A stretch of 64,000 nt of DNA, taken from assembly GCA_029858565.1 (NCBI GenBank), contig JAOUEV010000005.1:1-64000 (forward strand), written 5' to 3'. The stretch comes from Nitrospirota bacterium. GTDB taxonomy: Bacteria; Nitrospirota; UBA9217. Under the pieces are notes generated by a model. That model saw only the letters and a program-made list of their open reading frames with translations. It searched no databases and was not told the DNA's origin. How positions within the stretch are numbered: the first letter of the stretch is position 1; each line of letters starts with the position of its first letter. Both the position numbers and the translations under genes were made by a program. This document shows, one piece after another, positions 1 to 64,000 of the stretch.

Positions 1-87
1 CAAATCAGAACCATATTTGATCAAAGAGAACCGATCATAAGGCTGATGATTCTAGAAATTGGTTCAAACAGTCGTCGGATCAGATTG

Positions 88-108
88 CTAAGTCCGACAG
101 GCTCCTAG
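88..108. mobile_element. Probable IS/MITE terminal inverted repeat (CTAAGTCCGACAGGCTCCTAG); the element would extend left out of the window
   Basis: Resembles IS ends with a CTAG target as I recall them. Frame 1 is open from base 1 and ends ...LSPTGS*. No transposase in the window, family not assigned. Confidence 0.4.
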
Positions 109-304
109 GGCTTGATTTTGCGGCTAAAGCTTACCAGTACCGCATGACACTACCGGAGCGGTCAGCAGGTCTTAAACGAGCATCGGGTGCGATTTCCGGG
201 GATATGGAACGTAGCGGGCAGGAACAACTACGAAAAAGTACGACAATTCTACGACAGTCAAAAGAAAAGGAGCTACGGCTTTTGCCGTAACTCCATGATT
301 TGAT

Positions 305-382
305 TGGCGTCCCCAGAGGGATTCGAACCCTCGTTATCGCCGTGAAAGGGCGGTGTCCTGGGCCGGGCTAGACGATGGGGAC
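305..382 (-). tRNA. tRNA-Glu (TTC)
   Basis: Reverse complement GTCCCCATCGTCTAG...CCCTTTCACGGCG...GGTTCGAATCCC...GACGCCA: cloverleaf, T-loop, encoded CCA. Confidence 0.97.
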
Positions 383-387
383 GTGGT

Positions 388-472
388 ATTTCGGATTGTA
401 GATTTCGGATCGCGGATTTGTTCTTATCAATTCCTGCATACAATCCGAATTCCGCAATCTGCAATCCGAAAT
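388..472. repeat. Inverted array of 7-bp repeats (ATTTCGG/AATCCGA type)
   Basis: Left arm ATTTCGGATTGTAGATTTCGGATCGCGGATT is nearly the reverse complement of right arm AATCCGAATTCCGCAATCTGCAATCCGAAAT. Confidence 0.85.
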
Positions 473-478
473 TGTAAC

Positions 479-554
479 TGGTGAGCCGGCTGGGATTCGA
501 ACCCAGGACACCCGCCTTAAAAGGGCGGTGCTCTACCAACTGAGCTACCGGCCC
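479..554 (-). tRNA. tRNA-Lys (TTT)
   Basis: Reverse complement GGGCCGGTAGCTCAGTTGGTAGAGCACCGCCCTTTTAAGGCGGG...GGTTCGAATCCC...CACCA. Confidence 0.97.
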
Positions 555-688
555 GCTTCACCTCACTGCAAGACGGTAATACTAACAGAGAACCGGTTGC
601 CCGTCAATAGAAAATCCCCGAACTCCCTGCAAAAAACGAAAATTGCCGGTGTGCAGGCACCAGCAGCTGCTTCCGTCCTGCGCGGTAC

Positions 689-2041
<1,353 letters not shown>

Positions 2042-2087
2042 ATGTTCAATTACTTCCTGCCGCCCGGCGTCTATCGCCGGCCGGCAG

Positions 2088-3665
2088 TTATATCTTGACC
2101 TGTTTTACCGAAAGCACGTTGGGGAGCTTCCGGATCTTGTCCATCACCGGCGCCGGGACCGCGCTGTCTATGCTGACCACGGACATGGCCCGCCCGCCCT
2201 GGGACTCCCTGCCGAACTGCATCCGCGCGATATTGATGCCGTTTTCGCCCATGAGCATGCCGATGCCGCCGATCACTCCCGGTTTGTCGTTATTCATGAG
2301 CACGAGCATGTCGCCATCAGGCACCGTTTCCATGGGGAAATTGTCCACCTGGATGATGCGCGGCTCTTTTTTGCTGTTCAGCGTGCCTGCTGCAGCGGTA
2401 TCCTTCCCGCCAGCCTTGATCCGCAGCGTGACGAGGCTCGTATACTCCGTCGTGTCGCGGGACGTGGAAACCTTCACTTCGATGCCCCGGTCCTTGGCGA
2501 TGAGCGGAGCATTCACATAGTTGACGTTCTCCTGGATCACCGGCGTGAGCAGTCCCTTGAGCGCCGCCAGGGTGATCGGCTCCTGCTTGAGCCCCGCCAC
2601 CTCGCCGCTGTATTCCACCACGACCTGCGTCAGGCCGCCCTCGGCCAACTGGCCGAGGAAGAGCCCCATACGCTCCGCCAGATTGATGTACGGCGAGAGC
2701 GTCGGAAGCTGGTCCGCAGGCACCGATGGGACGTTCACGGCGTTCCGCACGGTACCGGCGATGAGATAGTCCACGATCTGCTCGGCCACGGCCGTAGCCA
2801 CGTTCTCCTGGGCTTCACGCGTGGATGCGCCGAGGTGCGGCGTGGCGATGAAGTTCTCCAGCGTCAGGAGCGGGTGGTTCTCCGGCGGCTCCTTCTCGAA
2901 CACATCGAATGCCGCGGCGGCCACCTTGCCGCTCTTCAGGGCCTCGAAGAGGTCGCCTTCGTTCACGATCCCGCCGCGGGCGCAATTGATGATGCGCACG
3001 TTGTTCTTCATCTTGGCGATCGTGTCCTTGTTGATAAGGTTCGCGGTCTCCTTGGTCTTGGGCGTGTGCAGGGTGATAAAATCCGCGCGCTTCCAGATCG
3101 TCTCAAGATCAGCCAGCTCGATGCCCAGGGATTTCGCCTTCTCAGCTGAAATAAAAGGATCGAACGCCAGGATCTTCATGCCCATGGCTGCACAGCGGTT
3201 CGCGACCACGCCGCCGATGGCGCCGAGTCCCACGATGCCCAGGGTCTTGTCATAGAGCTCCACGCCCTCGAACTTCTTTTTCTCCCACTTGCCCGCTTTG
3301 AGCGAGGAGTAGGCCTGCGGGATCATGCGCGCGCAGGCGAAGATCATGCCGATGGTATGTTCGGCCGTCGTGACCGTGTTGCCGCCCGGGGTGTTCATCA
3401 CCACCACGCCCTTTTTGGTCGCCGCGGGAATCTCCACATTGTCCAGGCCGCTGCCGGCCCGGCCGATGACCTTGAGCTTCGCTGCCTTCTCCAGGAGCGC
3501 GGCGGTCACTTTCGTTGCCGAACGGATGATCAGTGCGTCATACTCACCGATCATCTTCTCGATCTCTTCCGCGCTCGTTTTGCTCCGGAACTCGACCTCG
3601 AGTCCGGCCTTTTTCAATATCTCGACCCCGTTGGCCGAGAGGTTATCGCTGATCAGCACCTTCAT
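2088..3665 (-). CDS. serA: D-3-phosphoglycerate dehydrogenase (long form with ASB/ACT domains)
   Basis: GRAGSGLDN, GLGAIG, INCARGG, TPHLGAST; C-terminal ACT DKPGVIG. Confidence 0.97.
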   Translation of the reverse strand: MKVLISDNLSANGVEILKKAGLEVEFRSKTSAEEIEKMIGEYDALIIRSATKVTAALLEKAAKLKVIGRAGSGLDNVEIPAATKKGVVVMNTPGGNTVTTAEHTIGMIFACARMIPQAYSSLKAGKWEKKKFEGVELYDKTLGIVGLGAIGGVVANRCAAMGMKILAFDPFISAEKAKSLGIELADLETIWKRADFITLHTPKTKETANLINKDTIAKMKNNVRIINCARGGIVNEGDLFEALKSGKVAAAAFDVFEKEPPENHPLLTLENFIATPHLGASTREAQENVATAVAEQIVDYLIAGTVRNAVNVPSVPADQLPTLSPYINLAERMGLFLGQLAEGGLTQVVVEYSGEVAGLKQEPITLAALKGLLTPVIQENVNYVNAPLIAKDRGIEVKVSTSRDTTEYTSLVTLRIKAGGKDTAAAGTLNSKKEPRIIQVDNFPMETVPDGDMLVLMNNDKPGVIGGIGMLMGENGINIARMQFGRESQGGRAMSVVSIDSAVPAPVMDKIRKLPNVLSVKQVKI

Positions 3666-3687
3666 AGTTTCTCCTTAAAGGATGAGC

Positions 3688-3777
3688 AACCACAGATGAA
3701 CACTGATGAGATCAACTGCTAGGCCAAAGAATCCTAAAGGATCGGATTCTCGCCGTCATCTGCGTTAATCTCTGGTT
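3688..3777. repeat. Inverted array of 10-bp repeats (CACAGATGAA type)
   Basis: AACCACAGATGAACACTGATGA ... TCATCTGCGTTAATCTCTGGTT. Confidence 0.75.
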
Positions 3778-3786
3778 AAAAATTTA

Positions 3787-4923
3787 TTATTTCATCAAGA
3801 TCTCTTGCGCTGCCGCCACACCCGTTCCGAGCTTCACCGGATGGCCCAGTCCCTTGAGAACCATCTCGATACCCGCGACCGCGATGATCACATCAAAGGT
3901 GTCCGCGTATCCCAGGTGCGCAATACGGAAGACCTTGCCCTTAAGCTTGTCCTGGCCGCCCGCGCCGGTGATGCCGTACTTGACCCGCAGGTCCTTGTAG
4001 ATGGCCTGGCCGTCCACGCCCGCAGGAGCCTCGATGGCCGTGAGCGCGTTGCTCGGATTCTCCTTCGGGAAGATCTTGAGGTCCAGGGCCTTGACCGCCG
4101 CGCGGGTCGCCCTCGCCAGCCGGTCGTGCCGTGCGAACACCTTGTCAAGCCCCTCGGCCTGGAGCATCTTGATGCACTCGTTCAGCCCAATGATGAGCGT
4201 CACCGCGGAAGTGAAGTTCGTCTGGTTCTTGGCCAGGTTCTCGCGCTCTTTCTTGAAGTTAAAGTAGAACTTGGGCATCTTGGAACTTTCGTTCATTTTC
4301 CAGGCTTTGTCCGAGACCGAAACAAATGCGAGCCCGGGCGGAAGCATGACACCCTTCTGGGAGCCGCCGATCATGATGTCGATGCCCCACTCGTCGGTCC
4401 GGATATCATGCGCCACCAGCGCGCTGATGGCATCGACAACGAAGAGCGCATCGGTCTTTTTGACCACTGCGGCGAGCGCCTTCACGTCATGATACACGCC
4501 CGTAGACGTCTCGTTGGCCTGGACGAACACAGCCTTGATCTTCGGGTTCTTCTTGAGCGCCGCCTCGACAGTTTCCGGCTTCACGGCGTAGCCCCACTCC
4601 ACGGAGATCTCCTCGACCTTGACGCCGTAGGCCTGGCAGATCTTGGTCCATCGCTCGCCGAACTTTCCGCCGTTCACAACGATCACTTCGTCGCCGGGAT
4701 TCAGGAAGTTATTGACGGCGCCCACCATGCCGCCCGTACCGGTGGAGCAAAGGATCAGCACGTCATTCTTGGTCTGGTAAAGCCATTGCAGCCCCTTCTT
4801 CGCCGCGTCGAGCACCGGAACGAAATCCGGCGCACGGTGATGGATGATCGGCATGGCCATGGCCAGAAGCGCCTCTGGCGGAACTGGCGTGGGACCGGGG
4901 GCCAAGAGATATTTTTTCTGCAT
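3787..4923 (-). CDS. Class V PLP aminotransferase (serine-pyruvate/alanine-glyoxylate family; probably acts as phosphoserine aminotransferase here)
   Basis: PGPTP, ETSTGV, VDAIS, GSQK (PLP lysine), RIAHLG; directly upstream of serA. Confidence 0.92.
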   Translation of the reverse strand: MQKKYLLAPGPTPVPPEALLAMAMPIIHHRAPDFVPVLDAAKKGLQWLYQTKNDVLILCSTGTGGMVGAVNNFLNPGDEVIVVNGGKFGERWTKICQAYGVKVEEISVEWGYAVKPETVEAALKKNPKIKAVFVQANETSTGVYHDVKALAAVVKKTDALFVVDAISALVAHDIRTDEWGIDIMIGGSQKGVMLPPGLAFVSVSDKAWKMNESSKMPKFYFNFKKERENLAKNQTNFTSAVTLIIGLNECIKMLQAEGLDKVFARHDRLARATRAAVKALDLKIFPKENPSNALTAIEAPAGVDGQAIYKDLRVKYGITGAGGQDKLKGKVFRIAHLGYADTFDVIIAVAGIEMVLKGLGHPVKLGTGVAAAQEILMK

Positions 4924-5337
4924 GGAAGTATCCTCCAGTTTCTGGGAACGTGGTTAATTTGGTTTATGTGATTGAACCGTTACGGTTTTTTGACGAAGAA
5001 AGATTATAGTCCCGCGGGGGCGGGACCTATGCCCGGGGTCGGCATGTCGCTGGGATATGTGGGGTGCCGCAACTGCTGCATGGTGATAGGGCCTCTCCGC
5101 GTTCGTGCGTTTCTGCGCATAAAGCTCCGAACTGTACCATGGTAAAGCGAAAATTGTCAAGAAAATAATCATGTTCTCCCATGCCGATGCGGGGGGATAG
5201 CGATCCCGTCGTGGACTTCCGGACACCTGCTCGGCCGGTGCCCCGGTGGCAACTCTCCTTAACATGATGAAACTTGTATTGCAAGACAAGGTGCGTTAAG
5301 ATGCGGTCGTATAAGGTGATACTATAAGCACACGAGT

Positions 5338-6366
5338 ATGGAAAGAAGACCCAAGAACATATCAATAAGTCGGTCGCTGATCATCATCCTGGTGACCTGC
5401 GCTTTTGCACTGGGCATATTCATCGGCAGAGGATCGTGGCTCTTCGGTACGGGGGAATCCCGCGTCGACGGTCCTTTTCAGTTCTCCTCTGAGGATTTCC
5501 GCTATATCCGCCAGTCCCTGCAGCAGGAGTCAACACCGGAGGGGAAGAAAAAACGGGAACTGAAGCCGTTCCGCTACAAGGTTAATGCGCTCATCGAGCA
5601 AAAAGTGGCAGAGGAGTCGGCCAGCTCGATCTCTGTATATTTTCGCGACCTGGACAACGGGAACCGCTTCGGTATCAGAGAGCAGGACCTGTTCTCTCCC
5701 GAGAACCAGCTTAAGCTGCCGTTGCTGATCGCCTATTTCAAGTGGGCCGAGGCAACTCCGCTGGTTCTCAGGAAGAAACTGACCTTCACGGCGCCGGAGC
5801 GGTCAAAATACCGGTTCCTGACCCCGCCGAGCACCATCCAGCAGGGCACCGCATACAGCGTGAACGACCTCCTCTTCAGGATGATCGCCTACGGGGACAA
5901 TGACGCCTATTCCCTGCTCGCTGCGAATCTCCCGCCAAAACGGCTCCAGACCATCAACAAGGACCTCTACGTCAATTACGACCCCTCCAAGAAGGAGGAT
6001 TTCCTCTCGCTCAGCTCCTACGCGTCATTCTTCCGGGTCCTGTTCAACGCGTCCTATCTTTCCGAGGAAATGTCGGAGAAGGCCCTTCGCTATCTAACCC
6101 GCTCATCGTTCAAGAAGGGAATGGCATCGGCCGTTCCTCCGGAGATCGAAGTGGCGAACAAGGCTGGCGAGCGGACCATCGGTAGCGCATCGGGACAGGA
6201 GATCATGCAGCTTCATGAGTTCGGCATCATCTATCACCCGCGCAGACCGTTCCTGCTCGGGATCACTGCGCGGGGAGCGGACTACGATCAGCTCGTAACG
6301 GTCATTCGCGATATTACACGCCTGATCTATGAGGAAGTGGAGACGCAAACGGGCGAGGAATTGTAG
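5338..6366 (+). CDS. Membrane-anchored class A beta-lactamase-like protein, catalytic Ser absent
   Basis: N-terminal TM helix; SVYFRDL, ENQLKLP (SxxK position), GDN (SDN position), KAG (KTG position), HEFGIIY. Confidence 0.8.
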   Translation: MERRPKNISISRSLIIILVTCAFALGIFIGRGSWLFGTGESRVDGPFQFSSEDFRYIRQSLQQESTPEGKKKRELKPFRYKVNALIEQKVAEESASSISVYFRDLDNGNRFGIREQDLFSPENQLKLPLLIAYFKWAEATPLVLRKKLTFTAPERSKYRFLTPPSTIQQGTAYSVNDLLFRMIAYGDNDAYSLLAANLPPKRLQTINKDLYVNYDPSKKEDFLSLSSYASFFRVLFNASYLSEEMSEKALRYLTRSSFKKGMASAVPPEIEVANKAGERTIGSASGQEIMQLHEFGIIYHPRRPFLLGITARGADYDQLVTVIRDITRLIYEEVETQTGEEL

Positions 6367-6416
6367 CGGGACCATTCACGTGCCGGACAGGTTATGCGCG
6401 TCGGAATCCCGCCGCT

Positions 6417-6797
6417 TTAGGGAGTGATACGGAGTGCTACTGAAAGCGATACGACCGGTGCCGTCGAATCATTGGAGTGAATGGCGACATGTTTGGTCAG
6501 ATTGCCGGAACGGCCGCTCGTATCCACGGTCACTTTTACCTGCGCTGTAGCACCCGGCGCAATCCGCTCGGAGCTGACCAGCCCCGCAGTGCACCCTCAG
6601 GAGGCGCTGACCTTCCGGATCACCAGCTCGCCGGTACCGTCGTTTCTGATCAGGAAGAGGTGCTCCAGCTTATCCCCGGCCTTTACCGCCCCAAAATCAT
6701 AGCGCACTTCCGGCACGTAGATACGCGGGCCGGACGGCGCTCCGGCCCAGAGTACGGCAGGAACCAATACCATCAAAAGCAATACCCATCGCCTCAT
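6417..6797 (-). CDS. DUF1573 Ig-like secreted protein with in-frame UGA (probable selenocysteine)
   Basis: Signal peptide, YDFGAV...FLIRNDGTGELVIRKVSAS-UGA-GCTAG...IAPGATAQVKVTVDT...HSND...*; the frame stays open for 59 more codons to TAA at 6417-6419. Confidence 0.88.
6569..6586 (-). promoter_or_regulatory. Candidate bacterial SECIS hairpin
   Basis: CGGGGCU-GGUC-AGCUCCG starting 10 nt after the UGA; GU-containing apical loop similar to the E. coli fdhF SECIS. Confidence 0.72.
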
Positions 6798-6897
6798 AAA
6801 CAGCGGCCTCCGAAAGATATTTACCCCGTTCCGCTGCGTCCTGCAGGGGAAACGTCGGCGTTGCCGATCGAGAAGCACGGCGCGCTCCCGGCCTATA

Positions 6898-7602
6898 TCA
6901 GATGCCCATCTTCTTCTGTTCAATGACCCGGGCGAGCTCGTTGCGCAGGATAAGACCTTTTTCGATAAGAATGGCGGAGAGAGCTTCGATGACGATCCTT
7001 TGTGTCTTTACATCATTCCGGAGTTTTTCGAGGTCCTGCAGTTGCTGTGCCTGCTGCTGCTGCTGGTTCCATTCGGCCGTGGCAAAGTCGGGGATCTCGC
7101 GAACAAGCTCCATTTTACCCGAGGTCTTGGTGGTCTCGCGGAACGACGGCACGTCCTTGCGTGTCACCGGCTCGTTATCGTAATACTTCCTGATCGCGTC
7201 CTTGATCTCCGATGCCATGGAAAGGACCGGTTTGATGGTCATCCCGGTATTAAAGCGGATATTATCCATGGTGTCGATATCCATGGGATCGGACATGGCA
7301 AGCGTCAACGACTTCCCGTCCTTTTTCACCGGCATGACGCCGAATTTCTTGGCGATCTCCGGTTTAAGGAGATTGACCGTATCCGCGGGGATCTCCGGAT
7401 CGAAGAGGTTCACATAGGGGATATGCAGTTTCTCGGCGATGACCCGGGCGATATCCTCTTCCCGAGCGAACTCGAGCTCCACGATGATCGATCCCAGCTT
7501 GCCGCCCCAGTTCCGCTGATGGGAAAGCGCCGCCTCAAGCTGAAAATCGTCTATCAGGCCGGCTTCCTTCATCAGGTCGCCCAATTTTTTTCGTTCTGCC
7601 AT
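6898..7602 (-). CDS. Stand-alone MshEN/GspE-N-terminal domain protein (putative c-di-GMP receptor)
   Basis: KLGDLMKEAGLIDDFQLEAALSHQ...KLGSIIVEL tandem MshEN motif, LAMSDP; no ATPase domain. Confidence 0.85.
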   Translation of the reverse strand: MAERKKLGDLMKEAGLIDDFQLEAALSHQRNWGGKLGSIIVELEFAREEDIARVIAEKLHIPYVNLFDPEIPADTVNLLKPEIAKKFGVMPVKKDGKSLTLAMSDPMDIDTMDNIRFNTGMTIKPVLSMASEIKDAIRKYYDNEPVTRKDVPSFRETTKTSGKMELVREIPDFATAEWNQQQQQAQQLQDLEKLRNDVKTQRIVIEALSAILIEKGLILRNELARVIEQKKMGI

Positions 7603-7711
7603 GGTTTCCCTTTTCCTCCAAGGCTGTTCCCGCCGCTCAACTTGCTGAATTATATGCTACAGAGTCTCCTGATGTCAAATATTTTCCGACAGTTGCAGCA
7701 CGTCTGGTTCC

Positions 7712-8497
7712 CTAGGGCATCGATCGTTCAGGCAGCGCCTGTACTGTCCTATTCCCCGCCAGGGCGAGATGGCGCCATGCTACATTTCCCAGGGATGCCA
7801 TGAGGCTTGCTTTGATCCCCGGATGCTCCCGCTCCCATATATCAAGTTGTTTCTTGATGGCCACCCGCTTCTGGTCAGGATCACCGCAGGAAGGACAGGC
7901 GCAACAGGTCACGGGAAATCCGGCGGCCGAGACAAAGGCGACAATGGTAGATTCAGGCACGTACATCAGCGGCCTGATCACGATATTCCGCCCGTCATCT
8001 GAACGCAGGAGCGGGGCCATGGCCTTGATCGTTCCGTTAAAGAGCTGGTTCAGCAGGAGGGTCTCGATGAAATCGTCACGGTGATGGCCAAGAGCTATTT
8101 TTGTGCATCCCAGCGACACGGCACGGGTATAGAGCACCCCCCGTCGAAGACGCGAGCAGAGAGCACAGGGTGTTTCTTCCGGGGTCAGCTTTTCAAGCAG
8201 CAGTTCGTGGATCGGCGCATGGACCTCTTGCCAGGAATAGCCATACTGTTTTGTGTACGCCTCGATAAGGCTGGTCTGGAACCCGGGAAAACCGGGATGG
8301 ACCGTAACGGCTACCAGGTCGAAGCGTATAGGCGCCCGCCGCCGGAGCAGCTCGAGAATATGCAGGAGCGTCCAGCTGTCCTTGCCCCCGGAGAGCGCGA
8401 CCAGGACCCGGTCTCCGTCCTCGATCATGCTGAAATCGCCGATGGCCTTGCCTGTGAGCGATCGCAGATGATGCTCCTGACGTTCAAGTTCCTTCAT
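7712..8497 (-). CDS. ttcA: tRNA 2-thiocytidine biosynthesis protein
   Basis: SGGKDS PP-loop, CALCSRLRRG, GHHRDD, IRPL. Confidence 0.93.
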   Translation of the reverse strand: MKELERQEHHLRSLTGKAIGDFSMIEDGDRVLVALSGGKDSWTLLHILELLRRRAPIRFDLVAVTVHPGFPGFQTSLIEAYTKQYGYSWQEVHAPIHELLLEKLTPEETPCALCSRLRRGVLYTRAVSLGCTKIALGHHRDDFIETLLLNQLFNGTIKAMAPLLRSDDGRNIVIRPLMYVPESTIVAFVSAAGFPVTCCACPSCGDPDQKRVAIKKQLDIWEREHPGIKASLMASLGNVAWRHLALAGNRTVQALPERSMP

Positions 8498-8566
8498 AAA
8501 GCAATTTAAGTCGCGCCGCCGGCTGTTGTCAAGCCCCTATCAAGAAGATGGTCCCCCCCTGAACAG

Positions 8567-8596
8567 AAAAGCCTCCGGCTGATACCGGAGGCTTTT
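8567..8596. terminator. Intrinsic terminator (bidirectional shape)
   Basis: AAAAGCCTCCGG-CTGATA-CCGGAGGCTTTT. Confidence 0.8.
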
Positions 8597-8618
8597 AAAG
8601 AACACGCTTTTCCGTTGT

Positions 8619-8975
8619 TTACCGTCTTTTCTTCGCTGCTTTCCTGGCTGATTTTTTCTTTGCTGTTTTTTTAGCGGGCTTCTTCTTTGTTTTTTTCGCT
8701 GTTTTCTTTACAGCTTTTTTCGCAGCCTTTTTCTTTGCCGGTTTCTTCTTCGCTTTCTTTACGGACTTCTTCGCGGCCTTCTTCTTTACCGGTTTCTTTT
8801 TCGTCTTCGCCGCAGGCTTTTTGGCCGTTCCCGCGGGAGCAGCGGAAGCCCCCAGTTCAGCCGTTTCCACGCCGCAGCAGTAAATGGGCTCCTCGTACAC
8901 ATCACCCGTTCTGGTCACATCGATACGTCTTCCGCACACCTTGCACTCATACTGCACAATCCTCTCGGTATCCAT
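8619..8975 (-). CDS. Small protein: desulforedoxin-like metal-binding head plus histone H1-like Lys/Ala tail
   Basis: AAGGAGG RBS; YECKVCG...YCCG, then KKPAAKTKKKPVKKKAAKK repeats. Confidence 0.8.
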   Translation of the reverse strand: MDTERIVQYECKVCGRRIDVTRTGDVYEEPIYCCGVETAELGASAAPAGTAKKPAAKTKKKPVKKKAAKKSVKKAKKKPAKKKAAKKAVKKTAKKTKKKPAKKTAKKKSARKAAKKRR

Positions 8976-9116
8976 CCCTGTCCTCCTTAAAAGGATTAAA
9001 CAGCTTGCCACGGCAACCTGTCCGCCTCCGGACCGCGGATCGGTCGCCGACCCATTTCACCGCTACTGTAGAATCAATTGGGAAGATTGTCAAGTGCTTT
9101 CCCGCAGACCGATGCT

Positions 9117-9308
9117 TCAGGACCAGATCCGGGGCTGCTTCTTAAGCGCCTGCACCTTGGCGTTTCGCCGCATATCGGCCTGCCGGAGCGTCCATATCTG
9201 TTCCATTCCCTCGATCGCCGAGGATAACGCCTCGTCGGTACGCTTCCCATCCCATTCTTTGCTTTCCGCAAGCCGGTACAGCTCCAGGATCACTTCATCG
9301 AGCGTCAT
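9117..9308 (-). CDS. Small hypothetical helical protein
   Basis: AAGGAG RBS before MTLDEVILELYRLAESK; 63 aa. Confidence 0.5.
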   Translation of the reverse strand: MTLDEVILELYRLAESKEWDGKRTDEALSSAIEGMEQIWTLRQADMRRNAKVQALKKQPRIWS

Positions 9309-9363
9309 GCCGGACTCCTTTTGGCATCCCGGGGATATCGCCGGTGATCCCGGCGACGGACTA

Positions 9364-9393
9364 GAAAAAAAACCGGGAGCATAGGCTCCCGGT
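9364..9393 (-). terminator. Intrinsic terminator after nrdJ
   Basis: Minus strand AACCGGGAGC-CTAT-GCTCCCGG followed by a run of T. Confidence 0.85.
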
Positions 9394-9487
9394 TCAGTAC
9401 GATCATCCTTTGAGGAACAATCCTTCAAACATCCGGCTCGGCATCATGCTTCCTCCTTACAGGACCTGCCGGTTCTCCGGTCCCGGA

Positions 9488-11851
9488 TCAGCCGCATTTC
9501 GAGAACCCGCAGCCGTGGCAGACCGCGCATCCCTCGCCGAACTGCAGGAGCCCCCCGCATTCCGGGCACTCCGGGCAGAGCCCGAGGTGGTTCTTGCCGT
9601 CAACCTTCTTGAGGCAATCGTTCGATCCATAGGTGACCGTGGGCTGTGCGGCAACAGCACCCGTTTCGGCCTGTTCCTTTTTCAGCCGCGGATGCCGGAC
9701 AGCCATGCCGTCCTTGGCATACCGCTCAAGCGCCCGCGCAATAGCATCGGGACAGGACAGGATGTTGCCGCCTTCACCCCAGGCCGGCGACGGGCAGCGG
9801 ATGCCCTTCACCTGCTTCACAATGGCATCCATGGCAACACCCGAGCGCAGGGCCAGGGACACCAGGCGGCTCACGGCCTCGGACTGGCTCGATGCGCAGC
9901 CACCGGACTTGCCCATGGTCGAGAACACCTCGCAGATGCCTTCCTCGTCCTCATTGATGGTGATATAGAGGTTGCCGCAGCCCGTGGGGATCTTCTGGGT
10001 TATGCCATGGGTCAGGAGCGGGCGGTTCCTGGGCTTTTTCTCCTCTGCCAGAAGCGGAGAAGCGGAGGCAACGGCCATCTGGGCGGCTTTGCGGGCCTTT
10101 TCCGTTGCGCCGGTGGACAGGACCTGCTCGTCCCGCGAGCCGTCACGATAGATGGTCACGCCCTTGCAGCCCAGATGATAGGCCAGAAGATAGGCCTTTT
10201 CCACGTCCTTGACCGTTGCCGCATGGGAGAAGTTGACGGTCTTGGACACGGCGTTGTCCGTATACTTCTGGAAAGCCGCCTGCATCCGGATATGCCACTC
10301 AGGGCTGATGTCGTGGGATGTCACATAGACCTGCTGCAGGTCCCCGGGCACCGACTCGATGCCCGTGCACCCGCCGTGCTCGGCGATCTGCTTCATCAGC
10401 TCATCGTTGAAGATGCCCCGTTCCTTGGCAGCTGCCTCGAACAGGGGGTTTGCCTCGATCAGTTCCGCGCCGTCCATGACCCTGCGGACGAACGAAAGGG
10501 CAAAGAGCGGCTCGATCCCGCTCGAGCAGCCGGCGATGATCGAAAGCGTTCCGGTCGGGGCGATGGTGGTCACGGTGGCGTTCCTGACGGGCTCCTGGCC
10601 CGGCCGGTCGTAGATGCTGCCCTTGAAGTTCGGGAACGGTCCGCGCTCCCGTGCAAGCTCGACGCTCTTCTTGCGGCCCTCGTCGGTGATGAACTTCATG
10701 ACCGATTCGCCCAGCTGTACGGCCTTGTCGGAATTGTAGGGCACGCCCATCATGAGCAGCATGTCGGCGAAACCCATGACCCCCAGGCCGATCTTCCGGT
10801 TCGCCCGGGTATTCTCGGCGATCTTCTCGATGGGATAGCGGTTCACATCGATCACGTTGTCCAGGAAATGGACCGCTTCGCGCACCGTGTGGCGGAGCTT
10901 GGTGTAATCCACGCCGCCGTCCTTCGCCACCATACGCGCCAGGTTGATGGACCCGAGGTTGCAGGACTCGTAGGGAAGCAGCGGCTGCTCGCCGCAGGGG
11001 TTCGTGGACTCGATCATGCCCACGTGGGGCGTGGGATTCTGCTGGTTGATGCGGTCGAGGAAGATGATGCCCGGATCGCCGTTCTTCCAGGCCATGTTCA
11101 CGATCGTGTCGAAGACATTCCGCGCCTTGAGCTTCTTGACCGCGGCCCGGGTCCGGGGAGAGAGCAGGTCGTACTCGCTGTCCTTTTCCACGGCCTTCAT
11201 GAAGGTGTCGGTAAGGGCAACGGAGATATTGAAGTTGTTCAGCCGGTCGTTCTGCTGCTTGCAGGTGATGAAGTCCAGGATATCCGGGTGGTCGATGGAA
11301 AGGATGCCCATGTTGGCGCCCCGCCGCGTGCCTCCCTGTTTCACCGTGTCCGTGGCCGCGTCAAAGACCGTCATGAAGGATATGGGGCCCGAAGAAATGC
11401 CCTTGGTGGTCTTGACCACATCGCTCTTCGGACGGAGACGGGAGAAGGAGAAGCCCGTGCCGCCGCCGGACTTGTGGATCAGGGCCGCGTTCTTCACGGA
11501 CTCGAAGATCTCTTCCATGGAGTCGCCCACGGGCAGAACGAAACAGGCCGAAAGCTGGCCCAGTTCCCGTCCCGCGTTCATGAGCGTCGGGCTGTTCGGC
11601 AGGAACTCGAGCGAGGTCATGAGGCGGTAGAACTCCTCGGCCGTCTTTTCGATCTCCGCCGGCTTTGCGCCGAAGGTTGCATCGCCGGCCGCAATGGTCT
11701 TGGCCACGCGCATGAACATATCCACGGCTGTCTCGGTGACGGTCCCGTCCTCATTGCGCTTTAAGTAACGCTTTTCGAGAACTTTGATGCTGTTCTCCGA
11801 AAGCTGAAGCCCGGAACCGGATGCCGTCACAGCGGAAGCCGCAGTTTTCAT
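9488..11851 (-). CDS. nrdJ: Adenosylcobalamin-dependent (class II) ribonucleotide reductase with TSCPD/Zn-ribbon C-terminus
   Basis: NSPTLMNAG, LSACFV, KQGGTRRGANM, TNPCGEQ, TIAPTGT, CKGVTIYRDGS, terminal CGFSKCG; GAGGAGG RBS before MKTAAS. Confidence 0.95.
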   Translation of the reverse strand: MKTAASAVTASGSGLQLSENSIKVLEKRYLKRNEDGTVTETAVDMFMRVAKTIAAGDATFGAKPAEIEKTAEEFYRLMTSLEFLPNSPTLMNAGRELGQLSACFVLPVGDSMEEIFESVKNAALIHKSGGGTGFSFSRLRPKSDVVKTTKGISSGPISFMTVFDAATDTVKQGGTRRGANMGILSIDHPDILDFITCKQQNDRLNNFNISVALTDTFMKAVEKDSEYDLLSPRTRAAVKKLKARNVFDTIVNMAWKNGDPGIIFLDRINQQNPTPHVGMIESTNPCGEQPLLPYESCNLGSINLARMVAKDGGVDYTKLRHTVREAVHFLDNVIDVNRYPIEKIAENTRANRKIGLGVMGFADMLLMMGVPYNSDKAVQLGESVMKFITDEGRKKSVELARERGPFPNFKGSIYDRPGQEPVRNATVTTIAPTGTLSIIAGCSSGIEPLFALSFVRRVMDGAELIEANPLFEAAAKERGIFNDELMKQIAEHGGCTGIESVPGDLQQVYVTSHDISPEWHIRMQAAFQKYTDNAVSKTVNFSHAATVKDVEKAYLLAYHLGCKGVTIYRDGSRDEQVLSTGATEKARKAAQMAVASASPLLAEEKKPRNRPLLTHGITQKIPTGCGNLYITINEDEEGICEVFSTMGKSGGCASSQSEAVSRLVSLALRSGVAMDAIVKQVKGIRCPSPAWGEGGNILSCPDAIARALERYAKDGMAVRHPRLKKEQAETGAVAAQPTVTYGSNDCLKKVDGKNHLGLCPECPECGGLLQFGEGCAVCHGCGFSKCG

Positions 11852-12118
11852 GGATGCTGTTCCTCCTCGGAATATGAGTATATGAATTTCGGAATTACCT
11901 TTGTAAGAAAGCGTATTAAAGACACAGAAAGCGACCAGAACGGTCGCTCCCCCCATTACATTACATCGGCACTATCGTTGATCTTCTTCGAGTTATGCTC
12001 ACGCAGGATTTCTTCGAGATGCGCACGTGGACCTCAACAGAAACGCTTTGTGTTTTGAAACTGCTCGAGGAACAGAAAAAGGGAACAGCTGAAGACTTCT
12101 TGATCAACAAACGTCCTG

Positions 12119-12171
12119 AGTATACATACAAGATATAGTATTGTCAAGCGAAAAGGTCACTAGTTCTTGTA
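12119..12171 (-). promoter_or_regulatory. Sigma70 promoter of nrdJ overlapped by two NrdR boxes
   Basis: TTGACA-17-TATACT (12147-12119); ATACTATATCTTGTA in the spacer and CACTAGTTCTTGT 31 bp away. Confidence 0.85.
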
Positions 12172-12400
12172 AAACTCGACTGTGTGTGCAGCCTTGATTC
12201 CGGCGAATTGGCGTGGTTTTTTTGCGCCTGAAGCAGCCGAATGGGCATAAAAACAGGCTGGAATCATAACACGGTTTTATCGGACCGCTCCAGACAAGCA
12301 TTTTATGAGCGACGAGCGACCGGATACCCTAAAAATACCCTGCCCTCTCCCGACCTTCTTCCCCATCCTTAATTCCGCGATCCGAAATCCGCAATGACAT

Positions 12401-13090
12401 TCATCTTCCCCGCTCCCACACCACCGCATTGTCGTAATCGTGGAAGAGTTTTTCGCGTCTCCGGAATTCCGGCGAATGTACGCTCCTGCGCCCACTCGCC
12501 CGGCTGATACCCAGGGCCGCATGGAGCATCTCATGGTAAACCACGAAGGCCACGTAGTACCGCGGGACCGGCCGCCTGTCCAGCACCGGGTTGATCCTGA
12601 TCGTGTTCGACCGTTCGCTGTAGCTGCCGAGCGTCCTTTTCCGCACAGCACCGCGGGCGCTGCTCGTTCCCCAGGTGACCGCCGCGGTCACCGCGCCGCC
12701 GAAGTACCGGGCGTTTATTTCGTCGTACAGTTCCCGGAGATCATGAAATTTGCCCTGGGCCACCAGAAAAACTCTGTTCGGCCGTTTCTTCGCAAGTTCT
12801 TCCCGATGGTCGCGGATGAATTTCCGGAACCGGGGCATGGCTGCGCGCCTGCTCTTCAGAAACTCGACGATCTCGTCGAGCACCCCGCTGTCCACAACAA
12901 CAAACAGCCGGTGCAGGCGGACCAGGAGGATCCCGTCCCTGATCCTGGCAGACAACATGCTCGTCGAATTGCCGGTCAGAACGAGAGAAACGGGCCTGGC
13001 GAGGCGTTCTTCAAAAAACTGCCGGAGTGAGCTTTCGGAGTGTTCAAAGCGGAGGTTCAGGGGAAGATTCGTCGTGATGTCTTTGTTCAT
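12401..13090 (-). CDS. SprT/YgjP-like zinc metalloprotease domain protein
   Basis: LGSY...IRINPVLD...YHEMLH...HSPEFR. Confidence 0.85.
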   Translation of the reverse strand: MNKDITTNLPLNLRFEHSESSLRQFFEERLARPVSLVLTGNSTSMLSARIRDGILLVRLHRLFVVVDSGVLDEIVEFLKSRRAAMPRFRKFIRDHREELAKKRPNRVFLVAQGKFHDLRELYDEINARYFGGAVTAAVTWGTSSARGAVRKRTLGSYSERSNTIRINPVLDRRPVPRYYVAFVVYHEMLHAALGISRASGRRSVHSPEFRRREKLFHDYDNAVVWERGR

Positions 13091-13134
13091 GCTCTATCTG
13101 TTATCAATTTGAACTGTTTTTAAATTCCTCGTTT

Positions 13135-13159
13135 GTCATTCCCGCGCAGGCGGGAATCT
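13135..13159. repeat. REP-like palindrome GTCATTCCCGCGCAGGCGGGAATC
   Basis: ATTCCC-N8-GGGAAT, the same pattern as neisserial dRS3. Confidence 0.75.
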
Positions 13160-13166
13160 AGGGCAA

Positions 13167-13829
13167 TCAATCCGGCCATTCAGCCCCCGCTTTTTCAAAG
13201 TACTCATAATCAGGATACACTTTCGATCTCTTGCCGAAATATCTTGCTGTAGTAACTTTGCACTCAAATGAGTCTTCCAACTCATCAACATTCAGCGCCA
13301 ATTCCTCCGGATGCGGCAGCATGCCCTGCGTCAGCGCGAAGGTTTCGGAATTGTAAGTGTCTTTAAACCAGGGAGGCAGGTTCAGCATGGTCTCGGAAGA
13401 CGTCAAGAAATCTATATCAAAAAAGAACAAATCAATGAGGTCCTCGAAATCGATTTTCTCGACATAAAAAGGGCCAACCAGTGACATGTTTCGTTTATCC
13501 CGTTTGTCTATTGCATCGAGAACGCCGTCGTTGTGGACTTCCACGAAAAAACGAAGCACGTCGAACAACAGCAGGTAGTGATAATCGTTGAGATAATATA
13601 CTTCCGGACGGTCAAGGCATTTACGCAGGTTCTGCAGCGTGTCGAACGCTAATTTTGGAGGGAACGACTTGCCTGCATCCGGAAAGACCGCCGCGAAATC
13701 CTCCCGCGCCTCATCCGAATCAGGAGCAGCCGCCGGCAGCATGTCGGAAACAAAGTCGATCGTAAAGTCCAGACCGTCTCTGAGGATTGCCTGAAAAACC
13801 GCGTCGGGCGCCTTTGCAAATCTCAGCAC
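13167..13829 (-). CDS. Hypothetical acidic protein
   Basis: 220-aa ORF, GTG start with AAGGGG upstream, AT-richer than the flanks. Confidence 0.75.
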   Translation of the reverse strand: MLRFAKAPDAVFQAILRDGLDFTIDFVSDMLPAAAPDSDEAREDFAAVFPDAGKSFPPKLAFDTLQNLRKCLDRPEVYYLNDYHYLLLFDVLRFFVEVHNDGVLDAIDKRDKRNMSLVGPFYVEKIDFEDLIDLFFFDIDFLTSSETMLNLPPWFKDTYNSETFALTQGMLPHPEELALNVDELEDSFECKVTTARYFGKRSKVYPDYEYFEKAGAEWPD

Positions 13830-14033
13830 TGTTCACCCCTTATCAACTTGCATGGACAGGAGCACTTTGAAGGTCAGGAGGTTATCACCCTGGACTGGAA
13901 GGCTCCCGGCATACGGTCAATCTGGATTTCGAACTTACTTTCGTGATGTTTATGCTCATTTTTCTTTTCTTCCATTTTCTAACTCCTCTAATCGAAATAT
14001 TTATTTCGTGCTCGTTCTCGATCGCCCTACAGA

Positions 14034-14315
14034 TCATTTCCCTTGTTCGTTATATTTCGGCTTGGTTCGGGAAATGATAGCCTGTTCTTTTTTCTGCGCC
14101 TTATGGATAGATGCCATTTGTTCAATTTGAACTTTTGCACCTGGTATTTTACCTGCGTCCAGATGCTCCTGAATTCGCTCCTGCGCTCTTCCGCGCTTAG
14201 CGATGCCGACGTAGTTCGTCTTGCCCGCCTCCGTCTGGATCTTATAAACCACTGGTTTCCCCACTGGCAGTTTCGACGCCCCTGCACTATTGAAATTAAC
14301 AGTTTTTCGTGTCAT
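14034..14315 (-). CDS. Small GIY-YIG nuclease-like protein
   Basis: PVVY...YVGIA...RIQEH...E...PKYN; AGGAGG RBS. Confidence 0.8.
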   Translation of the reverse strand: MTRKTVNFNSAGASKLPVGKPVVYKIQTEAGKTNYVGIAKRGRAQERIQEHLDAGKIPGAKVQIEQMASIHKAQKKEQAIISRTKPKYNEQGK

Positions 14316-14342
14316 TACGCGCCTCCTTCTCACTTGTTCTAT

Positions 14343-15428
14343 TCAGCGAACGAATATGTTGCTCACTTTACTGATCAGGTTTCGCAAATTGGTATAGGGA
14401 ATTAGTTCTTCATGCTGCAACCGCCCGACAACAATCGCGGGATGCACGCCGACTTGCTCTGAAAAAGCGAGCACGGCGCTACGAGAGAAGTAGGGGTTCG
14501 TACGCTTTGCAAAGTCCTTGAATAGAGCCGGTGAAATGAGAAGGTCTCGGGCTTTCTGATTCGTTCTTCGCTCGACCTCGCTATCCGGTTCGTTGATAAT
14601 GTCGCTGTCAAGATAGCCTTCCGCGCTTTTCGATCCTTCCATGACATGGACCAGTTCGTGCATGAGTGTGAACCAGAAATTATCGATCCTGTCCAAGCGC
14701 AGGGACAACGCTACGGCGGGAGCATTTGCATCCAGCCAGAACGCAGCACCATCCACGCGGGTATGCGGCAAATGCGGGATAAAAACAAGACGGACGCCAA
14801 GATCGCACAGTCTTTTCGGAACAGTTGCTGCCCTTCGTTCATCACGGGACATGCCGGGCATTTCATTGACAAAGTTCCTCAGCCCTTGCGGATCGAAGAC
14901 CCCGCATTGGAGTTTGCCGGCCTCTATCTCGGCTTTCCGCACCCAGGCGAGCAGCGAAGGAGTGTCGATGTTCCCGGCAACGGATTTCCGGAAGTTCGCG
15001 GCTATTTTCGGTTCATCATCAATAGTTGCTATTCCTAGAAATCCACAGACTTCGGCCTGCTGTTGCTCAAAGGACTTGTACGACCTGATCCATCGCCGCC
15101 TGATCAACTCTTTAACAGGCGCCTTGCCATATAACCGTGCCTTGAGTGTAACGGTTTCGGTTTTATCCCGCTTCTGATGAAGCAAGTCCAGTCTGTAAGC
15201 AGATTCCAGGTTCAACCAAAATTCGGGCGAAGTGCCGAGCGCCTGGGAGAACAAAACAGCGGTTTCCGGCGTGACTGCTTTCTTGCCGGTCACGATCTCG
15301 CTGATAGCCTGCAAGGGTCTCCCGATGATCTCTGCGAAATCCGCCTGGGTCCAGCCACGCGCGTCGAGTTCATCACGGAGGATTTCACCCGGCAGCACTG
15401 CTTTGTATGGTCTTTTGCTCGTTTCCAT
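14343..15428 (-). CDS. higA: HigA antitoxin (XRE HTH) fused to an ImmA/IrrE-type metallopeptidase domain
   Basis: PGEILRDEL...WTQADFAE...SPEFWLNL; RIDNFWFTLMHELVH. Confidence 0.88.
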   Translation of the reverse strand: METSKRPYKAVLPGEILRDELDARGWTQADFAEIIGRPLQAISEIVTGKKAVTPETAVLFSQALGTSPEFWLNLESAYRLDLLHQKRDKTETVTLKARLYGKAPVKELIRRRWIRSYKSFEQQQAEVCGFLGIATIDDEPKIAANFRKSVAGNIDTPSLLAWVRKAEIEAGKLQCGVFDPQGLRNFVNEMPGMSRDERRAATVPKRLCDLGVRLVFIPHLPHTRVDGAAFWLDANAPAVALSLRLDRIDNFWFTLMHELVHVMEGSKSAEGYLDSDIINEPDSEVERRTNQKARDLLISPALFKDFAKRTNPYFSRSAVLAFSEQVGVHPAIVVGRLQHEELIPYTNLRNLISKVSNIFVR

Positions 15429-15429
15429 T

Positions 15430-15729
15430 CTAGTCACCATAGTGCCTATTGATCTCAATAATAACGACGATCTTTCCGTTCTTGTCCTTTTCAAAGGTAA
15501 GAATAAGTCGCCATGCCTTGTTCAGCCGGATCGAGTACCGGTTCCCCGGGCCTTTCAATTTCTCGAAATGCAGACTTTTGAGTGCTCGCAGGTCCCTTTC
15601 ATCGGCCGCCGCCTCGATTATTCGCACCCGCTTGACGAATGCCTCTGCAATACCTGGCGGGTACTGTACAAAATCAGTACCATGCTCGTACAACCTCGTG
15701 AGCCCTTTGTCGAGAAACCGATATCTCAA
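15430..15729 (-). CDS. higB: HigB (RelE/ParE-family) toxin
   Basis: DLRALKSLHFEKLKG...YSIRLNKAWRLI; toxin-before-antitoxin order. Confidence 0.9.
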   Translation of the reverse strand: MRYRFLDKGLTRLYEHGTDFVQYPPGIAEAFVKRVRIIEAAADERDLRALKSLHFEKLKGPGNRYSIRLNKAWRLILTFEKDKNGKIVVIIEINRHYGD

Positions 15730-15743
15730 CGATCTTCTCCTAA

Positions 15744-15794
15744 ACTATATACCAGCACCTTTATATTGTCAATATAAATTCACCCATAGGGTGA
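15744..15794 (-). promoter_or_regulatory. higBA promoter with palindromic operators
   Basis: TTGACA-17-TATAGT; perfect palindrome TTTATATTG-T-CAATATAAA over the -35 and TCACCC-ATA-GGGTGA next to it. Confidence 0.75.
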
Positions 15795-15987
15795 TATCAA
15801 TAAAACAAGATCATTGCCTTTTCATGACCCGCACCTTTCGAACTTTTGGGGTCTTACGTAGCCTTCTTATGCTTAAACGCAAAAGAGCGACCCTAATACG
15901 CCCCGGTCGCTCTCTTCGCCTCATAGTGGCCGCTTTTTGAAATATTAAAAGATCGTTGGCTTTGAAGCTTCTTCACGCGACGGGCTG

Positions 15988-16041
15988 AGTATACATACAA
16001 GATATAGTGTTGTCAAGCGAAAACATCACTATATTTTGTAT
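15988..16041 (-). promoter_or_regulatory. Second copy of the sigma70 promoter with two NrdR boxes
   Basis: TTGACA-17-TATACT; ACACTATATCTTGTA and TCACTATATTTTGTA 32 bp apart. Confidence 0.8.
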
Positions 16042-16241
16042 AAAAAACAAAGACTATTAAAGTTACTAATGCACTTATTTGACGCTAATTTTTTTATCTC
16101 GGTACGCCGCCAGGGGCATAAAGACAGGGCACTTATAGAACACGATTCTATCGGACCGCTCCAGACAATGGTTTCGTGAATGTGGGGAAAATTGGAGAGT
16201 AAATACTCCGGGGGTCGTTCGCCCCCGGAGGGTGGGGTCGA

Positions 16242-16646
16242 TTACATTTTCCGCTTCAGGAACAGTCCGAGAGCCTTGTCGGAATACTTGATATGGTTCT
16301 TGAGCCAGTCCACCAGGAGCTGGTTCGCCTCCTCGATCAGTTCGGCATTGGCGCCGCGGGCCATGAATTTCTCCTTCAGGCGTCCAAAGGTCTTCACGAA
16401 CAGGTCGTGCTGGGCCAGGTGCTGCACCTTGTTGGTGTACCCGTACTTGACCATGTACTTTTCCTCGTTGCCGAAGTGAAAGACCACATATTCGGTCAGG
16501 AAATTTATGACCTTATCCACCTCTGCGTGCGCCTTTCCCTGCTTCCACGCTTCGAGGAGGCTGTCGATCCTCTTGAAAAGTTCCTTGTGCTGATCATCGA
16601 TCTCGTTCACTTCTGTTCCCAGGTCGGGGGTCCACTGGACTGACAT
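16242..16646 (-). CDS. Bacteriohemerythrin
   Basis: IDDQHKELF, HFGNEEKYM, HLAQH, WLKNHIKYSD. Confidence 0.95.
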   Translation of the reverse strand: MSVQWTPDLGTEVNEIDDQHKELFKRIDSLLEAWKQGKAHAEVDKVINFLTEYVVFHFGNEEKYMVKYGYTNKVQHLAQHDLFVKTFGRLKEKFMARGANAELIEEANQLLVDWLKNHIKYSDKALGLFLKRKM

Positions 16647-16860
16647 GATCGTATTTCTCCTTTCCTGCCGGGCCTGCCTGCGGACACGGCGACGTCATGC
16701 CAGCTATTATACCAGAGAACGGGTGTTTTGTGAATAATAAGGGAGGATTATAGTCGCAAATATCCCCTGCCGGGAAAGGTCTGTCACGAAATCCGCTGCG
16801 GCCGAAAACACCTTGACATGAGCAGGATCCTCCGATGGAAGCGTGGAAAAAAGAGCACGA

Positions 16861-17379
16861 TCAGGAGTGGAATTCCGTTGACTCGATGACGCCGGTGAGC
16901 GCGGACCAGACGAGACCCGCGAGTTGAATGGCCGCGGGAAGGGAGAGCGCCAGGAGAATGTACAGGAGATAGCGTTTCCGCGGAGGCACGACACTAGCCA
17001 GGGCTTGGAGTGGTTTTTTCAGCACAAAACCATTGAGCACGGCGGCGAAAGGCAGATAGATCACCAGGGTTGTCAAGAAATTCGTCTGCGTCACCGCGAA
17101 AACGAGCACAAAAAGAAAAAATTCGCTCGCTGTCAGGAATACCATGCATTTCCATGGCGTCCTTTGTGCGCCACCAACGCGGCAGGATAGCTGTGATTTG
17201 AGCAGCAGCGTAATGCCCAGGCTGAGAAGGAACATGAACCCGAGAAGGACGGCGGTCACGAAGCAGCCGACCTGCACGGCAAAAGCGTTCAGGGGCAGGG
17301 ACAGGACAAGAAGGCTCGCGGCGGCAGCAGGAGCGACGAGATGATCTGCGTCCGTATCGATTGTTACGAGGTCAGCCAT
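16861..17379 (-). CDS. Hypothetical membrane protein
   Basis: Several hydrophobic segments, GGAGG RBS. Confidence 0.6.
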   Translation of the reverse strand: MADLVTIDTDADHLVAPAAAASLLVLSLPLNAFAVQVGCFVTAVLLGFMFLLSLGITLLLKSQLSCRVGGAQRTPWKCMVFLTASEFFLFVLVFAVTQTNFLTTLVIYLPFAAVLNGFVLKKPLQALASVVPPRKRYLLYILLALSLPAAIQLAGLVWSALTGVIESTEFHS

Positions 17380-17566
17380 AACATCCTCCCGGTGATCAGG
17401 ATGCAGGAACAGTCCACGGCGGATCGATATTCTGATGGCATGTTAAGGAAATCCGGAAATGCTGTCAAACCGAGAATAGAACTAGCGAGAACATAAAGCT
17501 GGAGATTGAGCAAGGGTTTGACACCTTACCTCTTACCCCTTGCCCCTGACGGTCACCGGTCGTCAA

Positions 17567-18043
17567 TCACTCCACCACCCAGACAGCACAGTTCTTGGCC
17601 TCCCGGATCAGCCGGCTCGACGTGCTGCCGAACAGGAACTCCTCGGCCTTGGACTTGTGATGCCTCCCCACGACGACCGTGCAGCACGACAGGTCGCACC
17701 GCGTGTCGAGGATCGCCTCGGAAAAGGACTTCTCCTCGCCCACGCAGGAGCGAATGCGTACCTTGTCCGGCGGGAACCCGGACTGAACCATGACCTGGCG
17801 GTAGTTCTCGAGCATTTTGTTCGCCCCGGCCATCTTCTCCTTTGTCCATGCTATCTGCTCCTCCTCGGAATCAAAGAAGTCCTCCTCCGGCTCGGGGATG
17901 ATCGACAGCAGCGTTACCGCGAATCCGGGGAATCCTCCGACTATGTCCGCGACATACATCACTGCCCGCTTTGAACTTTCCGACTCATCGACCGCGATCA
18001 GAAAATGCTTGTCTTTCGGCTGGTTGCTGTTCTTCGTTTCCAT
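17567..18043 (-). CDS. Universal stress protein
   Basis: LIAVDESESSKRAV...VVVGR...FLFGSTS...VWVVE. Confidence 0.92.
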   Translation of the reverse strand: METKNSNQPKDKHFLIAVDESESSKRAVMYVADIVGGFPGFAVTLLSIIPEPEEDFFDSEEEQIAWTKEKMAGANKMLENYRQVMVQSGFPPDKVRIRSCVGEEKSFSEAILDTRCDLSCCTVVVGRHHKSKAEEFLFGSTSSRLIREAKNCAVWVVE

Positions 18044-18120
18044 CGTTCGCTCCTTTAATTGCTTCTGCATTTCCTTCTCGCTTTACACCTTACCCCTTAC
18101 TACTTACGACTGCCTTGAAG

Positions 18121-19092
18121 TTACCGTCGTTCGAATTCCTCCCTCGCTTCGCCCAGGTCCTCAAGCAGCTCCAGGGTGGTCTCGTAATAGACCTGCGCTC
18201 CTGCGGAGAAATGCATCAGGATCCGGTTCAATCGCGCAGGGATGTAGGGATAGATTTTCCGGAGGTTCGCCACGCGGTTGTGGAACACGATGTTGACATC
18301 ATCCGACGTGAGCAACTCCAGCTTCGCCGGGTCCGTTGCCAGCAAACGCTGCGTGGTCACGTCGCCTCTGCCGGCAAGGAACACCAGAATGTTGCCCAGG
18401 CCGAAGAGATCATAGGCAAAGCGGCTTTCCCCATGGCGGTAATTGAAGTCATAGTCGATCCACCGGTATCGTCCTGTTGACGCGTCCTTGATCAGATGGT
18501 CCCTGCGGATATCGCCATGCTTTTCCCCGCTGTCGTGAAGGAACCGGATCGCCTCCACAATGCCCAGATACTCGTCGAGCACGATGGGGAAATGGTCGAA
18601 GAAATAATCCTCATGTCCGTTCCCGAGCCCGATCGTGTTCTGGGAAAGCGTCCTTCCCTGAATATAATCCAGGATGCGCAAAGGATTTCCCGTTGAATCA
18701 GCGACCGTGATGCCCTGCATGAACTCGCCCCGCCCCTTCACCAGCTCCAGGATGCGGGCCTCCTTCTGCGGACTCCTGACGCATTCGAACACCAGGCTGC
18801 CGATCCTGGCGTTGAACCGTTCCCTGAAGACCCATTTCAGGATCTTCACCTCTCCGGTCAGCAGATTGATGGCCCGCTTGACCCAGAACTTGGGCTCATC
18901 CTCGATCCCGAACCTGCCTTCGCGCTCGTTGTTCCTGACAAAGTACGGGACATCGCCCAGCACGACCACGTCATCGTAGTCCACGCGAAAGAAATCCGCG
19001 GTGTCCTTGATCCGCACCTTCTTCGGCACCCGGTCCTTCGGCATCCACTTCCGGATCATGGACAGCAGTTCTTTTTCCCCGTATTCGGCCAT
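18121..19092 (-). CDS. Protein-kinase-like (ePK fold) protein
   Basis: EARILELV, HGDIRRDH, WIDYD, DLFGLGNIL. Confidence 0.8.
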   Translation of the reverse strand: MAEYGEKELLSMIRKWMPKDRVPKKVRIKDTADFFRVDYDDVVVLGDVPYFVRNNEREGRFGIEDEPKFWVKRAINLLTGEVKILKWVFRERFNARIGSLVFECVRSPQKEARILELVKGRGEFMQGITVADSTGNPLRILDYIQGRTLSQNTIGLGNGHEDYFFDHFPIVLDEYLGIVEAIRFLHDSGEKHGDIRRDHLIKDASTGRYRWIDYDFNYRHGESRFAYDLFGLGNILVFLAGRGDVTTQRLLATDPAKLELLTSDDVNIVFHNRVANLRKIYPYIPARLNRILMHFSAGAQVYYETTLELLEDLGEAREEFERR

Positions 19093-19327
19093 GAAAGACA
19101 CCCCTGCACCTCAGATTCAATTATATCCTAACCCGAAACCGCGCGTGGCCGTCAGACGCGATGCTGCCGACCAGCAGTTGTCTTTTTTAATGCGGAATTC
19201 CGCGCTCCCCATTCGGTATTTACTCGGTTTTTCCTTGACTTTTCCCGTCGATAACGCTAAGTTCTGATAGTCGTCACCTCCGAAGTTCAGGGGCCCGCTC
19301 GGGCCGGGAAAAGGGGCTCACGGATCC

Positions 19328-20080
19328 ATGTCGTACCACGTCAAACTCGAGATATTCGAAGGTCCCATGGACCTTCTCCTCCACCTCATCAAGAAGCACG
19401 AACTGGACATCTACGACATCCCCATAGCCCCCATCACCCAGCAGTACCTCGAATACATCCAGCTCATGCAAAGCCTGGACATGGAGATCGCCGGCGAGTT
19501 CCTGGTGATGGCTTCCACGCTCACGCATATCAAGTCCAAGATGCTCCTTCCGCCCACGGACACCCCGGACGCCGACGAGGAGGGAGTGGACCCGCGGGCG
19601 GAGCTCATCCGCAGGCTGCTGGAATACAAGCGGTTCAAGGACGCGGCCGCCTCGCTGGAACAGCGCGAGGACGCCTGGTCCCAGGTCTACACCCGCGAGT
19701 CCGAGATCACGCCCGAGCTTCCGGCCGAGGATCAGCCGCTGCTGTTCGACTTCCATCTCTTCGATCTCCTGGCCGCGCTCAGGGACGTGATGAACCGCGT
19801 TCCCGACTCAGGCCTCGAGATCACCGCCGAATCCGTTTCCATCACGGAAAAGATCGCCCATATCCTGTCGCGGCTCGAGAGCGTGGACAGCATGCTCTTT
19901 GCCGATCTCTTTGAAAAGGACACGACGAAAGCCCACGTGATCGCCACCTTCATGGCGCTCCTGGAGCTGATGAAGAACCGCGTTGTCAAGGCCGTCCAGG
20001 TCGAGCAGTTCGGCGCGATCCGGCTCATGAAGTCCGTGAACGAACAGCCGTCGACCATGAACCTCTACGAGGGGATGTAG
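19328..20080 (+). CDS. scpA: Segregation and condensation protein A (kleisin)
   Basis: FEGPMDLLLHLI, EFLVMASTL, KSKMLLP, TFMALLEL. Confidence 0.96.
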   Translation: MSYHVKLEIFEGPMDLLLHLIKKHELDIYDIPIAPITQQYLEYIQLMQSLDMEIAGEFLVMASTLTHIKSKMLLPPTDTPDADEEGVDPRAELIRRLLEYKRFKDAAASLEQREDAWSQVYTRESEITPELPAEDQPLLFDFHLFDLLAALRDVMNRVPDSGLEITAESVSITEKIAHILSRLESVDSMLFADLFEKDTTKAHVIATFMALLELMKNRVVKAVQVEQFGAIRLMKSVNEQPSTMNLYEGM

Positions 20081-20081
20081 C

Positions 20082-20921
20082 ATGGATATCCGTCCGCTGG
20101 CCTTTGACAAGAAGTTCTCGGACATCGAAAAGGCGGTCTACGCCGATCGCACCCTCATCGGCGGCCTGGTGGACCTCCTGGCGGAACGGAACAACGATGT
20201 GCGCACCGGGGTCCTGAACATCCTGTCCCGCGTTGGCTTTGACTATCCCCAGGACACGCGGCCCTACCTGAACGCGCTGATAGCGCTCATGGACGATGCG
20301 GATGCCTTTGTGAAGATCGACGCTGCGAACGCCGTCGCGAACCTTGCCTACCGGTACGAGGACGAGTCCAGCAGGGCCATGCCCTCGCTCCGGAAGCTCC
20401 TGGACCACCCGCAAAGCCTGGTGCGGCAGGAAGCGGCCTATGCCCTGGGAAATATCGGCTTCTCCCATGTGCATCTCGTGAAGGACCTGGTCCCGCGGCT
20501 TATCTCCATGCTCGAGAGCGGGGACGACGATGAACGGGAGGCGGCATCGCATGCGTTGGGCAAGATCGGCATCATCGAACCCCAGCTCATCCGGGGGATC
20601 CTGCCCAAGCTCATCGACGTGCTCCAGTACTCAAAGGAAGCGACCTGCGGCGGCGTGCTCTTTGCCCTGGGGGCCATCGGCCTGCACTATCCGAAGGAAG
20701 TAGCGGACCTGGTGCCCCGGCTGATCCAGTACCTGGACAGCGGCCACCCCAACGCGGTGAAAAACGCCATTGCAGCCCTCGGGAACATCGGCAGCTCGAA
20801 CCGCGAACTGGTCGCGGACGCACTCCCCTTGATCCGGAAGCATCTGGAGAGTTCGGACCTGGACGTGAAGATGAACGCCAAGGTGGCCCTGGGACGGCTC
20901 GGCGATCCGGCGGGGATGTAA
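20082..20921 (+). CDS. HEAT-repeat protein (about 7 repeats, 37-aa period)
   Basis: Repeated VR.AA.ALG.IG motif; starts 1 nt after the scpA stop. Confidence 0.9.
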   Translation: MDIRPLAFDKKFSDIEKAVYADRTLIGGLVDLLAERNNDVRTGVLNILSRVGFDYPQDTRPYLNALIALMDDADAFVKIDAANAVANLAYRYEDESSRAMPSLRKLLDHPQSLVRQEAAYALGNIGFSHVHLVKDLVPRLISMLESGDDDEREAASHALGKIGIIEPQLIRGILPKLIDVLQYSKEATCGGVLFALGAIGLHYPKEVADLVPRLIQYLDSGHPNAVKNAIAALGNIGSSNRELVADALPLIRKHLESSDLDVKMNAKVALGRLGDPAGM

Positions 20922-20939
20922 CAGTAAAGAACTTTTTTT

Positions 20940-21032
20940 GCCACGGATTTACACGGATACACACGGATGGCAAGATCATAGCTTCCAGGCCTGACTCGTT
21001 TTATCCGTGTCCATCTGTGTCCATCCGTGGTT
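20940..21032. repeat. Inverted array of 10-bp repeats (CACGGAT type)
   Basis: CCACGGATTT ACACGGATAC ACACGGATGG ... TTATCCGTGT CCATCTGTGT CCATCCGTGG. Confidence 0.88.
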
Positions 21033-21062
21033 AATATATTTTCTTTATCGAGGTAGGAAAAT

Positions 21063-21746
21063 TTGGACGATACGCAATTGAAATCTGCCCTGGAGGCGCT
21101 CCTGCTCATCAGTGGCACACCGTTGACCGTTGATCGCTTCAAGGGGATCTTCGAGGAATCGACAAAGGAACAGATCGAGGAGCAGCTCCAGGCGCTCAAA
21201 TCAGAGTATGAGGCGCGGAACGCTGGTATCATGCTGGCTGAAGTGGCCAATGGATGGCAGCTGGCCACCTGCGCCGAGCAGGCACCCTGGATCAGGAAGT
21301 TCCGGACCGTCAAGGTGAGCACGCGGCTGTCCCGTCCCGCTCTCGAGACCCTGGCCATCATCGCCTATAAACAGCCCATCACGCGGCCGGAGATCGAGGG
21401 AGTCCGCGGAGTGAACATCGGCGGAATCGTGCGCAACCTGATGGAGCGCCGCCTCGTGAAGATCGTCGGCAAGAAGGACGTTCCGGGCAAACCGATGCTC
21501 TACGGCACCACCGCCGAGTTCCTGCAGTATTTCGGCCTAAAGGACCTTTCGTCCCTGCCCACGCTGAAGGAATTCCAGGAGCTGGACGCGGGCGAGGACG
21601 CCATGATCGCTGAACAGACCGGCGCGGAGACCGCGGAGGAAGAAGCCTCTGCGGAAGGATTGCCGTCGCCGGACGATACCGAGGCCGCTGACAGGCAGGA
21701 AGAATCGGCGGATGCGGTCGCATCGGAGGCACCACACCAGGGATGA
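21063..21746 (+). CDS. scpB: Segregation and condensation protein B (KITE)
   Basis: LEALL, LSRPALETLAIIAYKQPITR, RGVN, YGTTAEFLQYFGL. Confidence 0.96.
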   Translation: MDDTQLKSALEALLLISGTPLTVDRFKGIFEESTKEQIEEQLQALKSEYEARNAGIMLAEVANGWQLATCAEQAPWIRKFRTVKVSTRLSRPALETLAIIAYKQPITRPEIEGVRGVNIGGIVRNLMERRLVKIVGKKDVPGKPMLYGTTAEFLQYFGLKDLSSLPTLKEFQELDAGEDAMIAEQTGAETAEEEASAEGLPSPDDTEAADRQEESADAVASEAPHQG

Positions 21747-22687
21747 TCGAGCTTCAGGACGCGCTCCGGAAGAAGGAGATCTGGGCCATCGGCGGCGGCA
21801 AGGGCGGGATCGGCAAGAGCCTGATCACCGGCAATATCGGGATCACCCTGGCCCGGCTCAAGAAGAAAGTGCTGCTCGTTGACGCGGACCTGGGCGGAGC
21901 CAATCTCCACACCACGCTCGGGATCGGCGTGCCGGAAATGACGCTCTCCGATTTCCTGAACCGCCGCGTCGAGAACATCAACGATGTCATCATCAAGACC
22001 GTCATCCCCAATCTCTCCCTCATCAGCGGCGCCCAGGACTTCCTGGATGCCGCAAATCCAAATTTCGCACAGAAGACCCGGCTGCTCCGTCATCTCGAGA
22101 CCCTGGACGCGGACTACATCCTCCTCGATCTCGGCGCGGGAACCTCCTATAATATCCTCGATTTCTTCCTTTTCTCGGATCACGGCATCCTCGTGGTCCT
22201 GCCCGAGCCAACAGCCATCGAGAACGCCTACCGGTTCATCAAGAGCGCCTTCTACCGCCGGTTCAAGAAGGTCGTCGCGGACCAGCAGATCAAGGACCTC
22301 ATTGACGCGGCCATGGACCAGAAGAATACCATGGGCATCCGCACGCCCTTCGACCTGATCGAACGGATCAAGGGCATGGATCGGGAGGTGGGCGATATCC
22401 TGGAGCTCGAGGTGAACAAGTTCCGGCCCAAGCTGGTGGTGAACCAGGTCCGCACCAAGAACGACGTCCAGATCGGCTTTTCCATGAAAAGCGCCTGCCA
22501 GAAGTATTTCGGCATCAACCTGGAATACCTGGGGTACGTGGAGTATGACGACTGCGTGTGGCAGTCCATCCGCAGCAAACGCCCCCTTGTGGTAGAATAT
22601 CCCTATTCACGGCCGGCAAGGTGCATCGAGCGTATCGTCCACAACCTGCTGCGCAAGGAGCAGATGACGCTCAGCATGCTGTACTGA
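21743..22687 (+). CDS. MinD/FlhG-family P-loop ATPase
   Basis: GGKGGIGKS, VDADLGGANL, DLGAG, PEPTAIENAY. Confidence 0.9.
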   Translation: MIELQDALRKKEIWAIGGGKGGIGKSLITGNIGITLARLKKKVLLVDADLGGANLHTTLGIGVPEMTLSDFLNRRVENINDVIIKTVIPNLSLISGAQDFLDAANPNFAQKTRLLRHLETLDADYILLDLGAGTSYNILDFFLFSDHGILVVLPEPTAIENAYRFIKSAFYRRFKKVVADQQIKDLIDAAMDQKNTMGIRTPFDLIERIKGMDREVGDILELEVNKFRPKLVVNQVRTKNDVQIGFSMKSACQKYFGINLEYLGYVEYDDCVWQSIRSKRPLVVEYPYSRPARCIERIVHNLLRKEQMTLSMLY

Positions 22688-22693
22688 AAAATT

Positions 22694-23377
22694 ATGCTCA
22701 AAAAAATCGAGGACATGAACCACTATGAGCTCCTGGAAGTGAGCCCCCGGGCCACGGCGCAGGAGATCCATAAGGCTTATGAACGTATCCGCAAGATCTA
22801 CGATCCAAACTCCATTGCCCTGTACTCGCTTTTCTCTCCCGAAGAGACCGAGATCATCCGCCAGCGCATCGAGGATGCCTACCGCACCCTGATCTATGAC
22901 GAGAACCGGAGGGCATACGACCTTTCGCTTCGCTCCCTGCCGGATGCGCTGCCGCCCGACCATCCCCGTCAGCGCACCTTTGCAACGCCTCTGCCGCCAT
23001 CCCCGCGGACCGAACCGGTCCGGACGCCGGAGCCCCATCACCAGGACCCCCGTCCGGTCCCCCACGCGCCTGAGACCGCTGCCGCACAGGAACCTCTCCG
23101 GTCCGCGCCGGCGGACATCACCGAGTTCACAGGCCCGATGCTCAAGATGCTGCGCGAACAGCGTGGCCTGAGCGTCCAGAACATCGCGGACATCACCAAG
23201 ATGAGCACCCGGTACATCGAATCCATCGAGAGCGAGAACTACCAGAAACTCCCTGCACGGCCCTATCTTCGCGGGTTCCTGGTGATCTACACCAAGGCAG
23301 TGGGATATGAACCGGACCGGATCGTAACCGATTATATGCGGCGATTCGACGCGGCCAGGAATCCGGCGAAGAAATGA
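22694..23377 (+). CDS. J-domain-like protein (no HPD) with a C-terminal RodZ-like HTH
   Basis: HYELLEVS...EIHKAY...AYRTL; LKMLREQRGLS...LPARPYLRGFL. Confidence 0.85.
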   Translation: MLKKIEDMNHYELLEVSPRATAQEIHKAYERIRKIYDPNSIALYSLFSPEETEIIRQRIEDAYRTLIYDENRRAYDLSLRSLPDALPPDHPRQRTFATPLPPSPRTEPVRTPEPHHQDPRPVPHAPETAAAQEPLRSAPADITEFTGPMLKMLREQRGLSVQNIADITKMSTRYIESIESENYQKLPARPYLRGFLVIYTKAVGYEPDRIVTDYMRRFDAARNPAKK

Positions 23378-23447
23378 AGCAACAGTGATACAGCGGCAAG
23401 CCGTAAGGAGTAAGCGGTCGAAACATCAACAACCAAGGGAAAAAAGG

Positions 23448-23477
23448 AAAAGGCAGCCGAATCAGCTGCCTTTTTTG
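23448..23477. terminator. Intrinsic terminator between convergent genes
   Basis: AAAAGGCAGC-CGAATCA-GCTGCCTTTTTT. Confidence 0.75.
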
Positions 23478-23496
23478 CATCTCCTCTTCGGCCCGG

Positions 23497-23796
23497 TCAT
23501 TTTCCCGGAAAGGGCCGGAACAATCCCGTGGTATCCCACTCCGATACTTTAACAACATCCTGCTGACGAAACCAGAACCGTGCGCAGGCCGTGCATCGTT
23601 CCATCTTAACAGGCCCGGGGACCGACTCGATCAACCCAAGGCCGCACCGGGGACAGCGCATCCAAAATCGTTCTGCCTCTCCCGGGTCTATCTCGTTGCG
23701 ATCACGCCTTCGTTCCCTGACGGTGGAACCGGAACGCCGCCGCGTTTTGTTCGGCTGAGGCCTGGTATTCTTTTTCACTTCCTGCGATCTCACCAT
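23497..23796 (-). CDS. Small Zn-ribbon (zf-TFIIB-like) protein
   Basis: WMRCPRCG...ERCTACARFW; AGGAG RBS. Confidence 0.65.
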   Translation of the reverse strand: MVRSQEVKKNTRPQPNKTRRRSGSTVRERRRDRNEIDPGEAERFWMRCPRCGLGLIESVPGPVKMERCTACARFWFRQQDVVKVSEWDTTGLFRPFPGK

Positions 23797-23839
23797 CGCG
23801 CTGCTCCTTCTCGGGGACGGATCACCGACCTTCCGGAAT

Positions 23840-24301
23840 TTAATATTTTACCGTTATGCCAGCAAGCTCTTCCCTCGTCAATTCAGAAAATCGTTTAAGC
23901 GTCCACACGCCGACCCAGGCCTTGAACAGGCCAAGGTTTCGCTGCCGTTCCTCTTCATTGGCGCCAAGGTATTCGTACATATTGCCCGCCTTGCCATCTT
24001 TCGTGTTCTTCCCGTCGTCAAGCCGACGCATGATCGCTCCACTGTCAGGCCAGCCTGCATAGCTTGCAAGGTGGGCATAGCTGTCCATCTTCGGGCCGAG
24101 CCCTTTTTTCTTGAATCCCTCCCTGTCCTTCTTGAAATCATCATGCTCCGGCGCGTCCTTACCATGACAGGATACGCATCGATCGTCAAAGAGCTTCTTT
24201 ATGTGCGTCGAATACCGGATATCCTCTCCGCCTGCACGTGCAGCTGTGAACAGCAGTATCCCCGCGCAAACCAGCGCCATTCCCGCATCTTTATTCTGCA
24301 T
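23840..24301 (-). CDS. Secreted mono-haem cytochrome c
   Basis: Signal peptide, CVSCH. Confidence 0.85.
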   Translation of the reverse strand: MQNKDAGMALVCAGILLFTAARAGGEDIRYSTHIKKLFDDRCVSCHGKDAPEHDDFKKDREGFKKKGLGPKMDSYAHLASYAGWPDSGAIMRRLDDGKNTKDGKAGNMYEYLGANEEERQRNLGLFKAWVGVWTLKRFSELTREELAGITVKY

Positions 24302-24371
24302 AGTCTTTACGCGTTCCTTTCAAGTATAGAATCAATCTAGCCGTCCTTATGCCTGCTTGACGCTCGCCCCG

Positions 24372-27300
24372 TTACCCTTTTTCGGCGCCCGGCAATTCTC
24401 TCCTCTTCCACAAAAGATAGATCGCCGGGTAGACCGTGAGCTCCAGGATCTCCGAGGTGATGACCCCGCCGACCATGGGCGCGGCAATGCGTTTCATCAC
24501 GTCGGCGCCTGCTCCGTGGCTGAACATGATCGGCACCAGCCCGGCCAGGATCACGCCCACGGTCATGAGCTTCGGCCGGACCCGCTTGACCGCACCTTCC
24601 ATGATCGAGTCCTTCAGATCCTGGAGGGTGTTCATCCTGCCTTCTTTTTTCCATTTATCGTGAGCAATATCGAGATAGAGCAGCATCACCACGCCGGTCT
24701 CGGCATCAAGCCCTGCCAGCGCGATCAATCCCACCCATACCGCGATGCTCATATTGTATCCCAGGTACCAGAGGAACCAGAAGGAGCCCACGAGCGAGAA
24801 CGGCACCGCAAGCAGCACGATCATGGTCTTGACCCAGGACTTGGTGTTCAGGTAGAGCAGTACGAAAATGATCCCGAGCGTGAGCGGAATCACGACCTTC
24901 AAGCGCTCATGGGTCTTGACCAGGTACTCGTATTCCCCGCTCCATTGGAGCCGGTAGCCTGCCGGCAGCTTCACCGTCTGGCTGACCTTTTTCTGAAGCT
25001 CTTCCACATACCCGCCGACATCGCGGCCGCTGAAATCGATATACACATAGTTCGCGAGCAGGCCTTCCTCGCTCTTGATCTGCGTCGGACCCTGCACGAT
25101 CGCAACGTCGGCGAGCGATCCAAGTGGTACGTAGGACACGCTTCCCGATGGTGATGCGCCCATACCGCTTGCCGCGGCCTGCCGCTCGACCGGCACCAGG
25201 ATGCGGCGGATCAGATCGATGTCGCTGCGCATTTCCCGGGGATACCGAACGTTCACGGAGTAACGCTCCCGTCCTTCAACCGTGGTGGTAAGCGTCATGC
25301 CGCCCAGAGCGCCGGCGACCACGGACTGGACGTCATCCATGGAGAGGCCGTAACGGGCGATCTCCTCGCGCTTTGGCCGGATGTCGAGAAAGTACCCGGT
25401 CATCAGGCGCTCGGCATAGGCGCTGCGCGTGCCCCGCACGTTCTTTACCGCCGCTTCCACGTCGCGCGATACCGTATCGAGCACATCAAGTTTCGGCCCC
25501 AGCACCTTGACTCCCACGGGGGTGCGGATGCCCGTGGCAAGCATATCCTGCCGGGCCTTGATCGGCATGGTGAATGAGTTCGCGACCCCGGGGATCTGGA
25601 CCGCGTCATTCAGCTCGTTCTTGATCTTCTCAATGTCCATCCCCTTACGCCACTGGCTCTCGGGTTTCAGGTTCACCACGGTCTCGAACATCTCCACGGG
25701 AGCTGGATCGGTCGCGGTCTCCGCTCTGCCCGCTTTGCCGAACACCTGGGATACCTCGGGAACGGTCATGAGCATCTTGTCCTGTATCTGAAGCAGCCGC
25801 GAAGCCTCGGAGATCGAGAGCGCCGGAACGGTCACCGGCATGTAGAACAGCGTGCCTTCGTCCAGCGGCGGCATGAACTCCGTGCCGAGCTTTATGCCGG
25901 GTATGACGGTCACACCGAACATGGGCGGCACAAAGATAAGGATCGTGACGATCACGAGCGCCATGGCTGCCAGGATGACCGGCTTGCTGTACCGGAGCGA
26001 GAACGCCACGCGCGGCCGGTAGACCTTGTTGACGGCGCGGACAATGGGATTTTCATCCTCGGGTTTCACCTTCCCGCGCAGGAACAGGGTCATCAAGACC
26101 GGCGTGAGCGTGATGGCCAGGAAGGACGCAAAAAGCATCGCAAATGTCTTGGTAAAGGCCAGGGGTTTGAACAGCCTGCCTGCCTGCGCCTGGAGCGTGA
26201 AGACCGGCAGGAAGCCCACGGTGATCACGAGCAGGGAGAAGAAGAGCGACGGCCCCACCTCCTGCGCCGCCTCGATGATCACCTCGGTCCGCGACCCGGG
26301 CCTGCCCGCGTGCTCCCACTCCTCGAGCTTCTTGTGCGCATTCTCGACCATGATGATCGAAGCGTCCACCATGGCGCCGATGGCGATAGCGATGCCGCCG
26401 AGGCTCATGATGTTCGAGGTCACGCCGAGGTAGTACATGCAGATGAAGGAGATGATGATCGCGATGGGAAGCGTCAGGATGACGACCAGCGCGCTCGGCA
26501 GATGGAACAGGAACACGATACAGACCACGCTCACCGCAATAGCAAGCTTCACGATCTCCTCGGTCAGCGTGTGTATGGATCTCCGTATGAGGTCGCTCCG
26601 GTCGTAGGTGGTAACGATCTTGACGCCTTCGGGCAGCGACGGCTGAACATCCTTCGCGATCTTCTCCTTTACCCGGTCGATCACGTCCAGCACATTCTCG
26701 CCAAAGCGGACCACCACGATGCCGGCTGCCACTTCACCCTTTCCATCGAGGTCGGCGAGCCCCCGCCGGATCTCCGGGCCGACGGACACCTCCGCCACGT
26801 CGCGAAGGTAGATCGGCGTGCCGCCGGGGCCGGAGCCAACGGATATTTCCTGCAGGTCCTTGACGCTCGTTACGTATCCCCTGCCGCGCACCATGTATTC
26901 GGTGCCGGCCAGTTCCAGGACGCGGCCCTCCACATCGATATTGCTCTTCCGCACTGCTTCCATGACCTTCATGAGAGAGATGCCGTAGGACGCCAGGCTG
27001 TTCGGATTCACCGTGACCTGGTACTGCCGCACATACCCGCCGACGCTCGCGACCTGCGAAACGCCGGGCACGCTCTCGAGCGCGAGCTTGATGTTCCAGT
27101 CCTGGAGCGAACGGAGACGGGAAATATCCTGACCGCCGGTCTCATCCACCAGGGCGTAGGAGAAGCCCCAGCCCAGGCTCGTGGCATCGGGGCCGAGCAC
27201 CGGGCTCACGTCAACCGGGAGCTTGCCGCGCACCGACTGCAGGTATTCGAGAACGCGGCTCCGGGCCCAGTAGATGTCCGTGCCTTCCTCGAAGATCACA

Positions 27301-27581
27301 TAGATGAAGGAGCTGCCGAGGAACGAGAAGCCGCGCACTGCCTGCACTTTGGGCGCTGCCAGCAGGGTGGAGGTGATGGGATAGGTCACCTGGTCCTCGA
27401 CCAGGTTCGGGCTCCTGCCCACCCAGTCGGTATAGATGATCACCTGCGTGTCCGAAAGGTCCGGCAGCGCGTCCAGCGGCAGATGCTGGATCGTCCAGAG
27501 CCCCCAGAGAAGCAGGAAGCCCGTCACAAGGAAAACAAAGAACTTGTTCCGGCCGCTGTATGCAATGATCTTGGAAATCAT
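24372..27581 (-). CDS. cusA: CusA/CzcA-family heavy-metal RND permease
   Basis: DALPDLSDTQV, IYWARSRVLEYL, GAMVDA, FMPPLDEG, DPAPVEMFET, RVRPKLMT. Confidence 0.95.
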   Translation of the reverse strand: MISKIIAYSGRNKFFVFLVTGFLLLWGLWTIQHLPLDALPDLSDTQVIIYTDWVGRSPNLVEDQVTYPITSTLLAAPKVQAVRGFSFLGSSFIYVIFEEGTDIYWARSRVLEYLQSVRGKLPVDVSPVLGPDATSLGWGFSYALVDETGGQDISRLRSLQDWNIKLALESVPGVSQVASVGGYVRQYQVTVNPNSLASYGISLMKVMEAVRKSNIDVEGRVLELAGTEYMVRGRGYVTSVKDLQEISVGSGPGGTPIYLRDVAEVSVGPEIRRGLADLDGKGEVAAGIVVVRFGENVLDVIDRVKEKIAKDVQPSLPEGVKIVTTYDRSDLIRRSIHTLTEEIVKLAIAVSVVCIVFLFHLPSALVVILTLPIAIIISFICMYYLGVTSNIMSLGGIAIAIGAMVDASIIMVENAHKKLEEWEHAGRPGSRTEVIIEAAQEVGPSLFFSLLVITVGFLPVFTLQAQAGRLFKPLAFTKTFAMLFASFLAITLTPVLMTLFLRGKVKPEDENPIVRAVNKVYRPRVAFSLRYSKPVILAAMALVIVTILIFVPPMFGVTVIPGIKLGTEFMPPLDEGTLFYMPVTVPALSISEASRLLQIQDKMLMTVPEVSQVFGKAGRAETATDPAPVEMFETVVNLKPESQWRKGMDIEKIKNELNDAVQIPGVANSFTMPIKARQDMLATGIRTPVGVKVLGPKLDVLDTVSRDVEAAVKNVRGTRSAYAERLMTGYFLDIRPKREEIARYGLSMDDVQSVVAGALGGMTLTTTVEGRERYSVNVRYPREMRSDIDLIRRILVPVERQAAASGMGASPSGSVSYVPLGSLADVAIVQGPTQIKSEEGLLANYVYIDFSGRDVGGYVEELQKKVSQTVKLPAGYRLQWSGEYEYLVKTHERLKVVIPLTLGIIFVLLYLNTKSWVKTMIVLLAVPFSLVGSFWFLWYLGYNMSIAVWVGLIALAGLDAETGVVMLLYLDIAHDKWKKEGRMNTLQDLKDSIMEGAVKRVRPKLMTVGVILAGLVPIMFSHGAGADVMKRIAAPMVGGVITSEILELTVYPAIYLLWKRRELPGAEKG

Positions 27582-28828
27582 CTCACACCTTTCAATTGCG
27601 CTTCCGAGTCGATCAGGAACGTGGCGGAACGCGCCACCTTCTCGCCTTTTTTCACGCCCGACAGGACCTCGCGGTAGCCTTCCGCCCGGACCCCGAGCTT
27701 CACTTCACGGGGTTCGAACATGCCTTCCCCTTTGTCCACATACACGATCTGCCGCGTTCCCGTGTCCAGGACCGCGTCGTCAGGGACCGCCAGTCGTGTG
27801 CCCATGCCGGCCTTGATCTCCACATTCGTGAACATCTGCGGCTTCAGCCTGCCGCCGGGATTCGGCACCGTGAGCCTCACTTTCACCGTGCGCGTATCTC
27901 CGGTTAGCGTGGGATTGACGAACTCCACGGGAGCGGAGAATTCCCTGCCCGGAAGCGAGCTCAGGGAGATCCGCGCGGTCTCGCCCGGGTTGATCAGGGG
28001 AAGCTCGTTCTCGTAGATGTCCGACGTGATCCAGACCGTGGAAAGGTCGGCGATATCAAATAGTTTTTCGCCCGGCATGACCCGCATGCCCTGGATCGCC
28101 ATCTTCTGGGTCACGGTTCCGTTCGACGGGCTCAGGATCGTTACCGTGCGTATGGTCTTGCCGGTCTCCTCGATCGTTTTGATCTGCTCGTCCGAAATAT
28201 CCCAAAGCCGCAGCCGCTGGCGCGCGGCGTCAATGATCGATCCGGCGTCCTGCGAGAGCATCTTGCCCACAGACCCGTCCTTGATCTCGCCTGCGTCCTT
28301 ACTCCATTTAAGGGTGTTCAGGAACTCCTGCTGCGTTGCCAGAAGCTCGGGACTGTAGATCTCCGCAAGGGGCTCCCCCTTCTTCACCTCTTTGCCCGTG
28401 TAATCGGCATAGAGCTTTTCGATCCAGCCCTCGAACTTGACGTTCACCGTGGCGAGCTTCCGTTCGTCATACTCCACACGGCCGACGGTCCTGATCGTCT
28501 TCCCGATCTTGCGGAAGGCGACGGCCTCGGTCCTGACGCCGATGAGCTGCTGTTTGTCGAGCGGGATCTCTACCGTGGGAGCCTCGGCAGGGGCTTCAGC
28601 CTCCTGCTTTACCTGGCTGGAAGCCTTGTCCACAACAGGAGCAACGTGTCCCTCATGCTGGGCATGGGCCACGGATATCTGCAGTACAAAAAGCGACAAT
28701 CCAAGAAACAACGCGGATTTTACCGCAGAGGTCGCAGAGGAGTTCTTCGAGACGTATCCGTGGTATTCCTCTGCGTCCTCTGCGGTAATAATCATTTTCC
28801 CGGCAGATGGCAAATTCTTACTGTTCAT
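27578..28828 (-). CDS. cusB: CusB-family periplasmic adaptor
   Basis: GWIEKLY, IYSPELLATQQEFL, IADLSTVW, LKPQMF, FLIDSE. Confidence 0.93.
   Translation of the reverse strand: MNSKNLPSAGKMIITAEDAEEYHGYVSKNSSATSAVKSALFLGLSLFVLQISVAHAQHEGHVAPVVDKASSQVKQEAEAPAEAPTVEIPLDKQQLIGVRTEAVAFRKIGKTIRTVGRVEYDERKLATVNVKFEGWIEKLYADYTGKEVKKGEPLAEIYSPELLATQQEFLNTLKWSKDAGEIKDGSVGKMLSQDAGSIIDAARQRLRLWDISDEQIKTIEETGKTIRTVTILSPSNGTVTQKMAIQGMRVMPGEKLFDIADLSTVWITSDIYENELPLINPGETARISLSSLPGREFSAPVEFVNPTLTGDTRTVKVRLTVPNPGGRLKPQMFTNVEIKAGMGTRLAVPDDAVLDTGTRQIVYVDKGEGMFEPREVKLGVRAEGYREVLSGVKKGEKVARSATFLIDSEAQLKGVR
28720..28788. repeat. Palindromic 9-bp-repeat element inside the cusB 5' coding region
   Basis: TTACCGCAGAGGTCGCAGAGGA ... 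TCCTCTGCGTCCTCTGCGGTAA, 22-bp inverted repeat with one mismatch. Confidence 0.85.
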
Positions 28829-30116
28829 TTGTCTTCCCCATCGCTTCCTCGCCGCCGGTCAAAGCCTCGATCCGGGCGATCGCCTTCTCTCGCTCAATGA
28901 ACTGGGTCCAGTACGAGGTCTCGTAATCCAGAAGCGCCTTCAACCGGCTGACCACGGTAATGCCCTCGACCCTCCCGGTCCGGTAACCGGACAGGGACAG
29001 GTCGAAATCCTGTTTCGTCTTCGGGATCAGTCCCTGGCGGTACAGCTCCATCAGCTGCTCCGACGACCGTATCATGGCGGCGTTGTCCCGGATGTTCGAT
29101 GCAAGCATGGACTTGATGCCGGCCAGATCATGGATCGCCGCGGATGACATGGCGTGGGCCTCGGCCAATGCCTGGCTCTGACGGGATTTGTAGTACAGCG
29201 GGATATTGAATGTCGCGGTAAGGCTCCACATATCCTCATATTCCCCGCTTCGCTTGGCAACCGTGCCGGTCAGGGTCACGTCAGGATAGAACTCCTTTTC
29301 CGCCATATGGACCCCTGCCTGGGACGCTTTGAACATCTTTTCCCGTGACTGCACCTCGGGCGAATTGGCGAGCGCCAGCTGGACCAGGTCATCGTCGGAG
29401 AATGAGAACACCGTGGATGCGGGCTCAACGGGCCTCCCGAGCTTTCTGTGCTCATCGCTGCCCACGACCGAGATCAGCATCGCTTCCAGGGACCGGCGCT
29501 TCTGGTTCAGCATCGCCTCCCGCTCGACCAGCATGTACTTTTCCGTCTGGGCCATCAGCACTTCCTGCTGCTGCCCCATGCCCGTTGCGTATCGCGCCAG
29601 CGCGGCCTCTTCGATCCTTGCGAACAAAGCGGTGCGTTCATGGATCAGGTCGAGGTCCTTATACACAAGGAACAGGTCATAGTACAGTTCCTTCACCCGT
29701 GCCGTGGTTCCGAGCTTCGCGGCACGTGACATGGCGCCTGCCGTGTCGGCATCCCGGGACGCCATTTCCTCCTTGAGCGAGCGCTTCCCGGGGAACGGGA
29801 ACATCTGCGATACTCCATACATCCACTGGGCGCCGGGCATCTTGCCGAAGGTGTAATTGCTCCAGCCCTCGTTCTGATACCCGATCATGACCATGGGGTC
29901 CGGCAGGCTTCCCGCCTGTTTTACCCTGGCAGAGGAAGCTTTCCATTTCGCATCGGTCACATACACGTCGTGGTTGTTCTTGAGAGCCTCGTCGATCAGC
30001 GGCCGCAGCTCCAGCGGCAGCTCCCCTTCGGTTGCCGCGGCCATTCCCCGCGCCGCGCCAAGAAGTGCGATCAAGATCAGGAAGAACAACAACGTTGTCA
30101 GTATGCTATTCCGCAT
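28818..30116 (-). CDS. TolC-family outer membrane efflux protein (CusC-like)
   Basis: LPDPMV, SQMFPFPGK, NIPLY; position in the RND operon. Confidence 0.92.
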   Translation of the reverse strand: MRNSILTTLLFFLILIALLGAARGMAAATEGELPLELRPLIDEALKNNHDVYVTDAKWKASSARVKQAGSLPDPMVMIGYQNEGWSNYTFGKMPGAQWMYGVSQMFPFPGKRSLKEEMASRDADTAGAMSRAAKLGTTARVKELYYDLFLVYKDLDLIHERTALFARIEEAALARYATGMGQQQEVLMAQTEKYMLVEREAMLNQKRRSLEAMLISVVGSDEHRKLGRPVEPASTVFSFSDDDLVQLALANSPEVQSREKMFKASQAGVHMAEKEFYPDVTLTGTVAKRSGEYEDMWSLTATFNIPLYYKSRQSQALAEAHAMSSAAIHDLAGIKSMLASNIRDNAAMIRSSEQLMELYRQGLIPKTKQDFDLSLSGYRTGRVEGITVVSRLKALLDYETSYWTQFIEREKAIARIEALTGGEEAMGKTNEQ

Positions 30117-30138
30117 TCCGAATTCCGCATTCCGAATT
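30108..30138. repeat. Tandem 7-bp repeat ATTCCG(C/A) x4
   Basis: ATTCCGC ATTCCGA ATTCCGC ATTCCGA; overlaps the TolC start codon. Confidence 0.85.
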
Positions 30139-30142
30139 TGAA

Positions 30143-30532
30143 CTATTTCGCGTCAACCGTGAACTTCAGGCTTCCGCTCTTCCCGCCTGCGCTGATCTTT
30201 ACCGCGATGTTCCAGGGACCTGCCATGGACAGGTTCATCGTTGCCTTGTACACATCGCCCTTTTCCACGGCTTCGGCCTTGTAGTTCATCGGCGGCATTC
30301 CGGGCATCGCGGGCATGGAGTAGTCAACGATCACCTTTGCACCGGCTACCGCCTTGCCGCTTGCGTCCTTCACTGAAACGGTCACGCCGTTGTCCCCGGT
30401 CACCGGCGGATTCTTGTCGATCGTCACGACAACATTGAACTCTCCAGCCTTCTTGGAAACCTCATAATCCTTTGCAATCGCAACACCGGCGCTCAACAGT
30501 ACTACCAGTCCTATCATCAATAGCTTTTTCAT
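30143..30532 (-). CDS. FixH/YtkA-like Met-rich periplasmic protein
   Basis: Signal peptide, YSMPAMPGMPPM, LSMAGPW; AGGAGG RBS. Confidence 0.85.
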   Translation of the reverse strand: MKKLLMIGLVVLLSAGVAIAKDYEVSKKAGEFNVVVTIDKNPPVTGDNGVTVSVKDASGKAVAGAKVIVDYSMPAMPGMPPMNYKAEAVEKGDVYKATMNLSMAGPWNIAVKISAGGKSGSLKFTVDAK

Positions 30533-30595
30533 CTTCGTACTCCTCCTGAAATACAATATTGATATTTTACTCCGCAACGTATTCTTCTAGTATAT

Positions 30596-30652
30596 AGCAA
30601 GAGCTCCGCCAAAAAGAACATCTGACACAAATAACGTCTTTTCAACAAGTTA
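30596..30652 (-). promoter_or_regulatory. Sigma54 promoter with adjacent IHF-like site
   Basis: TTGGCGGAGCTCTTGCT (GG-N10-GC) at 30612-30596; TTTCAACAAGTTA at 30640-30652 is close to WATCAANNNNTTR. Confidence 0.7.
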
Positions 30653-30813
30653 CAGCTGTGCTCTCGGATTATTTGCAGCACGATTGAAGGGCATGATGAA
30701 TGAAGTGTAGGATATGCTACAAGGTGACCCATGGCGGATAACCTGTTGTTACGAAAAAAAAGCGGGACAGATTTCTCTGTCCCGCTCCTGCCTAATTCGA
30801 GATTATTGCCAGA

Positions 30814-31179
30814 TCAGCTTTTCGCACCCTTGCCGGTCTTCCTTGCCCGTACGGCCTTATTTCTCTTCTTTCCTGCAAGGTAAGCCTCAACAGGACGCCA
30901 CCCGAAGGACATGCTACCCGCAGCCGCGTTCGCGAGTCCTTCAACGAGTTTCTTGCCTGCCATGTTCAGTGCCATCGCGATTCCTATGAAGGGCAGGAAA
31001 ACCGCGAAGATCAGACCAAGGACCGGTCCTGCCGCGAGTACCGCGATTCCGGACGCCTTGATATACCTGGTCTGCCCGTTTCCCGGAAGCACGCCTTCCT
31101 GATCCATATTCACCCGCTCGCCGTTCTCAAGATTCCAGTAGGTCCCTGCCGCCGCTGTATGTCCGCCTTTGCTCAACAT
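30814..31179 (-). CDS. Hypothetical membrane protein
   Basis: AAGGAGG RBS; GTYWNL...GPVLGLIFAVFLPFIGI; terminator at about 30755-30786. Confidence 0.8.
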   Translation of the reverse strand: MLSKGGHTAAAGTYWNLENGERVNMDQEGVLPGNGQTRYIKASGIAVLAAGPVLGLIFAVFLPFIGIAMALNMAGKKLVEGLANAAAGSMSFGWRPVEAYLAGKKRNKAVRARKTGKGAKS

Positions 31180-31354
31180 GATCGATCCCTCCTTGTGGGC
31201 TGGTCTGTTCTTTCTTTCTGGCTTAACCATACCGCGGTACAGGGAAAAAGGAAATCAGCATTCATTCCTAGGCGCGCAGGTATATGTTCCTAGGAAGATG
31301 TTCGTAGAGAGAAGACCGGGATAAAGTATCAGGGGACGGGGAACCGCAGGATCA

Positions 31355-31654
31355 TCACTGCAGATGAGTACCGCACTTTTTACAGCGGCGGCGATAGATA
31401 TCGCTGGACAGGAACGCCGCGCATGACGGACACCGCCAGTTCCAGTTGGTGAAACCGAGAAATACCGCGATGGTAATGGCCTGGGCCGCGAACAGCGATG
31501 ATCGGGAGTAGGTGCCGAAGAGGTCGGGACGCTTGTGGATCACCGCTGCCAGCAATACCAGGAAGATCGCCGCGGTTATGGCGAGGATCTGGCGGGTCTG
31601 GCGCACCCGGTATTGGTTCATGATGCGTTCTTTTTCACTGTTCCGGTCGTTCAT
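31355..31654 (-). CDS. Small membrane protein with C-terminal Zn ribbon
   Basis: Two TM helices, NWRCPSC...CKKCG. Confidence 0.75.
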   Translation of the reverse strand: MNDRNSEKERIMNQYRVRQTRQILAITAAIFLVLLAAVIHKRPDLFGTYSRSSLFAAQAITIAVFLGFTNWNWRCPSCAAFLSSDIYRRRCKKCGTHLQ

Positions 31655-31928
31655 TGCCTGCCACCTCTCCGGCGACAATATACCGTCCTGGAAAAGACTT
31701 TTCAAGAGCGATGCGTTCCACATCGTCCACCACGCTCTGCAACTGGCTGCTGTCGCTCAGGTCCGCGACCAGCACGCGATGGCCGTCCCCAAGTTCCCGC
31801 ACCAGGGCTTCCAGCCGGTCACGAGACCGTGCTGTGCAGGTTACTTTGTATCCTTCCCGCGCAAGCTCACGGGCAAAGACCCTTCCGATGCCGCTGCTCG
31901 CGCCGGTTACCAATGCGGTTCCGGCCAT
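31635..31928 (-). pseudogene. Truncated short-chain dehydrogenase
   Basis: ALVTGASSGIG Rossmann start but only 97 aa; no NNAG or YxxxK. Confidence 0.75.
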
Positions 31929-31953
31929 GCAAATCTCCCTGTCCGCTTCCCTG

Positions 31954-32718
31954 TTACGCCATGCCGGGCGCCAGCCCGTGGGTCACCTCGGTATGAATAA
32001 AGGCCCGGATGATCTCACGGCCCCTCGGCGAAATCGAAGTGAACTGCAAACCCATTCCTGAAAGGCCGGAATTTCCAGCTCCCGCCGGACTAAGGTAGAC
32101 CACCCTCGCTTCAGCGGTTATCGTCTCGCCATGGAGGGTCAGATCGATACGGACCAGCGTCTGCACGGTAAAGGTCGTCCGGCTGCGAAGATACACGCCA
32201 TTGACCGACAGGTTCGTCACGGCCTCGCCCGCGCCGGCATCAAGCGCTCGGCCGTTCAGCATTGCGGGAAGACTGGTCGGAATGCGAAAGTCGGCGCGGC
32301 GTGAACGGGGGTTTATGATACGGTTGATCGCCTGGTACAGATCATTCGCCTGAACAGGGATCGGAAGCGCCCCGGCTGCGCCAGCATCGCCGCATCGTTT
32401 GCTGAAATCCCGGTCGTGTTCCCGGGTCATGATGAGAACCGGGACTGCAGCGGTCCGGACTTCGTCCCGCAGGCGGTGCATCAGAGCGAGACCGGTCATC
32501 CCCCTGAGGTCCATGGCGGCGATGACGAGGGACGGCGGAGAATAATGCGCCATTTCAAGGGCCTTATCCGCCGCGTTCGCCGTGCACACGAGATACCCGA
32601 GCCGCTGGAGGATCATGGCCATGATGACCAGGCTCTGAGCATCGCTGTCCACGACAAGCACAAAGCCGCTGCCGCGCCCCTCTGCTGGCGGTTTGTTCTT
32701 CCCTCCGGGTTCACCCAT
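31954..32718 (-). CDS. Receiver-like domain plus PilZ domain
   Basis: VLVVDSD...MTGLALM; RADFR and NLSVNG PilZ motifs. Confidence 0.88.
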   Translation of the reverse strand: MGEPGGKNKPPAEGRGSGFVLVVDSDAQSLVIMAMILQRLGYLVCTANAADKALEMAHYSPPSLVIAAMDLRGMTGLALMHRLRDEVRTAAVPVLIMTREHDRDFSKRCGDAGAAGALPIPVQANDLYQAINRIINPRSRRADFRIPTSLPAMLNGRALDAGAGEAVTNLSVNGVYLRSRTTFTVQTLVRIDLTLHGETITAEARVVYLSPAGAGNSGLSGMGLQFTSISPRGREIIRAFIHTEVTHGLAPGMA

Positions 32719-32841
32719 GATATATTCCTCCTGCTGATGAGGAAAGTACTCTACCTGAGGAAAAAGGGCAAGCGAAAAGAGTGGAGAAGGAGGGGAGAAT
32801 GGATCAACAGGCTGGATACGTGCGGACCTTCGCGGCCGCGG

Positions 32842-33663
32842 TCATTTACCGATCTTCTTGAGCCGTTCCTTTGCTTTCTCGGCCTCAGGCGTCCCGGGAT
32901 AGTCCTTCACCACCCGGTGCAGGTGCTCCCTGGCCTTGGCATTGTGCTTTTCGTTCAGGTAAGAATAGCCGATCTTGAGCCTGGCTCCCGGAGCTTTTTC
33001 GCTCTTGGGGTATGCCTTCAGGACCTTGGTGAACTCGGTGATCGCCTTGTCGTATTCCTTCTTGCTGTAGAAACACTCTCCGATCCAGTACTGCGCGCTG
33101 TCAGCCTGGCTGGTATCGGGAAATTGCTTCAGATAGTTCTCGAATCCGGCGATGGCAAGATCGTAGTTCCCTTTGTCGTAATCGGACTTGGCCTGCTGAT
33201 AGGCTTCGGTCGGTGTCGGCTGTTTGGCCTCGGGCTTCTTCTCGCCCTCGGCAGCATCCGCGGTCCCGGTGGGCAGGGACTTTGTCCTGTTCTCGAGCTG
33301 CTCGACCCGGGCTGCCAATTCGGCAAGCCTGAACTTGTTGTCATCGAGCTTCTGGGCGAGCTCCTTGATGCGGAAATTGTTCTCTTCGAGCCGCCCCTGA
33401 AGGATCTGAAGATCGGTCACAAGCTGGTCGTGACGCGTGCCCTGGTCAGCCATTTTCTGCTGGATGTCCAGCGTGCCCTTGATGTTCTCCTCGAGCAGAT
33501 CCTGGCGCTTCTGGATGCCCGACAGGTCCGGCACCTGCGACCGGACCACCTTCATCTCGGCGCGAAGGTCGCCCATCTCACCCCGCAGTTTGACCAGTTC
33601 AGCCTGGGGAGCGCAGCCCGTTGTGAGAAGCAGTATGCCAAGAACGTACGTTCGCGCGGACAT
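32842..33663 (-). CDS. cpoB: Tol-Pal protein CpoB/YbgF
   Basis: Lipobox, coiled coil, TPR AQYWIGECFY; follows pal. Confidence 0.9.
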   Translation of the reverse strand: MSARTYVLGILLLTTGCAPQAELVKLRGEMGDLRAEMKVVRSQVPDLSGIQKRQDLLEENIKGTLDIQQKMADQGTRHDQLVTDLQILQGRLEENNFRIKELAQKLDDNKFRLAELAARVEQLENRTKSLPTGTADAAEGEKKPEAKQPTPTEAYQQAKSDYDKGNYDLAIAGFENYLKQFPDTSQADSAQYWIGECFYSKKEYDKAITEFTKVLKAYPKSEKAPGARLKIGYSYLNEKHNAKAREHLHRVVKDYPGTPEAEKAKERLKKIGK

Positions 33664-33724
33664 GGGGACCTCTTCAGGGAAAAAGCAGGCGGGGACGGAT
33701 TGATTCCCGTCCCCGCCGCAGGGA

Positions 33725-34333
33725 TCACTCGTTTACGACAAAATCATCGCGCCGATTCTTCTGCCAGCACTCTTCGGTGGCATCGGTGCAGGTCGGCTTT
33801 TCCTTGCCATAGCTGATCAACGATATCCGCTTCGACGAGATGCCGAGGTCGGTGAGATATTTCTTCGCAGCAGCGGCCCGGCGCTGTCCGAGCGCCTGGT
33901 TGTATTCAATGGTGCCGCGCTCATCGCAATTGCCCTCGATACGGATCTTGGCCTTGGGATTCGCCTTCATCCACTGGGCGTTCGCCTTCATTGCCTCCTT
34001 GGCGTCGGAGCGCACAAAGGACTTGTCGAAGTCAAAGTAAATGGGCTGCATGCTGTTTGCTTCCTTGGCTGCCCGCTCCTTTGCCGCTTCTTCCTCGGCG
34101 CGCTTCGCCGCTTCAGCAGCCTCGGCTGCTTTCCGCTCCTCTTCCGCCCTGCGGGACTCCTCGGCAAGCCGCTCTTCCTCTGCCTTGCGCTTCTCATACT
34201 CCGACTGGACCGGCTCGGCCTGCTTCTGCTCTTCCGGCGCAGAGCTCACTTCCGCCTTCTTGGGACAACCCCACAATGTGGTCAGGCTCAACAACAGGAT
34301 GGCTGACAACATCAAAGCACTGGTTCTTCTCAT
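33725..34333 (-). CDS. pal: Peptidoglycan-associated lipoprotein
   Basis: IYFDFDKS, IEGNCDERGTIEYNQALGQRRA, SYGKEKP, NRR. Confidence 0.96.
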   Translation of the reverse strand: MRRTSALMLSAILLLSLTTLWGCPKKAEVSSAPEEQKQAEPVQSEYEKRKAEEERLAEESRRAEEERKAAEAAEAAKRAEEEAAKERAAKEANSMQPIYFDFDKSFVRSDAKEAMKANAQWMKANPKAKIRIEGNCDERGTIEYNQALGQRRAAAAKKYLTDLGISSKRISLISYGKEKPTCTDATEECWQKNRRDDFVVNE

Positions 34334-34476
34334 ATCGTCCTCCTCGTAGTTTTTTATCTTGCTGGTAAAGCCCTGCGAATCCGGAAAAGATGTGGAAAGA
34401 AACGCGATAACGATCGCATCGCGCTATGAACTATACAATAGCACAGAGCGAAGATGAAGTCAATTCATTGCTCGCA

Positions 34477-36453
34477 TTACCTGCTCCGGCCCAGCTGTTT
34501 CATGACGCTGCTGCCATGGATAGAACGCGGCAACTCCGCCTCGGTAATGACCGGAGCAAGGCAGGTATCACCGATGCACGGTATGACCCTGCCATTGTCC
34601 TCGCCATAGATGATCACGGTCGCCGGTCCACACACCCGTAGCGCAGCCCTGGCGAGGTCGCTCTCGGGAGCCGCCTCGACCGTGAACTTCACCATGCTGA
34701 ACCAGGCTTCAAGACCTGCATAGTATGTTCCACCGTGCACGCCAAGTTCAGTTGCCGATGGCGCGAATATCCGGAGCGACGATTCGGCGGCACTTAGATA
34801 TTCCTTGCGGTCCGTAAGATGATAGAGCTTAAGCAGCACCGGGATCGCGGTCCCGTTCGCCGAGGGATGAGGAATATCCTCGATCCGCATCAGACGGGTT
34901 CCGAGCACACCACCGTCGGTATCGTTGAATCCGCCTGCCTGATCGCCGAACCGCCGGATACACCGGTCCATGAGTTCCCGGGCCAGCTCAAGGCAGCGGA
35001 CATCGGCCGTTGCCTCATAGGCAGAGACCAGCGCATCAATAAGATGGATGTAGTCATCCAGCAGTCCCGCAACGCCCTCAACATGAAGCACGCTGCTGTC
35101 AATGACCCGTTCACGCAGGATTCGTTCAAGGCTGAGCAGCGCGAAATCCCTGAGGTCAGCGCGCCCCAGCACGCGGTAGGCTTTCAGGAACGAGCTAATG
35201 AACATGCTGTTGAGCGACGTATAAAGGGTCCGGTCAACAAATGGCGCCTTTCGCTCCTTCCGCGCAGCAAGCAGCTTTCTCGTTCCCTGTTCGAGGAGCT
35301 CATGAACCCGGGCCGGCTGCATCCTGAGCTCAGACGCCACGGCTGACTCGGTCAGCGCCTCGCGCAGCACCCGTTTGTCCGGATCGTGGTGCAGGGTCCC
35401 CCGTTCATGGAGGAAGCGCAGGGTCAGGACCTGGTACTCATCGATCGTCAGCAGCCCTTTGAACTCCTCATCGGTCCAGGTGAAGTACCCCCCTTCATCA
35501 TCAGGCGTCACATCAGCGTCCTGGCTGGCAAAGAACCCGCCGTCGGGATCGGACAGCTCCTCGCGGACGAACCGGATGATGTCCTCCGCCACCTCGCGGT
35601 AGCGCTCGTCGCCGAACAGTCCGTAGGCATCGAGATAGTTCCGCAGGAGCCAGGCGTTGTCATCGGCCATCTTCTCGAAATGCGGGACATGCCATCCCTC
35701 ATCCACCGAATAGCGGTGGAACCCGCCGGCAAGCTGATCATGAAAACCGCCGGCAGCCATGGCATCGAGCGTGGACCTGACCGCTTCCGCGGCCTGTACG
35801 CTGCCCGAGGCCGCACGGCGGATAAGGAACTCCAGCACCCCGGGCAGGGGGAACTTCGGCGCTTTCCCGAATCCGCCGTTCACCGGGTCGAAGTGTTCCA
35901 GCATGGCTTTTTCAGCACGGTCGAGCGCGCCGCGTTCCAGGTCGCCCGGCGTGAGCTGTTCCGGCGCAAGCGCCTCCATGACTCGGATGCCGTATGCTGC
36001 AGCTTCCAGCGATCGGGAGCCATAGAAATCCCGCACAGATGCGAGCACTTTTCTGAATCCCGGCCTCCCGAAACGGTCTTCCGGAGGAAAGTAGGTGCCG
36101 CCGAAAAAAGGCGTGCGGTCCGGGGTAAGGAAGACCGAGAGCGGCCATCCGCCTGCGCTCCCCATGAGCGCGATGGCTTGCTGGTACCTGCGGTCGATGT
36201 CCGGCCGCTCATCGCGGTCGAGCTTGATGCTGATGAACTGTTCGTTCAGGACCCTTGCTACCTCGCCGTCGGAGAAGGTCTCCTGCGCCATCACATGACA
36301 CCAGTGACACCACACGCCGCCTGATGACAGGAACACCGGTTTGTTCTCGGCGCGGGCCCGCTCGAATGCTTCGTCGCACCAGGGATACCAATCAATGGGC
36401 TGGTCAGCCGCATGTTTGAGGTACGGTGATCGTTCGTTGGCAAGTCTGTTCAT
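34477..36453 (-). CDS. YyaL/SSP411-family thioredoxin plus six-hairpin domain protein
   Basis: NRLANERSPYL, WCHWCHVM, DRDERPDID, GGWPLSVFL, PHFEKM. Confidence 0.93.
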   Translation of the reverse strand: MNRLANERSPYLKHAADQPIDWYPWCDEAFERARAENKPVFLSSGGVWCHWCHVMAQETFSDGEVARVLNEQFISIKLDRDERPDIDRRYQQAIALMGSAGGWPLSVFLTPDRTPFFGGTYFPPEDRFGRPGFRKVLASVRDFYGSRSLEAAAYGIRVMEALAPEQLTPGDLERGALDRAEKAMLEHFDPVNGGFGKAPKFPLPGVLEFLIRRAASGSVQAAEAVRSTLDAMAAGGFHDQLAGGFHRYSVDEGWHVPHFEKMADDNAWLLRNYLDAYGLFGDERYREVAEDIIRFVREELSDPDGGFFASQDADVTPDDEGGYFTWTDEEFKGLLTIDEYQVLTLRFLHERGTLHHDPDKRVLREALTESAVASELRMQPARVHELLEQGTRKLLAARKERKAPFVDRTLYTSLNSMFISSFLKAYRVLGRADLRDFALLSLERILRERVIDSSVLHVEGVAGLLDDYIHLIDALVSAYEATADVRCLELARELMDRCIRRFGDQAGGFNDTDGGVLGTRLMRIEDIPHPSANGTAIPVLLKLYHLTDRKEYLSAAESSLRIFAPSATELGVHGGTYYAGLEAWFSMVKFTVEAAPESDLARAALRVCGPATVIIYGEDNGRVIPCIGDTCLAPVITEAELPRSIHGSSVMKQLGRSR

Positions 36454-36610
36454 AAGAAATCCCGATTAAGGATTAATACGCCAAACAGGGATTACAGGAT
36501 CAGAGGATTATGAGAATACTTGTTCTGCCATATCCCCAGATCTTTTACCCCGCTAGTCCTTCCTTAGCGCCTTGATCCTTCCCTCCTCACAGTCCTTGCT
36601 CCTTCCCCAG

Positions 36611-37057
36611 TCAGAACGTCCCGGGGTCTTCCTTCGGCAATGTTTCCTCATCGAACGGGAGGACGCCCAGCTCGGTCATCAACTTCTCGAAATCCGACAT
36701 CAGCGACCGGTGGTCGATGTCGGAAAGATCATCGCTGAAGCTCCGCACGGTGAGACGGTCGAACAGGTCGTAATCGAAAATACCGGAGATCGCTTTGGTT
36801 CGGACCAGGGCCTGGTACACCATCCGATCGTCCTGCGCATCACGAGCGGAACGGAGGCCGATCTGCACGCGCCGCTCAGGCGATGCTGCGTACCACTCAA
36901 GCGCCGCACTCAGCGCGTCGGCAATTGCCGCGACGCCCGCGGCGATCTTTCCCTGGCGAAGCCGCCGGCGTCCGCCGCGGATATGGAGCCGGGCCCGAAG
37001 CAATGGCCCTTCCTCCGGCCCCATGGACCGCTCATGCATCAAACCTGCGTGGGGCAT
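36611..37057 (-). CDS. Hypothetical protein
   Basis: GAGGTG RBS; MPHAGLM...LLRARLHIRGGRRRL. Confidence 0.75.
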   Translation of the reverse strand: MPHAGLMHERSMGPEEGPLLRARLHIRGGRRRLRQGKIAAGVAAIADALSAALEWYAASPERRVQIGLRSARDAQDDRMVYQALVRTKAISGIFDYDLFDRLTVRSFSDDLSDIDHRSLMSDFEKLMTELGVLPFDEETLPKEDPGTF

Positions 37058-37164
37058 GGTCACCACCTCTTCTCTTGTCAATTGCGGATAAGGTTTCCCT
37101 GATTTAGATTATAGCACCGGGGAACGGGAGAATGGGCGAGTAACAGGCGCGTTCTGGGGATGGT

Positions 37165-38445
37165 TCAGGGCGACCAGGCCGGCGAGGTATAGTTGGCGTC
37201 GTTCGGCGTCAAGCGTTCGATGTCCGTGCCGTCGGCGTTCATGATATAAATGCCGTACTTCCCGGACCGGTTGGAACTGAAGAGGATCTGCCTGCCTGAA
37301 GGGGACCACATGGGATTCTCGTCGCTGCCCGGACCGTCGGTGATGATGCGCATGTCCATGCCGTCGGGAGCGATCGTGGCGATCTTGAACTGCCCGCGCA
37401 CCTGCGATGCGAACACGATGCGGTCGCCGCGGGGCGACCAGTGGGGAGACGCGTTGTAGTTCCCGTCGAAGGTGATGCGGCGCACGTCGGAGCCATCCAC
37501 GCTCATGATATACAGCTGGGGCGTACCGCCCCTGCCCGAGGTGAACACGATCTCCCGTCCGTTGGGCGACCAGGCAGGCGAGACATTGTCCGCGATGCCG
37601 TAGGTGAGCCGCTCCAGATCGTTGCCGTCCCTGTTCAGGGTGTAGATCTCCGCTCCGCCGTCGCGGGACAGGGCGATGGCAAGCCGTTTGCCGTTCGGCG
37701 ACCAGGCAGGCGAGATGTTCAGCCCCTCGTGGCCCGAGATCTTCCAGCGCCGACCCGTCTCCATGTCCAGGCCGTACAGGTCCGGGTTCTTTTCCTTGTA
37801 GGAAACATAGGCCAGGATCTTGCCGTCGGGGCTCCATGCCGGGGACATGCAGATCGACCGGTCGGCGGTCAGCCGCTTGGGATTCAAGCCGTCGTAGTCC
37901 ATCACATAAAGTTCTTTGCGGCCGGTCTTGTCGGAAACAAAGGCGATGCGGGTCTTTGCGATCCCCCGTTCGCCGGTATATTGGGAAACGATCTCGTCTG
38001 CAAAGGTATGGGCCATGCGCCTGAGCAGTTCCCCGTTGCCGATGTACTCCCGGCTGGCCATGCGAAGGCCGGTTGCAGCGTCATAGAGCCTGCCGGTCAG
38101 CACAATATCTCCGCCCCGCCGCGACAGGCTTGCCCATGCCACACCCGACAGGCCAAAGGTCCCTCCGCGCTTGATCACCTCGGCAGGAGGCTCCTCCGCG
38201 GCGCTGTAGCGCAGGTCCAGCTTCTTCGGGTCCATGACATCGAAGATCTGGGAGCGCCTGAGGTCCGCCTGAAGCACATCACGTGCGAGCTTGCGCAGAT
38301 CCGGTGCCGAGAGGTCATCGAATACATCGAGCACCACGATGGGGATCTTCTTTGCCTCGCCCTTGATCACGCCAAGATAGAACTGGGCGGCTGCGGGAGC
38401 GGCAATGAGCAGAGACAGCAGTATGATTGAGAAAATGCGTTTCAT
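37165..38445 (-). CDS. tolB: Tol-Pal beta-propeller protein
   Basis: AHTFAD, RIAFVS, MDYDG, repeated SPAWSPxG. Confidence 0.94.
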   Translation of the reverse strand: MKRIFSIILLSLLIAAPAAAQFYLGVIKGEAKKIPIVVLDVFDDLSAPDLRKLARDVLQADLRRSQIFDVMDPKKLDLRYSAAEEPPAEVIKRGGTFGLSGVAWASLSRRGGDIVLTGRLYDAATGLRMASREYIGNGELLRRMAHTFADEIVSQYTGERGIAKTRIAFVSDKTGRKELYVMDYDGLNPKRLTADRSICMSPAWSPDGKILAYVSYKEKNPDLYGLDMETGRRWKISGHEGLNISPAWSPNGKRLAIALSRDGGAEIYTLNRDGNDLERLTYGIADNVSPAWSPNGREIVFTSGRGGTPQLYIMSVDGSDVRRITFDGNYNASPHWSPRGDRIVFASQVRGQFKIATIAPDGMDMRIITDGPGSDENPMWSPSGRQILFSSNRSGKYGIYIMNADGTDIERLTPNDANYTSPAWSP

Positions 38446-38460
38446 GGAATCGTTCTTTTA

Positions 38461-38580
38461 TGACGTCGTAATGCAGTCATAGGGCAGTCGTACTGCGGTC
38501 ATGATGCAGTCATAAAGCCGCCAGACTGCTTCTCGACCGCCTTTCGACTGCTCTTAGCGACTGCCTCATGACTGTTTCTC
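38461..38580. repeat. Inverted array of 11-bp repeats (GCAGTC / GACTGC)
   Basis: GCAGTCATAGG GCAGTCGTACT GCGGTCATGAT GCAGTCATAAA ... GACTGCTTCTC GACCGCCTTTC GACTGC... Confidence 0.8.
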
Positions 38581-38582
38581 GC

Positions 38583-39317
38583 CTATTCCTGTTCCATCAG
38601 ATCCACGCTGAAGGTCTCCTGCTCCTTGAAGAATCCCTCGGGCAGCGGGGGAAATGGGCTGGACGAGAGAATGGCGCGCATGGCAGCCTGGTCGAAGTAG
38701 AAGTTGCCGCTCGACGTCATCAGCTTCGCGTCGCCCACCCGTCCCGAGCGCAGGACCGAGAACAGGACCGTAACCTTAGCGCCCTTGACCCCGGGAGGCG
38801 GTGTCCAGTTCCGCTCCACCTTGTCCCGCAGGATCGCTACATAGGGCGGGAACGGGAACGCCTGCCCGCCGCTTGCCACAGCCACGGATACCGCTTCCTG
38901 GCGCTTGCCTGTTCCTTCGGGAGCGGCTGCAGGCTTGTCATCGGCGGCCTCTTTTCGTTTTCCCGTTTCAAGGTCCGGCATGGCGCTCTTTGGCGCGGGA
39001 GCAGCCTTGGCAGGGCCTGTTTTGGCTTTCGAAGCACCCGGCTTTGTCCGGGAAACGCGGGGAGCCGGCTTCTTCGGCGCGGCAGCCGGCTCAACCGGTG
39101 CGGTCTGCGGTTGTGCCGACGGCGGCAGCGACGTGTCAGCGGGAAGGTCCACCAGGTTCACCCGGTAAAAAGGCGGAACAACGACCCGCTGCCTGATCTG
39201 CTGGGTAAGGAAGAAGGCTCCGAAAAAAAAGATGATATGGATGAAAAAAGAAAAGAAGACAGCCGCCGTGAGTTCGCTTCCGGACTGGCCGATCCTCTTG
39301 CCGGTGAGCAGCCTCAT
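38583..39317 (-). CDS. tolA: TolA/TonB-family energy transducer
   Basis: SxxxH TM helix, Pro/Ala/Lys linker, NWTPP...SSGNFYFDQAA...PFPPLP. Confidence 0.85.
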   Translation of the reverse strand: MRLLTGKRIGQSGSELTAAVFFSFFIHIIFFFGAFFLTQQIRQRVVVPPFYRVNLVDLPADTSLPPSAQPQTAPVEPAAAPKKPAPRVSRTKPGASKAKTGPAKAAPAPKSAMPDLETGKRKEAADDKPAAAPEGTGKRQEAVSVAVASGGQAFPFPPYVAILRDKVERNWTPPPGVKGAKVTVLFSVLRSGRVGDAKLMTSSGNFYFDQAAMRAILSSSPFPPLPEGFFKEQETFSVDLMEQE

Positions 39318-39739
39318 TTGCCGCTGTCGCCTCCCGGCGGCACGGCCTCGGTGACCATCCCCAGCTTGTCGATCCCCGCGCGCTTCACCAGGTCCATGAC
39401 CTGCACGACGGCCCCGTAGGGAGCGTCCCTGTCCGCGCGGAGGTAGACATTCACCTGGGGTTTGCTCTTCCGGATCGCCCCCAGCACGCCGCCGAGCTGC
39501 TCGATGTCGACGCGCTCCTTCTCCACGAAGACCTCCCGGCCCTTGGTCACCGTGATCACGACGCGGTCCTCGGACTTGATCGTGTTCGCGCCCGACCGGG
39601 GCAGGTTCACGTCCAGCCCTCTGCTCATCATGGGCGAAATGATCATGTAGAAGAAGAGCACGACAAGCAGCACGTCGATGAGCGGCACCAGGTTCAGTTC
39701 GCGCATCACGTGGCTTTGCCGGCGCTGCGGTTTTCTCAT
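39314..39739 (-). CDS. tolR: TolR/ExbD protein
   Basis: NLVPLIDVLLV, LRADRDAPYG. Confidence 0.9.
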   Translation of the reverse strand: MRKPQRRQSHVMRELNLVPLIDVLLVVLFFYMIISPMMSRGLDVNLPRSGANTIKSEDRVVITVTKGREVFVEKERVDIEQLGGVLGAIRKSKPQVNVYLRADRDAPYGAVVQVMDLVKRAGIDKLGMVTEAVPPGGDSGK

Positions 39740-40458
39740 GACCGCTTCCTCAGATGGGTCCTGTTGATGAAGCTCAGAAGCTCGATGGAGAACGAATCCA
39801 TCCGCGTGCCGATATCGCGGATCTTCTCGGCAAAGAAATTATAGGCGATCACCGCCGGAATGGCCACGAACAGGCCGCCCGACGTGTTGATCAGCGCTTC
39901 GGCCAGGCCCGGCGCCAGCGCGCCAATGTCCCCGGAGCCCTTCAGCCCGATGCCGTAGAAAGCGTCCATGATGCCCCAGACCGTTCCGAAGAGGCCGAGG
40001 AGCGGTCCGACCGTGCCGGTCGTTCCGAGAAAGGCGAGGTAGCGTTCCATGTACATGACCTCGTCCTGCGTGGTCATATGCAGAGCCCGCTCGATCTCCT
40101 CGCTGATGCCCGGGATATCGCCCTCCGCCACCTTGCCGGCAGGAAGGGTCCGCACGATCGCCTCGGTCTCCCGGTAGCCTTCAAGGAACAGCGTCGCAAG
40201 AGGGCTGTATTTCATCACCTCGGCGCGCTTCAGCAGTTCCTGCACGTCCTTGGTCCTCCGGAACTCGACGAGAAAGGCCTTGGATTCCCGTTCCGCGCGC
40301 CGCAGATACTGGTACTTGAGCAGGATCATGGCCCAGGACACGATGGAGAAGCAGAGCAGGATGCCCATGATGACCTTGCCCATCCACCCCGCTTCCCAGA
40401 ACAGGCCGACGATCCCGGGCGCCATGCCGGGGGAAGCTGCTACCGCGAGTGCGAACAT
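39736..40458 (-). CDS. tolQ: TolQ/ExbB proton channel
   Basis: GLFGTVWGIM, APGLAEAL, VAIPAVIAYN. Confidence 0.92.
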   Translation of the reverse strand: MFALAVAASPGMAPGIVGLFWEAGWMGKVIMGILLCFSIVSWAMILLKYQYLRRAERESKAFLVEFRRTKDVQELLKRAEVMKYSPLATLFLEGYRETEAIVRTLPAGKVAEGDIPGISEEIERALHMTTQDEVMYMERYLAFLGTTGTVGPLLGLFGTVWGIMDAFYGIGLKGSGDIGALAPGLAEALINTSGGLFVAIPAVIAYNFFAEKIRDIGTRMDSFSIELLSFINRTHLRKRS

Positions 40459-40477
40459 GTGATACCTCCAAAGGATT

Positions 40478-40590
40478 CAGTGACAAGTGAGAGGAGACCG
40501 AGGAATCAGCGACAAGTGACGAGGGACAAGCGACAAGAAAAAGCGATCGCCTCTCCCTTGCTCGTCTCTGGTCACTCGTCGCTCGTCACG
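40478..40590. repeat. Inverted array of 7-bp repeats (GTGACAA/GCGACAA type)
   Basis: AGCGACA AGTGACG AGGGACA AGCGACA ... CTCGTCT CTGGTCA CTCGTCG CTCGTCA. Confidence 0.8.
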
Positions 40591-42517
40591 AGATTATTCC
40601 CAAGACCTTCCCCATCTCGCCCACATCATACCCGCCCATTTCCACGAGCTGGGCCCGGAACTCGCTGCTTTCACGGATGATCGCCAGCAGCGCCTGGAGC
40701 ATCGGCGTCTCATAGTATTCTTCGAGAATAGCGAGATCGTACCGTTCCTGCGCGACCGGGATGAAATCAAGCTCCAGCGCCTTGGCCGCGGACAGCACCG
40801 CGAGCCCGGTATCAGCGGCGCCGGACGATACCGCGGCAGCGACCGCCATATGGGTGAACTCTTCGTGATCATACCCTTTTACGTTCTTCGGGTCAATCCC
40901 TGATCGTTTGAGATAGAGGTCCGTCAGGAGCCGTGTGCCTGCCCCGGCCTGACGGTTCACGAACATCACGTCCTGACGAGCGAGATCTCCGAATCCGAGG
41001 ATGTTCTTCGGGTTCCCGGGCCGCACAATGAATCCCTGGGTACGGTGAACCAGGTTCACCAGCACGACCTTTTTGCCTGCAAGATGCTTACGGATATAGC
41101 TGACATTGTATTCACCGGTTTCCTCGTCCAGAAGGTGCGTGCCCGCCAGGTGCGCTTCCCCGCGCTTGAGCGCCAGCAGCCCGCCCAGGCTGCCGACATG
41201 CGCCGAGGAGAGCGACAGCCCGGGGTGGGTTTTCTTGAGGTGGTTCGCCAGCACATCCAGCGCGTTGTCATGGGACCCGATGCATACAATGGTGTTCGCG
41301 ATCTGATATTTCCTCCGCAGGAGCTCGACGACCACTTCGCTTCCTGCGGCAAGACCCTCGCTGTCAGCGGGAATGCGCACGACCCCATCGGCACGCACGA
41401 GCGACATGAGCGCTCCCGCGCCCCGGGTGACCGGCGTCGCTACGAGATTGCCCGACACGCTGCCGAGCTTCACCCGCAGGAACTCCTCGCTCCCGAGCGA
41501 TGACGCGACCTGCCGGGAAAGCCTGGCGACCAGCGTTTCCACCGGCGGAGTTGGACGACCCTGGAGTGAATACAATAGCGGCCGGACAAATAGATTGAAC
41601 GTAAGCGCGGCGGAAACCGGGTAGCCGGGGATGCCGATCACCGGTTTGCTCCCGACAACAGCGAGGATCACCGGCTTGCCCGGCTTGATGCCCACGCCGT
41701 GAACATGGACCGTGCCAAGCTCGGCAAGGATCGAAGCGGTGAAATCCTCCCTGCCTGCCGAGGAACCGGCATTGATCACCACTGCGTCGCACTCTTCGAG
41801 AGCATCGAGGATCGCCTGCCTAAGGAGCGCGGCGTCATCTTTCACGATCCTCTTCCTGACGCCCTCGCATCCGTTCTCCGAAACCATGGCAGCGAGCATG
41901 ATGGAGTTGAAGTCGATGATGTCCCCCCGCCTGAGCTCTTTGCCCGGCTCCACCAGTTCAGTGCCCGTGGGAATGACCGCGATCCTGGGCCGCTTCCTTA
42001 CCAGGACCATGGTATGGCCGCTTGCGATCATCGCAGCCATGTCCATGGGACGGACAACATGGTTCTCCGGAATGATCAACTCGGTCGCGACGATATCCTC
42101 GCCCACGAGCCGCACATGCTGCCAGGGAGTGGCCGCTGTCAGGATCTCGATGCCCCCGGGGACCTGTTCAACGTCCTCGATCATGATCACCCCGTCGAAT
42201 CCCTCGGGCATGGGATCGCCGGTGTCGACTGCCGCGGCCTGGTCCGGCACCTTCAACCGCTTGGGCCGTGTCTCGGTTGCTCCGAAGGTGTCGGGAAACT
42301 TGACGGCATAGCCGTCCATGGCAGCCGAGTGATAGAACGGCGACGACAGCTTCGCGATAACGGCTTCCGCGGTCACCCGCCCGAGCGCGTCCGCAACAGC
42401 GATCCGCTCTCCGGAAAGCGGCTTGCGCAACCCGGCAGCGTCCAGGGCGGCATCGTATCTGCTGATCGCTTCTTCTAGGGGCGTATTGGAGAGGAATTTT
42501 TTTTGTTTGAAGGACAT
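40586..42517 (-). CDS. moeA: MoeA fused to a PBP/LysR substrate-binding domain
   Basis: SAAMDGYAV, GSSAGRED, KPGKP, GIPGYPVS; GSHD...GSLGGL...NRQAGAGTR. Confidence 0.93.
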   Translation of the reverse strand: MSFKQKKFLSNTPLEEAISRYDAALDAAGLRKPLSGERIAVADALGRVTAEAVIAKLSSPFYHSAAMDGYAVKFPDTFGATETRPKRLKVPDQAAAVDTGDPMPEGFDGVIMIEDVEQVPGGIEILTAATPWQHVRLVGEDIVATELIIPENHVVRPMDMAAMIASGHTMVLVRKRPRIAVIPTGTELVEPGKELRRGDIIDFNSIMLAAMVSENGCEGVRKRIVKDDAALLRQAILDALEECDAVVINAGSSAGREDFTASILAELGTVHVHGVGIKPGKPVILAVVGSKPVIGIPGYPVSAALTFNLFVRPLLYSLQGRPTPPVETLVARLSRQVASSLGSEEFLRVKLGSVSGNLVATPVTRGAGALMSLVRADGVVRIPADSEGLAAGSEVVVELLRRKYQIANTIVCIGSHDNALDVLANHLKKTHPGLSLSSAHVGSLGGLLALKRGEAHLAGTHLLDEETGEYNVSYIRKHLAGKKVVLVNLVHRTQGFIVRPGNPKNILGFGDLARQDVMFVNRQAGAGTRLLTDLYLKRSGIDPKNVKGYDHEEFTHMAVAAAVSSGAADTGLAVLSAAKALELDFIPVAQERYDLAILEEYYETPMLQALLAIIRESSEFRAQLVEMGGYDVGEMGKVLGIIS

Positions 42518-42521
42518 AGCG

Positions 42522-43100
42522 TCATCCTTTGACGAGTATCTTCGCTCTGCTCATCCCCACCTTCGGCCCCCCGGCAACAGTGAAGCCGGCGCTCCGCGCG
42601 TGCCCGAGGATCTCCTCGAACCGATTTCGTGTCACATGCATCCGCGGTTCTGCATACAGCATCTTCCCGCCCGTTTTGAGAACTGATGCGACCTGACCGA
42701 AGAACCGGGGAATATCCTTCACCTCGTGCACCATCCAGAAAGCCAGGATAAAATCCACCGGCTGCGATAATGCAATATCATCGGCAGCACACAAAACCGT
42801 CTCGATTTGGCGGGATACTCCCGCACGGTAAGCACGTTTGCGGCAAAGGTCCAGCATCATCTGCTGCAGGTCGACCGCAAGGACTTTTCCGGCCGGCCCG
42901 ACCATCTTCGCCATGGCCACGGAGAAATACCCCATTCCGCAGCCGATGTCCGCCACGGTCATGCCTTCGCGAACATGCGCGCCGAGGATCTGCCGTGGGT
43001 CGTGAAGCCATTTCCTGAGCGGATTGTCGAAGGTCCAGGCCAGCCACCAGGGGCAGACATGCTCGTCGCGGGAAAGGAGTTTATCCGATATTCGTGACAT
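42522..43100 (-). CDS. Class I SAM-dependent methyltransferase
   Basis: HVCPWW, ADIGCGMGYF, AVDLQ, FWMVHE. Confidence 0.9.
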   Translation of the reverse strand: MSRISDKLLSRDEHVCPWWLAWTFDNPLRKWLHDPRQILGAHVREGMTVADIGCGMGYFSVAMAKMVGPAGKVLAVDLQQMMLDLCRKRAYRAGVSRQIETVLCAADDIALSQPVDFILAFWMVHEVKDIPRFFGQVASVLKTGGKMLYAEPRMHVTRNRFEEILGHARSAGFTVAGGPKVGMSRAKILVKG

Positions 43101-43131
43101 TTTTCTCGATCTTCCATTTCGAATTCCCCAT

Positions 43132-44418
43132 TCAGAAAAGTCTCACTTCCACTTCCTCGCCCGTTTCGATCCCGATGGCGTTCTTCGGGATGACGACCGT
43201 GCCGACAGCCTTGACCAGCGTACTGATCAGCCCGGAAGCGCCGAACACGGGCTTTGCCCAGAGCCCGTCGTCGCGCCGTTCGAGCATCACGCGCACATGG
43301 TCCTCGCGTCCCGGTGCGGACGGGACACTGCGGGAAAGCTTCGCTTTCACGACCTGGCCCAGATAGATGCCCGTGAGCGCGGGGTGCATCACTGCGCCGG
43401 TGAAGAGGGCGAGCACGGGCTTTACGAACAGTTCAAAACAGATTGCAACGGCAGCAGGATGGCCGGGCAGGCCGAATACGGGGATATGCTCGCCGCTGGT
43501 CCTGCGCTTTACGATGCCGACGATCAGCGGCTTGCCCGGCTTGATCGAGATGCCGTGCACCAGCACGCCGGGAGATCCGATGTCATTGATCACCTTTGCG
43601 GTGAAGTCCGCAGTGCCGACCGAGCTCCCTCCGGAAAAAAGAACGATGTGGCAGTCCGTCATAGCCGCGAGGAGCGTCGTCCTCAGACGATCCTCGTTGT
43701 CCGGGATAATGCCCATTCTCCGGGTCGTTCCGCCGGCAAGGGTGATGAGGCCCTCCAGATTGTAGGAATTGCTGTCCCTGATCTGTCCCGGTCCGGGAAG
43801 GGAGTCCGCGGAAACTATCTCATTTCCCGTGGAGATAATGGCGACGCGGGGCTTCTCGAACACCGGCACGGTCGCCACGCCGATGCTGGCCAAGATGCTC
43901 ATGTCCTGCGGCCGGAGCACCTGGCCCTTCGGGAGCACCCGTTCGCCCTTCTTCAGATCGTCTCCCGCCGAGATAACATGGTCCCGGGGACCCACTGGTT
44001 TGACGACCTCGATGGTCGCGGCGTCAACAGCCTGGACATGTTCGAACATCACAACCGCGTCCGCGGCCTGGGGCAGGGCTCCGCCGGTAGCGATCTTCAT
44101 GCACTCGCCTTTTCCGATCGTGCGGTCGGGCATCGTCCCCATAGGGATGTCGCCGATGACCGTCAGCAGCGCGGGGTGCGATTCGGCGGCGCCAAAGGTG
44201 TCGGCCGACCTGACGGCGTAGCCATCCATGGTGGATCTATCGAATTCGGGGTGATCGGAAGGAGAAAGGATATCGCGGGCAAGGACGCGGCCGAGGGTCT
44301 CGCGGAGCGGGATGTCCTCCGGGCGCAGGTCTGGAATGGCGAGATGCTCATCCAGCGCCTTGAGCGCTTCCTCGCGGGATACGACCCCGCTTCGGCCGAG
44401 CATGTCCTTGATGGTCAT
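43132..44418 (-). CDS. moeA: Molybdopterin molybdenumtransferase MoeA
   Basis: RSTMDGYAV, IATGGALP, STGNE, GGSSVG, KPGKP, GLPGHP. Confidence 0.95.
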   Translation of the reverse strand: MTIKDMLGRSGVVSREEALKALDEHLAIPDLRPEDIPLRETLGRVLARDILSPSDHPEFDRSTMDGYAVRSADTFGAAESHPALLTVIGDIPMGTMPDRTIGKGECMKIATGGALPQAADAVVMFEHVQAVDAATIEVVKPVGPRDHVISAGDDLKKGERVLPKGQVLRPQDMSILASIGVATVPVFEKPRVAIISTGNEIVSADSLPGPGQIRDSNSYNLEGLITLAGGTTRRMGIIPDNEDRLRTTLLAAMTDCHIVLFSGGSSVGTADFTAKVINDIGSPGVLVHGISIKPGKPLIVGIVKRRTSGEHIPVFGLPGHPAAVAICFELFVKPVLALFTGAVMHPALTGIYLGQVVKAKLSRSVPSAPGREDHVRVMLERRDDGLWAKPVFGASGLISTLVKAVGTVVIPKNAIGIETGEEVEVRLF

Positions 44419-44424
44419 AAAAAC

Positions 44425-45357
44425 TTACTTCCCCGCCGCCTTGGTCTTGATCCTGCGGATCACCGCGGCCGAGCGCATGCCGGCGACGGCGCCTTCGCCC
44501 GCCGCGGTCACTATCTGCATGCCGCCGCAGGTGCAGTCGCCTGCGGCGAACACTCCTTCGATGTTCATCTTCTGGTTGCGGTCCGTGAGCAGGCATCCGC
44601 GGTCGTCCGCCTGACCTCCGGAATTGACGATGAGGTCGTTGATCGGCGTTGAACCAAGTGCGATGAACACGCCTTCGAGCGCCACGACGCGCTCCGCGCC
44701 GTCCGTGGCTATCTTCAGACCGGTGACCAACTCGTCGCCCACGACCTGCTTGACCTCGGAGACCGGAAGGATCTCGATGTTCGCCTTTGCCGTGAGACGG
44801 GCCAGCGCGGAATCGACGATCTCCGGCTTCTTGTGGGGGATCAGCGTCACTTTGGACGCCAGTTCGGCGAGATGCAGCGCCTCATCGGCAGCCTCATTGT
44901 CCGCGCCGACCACGGCGACCTGCCGGCCGCGGAAAAAATTGCCGTCGCAGGTGGCGCAGTAGGATACGCCCTTTCCCAGGAACTCGCGGGCGCCGGGAAC
45001 CTTCAGTTTCTTGCGCGCCACGCCCACGGCAATGATCACCACATGGCCCTCATATACCTCGTCGCGGGTCTTCACCCGCTTGACCTCGCCCTTCAGCTCC
45101 ATCTCCACCACCTCGACCGGGAAAACGAGCTCGGCGCCGAACTTCTCCGCCTGTTTCTGCATGATCGCGGTGAGGTCGAAACCGCTGATCGCCTCGTAGC
45201 CGGGATAGTTCTCGATATCGGCGATCTTGGCGGTGTAGCCGCCGGGGAACTCCTTCTCGAGAATGACACATTTCTGACCCGCCCTTCCAAGATAGAGCGC
45301 GGCGGTGAGGCCCGCGGGACCGGAGCCGATAATGATTGCGTCATAGGACTTCGCCAT
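44425..45357 (-). CDS. trxB: Thioredoxin reductase-family protein
   Basis: GSGPAG, ENYPG, SYCATCDG, AAGD. Confidence 0.88.
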   Translation of the reverse strand: MAKSYDAIIIGSGPAGLTAALYLGRAGQKCVILEKEFPGGYTAKIADIENYPGYEAISGFDLTAIMQKQAEKFGAELVFPVEVVEMELKGEVKRVKTRDEVYEGHVVIIAVGVARKKLKVPGAREFLGKGVSYCATCDGNFFRGRQVAVVGADNEAADEALHLAELASKVTLIPHKKPEIVDSALARLTAKANIEILPVSEVKQVVGDELVTGLKIATDGAERVVALEGVFIALGSTPINDLIVNSGGQADDRGCLLTDRNQKMNIEGVFAAGDCTCGGMQIVTAAGEGAVAGMRSAAVIRRIKTKAAGK

Positions 45358-45500
45358 GAATGAACCCTCCTGTTCGTTGATCAGTTTTCATTGTATCCAA
45401 GCGCCCCGGGCAAGTCAACAACGGCCCGGTGGTGAAACAACAAAGGCATGTCCCCTGGAGAACATGCCTTTGCACGATCCGAACGACCGCCAGAGGACGC

Positions 45501-46295
45501 CTACTTCGAAACTTTCGCGTCCTCGACAATGACCTTGTAGAGATAGCCGGCGCCGAAATCCCGGTCCTTGGACATCGTCCCGGTGACCGTGACAACATCA
45601 TTGACCGCGGCCATGTCCTGCATCGTCACCACAAGATTATGGGTGCCCTTCTGCTGGTCACCGGTGCCGTCCTGGATATGGATCCAGTTCCTGCCCATGA
45701 TCCCCTCGGAGACCTTGACCACCTTGCCCTTGACCTTGACCGTCTTCTTGTTCAATTCGATGCGTTTGGCGTAGATGTCGGCGACCGTGTAGGCGTTCGC
45801 GCCCGCGGCCTTCTCGACCTTCACATTCGCGTCCTTCGGTGCGGTCTGCGATTTGCTGCCCGCTGCGCTCGCGGCCCCGGAATTGACGGGCGGATGTCCC
45901 GACGGCATGGACGGGCTTGCTGCCGCGGGCTCGGCGGCAATGGGTCCTGCCGAGAATATGATCTCGTCAAAAGTGCGGTTCAAGGTCTTGCTCTTGAAAT
46001 TAGCCATGGTCTGGCCTGGCTGGAAGGACATCTCCTTGCCCACCGTCACCTTGGACTCGGGAATGGCGATCCAGGTCTTTTTGCCGGCCTTTTCAAGACA
46101 CACATAGGTATACCCGCCGGCGTTCATGGATTCAACCACCTTGCCGGAAAGCCCGGACGGGGCGATCGACACCTTTTCGGTCTTTACCGACGGGGTCTTG
46201 GCAGCAGGCGCGGCTGTCTGCTTTTCCGGTGCTGCGCCGGCGCTGTGCGCACCCGTCACGATCATAATGCAGAACAGAACAAGGAACCTTTTCAT
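45501..46295 (-). CDS. Secreted two-OB-fold protein (NrfJ-related)
   Basis: Signal peptide, GGYTY, MPSGHP, IMGRNWIHIQDG, RDFGAGY. Confidence 0.8.
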   Translation of the reverse strand: MKRFLVLFCIMIVTGAHSAGAAPEKQTAAPAAKTPSVKTEKVSIAPSGLSGKVVESMNAGGYTYVCLEKAGKKTWIAIPESKVTVGKEMSFQPGQTMANFKSKTLNRTFDEIIFSAGPIAAEPAAASPSMPSGHPPVNSGAASAAGSKSQTAPKDANVKVEKAAGANAYTVADIYAKRIELNKKTVKVKGKVVKVSEGIMGRNWIHIQDGTGDQQKGTHNLVVTMQDMAAVNDVVTVTGTMSKDRDFGAGYLYKVIVEDAKVSK

Positions 46296-46339
46296 CAGAA
46301 CACTTCCTCCTGGAATGTAGGGGTGGTTGACGTTGGATA

Positions 46340-46822
46340 TTACAGCTTATACCCGATCTTCCGCAAGAATTCTTTTCGTTCACCCCGGTCCGCGTCTGTC
46401 TCCACGCCTTTTGGCGGGAATCCGTCCACCACGCCGAGGACCCCCCTGCCCTGTCCGGTACTTGCAACGATCACCTCGAGCGGATTTGCCGTTGCGCAGA
46501 AGATCCTGCAGACCTCGGGGCAAGCCTTGATCTGGTTCAGGACGTTCACGGGAAAAGCGTTCCGCAGATAAACGCAGAACACATGGCCCGCGCCGATCGC
46601 CTCGAGCGCGCTGGCCGCAGCCGTCCGCAGTTCACCGTCATTTCCCTCGACGCGGACCAGACAGGGGCCCGACGCTTCGGTGAACGCGACGCCGAACTTA
46701 GCACCCGGGACCGCACCGGCAATGACCTCATAGAGGTCCTCGACGGTCTTGATGAAATGGGTCTGGCCGAGAATGATGTTGCTGCCTTCGGGGACCGGCA
46801 CGGGGATCACGGCGATATCCAT
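46340..46822 (-). CDS. Adenosine-specific kinase family (DUF355)
   Basis: [34 protein letters not shown]. Confidence 0.9.
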
Positions 46823-46909
46823 GGCGCCTCCTGAACTGATCACGGATGGTGACGCATCAAGTATACCACGATTGGTGAGCGCGAAGGAGGCTGGGGAAGA
46901 TGCTGCGGA

Positions 46910-47596
46910 TTACAGGGGGCTTCGCTGGAGTACCGAGGCTTCGATGCCGTTCTCGAACAGATCAAGGGTCCTGGCTATGGACTCGAAGTGAAGCTTGTTG
47001 AGATGGTCACGGTCCATGGCGCGTTTCCGCTTCTTGTTCAGGAACGACAGGAATACCACGCTCTTGTAAATGCGTTTGTTCGTCTTGAACGAGAACAGGT
47101 ACCGATCGAGGGCGCTTTCCATGAACAGGTCGTTTCGCCGCTGGACCGCCTTGCTGAAAGTGACGGACTGGACCCAGTAGGTCTTCTTGATCATGCTGTC
47201 AGCCTTCAGTTCGGCCCAGGTGTGCTCCATGTTCTGCATGTCCTCGGTCAGGATCTCATGCGCGACCGTGTCCGCGGCAAGGTGGCTCAGATAACCGTAG
47301 GCAAAGGCCTTTTCCGCGTCGGTCTCCGCCTGACTCAACAATCGGAGCGCCACTTCCCAGCTGTGAGAGCTCTTGTCCTCGGGCAGGTACTTCTTCCCGA
47401 TGATACTGTCCGCCATGAGGTTCCCGTAGAGGAAGTCCTGTCGGTACTTCTTGATCAGCGCGTAGATACCGGCAGGAATGAGCGGGCCGTAGGAGAACAG
47501 CTCGTTCCCCAGATACATATGGGTCAGGGGACCCCAGGCAAAGGAAAGTGAAGGGACCAGCAGGAGACCAAGGATGTATAGGAGAATGAATGTCAT
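46910..47596 (-). CDS. Zinc-dependent phospholipase C family protein
   Basis: AWGPLTH, HSW, GYLSHLAADTVAH. Confidence 0.85.
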   Translation of the reverse strand: MTFILLYILGLLLVPSLSFAWGPLTHMYLGNELFSYGPLIPAGIYALIKKYRQDFLYGNLMADSIIGKKYLPEDKSSHSWEVALRLLSQAETDAEKAFAYGYLSHLAADTVAHEILTEDMQNMEHTWAELKADSMIKKTYWVQSVTFSKAVQRRNDLFMESALDRYLFSFKTNKRIYKSVVFLSFLNKKRKRAMDRDHLNKLHFESIARTLDLFENGIEASVLQRSPL

Positions 47597-47731
47597 GAGT
47601 GTATTGCCGTGAGCCGGGATAACCTATGATGAATGCGTGAGAACTTGCTCGGGCCTCTATCGACCAGACAATTCATGTTACATCTCTGCTGCGCCCCGGT
47701 CAAGAAAAAATGGCCTGTCTGCGGGTAAAAC

Positions 47732-48631
47732 TCACAGCCGGATCAGGTCTTCGTGCTCCTCTTCATGGGGATTAATATGGATCATGATGTCACCCACGTT
47801 GTTGAACCTCTCAAAGATAAGCTTCTTCACCTCTGTGGCGATGGCATGGGACCGCCGCACGGTCATTTGCGGGTCCATGTCGAGTTTCAGGTCCACGATC
47901 AGATACTGACCGGACCGCCTGCAGCGGAGTTCGTGGACCTGCTCGACGCCCTCCACGCCTTCGGCCAGCTTGATCATATCGTCAACACAGATATCCTGAG
48001 GCCGTCCGTCCATCAGTTCATGGGCCGCGGTCATAAAGGTCTCATAGCCGATGTGGAAGATAAAGAACGAGGTGAGTCCCGCGGCGATCGGGTCCAGGAT
48101 GACGAGACCGAAGAATGCGCCGGTCACGCCCACAAGCGTACTGACCGACGTGATTGCATCCTTGCGATGGTCCTTGGCCGCCGCGAGGATGGCGGGGCTG
48201 CCGAGATGCTTTCCGACACCGATGGAATACCGGTAGAGGGCTTCCTTGATGATGATAGTGAGGAATGCGGCCGCGACCGCGACCGCTCCCGGCACCTCGT
48301 AGGTCCGGTCGATGATCGTGTGCGCCGAGCGGTACAGTATCCAGCCGCCGGTGGAGAAAATGACCAGCGATACGATGATGGCCGCGATACTCTCGGCCCT
48401 GCCGTGGCCGTAAGGGTGCTGATCGTCGTAAGGCTGCCTGCCGATATGCAGGGCGACCATGCTGGAAAAGATGGCGATGAAATCCGCCGCACTCTCCATG
48501 CCGTCGGCAAATACGGCCTCGGACCTGCCGAAATGGCCTGCAAGCAGCTTCATGGTCATGAGCGCCCCGTTCGCCCAGAACCCCGTCTGGATAACGCGGT
48601 TTGCGCTCCCGAACCGTTCGTGTCGTTCCAC
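47732..48631 (-). CDS. Cation diffusion facilitator (FieF-like)
   Basis: HPYGHGRAE, DHRKD, LDPIA, IHINP. Confidence 0.93.
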   Translation of the reverse strand: MERHERFGSANRVIQTGFWANGALMTMKLLAGHFGRSEAVFADGMESAADFIAIFSSMVALHIGRQPYDDQHPYGHGRAESIAAIIVSLVIFSTGGWILYRSAHTIIDRTYEVPGAVAVAAAFLTIIIKEALYRYSIGVGKHLGSPAILAAAKDHRKDAITSVSTLVGVTGAFFGLVILDPIAAGLTSFFIFHIGYETFMTAAHELMDGRPQDICVDDMIKLAEGVEGVEQVHELRCRRSGQYLIVDLKLDMDPQMTVRRSHAIATEVKKLIFERFNNVGDIMIHINPHEEEHEDLIRL

Positions 48632-48640
48632 AGGCCCTCC

Positions 48641-49054
48641 CTACTCCTCGATTCCCTTCGCGCGCAGGCGCTTTTTCGACGCCGTCTTTTTCTTGCTCTC
48701 CAGGATCCGTTCCTTGAGCGCGGCAGGCCGGGGCCGTTTTCTGCGCCGTTCCTTTTCCGCAGCCTGGACCGCTTCCTTCCGCGTCCGCTCCAGAACCGCC
48801 TCGATCTTTTCCGCAAGCTGGCGGTAGGCGATTTGGCGATTCCGGGCCTGCGAACGTTCAGTACTGCACTTCACCTCGATGCCTGTGGGAAGGTGCTTGA
48901 GGTACACGCAGGTCGAGGTCTTGTTCACATTCTGTCCGCCTTTTCCCCCGGAGCGGACGAACTTTTCCACAACATCCCCCGGCTGAAAGCGCGCTTTGCC
49001 CGAAAGCGCTGGCCGTCGCGTGGTTTGCCCTTTTACCTGCCCGGTAACTGCCAT
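48641..49054 (-). CDS. GGQ peptidyl-tRNA hydrolase, ArfB-like ribosome rescue factor
   Basis: GGKGGQNVNK, ERSQARNR, basic C-terminal tail. Confidence 0.88.
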   Translation of the reverse strand: MAVTGQVKGQTTRRPALSGKARFQPGDVVEKFVRSGGKGGQNVNKTSTCVYLKHLPTGIEVKCSTERSQARNRQIAYRQLAEKIEAVLERTRKEAVQAAEKERRRKRPRPAALKERILESKKKTASKKRLRAKGIEE

Positions 49055-49223
49055 GACCTGATTCTACTCGATGAAGAATGTCTTTACAAGGTGCTAGTAT
49101 GTGGCGTTACAGATTGATGTAAAATTACATATTTACATTGCGGAAAGACTATAATTTATGTTATATGTGAAATTAACAAAATATATTGTCAGTTGTACCG
49201 TCATTTTTCGGGAGGGCGTATTC

Positions 49224-49844
49224 ATGAGTACCGGACCGGATATTGCAATGGACCAAAAACTGCAGGCCTATATCAACCAGCAGGTCGACCGGAGGGTCAT
49301 CAGCGCATCCAAGCAAATCTTCGACGCCTTGACCAAAAAGATCAATGCCGTCGAGAGCAAAGTGCAGCAGGTTGAGGCAAAGGCGGTCAAAAACCGCGTT
49401 GCCGTCGTCGCCTCCAAGGGAACCCTGGACATGGCCTACCCGCCCCTCCTGCTCGCGACCACTGCGCGCAGCATGGGAATCGAAGCATCGATCTTCTTCA
49501 CGCTCTACGGAATGAGTATCCTGAAAAAAAACGCCCGGCTCAAGGTCGCGCCCCTGGCCAACCCGGCCATGCCCATGCCGGTGCCGAACATCATCGGCGC
49601 GCTCCCCGGGATGACCGCCGTGGCATCGATGATGATGAGCGGGATGTTCAAGAAACAGCAGGTCCCGCCCATCAAGGAGCTCCTGACCATGGCACGGGAA
49701 ACGGGCGTCAAGCTCGTAGCATGCCAGATGACAATGGACGTCCTGGGCATCAAACAGGAGGACCTCGTCGAAGGCATCGAATTCGGCGGCCTCGCGACGT
49801 TCATCGAGTACGGCATGGAATCGACCATCACCCTTTTTGTGTGA
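49224..49844 (+). CDS. DsrE/DsrF/DrsH-like sulfur carrier (DsrE2/YrkE type)
   Basis: SKGTLDMAYPPL, IFFTLYG, LVACQMTMD; GGAGG RBS. Confidence 0.88.
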   Translation: MSTGPDIAMDQKLQAYINQQVDRRVISASKQIFDALTKKINAVESKVQQVEAKAVKNRVAVVASKGTLDMAYPPLLLATTARSMGIEASIFFTLYGMSILKKNARLKVAPLANPAMPMPVPNIIGALPGMTAVASMMMSGMFKKQQVPPIKELLTMARETGVKLVACQMTMDVLGIKQEDLVEGIEFGGLATFIEYGMESTITLFV

Positions 49845-49892
49845 GCAGAGAACTGCTCGCAGAATCTTTGAACAGAAAGGCGGGACCACACC

Positions 49893-50321
49893 ATGTCATC
49901 AGGCATCCCGGTTTTGACGCAAAAAGGCAAAGAGGCAGTCAAAAACCTCCAGATCAATCTCACCGCGCGCTGCAGAAACATTCTGGTCCAGGTGGACGGC
50001 AAACGTTCGCTTGACGACATCCGCGTTCTCTTCCGGGGGCTCGACGGCCTGGAGGACGGGATCCAGCGGCTCGTGAGCGAAGGATTCATCGACATCGGCA
50101 AGGCATGCACCGATATCGTGAAGGAACTGGTGAACAATCAGCTCGGAACGAAAAGCGCAACGCTCCTTCGCAAGATCGACGAAATGCATGGAAAATACGG
50201 AGATACCTGCTGGGAACATCTGGACGAACTGAACAAGGCCGCGCGCCTGTTCTACGGTGAAATCGTCGCGCAGAACCTTACTTCCGAAATCACGAAAATC
50301 CTGAAGGACGCGAAGCGATAG
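49893..50321 (+). CDS. Hypothetical winged-helix-like protein
   Basis: LTQKG...RNILVQVDGKRS...LVSEGFI. Confidence 0.7.
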   Translation: MSSGIPVLTQKGKEAVKNLQINLTARCRNILVQVDGKRSLDDIRVLFRGLDGLEDGIQRLVSEGFIDIGKACTDIVKELVNNQLGTKSATLLRKIDEMHGKYGDTCWEHLDELNKAARLFYGEIVAQNLTSEITKILKDAKR

Positions 50322-50433
50322 CGTTGTTGCCGGGCCCCTCCCTCCCTCTTCCCGCTGGAAAAAGCCTTTCAACTGTGCTAGAGTAATAGCCATTGGTTCC
50401 CCATTTTTCGCGTCTCTTTTTAGGAAAGGTGCC

Positions 50434-51921
50434 ATGGCCCAACTCGACAAGCTCATCGACAAACTCCAAGACGATCAGGAGATCATCATGGAATCGGGCA
50501 AGACGCCGATGCTCAAATCCGACGCCGGCATGAAACCGATGATCAACCAGCAGCTTTCAGCGCAGCAGCTCATCGCGCTGCTCCAGGAGATCGCGCCGCT
50601 CTCGAACCGGGCGACGCTCGCCCAGCGGAAGCCGGCGAAATTCGATTACACCGTTGGCAGCAAGACCGTCACCGTGAATTACGCGCCCCAGGGCGACCGG
50701 ATCACGGCGACCATCGCGGTTCCGGGCGATGAGGTGCTCGAGGATGTGGCGGCCAAAGCGGCAGCAGCAGCGCCCGCCGCCGCCACTGCCATGGATGCGC
50801 TCATCAAGGCAAAGCAAGCAGGCGGGGAACCGGAGATCAACCTGCTGCTCCGCCGCATGTTCAAGATGAACTGTTCGGACCTCCATCTTACGTCGAATCA
50901 CAAGCCCATGGTCCGGCTGCACGGTGAAATGCAGGAGTTCGAGGACCTCCCCCCCACGACCCCGGAGCGGATGAACAGCATGCTTCGGGAGATCATGCCG
51001 CCGCACAATGTGGTCCAGTACGATGAGGTGCACGACGCGGACTTTGCCCATGAGATCCAGGGACTGGCACGCTTCCGGGTGAACGTGTTCATGGACCGTT
51101 TCGGCATGGGCGCCGTCTTCCGCCAGATCCCCATGGAGATCGTGACCGCGGAAAAGCTCGGGCTCTCCAAGGAGGTCCTGGACCTGTGCTACCTGTCCAA
51201 GGGGCTCGTTCTCGTGACCGGGCCGACGGGGTCGGGCAAATCGACCACCCTGTGCGCGCTGGTAGACTTCATCAATCGCAACAGAAAGGACCATATCATC
51301 ACGATCGAAGACCCGATCGAGTTCGTACATCCCAAGAAGAACTGCCTGATCAACCAGCGCGAGGTGCATGTCCACACCAAGTCGTTCTCCAACGCCCTGC
51401 GCGCCGCCCTGCGCGAAGACCCGGACATCGTGCTCGTCGGCGAAATGCGTGACCTCGAGACCATCGCCATCGCGATCGAGACCGCGGAGACGGGCCACCT
51501 CGTCTTCGGCACGCTGCACACGACAACGGCGGCGTCCACTGTCGACCGCATCATCGACCAGTTCCCCGCCGACCGGCAGGCACAGATCCGGGCCATGCTC
51601 GCCAATTCCCTCAAGGGCGTGATTTCCCAGACCCTGTGCAAAAAGCTCCAGGGAGGACGGACCGCCGCGCTTGAGATCCTGTTCATCAACAGCGCGGTCT
51701 CGAACCTCATCCGGGAAGGCAAGATCTACCAGATCCCATCGATCATGCAGACCGCCAAGAGCCAGGGCATGGTCCTTCTGAACGAGGCGCTCTTCAAGCT
51801 GGTTGTCGACAAGACCGTAGCGCCCGAAGAGGCATACATCAAGGCCATTGACAAGCAGGGGTTCGTCACCATGCTCAAATCAAAAGGCATCACCGTGAAC
51901 ATGCAGGGATTGGGCGAGTAA
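50434..51921 (+). CDS. pilT: PilT-family retraction ATPase with N-terminal extension
   Basis: SDLHL, GPTGSGKST, EDPIE, LREDPD, GEMRD, GTLHT, NLIREGK. Confidence 0.93.
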   Translation: MAQLDKLIDKLQDDQEIIMESGKTPMLKSDAGMKPMINQQLSAQQLIALLQEIAPLSNRATLAQRKPAKFDYTVGSKTVTVNYAPQGDRITATIAVPGDEVLEDVAAKAAAAAPAAATAMDALIKAKQAGGEPEINLLLRRMFKMNCSDLHLTSNHKPMVRLHGEMQEFEDLPPTTPERMNSMLREIMPPHNVVQYDEVHDADFAHEIQGLARFRVNVFMDRFGMGAVFRQIPMEIVTAEKLGLSKEVLDLCYLSKGLVLVTGPTGSGKSTTLCALVDFINRNRKDHIITIEDPIEFVHPKKNCLINQREVHVHTKSFSNALRAALREDPDIVLVGEMRDLETIAIAIETAETGHLVFGTLHTTTAASTVDRIIDQFPADRQAQIRAMLANSLKGVISQTLCKKLQGGRTAALEILFINSAVSNLIREGKIYQIPSIMQTAKSQGMVLLNEALFKLVVDKTVAPEEAYIKAIDKQGFVTMLKSKGITVNMQGLGE

Positions 51922-51936
51922 GAGGAGGCGCATGTC

Positions 51937-52401
51937 ATGAACGGTCATCGAGAATTTGCGGTTCCCAAGGAAAAACAGCTTGTCACGGTCCACCTCCTCG
52001 GCGGGGAAATCGGAGAAGGCAACATCTTCCTGGAGTTTTACCCCGATGCCAGAACGCTCCATCAGAAGATCGTCGCTTTTCTCGAGGACAAGAACGAGTT
52101 TTTCCCCCTCTCCAGCGGAGGTGCGCCGGAGTTCGTAAGGAAAAGGTCCATCCGCATGGTCGAGGTCCACTATCCCGAGGACGAAGACCAGTTCAACATC
52201 ATGCACGTCGAGCTTGTCACGGTCGTGTTCCGCGACGGTTCGCAGGTGAGCGGTGACCTGCTGGCCGATGTTCCCGAGGAGAAGAAACGTCTCTCCGACT
52301 GCCTCAATCTCCCCTTGAACTTCCTCTGCACGCGCACCTACGGGAAGGTGAGCTACATCAACAAGGATTCCATCCTGAAGGTCACGACCGCGGGGAAGTA
52401 G
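51937..52401 (+). CDS. Hypothetical protein with two Sm-like halves
   Basis: GAGGAGG RBS; EFFPL and RLSDCLN repeats. Confidence 0.75.
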   Translation: MNGHREFAVPKEKQLVTVHLLGGEIGEGNIFLEFYPDARTLHQKIVAFLEDKNEFFPLSSGGAPEFVRKRSIRMVEVHYPEDEDQFNIMHVELVTVVFRDGSQVSGDLLADVPEEKKRLSDCLNLPLNFLCTRTYGKVSYINKDSILKVTTAGK

Positions 52402-52529
52402 CAGGACCAGGTTCAAGGTATTACCTCATCGCAGCACCCGGGAGCCGGGCAGAATCCTGCCTGATTCAGAATCGGATATTCGTCCGCCCGCGGGCACAGG
52501 CGAGCGCTGACAACAAGAACGTTACCGTC

Positions 52530-53618
52530 ATGACCGCTCTGCGCGACTACAAACCTCTCTTCTACAGCAAGCTCACGGAAACCCATCTGTTCAGCGAGGT
52601 TGGCCGGATCATCGCGTCCGAGCTGGAATCCCGGGACCTGATCCGCAAGATCATCGCCGCTATCGGGAAGTCCATCCAGTTCGAGGAGGCATCGGTCTAC
52701 GTGGTCAAGAAGGACCTTACGGGCCTCATCCCGATGTTCTTGAGCAATCCCGCGCCCGGCCGTGAACCATTCCAGACCATCTACTTCGACAATGGCGCTC
52801 CAGGCGAGATCGCGGCGAGCGGCGAACCTCTCATTCTTACCGACTGTTCCGCGTGGGAAACCTTTCTCCATTTCCCCGGCGAACAGCGCAGGTCCGGCAG
52901 TTATGTGGGCATTCCCCTCAAGAACGATATCCGCATTGTTGGCGTAATGGGGTTCAGCCACAGCAGACCGTCAGCATTCACCGTCGACGACTTCGACCTT
53001 TTACGCACACTGTCCCATACGATCTCGGCAGGCATTGAGAAGGCTGACCTCTTCATGAAGGCAATGGAGATCGCGAGGTCCGACGAGCTGACCGGCCTGT
53101 TCAATTACCGGGTGCTCCTGGAGAAGCTCGCTGAGGAGATCGGCAGGCAGGCGAGAACCGGCAGGGACCTTTCCTTTATCATGATCGACATCGACAACTT
53201 CAAACGCGTCAATGACCGCTATGGCCACCTCGAAGGGAGCCGGGTCCTGGCGCAGCTGGGCGCGCTTCTGCGGGATACATTCCGGACGGGAAGCACGGAC
53301 AGCTGCTACCGCTACGGCGGAGAGGAATTCTCGATCCTCCTGGCCGAAACGGATATCGGCAAGGCTTTGGAGGTTGCCGAGCGGTTGAGAAGTGCGATCG
53401 AGCAATACCCCTTCACGCTGAAATCGGCTCATTCCGACGAGGTCCTGACGGTGAGCCTCGGCGTTTCCTCCCGCCGGAAAGGCGACAGCAAGGGGGCCAT
53501 GGAGCTGATCCGGGAGGCCGATGTAGCTCTCTATCGGTCCAAATCCCTGGGTAAGAACAGGGTCACCGGCTACAGCGCTGACCTGACCATGCCGGACCGG
53601 ACCCAGAATATCCCGTGA
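52530..53618 (+). CDS. GAF-GGDEF diguanylate cyclase
   Basis: DELTGLFN, DIDNFKRVNDRYGH, RYGGEEF, ADVALY. Confidence 0.95.
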   Translation: MTALRDYKPLFYSKLTETHLFSEVGRIIASELESRDLIRKIIAAIGKSIQFEEASVYVVKKDLTGLIPMFLSNPAPGREPFQTIYFDNGAPGEIAASGEPLILTDCSAWETFLHFPGEQRRSGSYVGIPLKNDIRIVGVMGFSHSRPSAFTVDDFDLLRTLSHTISAGIEKADLFMKAMEIARSDELTGLFNYRVLLEKLAEEIGRQARTGRDLSFIMIDIDNFKRVNDRYGHLEGSRVLAQLGALLRDTFRTGSTDSCYRYGGEEFSILLAETDIGKALEVAERLRSAIEQYPFTLKSAHSDEVLTVSLGVSSRRKGDSKGAMELIREADVALYRSKSLGKNRVTGYSADLTMPDRTQNIP

Positions 53619-53769
53619 TGCCTGCCCGAGCTGCAATACATTCCGGTAGTCTGTCGCCACAGGGAATTGACGTCGGCCAACAGGTAATGGCCGTGCCGGG
53701 CGCACAACAAAAAACGGCCTGTCTTCGAAGACAGGCCGCTCGTTATTACTTGCTCCACTTTTCTCCCGG

Positions 53770-54864
53770 CTACACATTGAACCGGAAGTTCATGATATCC
53801 CCGTCTTTGACCACGTACTCCTTGCCTTCGGAGCGGAGCATTCCCGCAGCCTTGACCGCCTGCTCGTTCTTATACTTCATCAGGTCGTCAAAGTGGAAGA
53901 CCTCCGCGCGGATGAATCCCTTTTCAAAATCCGAATGGATCTTTCCCGCTGCCTGCGGCGCCTTGGTGCCCTTGACAATGGTCCAGGCCCGCACTTCCTT
54001 CTCGCCCGCGGTCAGATAGGTGATAAGCCCTAAAAGTTCGTAGCCTGCGCGGATCATCCGGTCGAGGCCTGATTCCTTGAGCCCCATGCCGGCGAGGTAC
54101 TCTTTCCGCTCGTCGGGCGGCAGCTGGGCGATCTCGCCCTCCACCTGGCCGGAGATCACAACAACCCGGGCGCCCTCCGCTTCAGCGATCTTCTTCACGG
54201 CATCCACATGGGGATTCGGCTTGTCCACCATGTCCTCGGCGACATTCGCCACGTACAGGACAGGCTTCGCCGATAACAAGGCATAGCTCTTGAGCCACAG
54301 GAACTCTTCATCGGAATGGCTGGCTCTGCGGATGGGTTCGCCCTTTGCGAGCATATCCTTGAGCCGCCGCATGAACTCCACTTCCTCCAGGGCCTTTTTA
54401 TCGCCGGTCTTGGTCATCTTCTCCGCCTTGTACAACCGCTTCTCGACGGCATCCAGATCGGCAAGCATAAGCTCCGCTTCGATCACTTCGATGTCCTCTT
54501 TGGGATCCACCTTGTTCGCGACATGAATGACGTTGGGGTCCTCGAAGCAACGGACCACATGCGCGATCGCATCCACCTCGCGGATATTGGCCAGGAACTT
54601 GTTGCCCAGCCCCTCTCCCTTGGAAGCGCCCTTCACCAGTCCGGCGATATCCACGAACTCCATGGTCGTGGGTACGATCTTTTGCGAATGGTAGATCTCG
54701 GCGAGTTTCCCCAGCCGCTCATCAGGCATGTCCACCACGCCTACGTTCGGATCAATGGTGGTAAAAGGATAATTCGATGCCTGTGCTCCGGCCGATGTGA
54801 GCGCGTTGAATATAGTGGACTTGCCCACGTTGGGAAGCCCTACGATGCCGCAATTGAAACCCAT
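53770..54864 (-). CDS. ychF: Ribosome-binding ATPase YchF
   Basis: [30 protein letters not shown]. Confidence 0.97.
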
Positions 54865-54884
54865 GCTGAACTCCTTTGTAATGA

Positions 54885-55448
54885 TTACTTCTGATTGACC
54901 GCATTCATCGCCTTGGTCAGGCCGTCGGCAATGATCATCCTGACGGCTTCCGCGGCCCGGTCGATTGCTTCGGCTGCTGCTGCACGTTCCTCTGCGCCAA
55001 AGGGGCTCAGAACATAATCAGCAGACTCCATTCCTGTGGGCGGCCGACCGATCCCCACCCGGACCCGGATGAAATCAGCGGAGCCGAGGCTGTCGATCAG
55101 GGAGCGCAGTCCATTATGACCGCCATGGCCGCCTCCGGTCTTGATGCGGACCGTCCCCAGCGGAAGGTCCAGCTCGTCATGGACAACGATAATGTCCCCC
55201 ACCGCGGCATAGGCATCGCGCATGACAGCAGCGACAGACCTGCCGCTGTCGTTCATAAATGTCTGTGGTTTGGCTACGAGAACGTTCTCGGCACCCAGAC
55301 GAAGCTTTCCCATGAGCGCGTGATGCTTTTCCTGCGCAAGCGGGGCGGCCGCCTGCCGCGCTAGCTCGTCGGCTGCCATGAACCCCGCGTTATGGCGGGT
55401 ACGTTCGTACTTCCTGCCCGGATTGCCGAGCCCGATAACGATCCTCAT
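54885..55448 (-). CDS. pth: Peptidyl-tRNA hydrolase
   Basis: GLGNPG, TRHNAGF, HDELD, GHNG. Confidence 0.97.
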   Translation of the reverse strand: MRIVIGLGNPGRKYERTRHNAGFMAADELARQAAAPLAQEKHHALMGKLRLGAENVLVAKPQTFMNDSGRSVAAVMRDAYAAVGDIIVVHDELDLPLGTVRIKTGGGHGGHNGLRSLIDSLGSADFIRVRVGIGRPPTGMESADYVLSPFGAEERAAAAEAIDRAAEAVRMIIADGLTKAMNAVNQK

Positions 55449-55643
55449 CGTTCTTGACCGGTCCGTCCCCCGCGGGGAGGAAATAGGCTGGGGTGCGTAT
55501 TGTCAGCATTCAAGGGAAAACCCATCTTCACGCGACCGCTCTTCAGGGGAGAAGAGAGCGTTCTGAACAGCCCCCAAAATATCGGAACCCGAAACAGACT
55601 CCTGTTTCGGGTTCCGGAGCGTACATGACAGTTGCAGCTAAGG

Positions 55644-56384
55644 CTACTTCTTGGGAGCGGCTTCCTTGCCCTTGGCGCCGGCCGCGGGAGCAGCTTCCTT
55701 GCCCTTGGCGCCGGCCGGTGCAGCAGCCGCTTCGCCTTCTTCCTTCTTCTTGCCCACAACCTCGGGCTCGCCGGTTTCAGCGGTAGGCGCGGCCGACAGC
55801 ATGGCCTCAAGCTTCTCTGCCGAGATCGGCGGCTGAATGGTCGCGACCGTGGCGTCTCCGTCGGTCAGGATGCGGACGCCCTCAGGGGCCTTGATGTCCC
55901 GCACGTGCAGCGACTCGTTCACCTTGAGGTTGGTGATATCAACATTGATGGAGTCCGGGATATTGGTCGGAAGGCACTCCACCTCGAGCTGGCGCTGACC
56001 GTACTGGAAGATGCCGCCTTCCTTCACGCCGATGGAATTGCCCGTGATATGCACAGCCACCTGGATCTTCACCTTTTCGTTCATGGCGACTTCCATGAGG
56101 TCAAGATGCATCAGCGCTCCGGAGAGCGGATCGAGCTGGTAGTCCTTGATCAGCGCCAGGCGCTCGCCTGCGCCGGCACCGCCCTCCAGTTTCAGGTTGA
56201 TCAGCGCATGTTCGCCGCCCTCCCTGTTCAACACCTTCGTCACGTCCTTGTTGACCATCGAGATGGGCAGGGACTTGCCGTGGCTGTAGAGGACCGCCGG
56301 GATCATCTTGTTCCTGCGCAAACCCCGGGCAACCCCTTTGCCCGCATTCTCTCTCACTTGTGCCGTCATAGCTACGCGTTCCAT
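55644..56384 (-). CDS. rplY: 50S ribosomal protein L25/CTC
   Basis: GKGVARGLRR, IPAVLY, GVKEGG, LPTNIP. Confidence 0.95.
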   Translation of the reverse strand: MERVAMTAQVRENAGKGVARGLRRNKMIPAVLYSHGKSLPISMVNKDVTKVLNREGGEHALINLKLEGGAGAGERLALIKDYQLDPLSGALMHLDLMEVAMNEKVKIQVAVHITGNSIGVKEGGIFQYGQRQLEVECLPTNIPDSINVDITNLKVNESLHVRDIKAPEGVRILTDGDATVATIQPPISAEKLEAMLSAAPTAETGEPEVVGKKKEEGEAAAAPAGAKGKEAAPAAGAKGKEAAPKK

Positions 56385-56509
56385 TGCTTCCTCCATATAC
56401 CGTGGTAATTACCCTAAAATGACCACTGATCAAGACAAATGAACACAGTTAAGATCAAACTGCCTTTATCTCTTCTTATCCGTGGTTGATGCTCTGTTTT
56501 ATATCATCT

Positions 56510-57460
56510 TCATACGAACAGCGAACTGAGCGACGATTCGTCATGAATGCGGTTCATCGCTTCGGCAAGAAGCGGCGCCACGGACAGGACCGTGAGCTTT
56601 TTGCATTCCTTCTGTTTGCTGTCGAGGGAGATCGTGTTCGTCACGATCAGCTCGTCGAGCGCGGAATCGTTGATCCGCTGGATCGCCGGTCCGGAAAGCA
56701 CCGCATGGGTACAAGCCGCCATGATCGCTCCGGCGCCCGCCTTCTTCAGAGCGCCCACGCCCTCGGTCATGGTACCCGCGGTATCCACCATGTCGTCAAG
56801 CAGCAGACAGTCGCGCCCATTCACGTCCCCGATGATATGCATGACCTGGGCCACATTGGCCTTTTCCCGGCGCTTGTCGATGATCGCCAGGGAAGCGTCC
56901 AGCCGTTTGGCAAAGGCCCGTGTGCGTTCCACGCCGCCCGCATCGGGTGATACCAGCGTAAGGTTCTTCAGGTTCTTCGACCGGATGTAGTCCAGCAGCA
57001 CCGGAGCGGCGAACAGGTTGTCCACCGGGATATTGAAGAATCCCTGGATCTGCCCTGCGTGCAGGTCGATGGTCAGCACCCGGTTCGCGCCGGCGGAGGT
57101 GATCAAATCGGCAACGAGTTTGGCCGTGATCGGCACGCGGGGCTGCGCTTTCCGGTCCTGCCTGCTGTACCCGTAATAGGGAAGCACCGCGGTGATGCGG
57201 GCTGCCGAAGCGCGCTTGAGCGCGTCGATCATGATCAGCAGTTCCATGAGATGCCGGTTCACCGGATTCGAGGTCGGCTGCACCACGAAGACCTCGGAAC
57301 CCCGGACATTATCAACGATCTGGACATTGATCTCCCCGTCGCTGAAACGGGTGACAACGGCGTTCCCCAGCGGAAGGTTCATCCGCTCACAGATCTCTTT
57401 CGCTAGAGCGGGATTGGCGTTCCCGGAAAAAACCTTGATGCCGTGCTTGGCTCTGACCAT
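56510..57460 (-). CDS. prs: Ribose-phosphate pyrophosphokinase
   Basis: FSDGE, YSRQDRK, DLHAGQIQGFF, SPDAGG, DDMVDTAGT. Confidence 0.97.
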   Translation of the reverse strand: MVRAKHGIKVFSGNANPALAKEICERMNLPLGNAVVTRFSDGEINVQIVDNVRGSEVFVVQPTSNPVNRHLMELLIMIDALKRASAARITAVLPYYGYSRQDRKAQPRVPITAKLVADLITSAGANRVLTIDLHAGQIQGFFNIPVDNLFAAPVLLDYIRSKNLKNLTLVSPDAGGVERTRAFAKRLDASLAIIDKRREKANVAQVMHIIGDVNGRDCLLLDDMVDTAGTMTEGVGALKKAGAGAIMAACTHAVLSGPAIQRINDSALDELIVTNTISLDSKQKECKKLTVLSVAPLLAEAMNRIHDESSLSSLFV

Positions 57461-57497
57461 CGTTCCCTCTTGGCGCTGCCGCGTCATGCCGGTTCTG

Positions 57498-57571
57498 TGG
57501 TTCGGGGACAGGGAGTCGAACCCCGATTCAAGGCTTCAAAGGCCTCTGTCCTACCATTAGACGATCCCCGA
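57498..57571 (-). tRNA. tRNA-Gln (TTG)
   Basis: Reverse complement TCGGGGATCGTCTAATGGTAGGACAGAGGCCTTTGAAGCC...GGTTCGACTCCC...CGAACCA; canonical ispE-tRNA-Gln-prs position. Confidence 0.95.
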
Positions 57572-57647
57572 GCATGGGGTGAAACAGGAAAAGGATAGGC
57601 GCTGCGCCTATCCTCTCTGGATTGATACCGAATCGGCTGCGTACTGC

Positions 57648-57953
57648 TTATGGTGCGTCCGGAGGGATTTCCGTCTTCTCCGGCCGCTTGGTGGGATTGG
57701 CAAGCTCCCGCTCATATTCCGCCAGCACCCTGGTCTCGATCATCTGGCGGGTTTCGCTATTCAGCGGATGGGCAATGTCCTTGAAGGTCCCATCCTTCAT
57801 TTTTCTGCTGGGCATTGCCACGAACAGGCCCGTGTTCCCATGGATGACCCGGAGGTCCCTGATAAGAAAAACAGTATCCAGGGTGATGGTGGCATAGGCC
57901 TTTAATCGCTCTTCGTTGACGACAGGAAACACCCGGACTTCCGTGATCTCCAT
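57648..57953 (-). CDS. spoVG: SpoVG nucleic-acid-binding regulator
   Basis: MEITEVRV, GLFVAMPSRK, DIAHPLN. Confidence 0.95.
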   Translation of the reverse strand: MEITEVRVFPVVNEERLKAYATITLDTVFLIRDLRVIHGNTGLFVAMPSRKMKDGTFKDIAHPLNSETRQMIETRVLAEYERELANPTKRPEKTEIPPDAP

Positions 57954-58013
57954 ACGCGCCCCCCTACCGTATGAACACCCAGTTCCTGTTGCTGGACAAC
58001 GCTGCGTTCCCCG

Positions 58014-58889
58014 TTACGGCGTGGACCGGAGATATTCCCCATACAGAGGCTCGGTCACGACCGGCGCCGGGAAGACCTTCCATCCCCGGGACCCGATCCG
58101 TTCCGCGGCCGTTCTGCATGCTGCCTCAGTTTCAAAGATCCCGAATACCGTCGGTCCGCTGCCGCTCATCCGCGCTCCAAGCGCTCCGGCATCCCGGAGT
58201 GCCTGTTCCATCTCTCCGATGACCGGATGGGCCGGCGCCGTGACCGTTTCCAGGTCATTGTGAAGCGACTGGGCCAGCTGACCGACTTTGAGCCTTGCAA
58301 TTTTATTACAGTCGACCTTCTTTGTCAACCGTAAATTTAGGTTCTTATAGACCCAGGCGGTCGAGGTCTCGAACCCCGGGTTCACCAGAAGTACCCAGAA
58401 CAGGGGAGGCGGCGGCAGGGTTTCCAGCACCTCTCCCCGTCCCCGGGCAATCGCCGTCGGGCCATGGAGAAAGAAGGGCACGTCCATGCCCAGGCCTGTG
58501 CCGATCTCCGCCAGCTGCGCCCGGGACAGGAGCCCTCCTGTCAAGACATTGCATGCCACGAGCACAGCTGCGGCATCACTGCTGCCGCCCCCCAGTCCCG
58601 CGGCAACGGGAATATTCTTGTTGATCGTGATGGAGAGCCCCATCCCGGGACGGGACCGGTCCAGCACTGCCCGGGCCGCGCGGTACGCGATGTTCCCCTC
58701 GCCGACCGGAACACCTGCGGCATCGCAGGTAACACTGATGCCGCCCTGTGCTTCCCGGACCGAAACACGGTCGTACAGGCCCACGGCCTGCATCAGCATT
58801 TCCACATCATGATAGCCGTCAGACCGCTTACCAAGGACAGAGAGGCAGAGATTGACCTTCGCCGGAGCGAACAACACCAGTTCCTTCAC
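58014..58889 (-). CDS. ispE: 4-diphosphocytidyl-2-C-methyl-D-erythritol kinase
   Basis: APAKVNL, PVAAGLGGGSSDAA, DVPFF, MSGSG. Confidence 0.96.
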   Translation of the reverse strand: MKELVLFAPAKVNLCLSVLGKRSDGYHDVEMLMQAVGLYDRVSVREAQGGISVTCDAAGVPVGEGNIAYRAARAVLDRSRPGMGLSITINKNIPVAAGLGGGSSDAAAVLVACNVLTGGLLSRAQLAEIGTGLGMDVPFFLHGPTAIARGRGEVLETLPPPPLFWVLLVNPGFETSTAWVYKNLNLRLTKKVDCNKIARLKVGQLAQSLHNDLETVTAPAHPVIGEMEQALRDAGALGARMSGSGPTVFGIFETEAACRTAAERIGSRGWKVFPAPVVTEPLYGEYLRSTP

Positions 58890-59644
58890 TGCATATCCCC
58901 CTGAAAGATCGTCTCCTCCACCGGGCCATTGATCTCTACTTCCTCGTAAAGGACCGTAAGCCGCAGCGCCCGGTCGGGATTCTCGAGCACCACTGTCATC
59001 GGAAAGGAGTATCCCGAAATGGAGCGTCGCCCCTCGAACCGCCCCCGATAGACCAGCCTGTCCCCGTCGTACCGTTCCTCGCTGTCGGCAAGGCCCCTGT
59101 CCGCCGGTTCTCCGGACGGCCGGAACACATGAACCCTCCGAACGGCCCCGCCTTCGGAGAACTGGACCATGCAGCGGCCTGCTGTTTCACAGGCTGCCCT
59201 GACCGGGACCTCGGTCTGCGGAGCGATCACGTTCCCGCCAAGAGCGGCGCAGAGCTCTCCGGGAGACAGCGACACTCCCAGCGCGCGCTCCAGCCCGGCC
59301 TGACCCACGGAAATGAACTCCTCTTCGCCCGGCGGCCGGAGCAGTACCGTTCTCCCGTCCGAGAGCAGCGCGAACAGGGATTCTCCAAGAGGGCCGAACC
59401 CGTCGACCCGGAGCTTTCCGCTGCTGTTCATCACGATGGCAACGCTCTCATAGGACCGGCGCCTGCCCTTGCGTTCGGTCTCGACCCGCGCGACCGCTTT
59501 CACGGTCACGAGCTTATGCCGCTGCGCGTCCAGCGCCTGCACCAGCGGGCCGGGAGACACCTCCTGCCCGGGAAGGTCCGGCAATCGGTGGTGGCATGCG
59601 GCAGGCAGGGTAAGGAGCAGGAGGGCGAGAAAGCGGATCTTCAC
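58886..59644 (-). CDS. LolB-like/DUF4292-like lipoprotein
   Basis: Lipobox AAC, LRVDGFGPLG; TPR-lolB-ispE synteny. Confidence 0.7.
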   Translation of the reverse strand: MKIRFLALLLLTLPAACHHRLPDLPGQEVSPGPLVQALDAQRHKLVTVKAVARVETERKGRRRSYESVAIVMNSSGKLRVDGFGPLGESLFALLSDGRTVLLRPPGEEEFISVGQAGLERALGVSLSPGELCAALGGNVIAPQTEVPVRAACETAGRCMVQFSEGGAVRRVHVFRPSGEPADRGLADSEERYDGDRLVYRGRFEGRRSISGYSFPMTVVLENPDRALRLTVLYEEVEINGPVEETIFQGDMQ

Positions 59645-61413
59645 GGTTTGGCTTTCTGAGGGTTCTTTTTTGGCTTCTTCGCCGGCTGGTCAGGGCTGAC
59701 GATCTTATCGGGATCGCCGAAGCCCGCTGCGCGGAACTTGTCGCGGAGCTTGGGATTCCTGGGCTCGGTCTCGAGCGACCGGATCCATTGCTTCTGCGCC
59801 TGGGTCTTTTTTCCGCGCTTCAGCAGTATATCGCCGTAATGCTCCAGCATCACCGGGTCTTCAGCCTTGGACTTTTCCATTGCCCTGGTCATGACCTCAA
59901 GGGCCTCGGCATACATGCCCTTCTGGTAATAGACCCAGGCGAGACTGTCCAGTATATAGCCGCTATCCTGCTTGATCAGCAGCGCACGCTTGATCAGCGA
60001 CAAGGCCTCATCAAGGTTCTCGCCAGCCTCTGCGTAGGTATACCCCAGATAGTTCAGAGCGTCGGCATGGTCCGGCTTTATCTCCAGTGTCTTGCGGAGC
60101 GCGGCCCGCATATCGTCTTTCTTTCCCTGCTTTTCATAGGTGATGGCCAGGGAGAAGTACAGGTCATCGCGGTCCGGGGCCATGGTGATCCCCCTGAGCA
60201 GGACCGCGGACGCTTCGGCGTATTGTTCAAGGTCCATATAGGCATCGGCAAGGTAAAGATAGAGCTCCGGCTTGCCGGGCTGTTCCTTCACCGCTTTGTC
60301 GAGGAGCGGAATAGCGTCCTGGACACGGTTCTGGCGGGCCAGGATGTATGCCGTCTGCAGGATCGCATCGGTGTCTCCTGCGTCAAGTTTGAGGATGTCG
60401 CTGTAAACGGCCCGCGCTTCGTCATAGCGGTCCTGGGCAATGAGGACCGACCCCAGATAGTGGCGGACCTTGATGTTGTCCGGGAGAGCATCGACCGCAA
60501 CCTGGAAGGCGGCCGCGGCCTCGGCATAGCGTTTTTTCTCGACGTAGATGAGACCCATCTTCACATAGGCGTCATAGTTCTTGTCGTCATCCGTCACGAT
60601 CCGCCGGAACTGGTCAAGCGCCTGGTCAAGCTCGTTCTCCTGGATCAGAAGCTGCGCCATGCGCTGCCGCAGTTCGGTATTGTGCGGATTCAGGGTCAAC
60701 GCTTTCCGGTAGGACGCAATGGCATCGGCGGTACGGCCGGTCATTTCATAGACAATGCCCATGCCCGTGTGCGCCGGTTCGAACTCATCACGTATGGATA
60801 TGGCGCGCTTGAACTCGGCAAGCGCCTCGGGAAACATCTTCCGCTCGGTGTAGATCCTGCCGATGTAGTACGGGGACATCAAAGAGGCCGGGGTCTTCTT
60901 TTCCAGGGACCGGAACGTCTCGATAGCGTCATCATATCGTTTCAGGCTCGCCAAAAGGGACCCCAGGTACAGAGCTCCCTCCTCATTGCCCGGATCGATG
61001 GCCAGGACGCGGCGATAGAGCTCCACCGCTTCGTCATACTGCCGTTTCCCCGAGCTGATGCCGGCGAGCATCAGCAGCGTCTCGGTCCGGTCCGGCGACA
61101 GTTCGATCGCCTTGCGCGCGTACCGGGCCGCGTCGTCCGTCCTTCCCCTGCGAAGCGACAGCGCGGCGAGCGAATGGGCGATATCAGCGGACCGGGGATC
61201 GAGCTGCGACGCCTTTGCATATTCGGCCATGGCATCGTCGAGCTCGCCCTGCTCCTCGAGCAAGGTTCCGTTCATGAAGTGCAGATAAGCGTCGGACTGG
61301 CGTGTTTCGGACTCATCCAGGCGGCCCTGCAGCACCTCGGGAACACGGGGAGCGGTCGCGCCGCAGGACGCAGCAAGTAGCGCGACCAGGCATATGATAG
61401 GAAATGCTTTCAT
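59641..61413 (-). CDS. TPR lipoprotein
   Basis: Lipobox ASC, many TPRs, ALNYLGY, DSLAWVYY, EHYGD. Confidence 0.92.
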   Translation of the reverse strand: MKAFPIICLVALLAASCGATAPRVPEVLQGRLDESETRQSDAYLHFMNGTLLEEQGELDDAMAEYAKASQLDPRSADIAHSLAALSLRRGRTDDAARYARKAIELSPDRTETLLMLAGISSGKRQYDEAVELYRRVLAIDPGNEEGALYLGSLLASLKRYDDAIETFRSLEKKTPASLMSPYYIGRIYTERKMFPEALAEFKRAISIRDEFEPAHTGMGIVYEMTGRTADAIASYRKALTLNPHNTELRQRMAQLLIQENELDQALDQFRRIVTDDDKNYDAYVKMGLIYVEKKRYAEAAAAFQVAVDALPDNIKVRHYLGSVLIAQDRYDEARAVYSDILKLDAGDTDAILQTAYILARQNRVQDAIPLLDKAVKEQPGKPELYLYLADAYMDLEQYAEASAVLLRGITMAPDRDDLYFSLAITYEKQGKKDDMRAALRKTLEIKPDHADALNYLGYTYAEAGENLDEALSLIKRALLIKQDSGYILDSLAWVYYQKGMYAEALEVMTRAMEKSKAEDPVMLEHYGDILLKRGKKTQAQKQWIRSLETEPRNPKLRDKFRAAGFGDPDKIVSPDQPAKKPKKNPQKAKP

Positions 61414-61500
61414 GGTATCAGTCTAAGTGACGGTATGTCCCCTGTCAAGACAAAGAGATGATGATCTTGCGGCGGCCTGGCAGTTCGGGCGTGAAGCGGA

Positions 61501-62271
61501 TCACCGGGACCGCAGGAGTTCCCGCAGCCGTCCGAGACCCGGCTCGATATCCTCGGCATCGTGGGCTTCCAGCGTGTACACCGGACGCAGGGCATGCTCC
61601 CGCAGCAGCCCGAAGAACTTGGCGAAATCCACCGTGCCGGTCCCCGGGACCAGGTGGGAGTCGGCTGACCCGGCATTGTCGTGCAGGTGGGTCTCGATGA
61701 TATGTTTTCCCAGGCGCTGGAACCACTGCTCCATGGGTACGGATGAGAAAATGTTGAAATGGCCGGTGTCAAAACAGAACCCGAAATCGCGGTGCCCGAT
61801 CTTCTCGATCAGGAGCGCCAGCGCCTCGGGGTCCTCGTCGAACACGTTCTCCACGGCCAGACGCGTCCCGGCCTTCACCGCCGCTTCGACCACCCGCGGC
61901 CAGACCTCCATGCTGTTCTCGAGCCAGATGTCTGTCCGGCCCGCATAGCGCCACCGGTCATAGGCCGCGTGAAATACGATAACGCGCGGCCGCAGGACCG
62001 ACGCCACGCCCAGGACCTGCTTGAACCGCATCTGGGTCGCCGAGCGCACCATGCGGTCCACGGCCCCGGGATTCAGGTCCATGAAGGGAGCATGGATCGT
62101 GATCGACGGTCCCCAATCCAGGGCGTCGGCGATCAAGGCCAGGTCCCCGTGCTCCAGCTGGTCGAGCACCGACGAGGGAAAGTAGATCTCAAGATCGTAC
62201 TTCCGCTTCCGGAGCAGTTCCCGGTAGTCCTTCAGCTTGGGAAAAGGGATATGGACGTGGATGGGGTCCAT
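61501..62271 (-). CDS. Sugar phosphate isomerase/epimerase (AP endonuclease 2 TIM barrel)
   Basis: HAPF, VENV, CFDTGH, HLHDN, DSH, TLE. Confidence 0.9.
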   Translation of the reverse strand: MDPIHVHIPFPKLKDYRELLRKRKYDLEIYFPSSVLDQLEHGDLALIADALDWGPSITIHAPFMDLNPGAVDRMVRSATQMRFKQVLGVASVLRPRVIVFHAAYDRWRYAGRTDIWLENSMEVWPRVVEAAVKAGTRLAVENVFDEDPEALALLIEKIGHRDFGFCFDTGHFNIFSSVPMEQWFQRLGKHIIETHLHDNAGSADSHLVPGTGTVDFAKFFGLLREHALRPVYTLEAHDAEDIEPGLGRLRELLRSR

Positions 62272-62277
62272 GAGACC

Positions 62278-62562
62278 TCAGCTCTTGGATGGACAGGACC
62301 CGCCTGCGCAGCCCCCGCATGCCGCGGGTTTTGCCTCCGCTGCCGGCGCGGGAGCGGTCTCGGAGGACTTTTTCTTGTCCGCAGAAGCGTAGTCAGTTGC
62401 ATACCATCCGCTTCCCTTCAGAACAAAGGACGTGGGAGAAAGCACCTTGCGGACCGCTGAAGCATGACAGATCTGGCAGACAGTCGCCAGAGGATCGCTG
62501 AACTTCTGCATGACCTCGAACCTGCCTTTACAGGAGTCGCATTCGTATTCGTAAACCGGCAT
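62278..62562 (-). CDS. FmdB-family zinc-ribbon protein
   Basis: MPVYEYECDSC...CQIC...KGSGWYATDY. Confidence 0.92.
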   Translation of the reverse strand: MPVYEYECDSCKGRFEVMQKFSDPLATVCQICHASAVRKVLSPTSFVLKGSGWYATDYASADKKKSSETAPAPAAEAKPAACGGCAGGSCPSKS

Positions 62563-62801
62563 ACCATTCACCTTCCTTCAAAACGATTGTTGCAGGGAAG
62601 GTTAATTATAAACAATGCATTGGTTAAAGACAACATTTTTTCAGTCGCTTTTATTGATGAACAGGGCTCTTCCTAGCGATGAACCCAGGCTTGGCCGCTC
62701 TTTGTCCCAACATATTAACGCATAATTTGTGTTTACCAAGACTAATTTGCTGTTTTCTCAGGGTATTTTTCGGGTATTTTTAAAAAAAGGGGAATAGTCA
62801 C

Positions 62802-62829
62802 TTGACAACCTGGGATTTATTGCTACAAT
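62802..62829 (+). promoter_or_regulatory. Strong sigma70-type promoter
   Basis: TTGACA-16-TACAAT with TG extended -10 and an A-tract upstream. Confidence 0.65.
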
Positions 62830-63047
62830 TGACGCTGTCACGGGAAAAACCGCTGATTTGCTGCGTTCGATCGAGCTCTTTCAGTGGACGTTGATGATTT
62901 CCCTTCGCTCTTACTGTTACCTGAAAATTCACTCTATTGCAAGGAAAGGAGGGGCAGCTTCATTTCTGATTCTTTAGTTGTATCGGCATAAACAGGTTAC
63001 TATCGCATCAATTCATGGCGTTACTATTTCAACAAGGAGGAAAGACG

Positions 63048-64000
63048 ATGAAAAAGTTTTTGTATGTTACACTGGTTTTGTCTTTGATGACGTTCGGGCT
63101 CTTCGGCTGTTCTAATATGCCGACCAATTTTGCGGTAATTGAAGGAAAAGCAGCCAACCCGGGCGTGCTCTACGGCAAGGTGGTCGACTACTCGACCCGC
63201 GCCGGAGTTGCGAATGCCACGGTGTACCTGAAAGTTTCCGGCGAGTGGCGCCAGGTGAACACCAAGACGGCCACGACAACGGGCGCTGAAAATGTCGCCG
63301 GCGATTTCACCATCAACAATCTTCCGCTTGCGTCCTGCATGCAGATGGTCATCAAGACCCCCCAGGGCGCTTCCTATGTGACGTACAAGGACGACTGCGT
63401 CTGGATCGACCAGCAGGGCAACTACGAAAACCAGTCGAACTGGGAAGTGGCCTATGATTACGGCAATGTCGAAATGGTGACCGGCGTGAACTTCAGCGTT
63501 TATGTCGTCAACACTGACACGGGCAACTACGTGACCAAGTCCGACGGCAGCGCGCTCGCGATCTACAACGGCTGGTGGACCGATACCCTGGCCGACGAAA
63601 TGGCAACCCGGGACACCACTGACACGAACAAGTACACGATAATCGTTCCTCAGACGTTTGCCAACTTCCAACTTTGCACACCCGCGGTTGACACTACCGG
63701 TGATGGGATATTTGATGTGACCAGCGGCTGCGCTTTGGTTGCGAATTATAACTCATCAATGCTCACCAATGAAGGAACGCTGAACACGAACATCCTCGTA
63801 TCGAACATCAACACGTACACAGCGGTTGCCAAGGTTGCCGACAACATGGCGCCGAAGGGCGCAAATGCCGGCGGAACCACTCTTGATGTGCTCGCCAAGA
63901 CCGACAACATGAAGATCTTCTTCAACCAGCCTGTTGAGATCGCCTCGGGCGGCAACAGCCTGCGGCTGAACTACACAGACAACCTGAAGACCCTGACCGC
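63048..64000 (+). CDS. Large surface lipoprotein, partial (runs off the window; absent from the ORF track)
   Basis: AAGGAGG RBS; MKKFLYVTLVLSLMTFGLFGC lipobox; GKVVD...VANATV prealbumin/CarboxypepD_reg-like start; Thr/Asn-rich; no stop to the window end. Confidence 0.88.
   Translation, partial: MKKFLYVTLVLSLMTFGLFGCSNMPTNFAVIEGKAANPGVLYGKVVDYSTRAGVANATVYLKVSGEWRQVNTKTATTTGAENVAGDFTINNLPLASCMQMVIKTPQGASYVTYKDDCVWIDQQGNYENQSNWEVAYDYGNVEMVTGVNFSVYVVNTDTGNYVTKSDGSALAIYNGWWTDTLADEMATRDTTDTNKYTIIVPQTFANFQLCTPAVDTTGDGIFDVTSGCALVANYNSSMLTNEGTLNTNILVSNINTYTAVAKVADNMAPKGANAGGTTLDVLAKTDNMKIFFNQPVEIASGGNSLRLNYTDNLKTLT

Follow-up and report, generated by a model that had tools for sequence, protein, structure and literature searches.

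The gene at positions 6417..6797 (minus strand) of the window, i.e. the whole stretch of 64,000 nucleotides analysed here (Nitrospirota bacterium, GenBank assembly GCA_029858565.1, contig JAOUEV010000005.1, positions 1 to 64,000), is very probably an intact gene for a small exported Ig-like DUF1573 selenoprotein, with a U-G-C motif in an exposed turn and with selenocysteine (Sec) insertion guided by a hairpin. In the mechanism that we propose, SelB and tRNA-Sec would decode the UGA at 6599-6597 as Sec with the help of a hairpin situated just downstream, and the product would be an Ig-like (ASH/PapD-like) DUF1573 domain bearing a signal peptide.

On the minus strand the frame starts with ATG at 6797-6795, meets an in-frame TGA at 6599-6597 and stops with TAA at 6419-6417; translated with TGA as U it amounts to 126 codons, Sec67 included, followed by the TAA stop. 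The list of open reading frames made with genetic code table 11 ends this frame at 6597 and starts it with TTG at 6923. A Shine-Dalgarno-like GGAGG motif, read from the sequence, is present 9 nt ahead of the ATG (6807..6811, minus strand), and the ATG at 6797 is therefore favoured over the listed TTG. After the TGA the frame reads GCTAGLVSSERIAPG...VTVDT...HSND. This read-through translation agrees with the preliminary description of this DNA, according to which the listed frame halts at the TGA yet the second half of the domain continues behind it. Indeed the Pfam domain DUF1573 (PF07610) matches residues 30-115 (6453..6710, minus strand), on both sides of residue 67, with an E-value of 3.9e-23 and a score of 81.7 bits that passes the gathering cut-off of 26.1; the match covers positions 5-90 of the 98 of the profile. 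The match to the HYDIN/VesB-like Ig domain obtained by profile search likewise crosses residue 67.

The motif S-U-G-C-T fits the [ST]-C-G-C-[TAS] of the family, U replacing the first Cys. Sec67 (UGA, 6597..6599, minus strand), which is read as such on the basis of the aligned TGA column and the Sec machinery, and Cys69 (TGC, 6591..6593, minus strand), placed by the orthologue alignment and the AF2 model, are the sole redox-capable residues of the product; G68 and C69 are kept without exception in the 30 orthologues. Sequence features indicate a probable signal peptide, MRRWVLLLMVLVPAVLWAGA, at about residues 1-20 (6738..6797, minus strand); these residues have a pLDDT of 52-59 in the AF2 model, and a comparable hydrophobic leader is found in 29 of 29 orthologues. 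From the hydrophobic N-terminal leader and from the fusion of sister proteins to c-type cytochrome domains we infer that this small DUF1573 protein is exported.

The genome of the window (3.9 Mb in 144 contigs, the window being contig C85) has the Sec machinery on whose presence the preliminary description had made its selenoprotein reading depend. The genes selA (604 bits) and selB (389 bits) lie side by side on contig C101 and both exceed their curated cut-offs in profile searches, one tRNA-Sec (selC) was found on C73, and there are two selD genes with one in-frame TGA apiece (C3:2376-3290 and C14:90529-91446). Three molybdopterin-oxidoreductase (formate-dehydrogenase-like) genes also carry one TGA each (C7:7036-8307, C41:35919-37190 and C24:36781-38478); together with the two TGA-bearing selD genes they point to a sizeable selenoproteome.

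The TGA is conserved at its place in the relatives. Among 61 related genomes searched, 47 gave a match, and each best hit from the window's taxonomic family holds exactly one TGA. This TGA stands at the same column, in the context [ST]-U-G-C-[TAS]-A, in all 30 loci of the first search. In named genome records we collected 80 loci: 24 with TGA, all from Nitrospirota MAGs, and 56 with TGC or TGT, of which 54 belong to other phyla (including Aminicenantes/Acidobacteriota, Ignavibacteriota/Bacteroidota, deltaproteobacteria, Chlamydiota and Aerophobetes) and two to Nitrospirota. In other Nitrospirota families, every Sec form that could be resolved has TGA at the motif column as well (14/14); three fetched loci, L141, L154 and L157, have no recognisable motif and were left out of the counts. 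The aligned TGA is thus present in 53 of 53 distinct Nitrospirota Sec-form genes, window copy included. The statement that the TGA occupies the place of the first Cys in the SCGC motif is borne out by these alignments, in which 56 distinct homologues have TGC or TGT and 52 other Nitrospirota genes have TGA at the identical column.

On the scale of the phylum, 128 of 301 sampled Nitrospirota genomes gave a hit at E<=1e-10. By hand count, the best hit has one TGA in 58/58 genomes of the window's family, in 37/70 of the others (the column being confirmed in 14 of these 37) and in 95/128 overall, while the remaining 33 have none. In a quick maximum-likelihood tree of 112 domains all 44 Sec rows fall on one side of a branch whose support is not strong (SH-aLRT 84), which agrees with a single origin of the Sec form of the Nitrospirota DUF1573.

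The window protein is as well kept behind the TGA as ahead of it: its identity to the consensus amounts to 0.60 in the downstream part and 0.56 in the upstream part, a ratio of 1.07 for a median of 1.02 in the other copies. The window copy keeps all invariant residues of the orthologue alignment, and nothing in these comparisons suggests a decay of the protein. The nucleotide itself was also seen in assembled reads. Contigs from a run that is possibly the source of this DNA match exactly and show TGA. A contig of 154 nt from another study (X4, depth 2.5) covers 6505-6657 and has no listed change at the TGA nor at nt 14-31 counted from it; its listed changes, at 6561 and 6564, concern the old register of the hairpin and the lower stem (see below). 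Two runs therefore have TGA, rather than TGC or TGT, one of them possibly the source and the other at 154 nt and depth 2.5. No RNA run holding the stretch of the gene was found among the runs listed.

We are thus highly confident, from the machinery, the aligned TGA and Cys homologues and the contigs, that the window gene is a real Sec gene, as the preliminary description had proposed. Gene calling with table 11 ends at the TGA, and among 5.8 billion predicted proteins only 2 full-length relatives were found at E<=1e-10, as might be expected for an ordinary stop, or for an assembly error replacing TGC or TGT, followed by a mere remnant of a frame. But a scarcity of full-length proteins is to be anticipated when gene callers truncate Sec genes at the TGA, and a same-column TGA in 53 distinct genes, a conserved downstream half, a covarying SECIS, a Pfam domain spanning the TGA and the TGA of both runs leave this explanation practically no chance; as far as the sequences go it is already contradicted.

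The SECIS was analysed on an alignment of the first 54 nt from the TGA onwards in 39 distinct Sec forms, i.e. the window copy and 38 relatives. The 39 Sec forms have a hairpin in common in which nt 18-24 from the UGA pair with nt 31-37 around a loop AGUUCN. In this register 96.7% of the 273 cells are paired, versus 17.6-48.0% when the 3' partners are slid. Compensatory changes occur in three of the seven pairs (GC/CG 29/10, AU/GC 22/16 and CG/UA 17/16), the observed covariation score was reached by none of 500 shuffles, and RNAalifold independently predicts the same hairpin. The seven pairs are complete in 32/39 Sec forms versus 1/56 Cys forms. For the 38 relatives the mean stability of the hairpin is -9.7 kcal/mol (range -13.0 to -6.0). 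The 14 Sec forms from other Nitrospirota families keep it too, with a loop (A/G)GUU(C/U)N; 13 have it, with 5 to 7 pairs out of 7, in an unchanged register, and in one it is shifted by a base. The hairpin accounts for couplings between amino acids, Ile..His versus Val..Arg, in the stretch -V/I-S-S-N/D-H/R- that it overlies.

In the window copy this common hairpin is a degraded remnant (nt 18-37; 6563..6582, minus strand): it has 5/7 pairs, a loop AGCUCC and a stability of -4.7 kcal/mol, each of the 38 relatives having a stronger one. Among the 53 Sec forms no other copy lacks GUU in the loop of the common register, and in the quick tree no terminal branch of its subclade is as long as that of the window copy (0.55, versus a median of 0.14 for all rows). 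Given this loop and this branch, Sec insertion may have been reduced or lost in the window lineage. Another hairpin is nevertheless present at nt 14-31 from the U of the UGA (6569..6586, minus strand), in which CGGGGCU (nt 14-20) pairs with AGCUCCG (nt 25-31) around the loop GGUC (nt 21-24). It begins ten nt after the UGA, has 7/7 pairs and a stability of -10.8 kcal/mol, and corresponds to the 7-bp hairpin with a GGUC loop reported in the preliminary description. In this new register the relatives average +1.9 kcal/mol, and each of the three bases peculiar to the window copy (nt 27, 30 and 31) adds to the strength of the new hairpin.

The position of the new loop is that of other SECIS elements of the same genome: its GG, at nt 21-22, falls within the nt 21-28 occupied by the loop GG of four other Sec genes. 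These loops are GGUCU at nt 22-26 in FdhA on C7, AGGUC at nt 23-27 in selD on C3, GGC at nt 21-23 in selD on C14 and GGG at nt 27-29 in the FdhA-like gene on C24. The predicted fold of the 66-nt stretch is no better than that of dinucleotide shuffles (z +0.73; 154/200 shuffles as good), so that in DNA as G+C-rich as this the hairpin, taken alone, is not above chance. What supports it is the comparison with the other SECIS elements of the genome and with the relatives. The minimum free energy structure extends the stem to nt 5-44 (6556..6595, minus strand), with 16 pairs and two 2-nt bulges; the lower part of this extended stem has no support from comparison. Metagenomes were scanned for closer relatives that could put the new hairpin to the test; the best hit had 45% identity and none was usable, and an Rfam scan of 6350-6900 on both strands gave one chance match to a snoRNA, below threshold.

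On these sequences the GGUC hairpin, a probable SECIS apical hairpin lying 4 nt closer to the UGA, has probably taken over from the decayed common SECIS; in the proposed mechanism it would do the job of the latter. The window copy would thus be a small natural example of the replacement of a SECIS hairpin inside a conserved coding stretch. The alternative, that the gene is on its way out in this genome, with a decayed SECIS, inefficient Sec insertion and mostly a 66-residue fragment as product, seems improbable to us. It draws on the weakness of the common-register hairpin (5/7 pairs and -4.7 kcal/mol, below all 38 relatives), on the loop GU of this register now being GC, on the long terminal branch and on one same-genus genome, 97% complete, without a match. 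Against this, 4 nt upstream there is a stronger hairpin (-10.8 kcal/mol), at a distance from the UGA like that of the genome's other SECIS elements, and the changes at nt 27, 30 and 31 all work in its favour. Moreover conservation is no lower behind the TGA than ahead of it and no invariant residue is lost, and a related strain (one contig, depth 2) has 10 listed differences in the 45 nt just past the stop and, within the range of the listing, none in codons 103-126.

We now come to the product. The AF2 model (pLDDT 89.2, pTM 0.76) predicts a seven-strand beta sandwich, with U67-G68-C69 in the turn between strands 58-65 and 70-74. The best structural match in a VIA-align search is PDB 2qsv (Z 15.2, rmsd 3.0 over 105 residues), which is also a weak match in sequence (E 5.6e-4); next come ASH/PapD-like domains with Z of 11-13, including HYDIN, CEP192 and VesB/VesC. 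The Ig fold announced in the preliminary description is confirmed by this model and by these matches. The fold match gives no function.

A useful clue is provided by sister families, i.e. Nitrospirota families other than that of the window. The 13 long forms found there (9 Sec and 4 Cys) all consist of DUF1573 followed by a cytochrome c domain, PF13442, with E-values from 1e-15 to 5e-9 (loci L139, L140 and L142-L148 for Sec; L065 and L149-L151 for Cys). The fused domain is C-terminal, about 95 residues long, and has two CxxCH motifs 21 residues apart; a nearly invariant His precedes the first of them, and Met-Pro follows the second. This fusion to cytochrome c places the DUF1573 domain in the periplasm. 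Five other Sec forms and the whole family of the window are stand-alone DUF1573 proteins; the window protein stops where its Ig domain does, at residue 126, and has neither CxxCH nor a cytochrome domain. No mention of a DUF1573-cytochrome c fusion was found in the literature searched.

At four Cys-form loci a gene for a DsbA-like thioredoxin-fold protein overlaps the start of the DUF1573 gene (L065:2360-2986, L081:2387-3001, L149:1885-2526 and L150:3373-4002); the cytochrome fusion is confirmed at three of these loci, the DUF1573 gene of L081 itself not having been scanned. No DsbA-like neighbour was seen beside any Sec form examined. An AIRS-family gene located upstream of the DsbA gene was considered as a SelD and rejected: it is more likely PurM, since a formyltransferase gene follows in L151. 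A search of the window genome for a free-standing counterpart of the fused cytochrome part gave no clear one, the matches being weak and generic (E 1e-5 to 4e-3). The cbb3-oxidase-like gene of C13 and the monohaem cytochrome of C41 that it returned both lack the paired CxxCH and were set aside. On C13, positions 2172-3110 form a 313-residue frame resembling fused cbb3-oxidase cytochrome subunits, with CNNCH and CQMCH, in a genome of otherwise anaerobic appearance (Sec formate dehydrogenases, FlpD-type genes).

The exchange of Sec and Cys at one column is typical of redox-active sites. Combined with the fused cytochrome c, it favours a periplasmic redox couple. In the mechanism that we propose the U-G-C turn would cycle in the periplasm between selenol/thiol and selenenylsulfide, trading electrons with c-type cytochromes; we favour this selenol/selenenylsulfide couple over the other mechanisms considered, though tentatively. 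The window family being without the cytochrome part, any partner would act in trans, and the redox reading is thus inferred from domain fusions in other families. The more general proposal that the U/C-G-C turn of DUF1573 is an unrecognised periplasmic redox module working with c-type haem (a selenol/thiol:cytochrome c pair), free-standing in the window family, is conceivable if doubtful. Bolder still, and very improbable, Sec or Cys would be an axial ligand, or a covalent carrier site, at one of the two haems.

The main rival to the redox reading accepts a real selenoprotein and sees in the U-G-C turn a soft-metal site (Cu(I), Hg, Zn or similar), the protein being a periplasmic metal chaperone or scavenger. 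CxC motifs do bind soft metals in other proteins, and the published selenoprotein lists, in the parts available, hold several metal-handling families with UxxC. We hold it to be rather unlikely, because no metal-handling gene adjoins the gene at any locus with scanned neighbours, because the orthologue alignment has no conserved His or Met beside the motif, and because the fusion partner (cytochrome c) and the neighbour of the Cys form (DsbA-like) both point to electron or thiol chemistry. For a family left without a function for almost twenty years, the recurrent cytochrome fusion and the DsbA-like neighbour represent a concrete lead that can be tested.

The gene neighbourhood of the window copy is less informative. 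Upstream lies the gene of a 234-residue MshEN-domain protein (6898..7602, minus strand; PF05157, E 1.3e-22), whose N-terminus, KLGDLM..GLI....L..AL..Q, resembles the c-di-GMP-binding MshEN motif. The preliminary description had placed the selenoprotein gene directly downstream of a MshEN gene. That gene is real and its position is conserved within one family, being adjacent in 27/27 informative same-family loci and in 22/22 informative named Sec loci, but it is adjacent in 0/56 Cys-form loci and in none of the 17 scanned loci of other Nitrospirota families. Missing from every locus examined outside one family, it does not indicate a functional link, and MshEN was rejected as a functional partner, its synteny being confined to one taxonomic family. 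The order TtcA-like, MshEN, DUF1573 is conserved across this family. On the other side, a gene of the beta-lactamase family, identified by profile match, is convergent (5338-6366, opposite strand). These neighbours, MshEN, TtcA-like and beta-lactamase family, say nothing on redox chemistry. In the related strain (run X2, one contig, depth 2) the ten listed differences fall in 6374-6418, a gap of 45 nt that separates the two convergent genes; through one of these changes the stop codon TAA becomes TGA, and none is listed in the adjoining coding ends.

Elsewhere the neighbourhoods differ. Those of the Cys forms of other phyla have no common theme and consist of housekeeping or unrelated genes: TsaE/TsaB/AccD, AccB/AccC/Mfd, Rrf2 with a porin, or YggT/DUF167/Usp. 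The Ignavibacteriota/Bacteroidota Cys form has two domains, with two C-G-C motifs about 110 residues apart, and always lies between TsaE/TsaB-like genes and accD (loci L070, L082, L085, L086, L094, L098, L100, L103, L105, L111, L114 and L119). A gene for PCMT (protein-isoaspartate O-methyltransferase) adjoins the Sec form at four loci representing three Nitrospirota families (L144:3782-4510, L146:1986-2714, L147:3740-4381 and L156:2307-3017), and DksA does so at three loci of a fourth family (L139, L140 and L145).

The preliminary description left open whether the family was already catalogued as Sec-containing. It is. OS_HP2 is named among six new selenoprotein families of Olavius symbionts (Zhang & Gladyshev 2007, PMC1976440), its original members coming from deltaproteobacterial worm symbionts (PMC1976440), and the survey of GOS in 2008 lists "OS_HP2, pfam07610, UxC" (PMC2398784). 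The selenoprotein tables of two reviews hold the same family (PMC9312934 and PMC13188914), and published lists carry the entry "DUF1573 domain-containing protein, UGC"; going by the passages available from these sources, the DUF1573 family entered the lists from sequence only. Since the family, with the same motif, has been on selenoprotein lists since 2007, the reading of the window gene is a correct catch of low novelty and not a new kind of selenoprotein. No paper on the function of DUF1573, PF07610 or OS_HP2 was found in a full-text literature search.

The window branch is nevertheless poorly covered by current annotation. The best NCBIfam match of the window protein is NF041425, "OS_HP2 family (seleno)protein", with 80.8 bits, below the cut-off of 100; this match spans positions 1-94 of the 98 of the profile, across the U-G-C motif. 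All 30 orthologues match NF041425, the best at E 6.5e-25, but likewise below the 100-bit cut-off. These scores make the window branch a sister branch rather than a member by NCBI's rule, and the NF041425 model would not name it. The scarcity of full-length relatives and the scores below the cut-off together indicate that the Nitrospirota branch is probably cut at the TGA in public annotation. Gene callers cut the window gene at codon 66, and a whole branch of a listed family would thus be largely missing from protein databases. Judged against the available parts of the catalogue papers, what goes beyond them is the dominance of the Sec form in the sampled Nitrospirota, the cytochrome c fusions and the shifted SECIS. 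The taxonomic spread of the family may already be given in supplements of the reviews or of papers cited there; the parts worth keeping are the cytochrome c fusions and the shifted SECIS of the window copy.

With OS_HP2 the window protein shares PF07610, a Sec in place of the first Cys of C-G-C, a SECIS-like hairpin after the UGA and the existence of Cys homologues; it differs by its Nitrospirota branch and by a score below the NF041425 cut-off. With 2qsv (an uncharacterised protein of Porphyromonas gingivalis), HYDIN and the C-terminal domains of VesB/VesC it has the fold in common; 2qsv and the ASH/PapD-like domains, unlike the window protein, are without C-G-C at the aligned place. The fusion proteins of the sister families share its domain, its U/C-G-C column and, in the Sec forms, the SECIS register, and differ from it by the extra cytochrome domain with two CxxCH. 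For the bolder haem-ligand reading the comparison is with sulfur-oxidising cytochromes, in which Cys-ligated haems occur. The SECIS of E. coli fdhF, finally, is a stem-loop directly after the UGA, with GGUC in its apical loop, the G-U step being some 22-24 nt away from the U of the UGA. Its sequence is unrelated to that of the window, in whose hairpin no bulged U can be assigned, but the two elements resemble each other in lying directly 3' of the UGA and in carrying GGUC in the apical loop.

What the first reader, a model, noticed from the sequence alone, without database searches (positions are those of the whole stretch)
19328..21746. HEAT-repeat gene between scpA and scpB: a bacterial HAWK-like SMC subunit?
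Seen: scpA stop at 20080, HEAT ATG at 20082 (translational coupling), then scpB. The protein is almost entirely about seven repeats of 37 aa, longer than the roughly 31-aa PBS-lyase type. Known: scpA and scpB are usually adjacent; bacterial Smc-ScpAB uses KITE subunits, whereas eukaryotic cohesin and condensin kleisins bind HEAT-repeat HAWK proteins. Inference: a kleisin-associated HEAT protein in a bacterium would be a new SMC-complex variant with both KITE and HAWK-like parts. It may instead be a passenger insertion, since a repeat element follows it.
Basis: partly seen in the sequence, partly recalled or inferred. Interest (0 to 1): 0.75.

Follow-up and report, generated by a model that had tools for sequence, protein, structure and literature searches.

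The report
HEAT-repeat gene inside scpA-scpB operon
A small, well-conserved HEAT-repeat protein gene really does sit between the chromosome-condensation genes scpA and scpB in one group of uncultured Nitrospirota, but nothing yet shows that it joins the SMC complex, and it is not a relative of eukaryotic HAWK proteins.

Summary
scpA (19328-20080), a 279-aa HEAT ORF (20082-20921) and scpB (21063-21746) are as described. The 37-aa period is clear: 58 of 242 identities at offset 37, against 7-28 at the other offsets.

The gene is not strain-specific. Its profile finds it in 51 of 63 other genomes of the same Nitrospirota family and in 1 of 237 from other families, a weak generic hit. All 48 named loci have scpA directly upstream. 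dN/dS is 0.10-0.19, like ScpA and ScpB.

The HAWK reading gains nothing beyond gene order:
- The fold is a generic HEAT/ARM solenoid, closest to designed armadillo and alphaRep proteins.
- ScpA has the usual 250 aa, and ScpB is kept.
- One genus has scpA-scpB without the gene and no visible change in ScpA or ScpB.
- The nearest outside homologues (42% identity, same length and motifs) lie beside rpsT, with no scpA or scpB match in the flanks fetched.
- The tight scpA-HEAT junction is an exception; the median gap is 97.5 nt in 44 loci.

Best reading: a lineage-specific adaptor gene embedded in the scpAB operon. A role with Smc-ScpAB is possible but unproven.

The parts
19328..20080 (+). scpA (kleisin), 250 aa
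   Evidence: PF02616 E 2.3e-43. NCBIfam segregation/condensation protein A models score 240 bits, below the equivalog cut-offs. Orthologues are 65-85% identical in 48 of 48 related loci.
20082..20921 (+). HEAT/ARM-type solenoid protein, 279 aa: seven 37-aa repeats plus a C-terminal cap. Family motifs are RxGFDxP, GNIGF, DxDExE, ALGKIG, KEA[ST]CGG and GxHYP.
   Evidence: Pfam HEAT_2 96.8 bits. AF2 pLDDT 91.3 with 16 helices. Period 37. 70-82% identity across about 19 genera. Motifs shared with the P0003 and P0007 clades.
20930..21045 (.). Imperfect inverted repeat (REP/MITE-like) in the HEAT-scpB spacer
   Evidence: Arms 20930-20968 and 21003-21041, 74% complementary. 30-33-nt pieces at 91-97% identity occur on contigs C57, C11, C51, C121, C58 and C19. 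Other short repeats occupy the same spacers in relatives.
21063..21746 (+). scpB (KITE subunit), 227 aa, TTG start, acidic C-terminal tail
   Evidence: PF04079 E 1.7e-54. TIGR00281 scores 143 bits against a cut-off of 89. TTG start in 40 of 44 loci; a GAGGT box lies a few nt upstream in most loci shown.
21743..22687 (+). MinD/ParA-type P-loop ATPase, 314 aa; its start overlaps the scpB stop
   Evidence: AAA_31, ParA and CbiA hits. minD_bact scores 80 bits, below its cut-off. 83-97% identity in 42 of 48 loci. dN/dS 0.03-0.08.
22694..23377 (+). DnaJ (J-domain) plus HTH_25 (RodZ-type) protein, 227 aa
   Evidence: PF13413 E 7e-18 and PF00226 E 2.3e-9. Present after the ATPase in most related loci at 41-64% identity, 88% in a short piece cut by a contig end.

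Best explanation
The ORF encodes a soluble alpha-solenoid of seven and a half 37-aa HEAT repeats. This kind of protein works by binding a partner protein or an extended peptide along its surface. The gene lies between scpA and scpB in most of one family of uncultured Nitrospirota; whether it entered once in their ancestor was not resolved. It is kept under purifying selection and points the same way as scpA, scpB, a MinD/ParA-like ATPase gene and a DnaJ-HTH gene, so it is probably expressed with them.

It is not a HAWK homologue, and the complex encoded here remains an ordinary KITE-type Smc-ScpAB. The same 279-aa family, with the same signature motifs, occurs elsewhere next to rpsT. One sister genus does without it and shows no change in ScpA or ScpB. 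I therefore think its partner is most likely something other than the kleisin: it is a small adaptor riding in the operon.

Shown: the gene, its fold class, its conservation, its distribution and its contexts. Inferred: co-transcription, the binding mode and the identity (or non-identity) of the partner.
For: - Fold: the model is a confident generic solenoid. Best matches are designed armadillo proteins (Z 25.6), importins, adaptins, E. coli YibA (Z 18.7) and CpcE (Z 17.1). By sequence, alphaRep is closest at E 3e-41.
- Distribution: restricted to family f1, in 51 of 63 genomes against 1 weak hit in 237.
- Gene order: conserved in 20 of 20 and 48 of 48 loci, two sets that partly overlap.
- Selection: dN/dS is 0.10-0.19 in 7 pairs, the same range as ScpA and ScpB.
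- Outside homologues: P0003 and P0007 align end to end at about 42% identity with shared motifs. In all three P0003-clade contigs with enough flank the gene follows rpsT. The annotated one also has rhodanese, holA and comEC beside it, with no ScpA or ScpB match in the flanks.
- Genus g11: four genomes (two of them 98-100% complete) have scpA-scpB-minD-like without the gene, and no copy was found elsewhere in them. Their ScpA and ScpB look like those of HEAT-bearing genomes.
- Fluid neighbourhood: in two other Nitrospirota families scpA is followed by unrelated genes, an amidase and a glutamate dehydrogenase.
- Fusions: no ScpA-HEAT or ScpB-HEAT fusion appears among the 120 best of 489 long ScpA proteins or the 120 best of 630 long ScpB proteins.
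Against: - An insertion exactly between scpA and scpB, which overlap or abut in two other Nitrospirota families, is an unusual place for an unrelated gene.
- It has stayed there across about 19 genera, with the same selective constraint as its neighbours.
- In the window's genus the ribosome-binding site of the HEAT gene lies inside scpA.
- A contig from an RNA library, 95% identical, bridges the scpA/HEAT junction. By the tool's own caveats this is only a weak hint.
- At this depth the whole neighbourhood is syntenic, so conservation of order cannot separate 'partner' from 'passenger' in either direction.
- The flanks of the outside homologues cover only about 4 kb each side.
- The ScpA tree does not resolve whether genus g11 lost the gene or never had it.
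Confidence: 0.55

Rival explanations
1. It is a true accessory subunit or regulator of Smc-ScpAB in this lineage. The small HEAT solenoid docks on ScpA, on ScpB (for example its acidic tail) or on the Smc head or neck, and tunes loading or ATPase activity. This would be analogous to a HAWK, not homologous, and would be added on top of the KITE subunit.
For: The gene is placed inside the scpA-scpB pair, is co-oriented, and is conserved in 48 of 48 loci. Its constraint equals that of ScpA and ScpB. The RBS lies within scpA in the window. An RNA-library contig spans the junction (weak). A canonical Smc is present in the genome. A recent survey could not detect HAWKs in prokaryotes (10.1101/2024.01.07.573240, passages read), so this niche is unoccupied.
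Against: The closest homologues elsewhere are not shown to be linked to scpAB. Genus g11 lacks the gene, with unchanged ScpA and ScpB. ScpA has no extra linker (250 aa). No Rosetta-stone fusion appears in the proteins listed. Tight coupling is not conserved.
Confidence: 0.22
2. It is a scaffold for the downstream module. The HEAT protein works with the very strongly conserved MinD/ParA-like ATPase and the DnaJ-HTH (RodZ-type) protein in positioning or division, and only shares the transcription unit with ScpAB.
For: All five genes are co-oriented. The ATPase start overlaps the scpB stop. The ATPase and the DnaJ-HTH gene follow in 42 of 48 loci. No match to the MinD-like ATPase was found in the short stretches fetched downstream of scpA-scpB in two other Nitrospirota families.
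Against: Genus g11 keeps scpB and the MinD-like gene (90-93% identical) without the HEAT gene. No ParA-like or DnaJ gene lies beside the P0003 clade. No test of contact was possible.
Confidence: 0.13
3. It is a neutral or decaying passenger brought in by a mobile element, as suggested by the inverted repeat after it.
For: REP/MITE-like repeats flank the gene in this and related genomes.
Against: dN/dS is 0.10-0.19. Most loci have intact frames. GC content matches its neighbours. There are no mobility genes nearby. tblastn against plasmids gives 9 records, all below 30% identity and all generic HEAT hits. The repeats differ between genomes and also fill other spacers.
Confidence: 0.03

Closest known systems
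Eukaryotic HAWKs (CAP-D2/Cnd1, CAP-G, Scc3, Pds5, Nipbl)
   Same: A HEAT-repeat solenoid encoded with a kleisin. Pfam Cnd1 (36.9 bits, cut-off 26.4) and PDS5 (34.6 bits, cut-off 27) are hit over parts of their profiles.
   Different: Those hits are weaker than the generic HEAT_2, HEAT_EZ and Arm hits, and archaeal HEAT clusters carry the same labels. No HAWK is listed among the Foldseek matches, the 50 best fold matches or the 60 best PDB sequence matches. The protein has 279 aa, whereas HAWKs are several times longer (recalled). The kleisin is short and the KITE subunit ScpB is retained, whereas HAWKs came with kleisin elongation and replaced KITEs (10.1101/2024.01.07.573240, passages).
Bacterial and archaeal HEAT_2 / alphaRep-type repeat proteins, including PBS-lyase-like CpcE and NblB and E. 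coli YibA
   Same: The best sequence and fold relatives: alphaRep E 3e-41, YibA 1oyz Z 18.7 and CpcE 5n3u Z 17.1. Small, stand-alone solenoids with the A-x-x-ALG-x-IG repeat core.
   Different: The period is 37 aa rather than about 31. The family has its own motifs (KEA[ST]CGG loop, RxGFDxP, GxHYP). NCBIfam NblB and CpcE scores (about 23-25 bits) are far below their cut-offs.
Canonical Smc-ScpAB operon (scpA-scpB adjacent)
   Same: ScpA, ScpB and Smc are all present and ordinary. scpA-scpB are adjacent in two other Nitrospirota families.
   Different: An 840-nt gene with spacers of about 100 nt on each side separates scpA from scpB. A MinD/ParA-like ATPase gene and a DnaJ-HTH gene follow.
DVU0298 family (NCBIfam NF045662)
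   Same: The best NCBIfam hit, 57.9 bits.
   Different: Below the cut-off of 75, and only profile positions 121-174 are matched. The one paper that mentions DVU0298 is unrelated by its title and abstract.
Asgard ScpA with a TPR-like neighbour (earlier finding e1-5607717)
   Same: A kleisin gene beside a lineage-restricted helical-repeat protein. That follow-up also judged it not a HAWK.
   Different: A different repeat class, a different domain of life and a different position (it does not lie between scpA and scpB). Not examined here.

Membership tests
HAWK (HEAT proteins associated with kleisins) | Alpha-solenoid built of HEAT repeats | tested here: met
   HEAT_2 96.8 bits. The AF2 model has two helices per 37-aa repeat, pLDDT 91.3. 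Period confirmed.
HAWK (HEAT proteins associated with kleisins) | Specific sequence or fold kinship with Cnd1, CAP-G, Scc3, Pds5 or Nipbl beyond generic HEAT similarity | tested here: inconclusive
   Cnd1 (36.9 bits) and PDS5 (34.6 bits) pass their cut-offs, but only over parts of the profiles and below the generic HEAT families. No HAWK is listed among the matches shown.
HAWK (HEAT proteins associated with kleisins) | Binds the kleisin | not testable with these tools
   Needs biochemistry or a decisive complex prediction.
HAWK (HEAT proteins associated with kleisins) | Goes with an elongated kleisin and takes the place of KITE subunits | tested here: not met
   ScpA has 250 aa, like its relatives. 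ScpB is present and conserved. The criterion comes from 10.1101/2024.01.07.573240 (passages).
HAWK (HEAT proteins associated with kleisins) | Large multi-repeat protein, several hundred to over a thousand residues (recalled) | tested here: not met
   279 aa, 7.5 repeats.
HEAT_2 / HEAT-like repeat proteins of bacteria and archaea (PF13646 clan) | Score above the Pfam gathering threshold, with several repeats | tested here: met
   96.8 bits against a cut-off of 27.7, four stretches.
DVU0298 family (NF045662) | Score above the NCBIfam cut-off | tested here: not met
   57.9 bits against a cut-off of 75.
Smc-ScpAB (the surrounding system) | ScpA kleisin, ScpB KITE subunit and Smc with a hinge in the genome | tested here: met
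   PF02616 and PF04079. SMC hinge PF06470 at 109 bits on contig C119.

The most novel reading that the evidence does not exclude
In this Nitrospirota family, Smc-ScpAB has gained a fourth, HEAT-repeat subunit that binds ScpA or ScpB. That would be an independent bacterial invention of a kleisin-associated solenoid sitting alongside the KITE subunit, and a living model of the mixed KITE-plus-HEAT stage implied by scenarios in which a HAWK replaced the KITE subunits during eukaryotic condensin and cohesin evolution.
Probability: 0.2. Interest if true: 0.75.

Novelty: new member of a known kind. Interest (0 to 1): 0.35.

Why it matters
A recent survey reports that HAWKs could not be found in prokaryotes (10.1101/2024.01.07.573240, passages read). 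If the protein did bind ScpAB, it would be the first bacterial SMC complex with a HEAT-repeat partner. It would show that kleisins can recruit solenoids without losing their KITE subunits. As things stand, it is a well-defined, strongly conserved small HEAT family of unknown partner. It comes with a natural control (a sister genus without it), and the proteins should be easy to co-express and test.

My paper searches found no description of a HEAT gene between scpA and scpB:
- (ScpA, ScpB, HEAT repeat, Nitrospirota): 8 papers hold at least 3 of the 4 terms; the 6 listed are not about this, judged by title and abstract start only.
- the one DVU0298 paper is unrelated.
- (Hawk, Kite, kleisin, prokaryot): 12 of 62 papers were listed, and only one of them was read.

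Tried and rejected
- Complex prediction: ScpA, two ScpB and the HEAT protein, each with its alignment. Scores were 0.01 and 0.00 against a mark of 0.32. The tool's verdict was 'no answer', so it counts neither for nor against binding.
- The genome search on the records behind L089 and L090 failed because they are not held. I could not see whether scpAB lie elsewhere on that 80-kb contig.
- The search for homologous proteins with the HEAT protein gave only fragments and one generic hit.
- The ESM Atlas gave the protein's own cluster plus generic archaeal HEAT clusters.
- The scan's earlier notes held nothing for this place or this sequence.
- The promoter scan found no sigma-70-like site in 19000-23600, and terminator-like sites were at chance level.
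- The 534-aa open frame reported for G003 is not a ScpA-HEAT fusion. In that record's locus L024, ScpA (2990-3739) and HEAT (3832-4665) are separate matches in different reading frames.
- The HEAT-bearing contig binned with genus g11 (G187, identical to L041, 3.7 kb) has a ScpA that groups elsewhere (SH-aLRT 84). I did not use it to argue for loss. The careful tree did not finish; the quick tree leaves the backbone unresolved.
- Sequencing runs: two RNA-library runs held only 5% of the sampled words. Laid at 80% likeness they give scattered short contigs of relatives, and parts without cover mean nothing.
Full report
**Observation**

- scpA, 19328-20080: PF02616, E 2.3e-43.
- A 279-aa ORF, 20082-20921: HEAT_2 96.8 bits, HEAT_EZ 84.8, Arm 72.4, HEAT 64.6, and weaker Adaptin_N, HEAT_PBS, Cnd1 (36.9) and PDS5 (34.6).
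- scpB, 21063-21746: TTG start, PF04079, E 1.7e-54.

One base separates the scpA stop from the HEAT ATG, and a GAGGGG box lies inside the end of scpA.

The 37-aa period is unambiguous. Offset 37 gives 58 identities in 242 positions, and every other offset from 20 to 59 gives 7-28. That is seven full repeats and a 20-aa cap.

An imperfect inverted repeat (20930-20968 / 21003-21041) fills the spacer before scpB. Pieces of it recur on six other contigs.

Downstream, in the same direction, lie two more genes:
- a MinD/ParA-like ATPase gene (21743-22687) whose start overlaps the scpB stop;
- a DnaJ plus HTH_25 gene (22694-23377).

**Lineage and conservation**

The window is contig C85 of a 3.9-Mb assembly, 100% complete. 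Named relatives are all uncultured Nitrospirota MAGs, for example the GWC2_57_9 and UBA9217 isolates.

- With the single protein, 21 of 24 other genomes of the same family (19 genera) have a match. Most are full-length orthologues at 70-82% identity. Other families of the phylum give only weak HEAT hits.
- With a profile of 20 orthologues (A1, mean column identity 85%), 51 of 63 other family genomes match at E <= 1e-10. So does 1 of 237 genomes from other families, and that hit (42 bits) is generic.
- In 20 of 20 loci from the genome search, ScpA is directly upstream. The same holds in 48 of 48 from genome contigs. These two sets overlap in part, because several are the same records.
- ScpB is downstream in 20 of 20 and in 46 of 48. 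The two exceptions end inside the HEAT gene.
- The MinD-like gene follows in 18 of 20 and in 42 of 48. Most of the others stop at a contig end.
- Pairwise dN/dS against seven relatives is 0.10-0.19 for HEAT, 0.13-0.19 for ScpA, 0.10-0.21 for ScpB and 0.03-0.08 for the ATPase. dS is 0.5-1.0 for the three nearest pairs and close to saturation for the rest.

The gene is therefore real, old within this family and constrained. It is not a strain-specific insert.

**Limits of that conservation**

At this depth the entire neighbourhood is syntenic, from a Usp gene and a kinase-like gene upstream to the DnaJ-HTH gene downstream. Conserved order alone says little about function.

The abutting scpA/HEAT junction is an exception. 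Across 44 loci the scpA-to-HEAT spacer has a median of 97.5 nt (range -1 to 250). The HEAT-to-scpB spacer has a median of 118.5 nt (range 56 to 665). These spacers hold assorted short repeats that differ from genome to genome.

Twelve family genomes lack a HEAT match.
- Four, all of genus g11 (G013, G063, G082, G224), have an assembled scpA-scpB-minD-like locus with no HEAT gene and no remnant. G013 and G082 are 98-100% complete.
- One more g11 genome (G094) has scpA close to a contig end.
- One (G002) has scpA cut by a contig end.
- Three (G010, G161, G171) also lack an ScpA match, so the locus is simply not assembled.
- Three were not examined.

ScpA and ScpB of the HEAT-less genus align without any distinguishing feature. 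A quick ScpA tree groups the four HEAT-less loci (SH-aLRT 93) but leaves the backbone unresolved, so loss and primary absence cannot be told apart. The single HEAT-bearing contig binned into g11 groups elsewhere and may be mis-binned.

In other Nitrospirota families, scpA and scpB are directly adjacent in two. In two others scpA is followed by unrelated genes, an amidase and a convergent glutamate dehydrogenase.

**What the protein is**

AF2 with the alignment gives a confident model: pLDDT 91.3, pTM 0.84, 16 helices, two per repeat. The weakest stretch (pLDDT about 64) is at residues 181-190, the conserved KEATCGG loop.

- Foldseek and the Foldseek-independent search both place designed armadillo-repeat proteins first (Z 25.6). 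Importins, adaptins, beta-catenin, E. coli YibA (Z 18.7) and CpcE (Z 17.1) follow. No HAWK is among the rows shown.
- A profile search of PDB sequences puts alphaRep first (E 3e-41), then designed armadillo proteins and importin-alpha. No HAWK is among the best 60 of 208.
- The Cnd1 and PDS5 Pfam hits pass their cut-offs but cover only parts of those profiles. They are what any regular HEAT array collects, and archaeal HEAT clusters in the Atlas carry the same labels.

The protein is mildly acidic (pI 5.5). ScpA and ScpB are more acidic, at pI 4.7 and 4.65.

**Relatives elsewhere**

An exhaustive profile search of 1.84 billion representatives mostly returns long, multi-stretch HEAT proteins. 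Two hits stand out as single end-to-end matches of the same size: P0003 (279 aa, E 9e-80) and P0007 (282 aa, E 2e-75).

They are about 42% identical to the window protein. They share its non-repeat signature: RxGFDxP, GNIGF, DxDExE, ALGKIG, KEA[ST]CGG and GxHYP.

Seven metagenome contigs carry P0003-like genes.
- In the three with enough flank (L089, L090, L091) the gene follows rpsT.
- In L089, the one annotated in full, the order is UPF0182 (-), rpsT (+), HEAT (+), rhodanese (-), holA (-), comEC (-). L090 and L091 have ORFs of matching size and strand at the downstream positions.
- No ScpA or ScpB match was found in about 4 kb on either side.
- That organism is distant from this one: its UPF0182 is 45% identical.

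The flanks are short, and the context of P0007 could not be fetched.

**Other tests bearing on an SMC link**

- A canonical Smc (hinge, 109 bits) is encoded on another contig.
- Among long proteins containing ScpA, the 120 best of 489 show fusions to isoleucyl-tRNA synthetase, ScpB, a CCA-adding-type enzyme, an AAA domain and a peptidase domain. None is fused to HEAT repeats.
- Among the 120 best of 630 long ScpB proteins, none carries HEAT repeats.
- tblastn against plasmids gives 9 records, all below 30% identity, so there is no sign of a mobile origin.
- One 278-nt contig from a metatranscriptomic library, 95% identical, spans 19942-20219 and so bridges the scpA/HEAT junction. The tool warns that such contigs prove neither transcription nor a single transcript.

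**Comparison with what is known**

A recent survey states that HAWKs could not be detected in prokaryotes. It also says that HAWKs replaced KITEs together with kleisin elongation (10.1101/2024.01.07.573240, passages read). Of Wells et al. 2017 (PMC5228436) I saw only the search listing and the start of the abstract.

Here the kleisin is of ordinary length and the KITE subunit is kept. The HEAT protein is a fraction of the size of a HAWK (HAWK size recalled). Two defining features of HAWKs are thus tested and not met, specific kinship is inconclusive, and binding is untested.

Functionally the protein may still work 'like' a kleisin-associated solenoid. That claim rests on gene position only.

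**Verdict**

The finding is a real and tidy gene-order variant: scpA, then a 279-aa HEAT gene, then scpB, family-wide in one uncultured Nitrospirota lineage.

| Reading | Confidence |
|---|---|
| Lineage-specific adaptor gene embedded in, and probably expressed with, the scpAB operon; its partner is not the kleisin | about 0.55 |
| True Smc-ScpAB accessory subunit | about 0.2 |
| Partner of the downstream MinD-like / DnaJ-HTH module | about 0.13 |
| Decaying passenger (contradicted by the selection data) | about 0.03 |

Interest is moderate to low until a binding test is done. The test is cheap, and a positive result would be notable.

Noticed in passing
window 21743-22687 (+), and L021-L068: The MinD/ParA-like ATPase after scpB is far more conserved than its neighbours: 83-97% identity across genera and dN/dS 0.03-0.08. 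Its start overlaps the scpB stop, and a DnaJ plus HTH_25 (RodZ-type) protein follows. It falls below the NCBIfam MinD cut-offs, so it is not a canonical MinD.
   Followed up: partly
window 18121-19101 (-): This divergently oriented 326-aa protein has no Pfam or NCBIfam hit. It is conserved at 54-83% identity upstream of scpA in relatives. Atlas feature search places it with 'putative serine/threonine protein kinase' clusters, mostly from Thermodesulfobacteriota. This is a lead only.
   Followed up: partly
window 20930-21045; G000 contigs C57, C11, C51, C121, C58, C19: A low-copy REP/MITE-like inverted repeat built from CACGGAT-type units. The scpA-HEAT and HEAT-scpB spacers of related genomes carry other short tandem or inverted repeats that differ between genomes.
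   Followed up: partly
L097 406-1323 (-), L098 406-1257 (-): In two HEAT-less g11 genomes the scpB ORF appears to have an N-terminal Q/E/P-rich extension of about 60-90 aa. In L097 the usual MEDQQLKS start is found both before the extension and, in part (QLKS), after it. The choice of start codon was not verified.
   Followed up: no
ScpA C-terminus: alignment A2 columns about 260-275; window 20040-20077: Most ScpA proteins of the family, including those of the HEAT-less genus, end in a conserved tail, DTATGNLFG, after the winged-helix domain. The window's genus has a different tail (..MNLYEGM). Its function is unknown.
   Followed up: no
L089 3092-3829 (+): The ribosomal protein S20 gene upstream of the P0003-type HEAT gene encodes a tail of about 160 aa rich in K, A and E after the S20 domain.
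   Followed up: no
L014/G014 C2 169187-170024; L066; L068; G249 C21: In a few assemblies the HEAT gene, and in L068 also ScpB and the ATPase gene, is split into two or three frames. These may be frameshifts or assembly errors, and several are long-read-style contigs.
   Followed up: no
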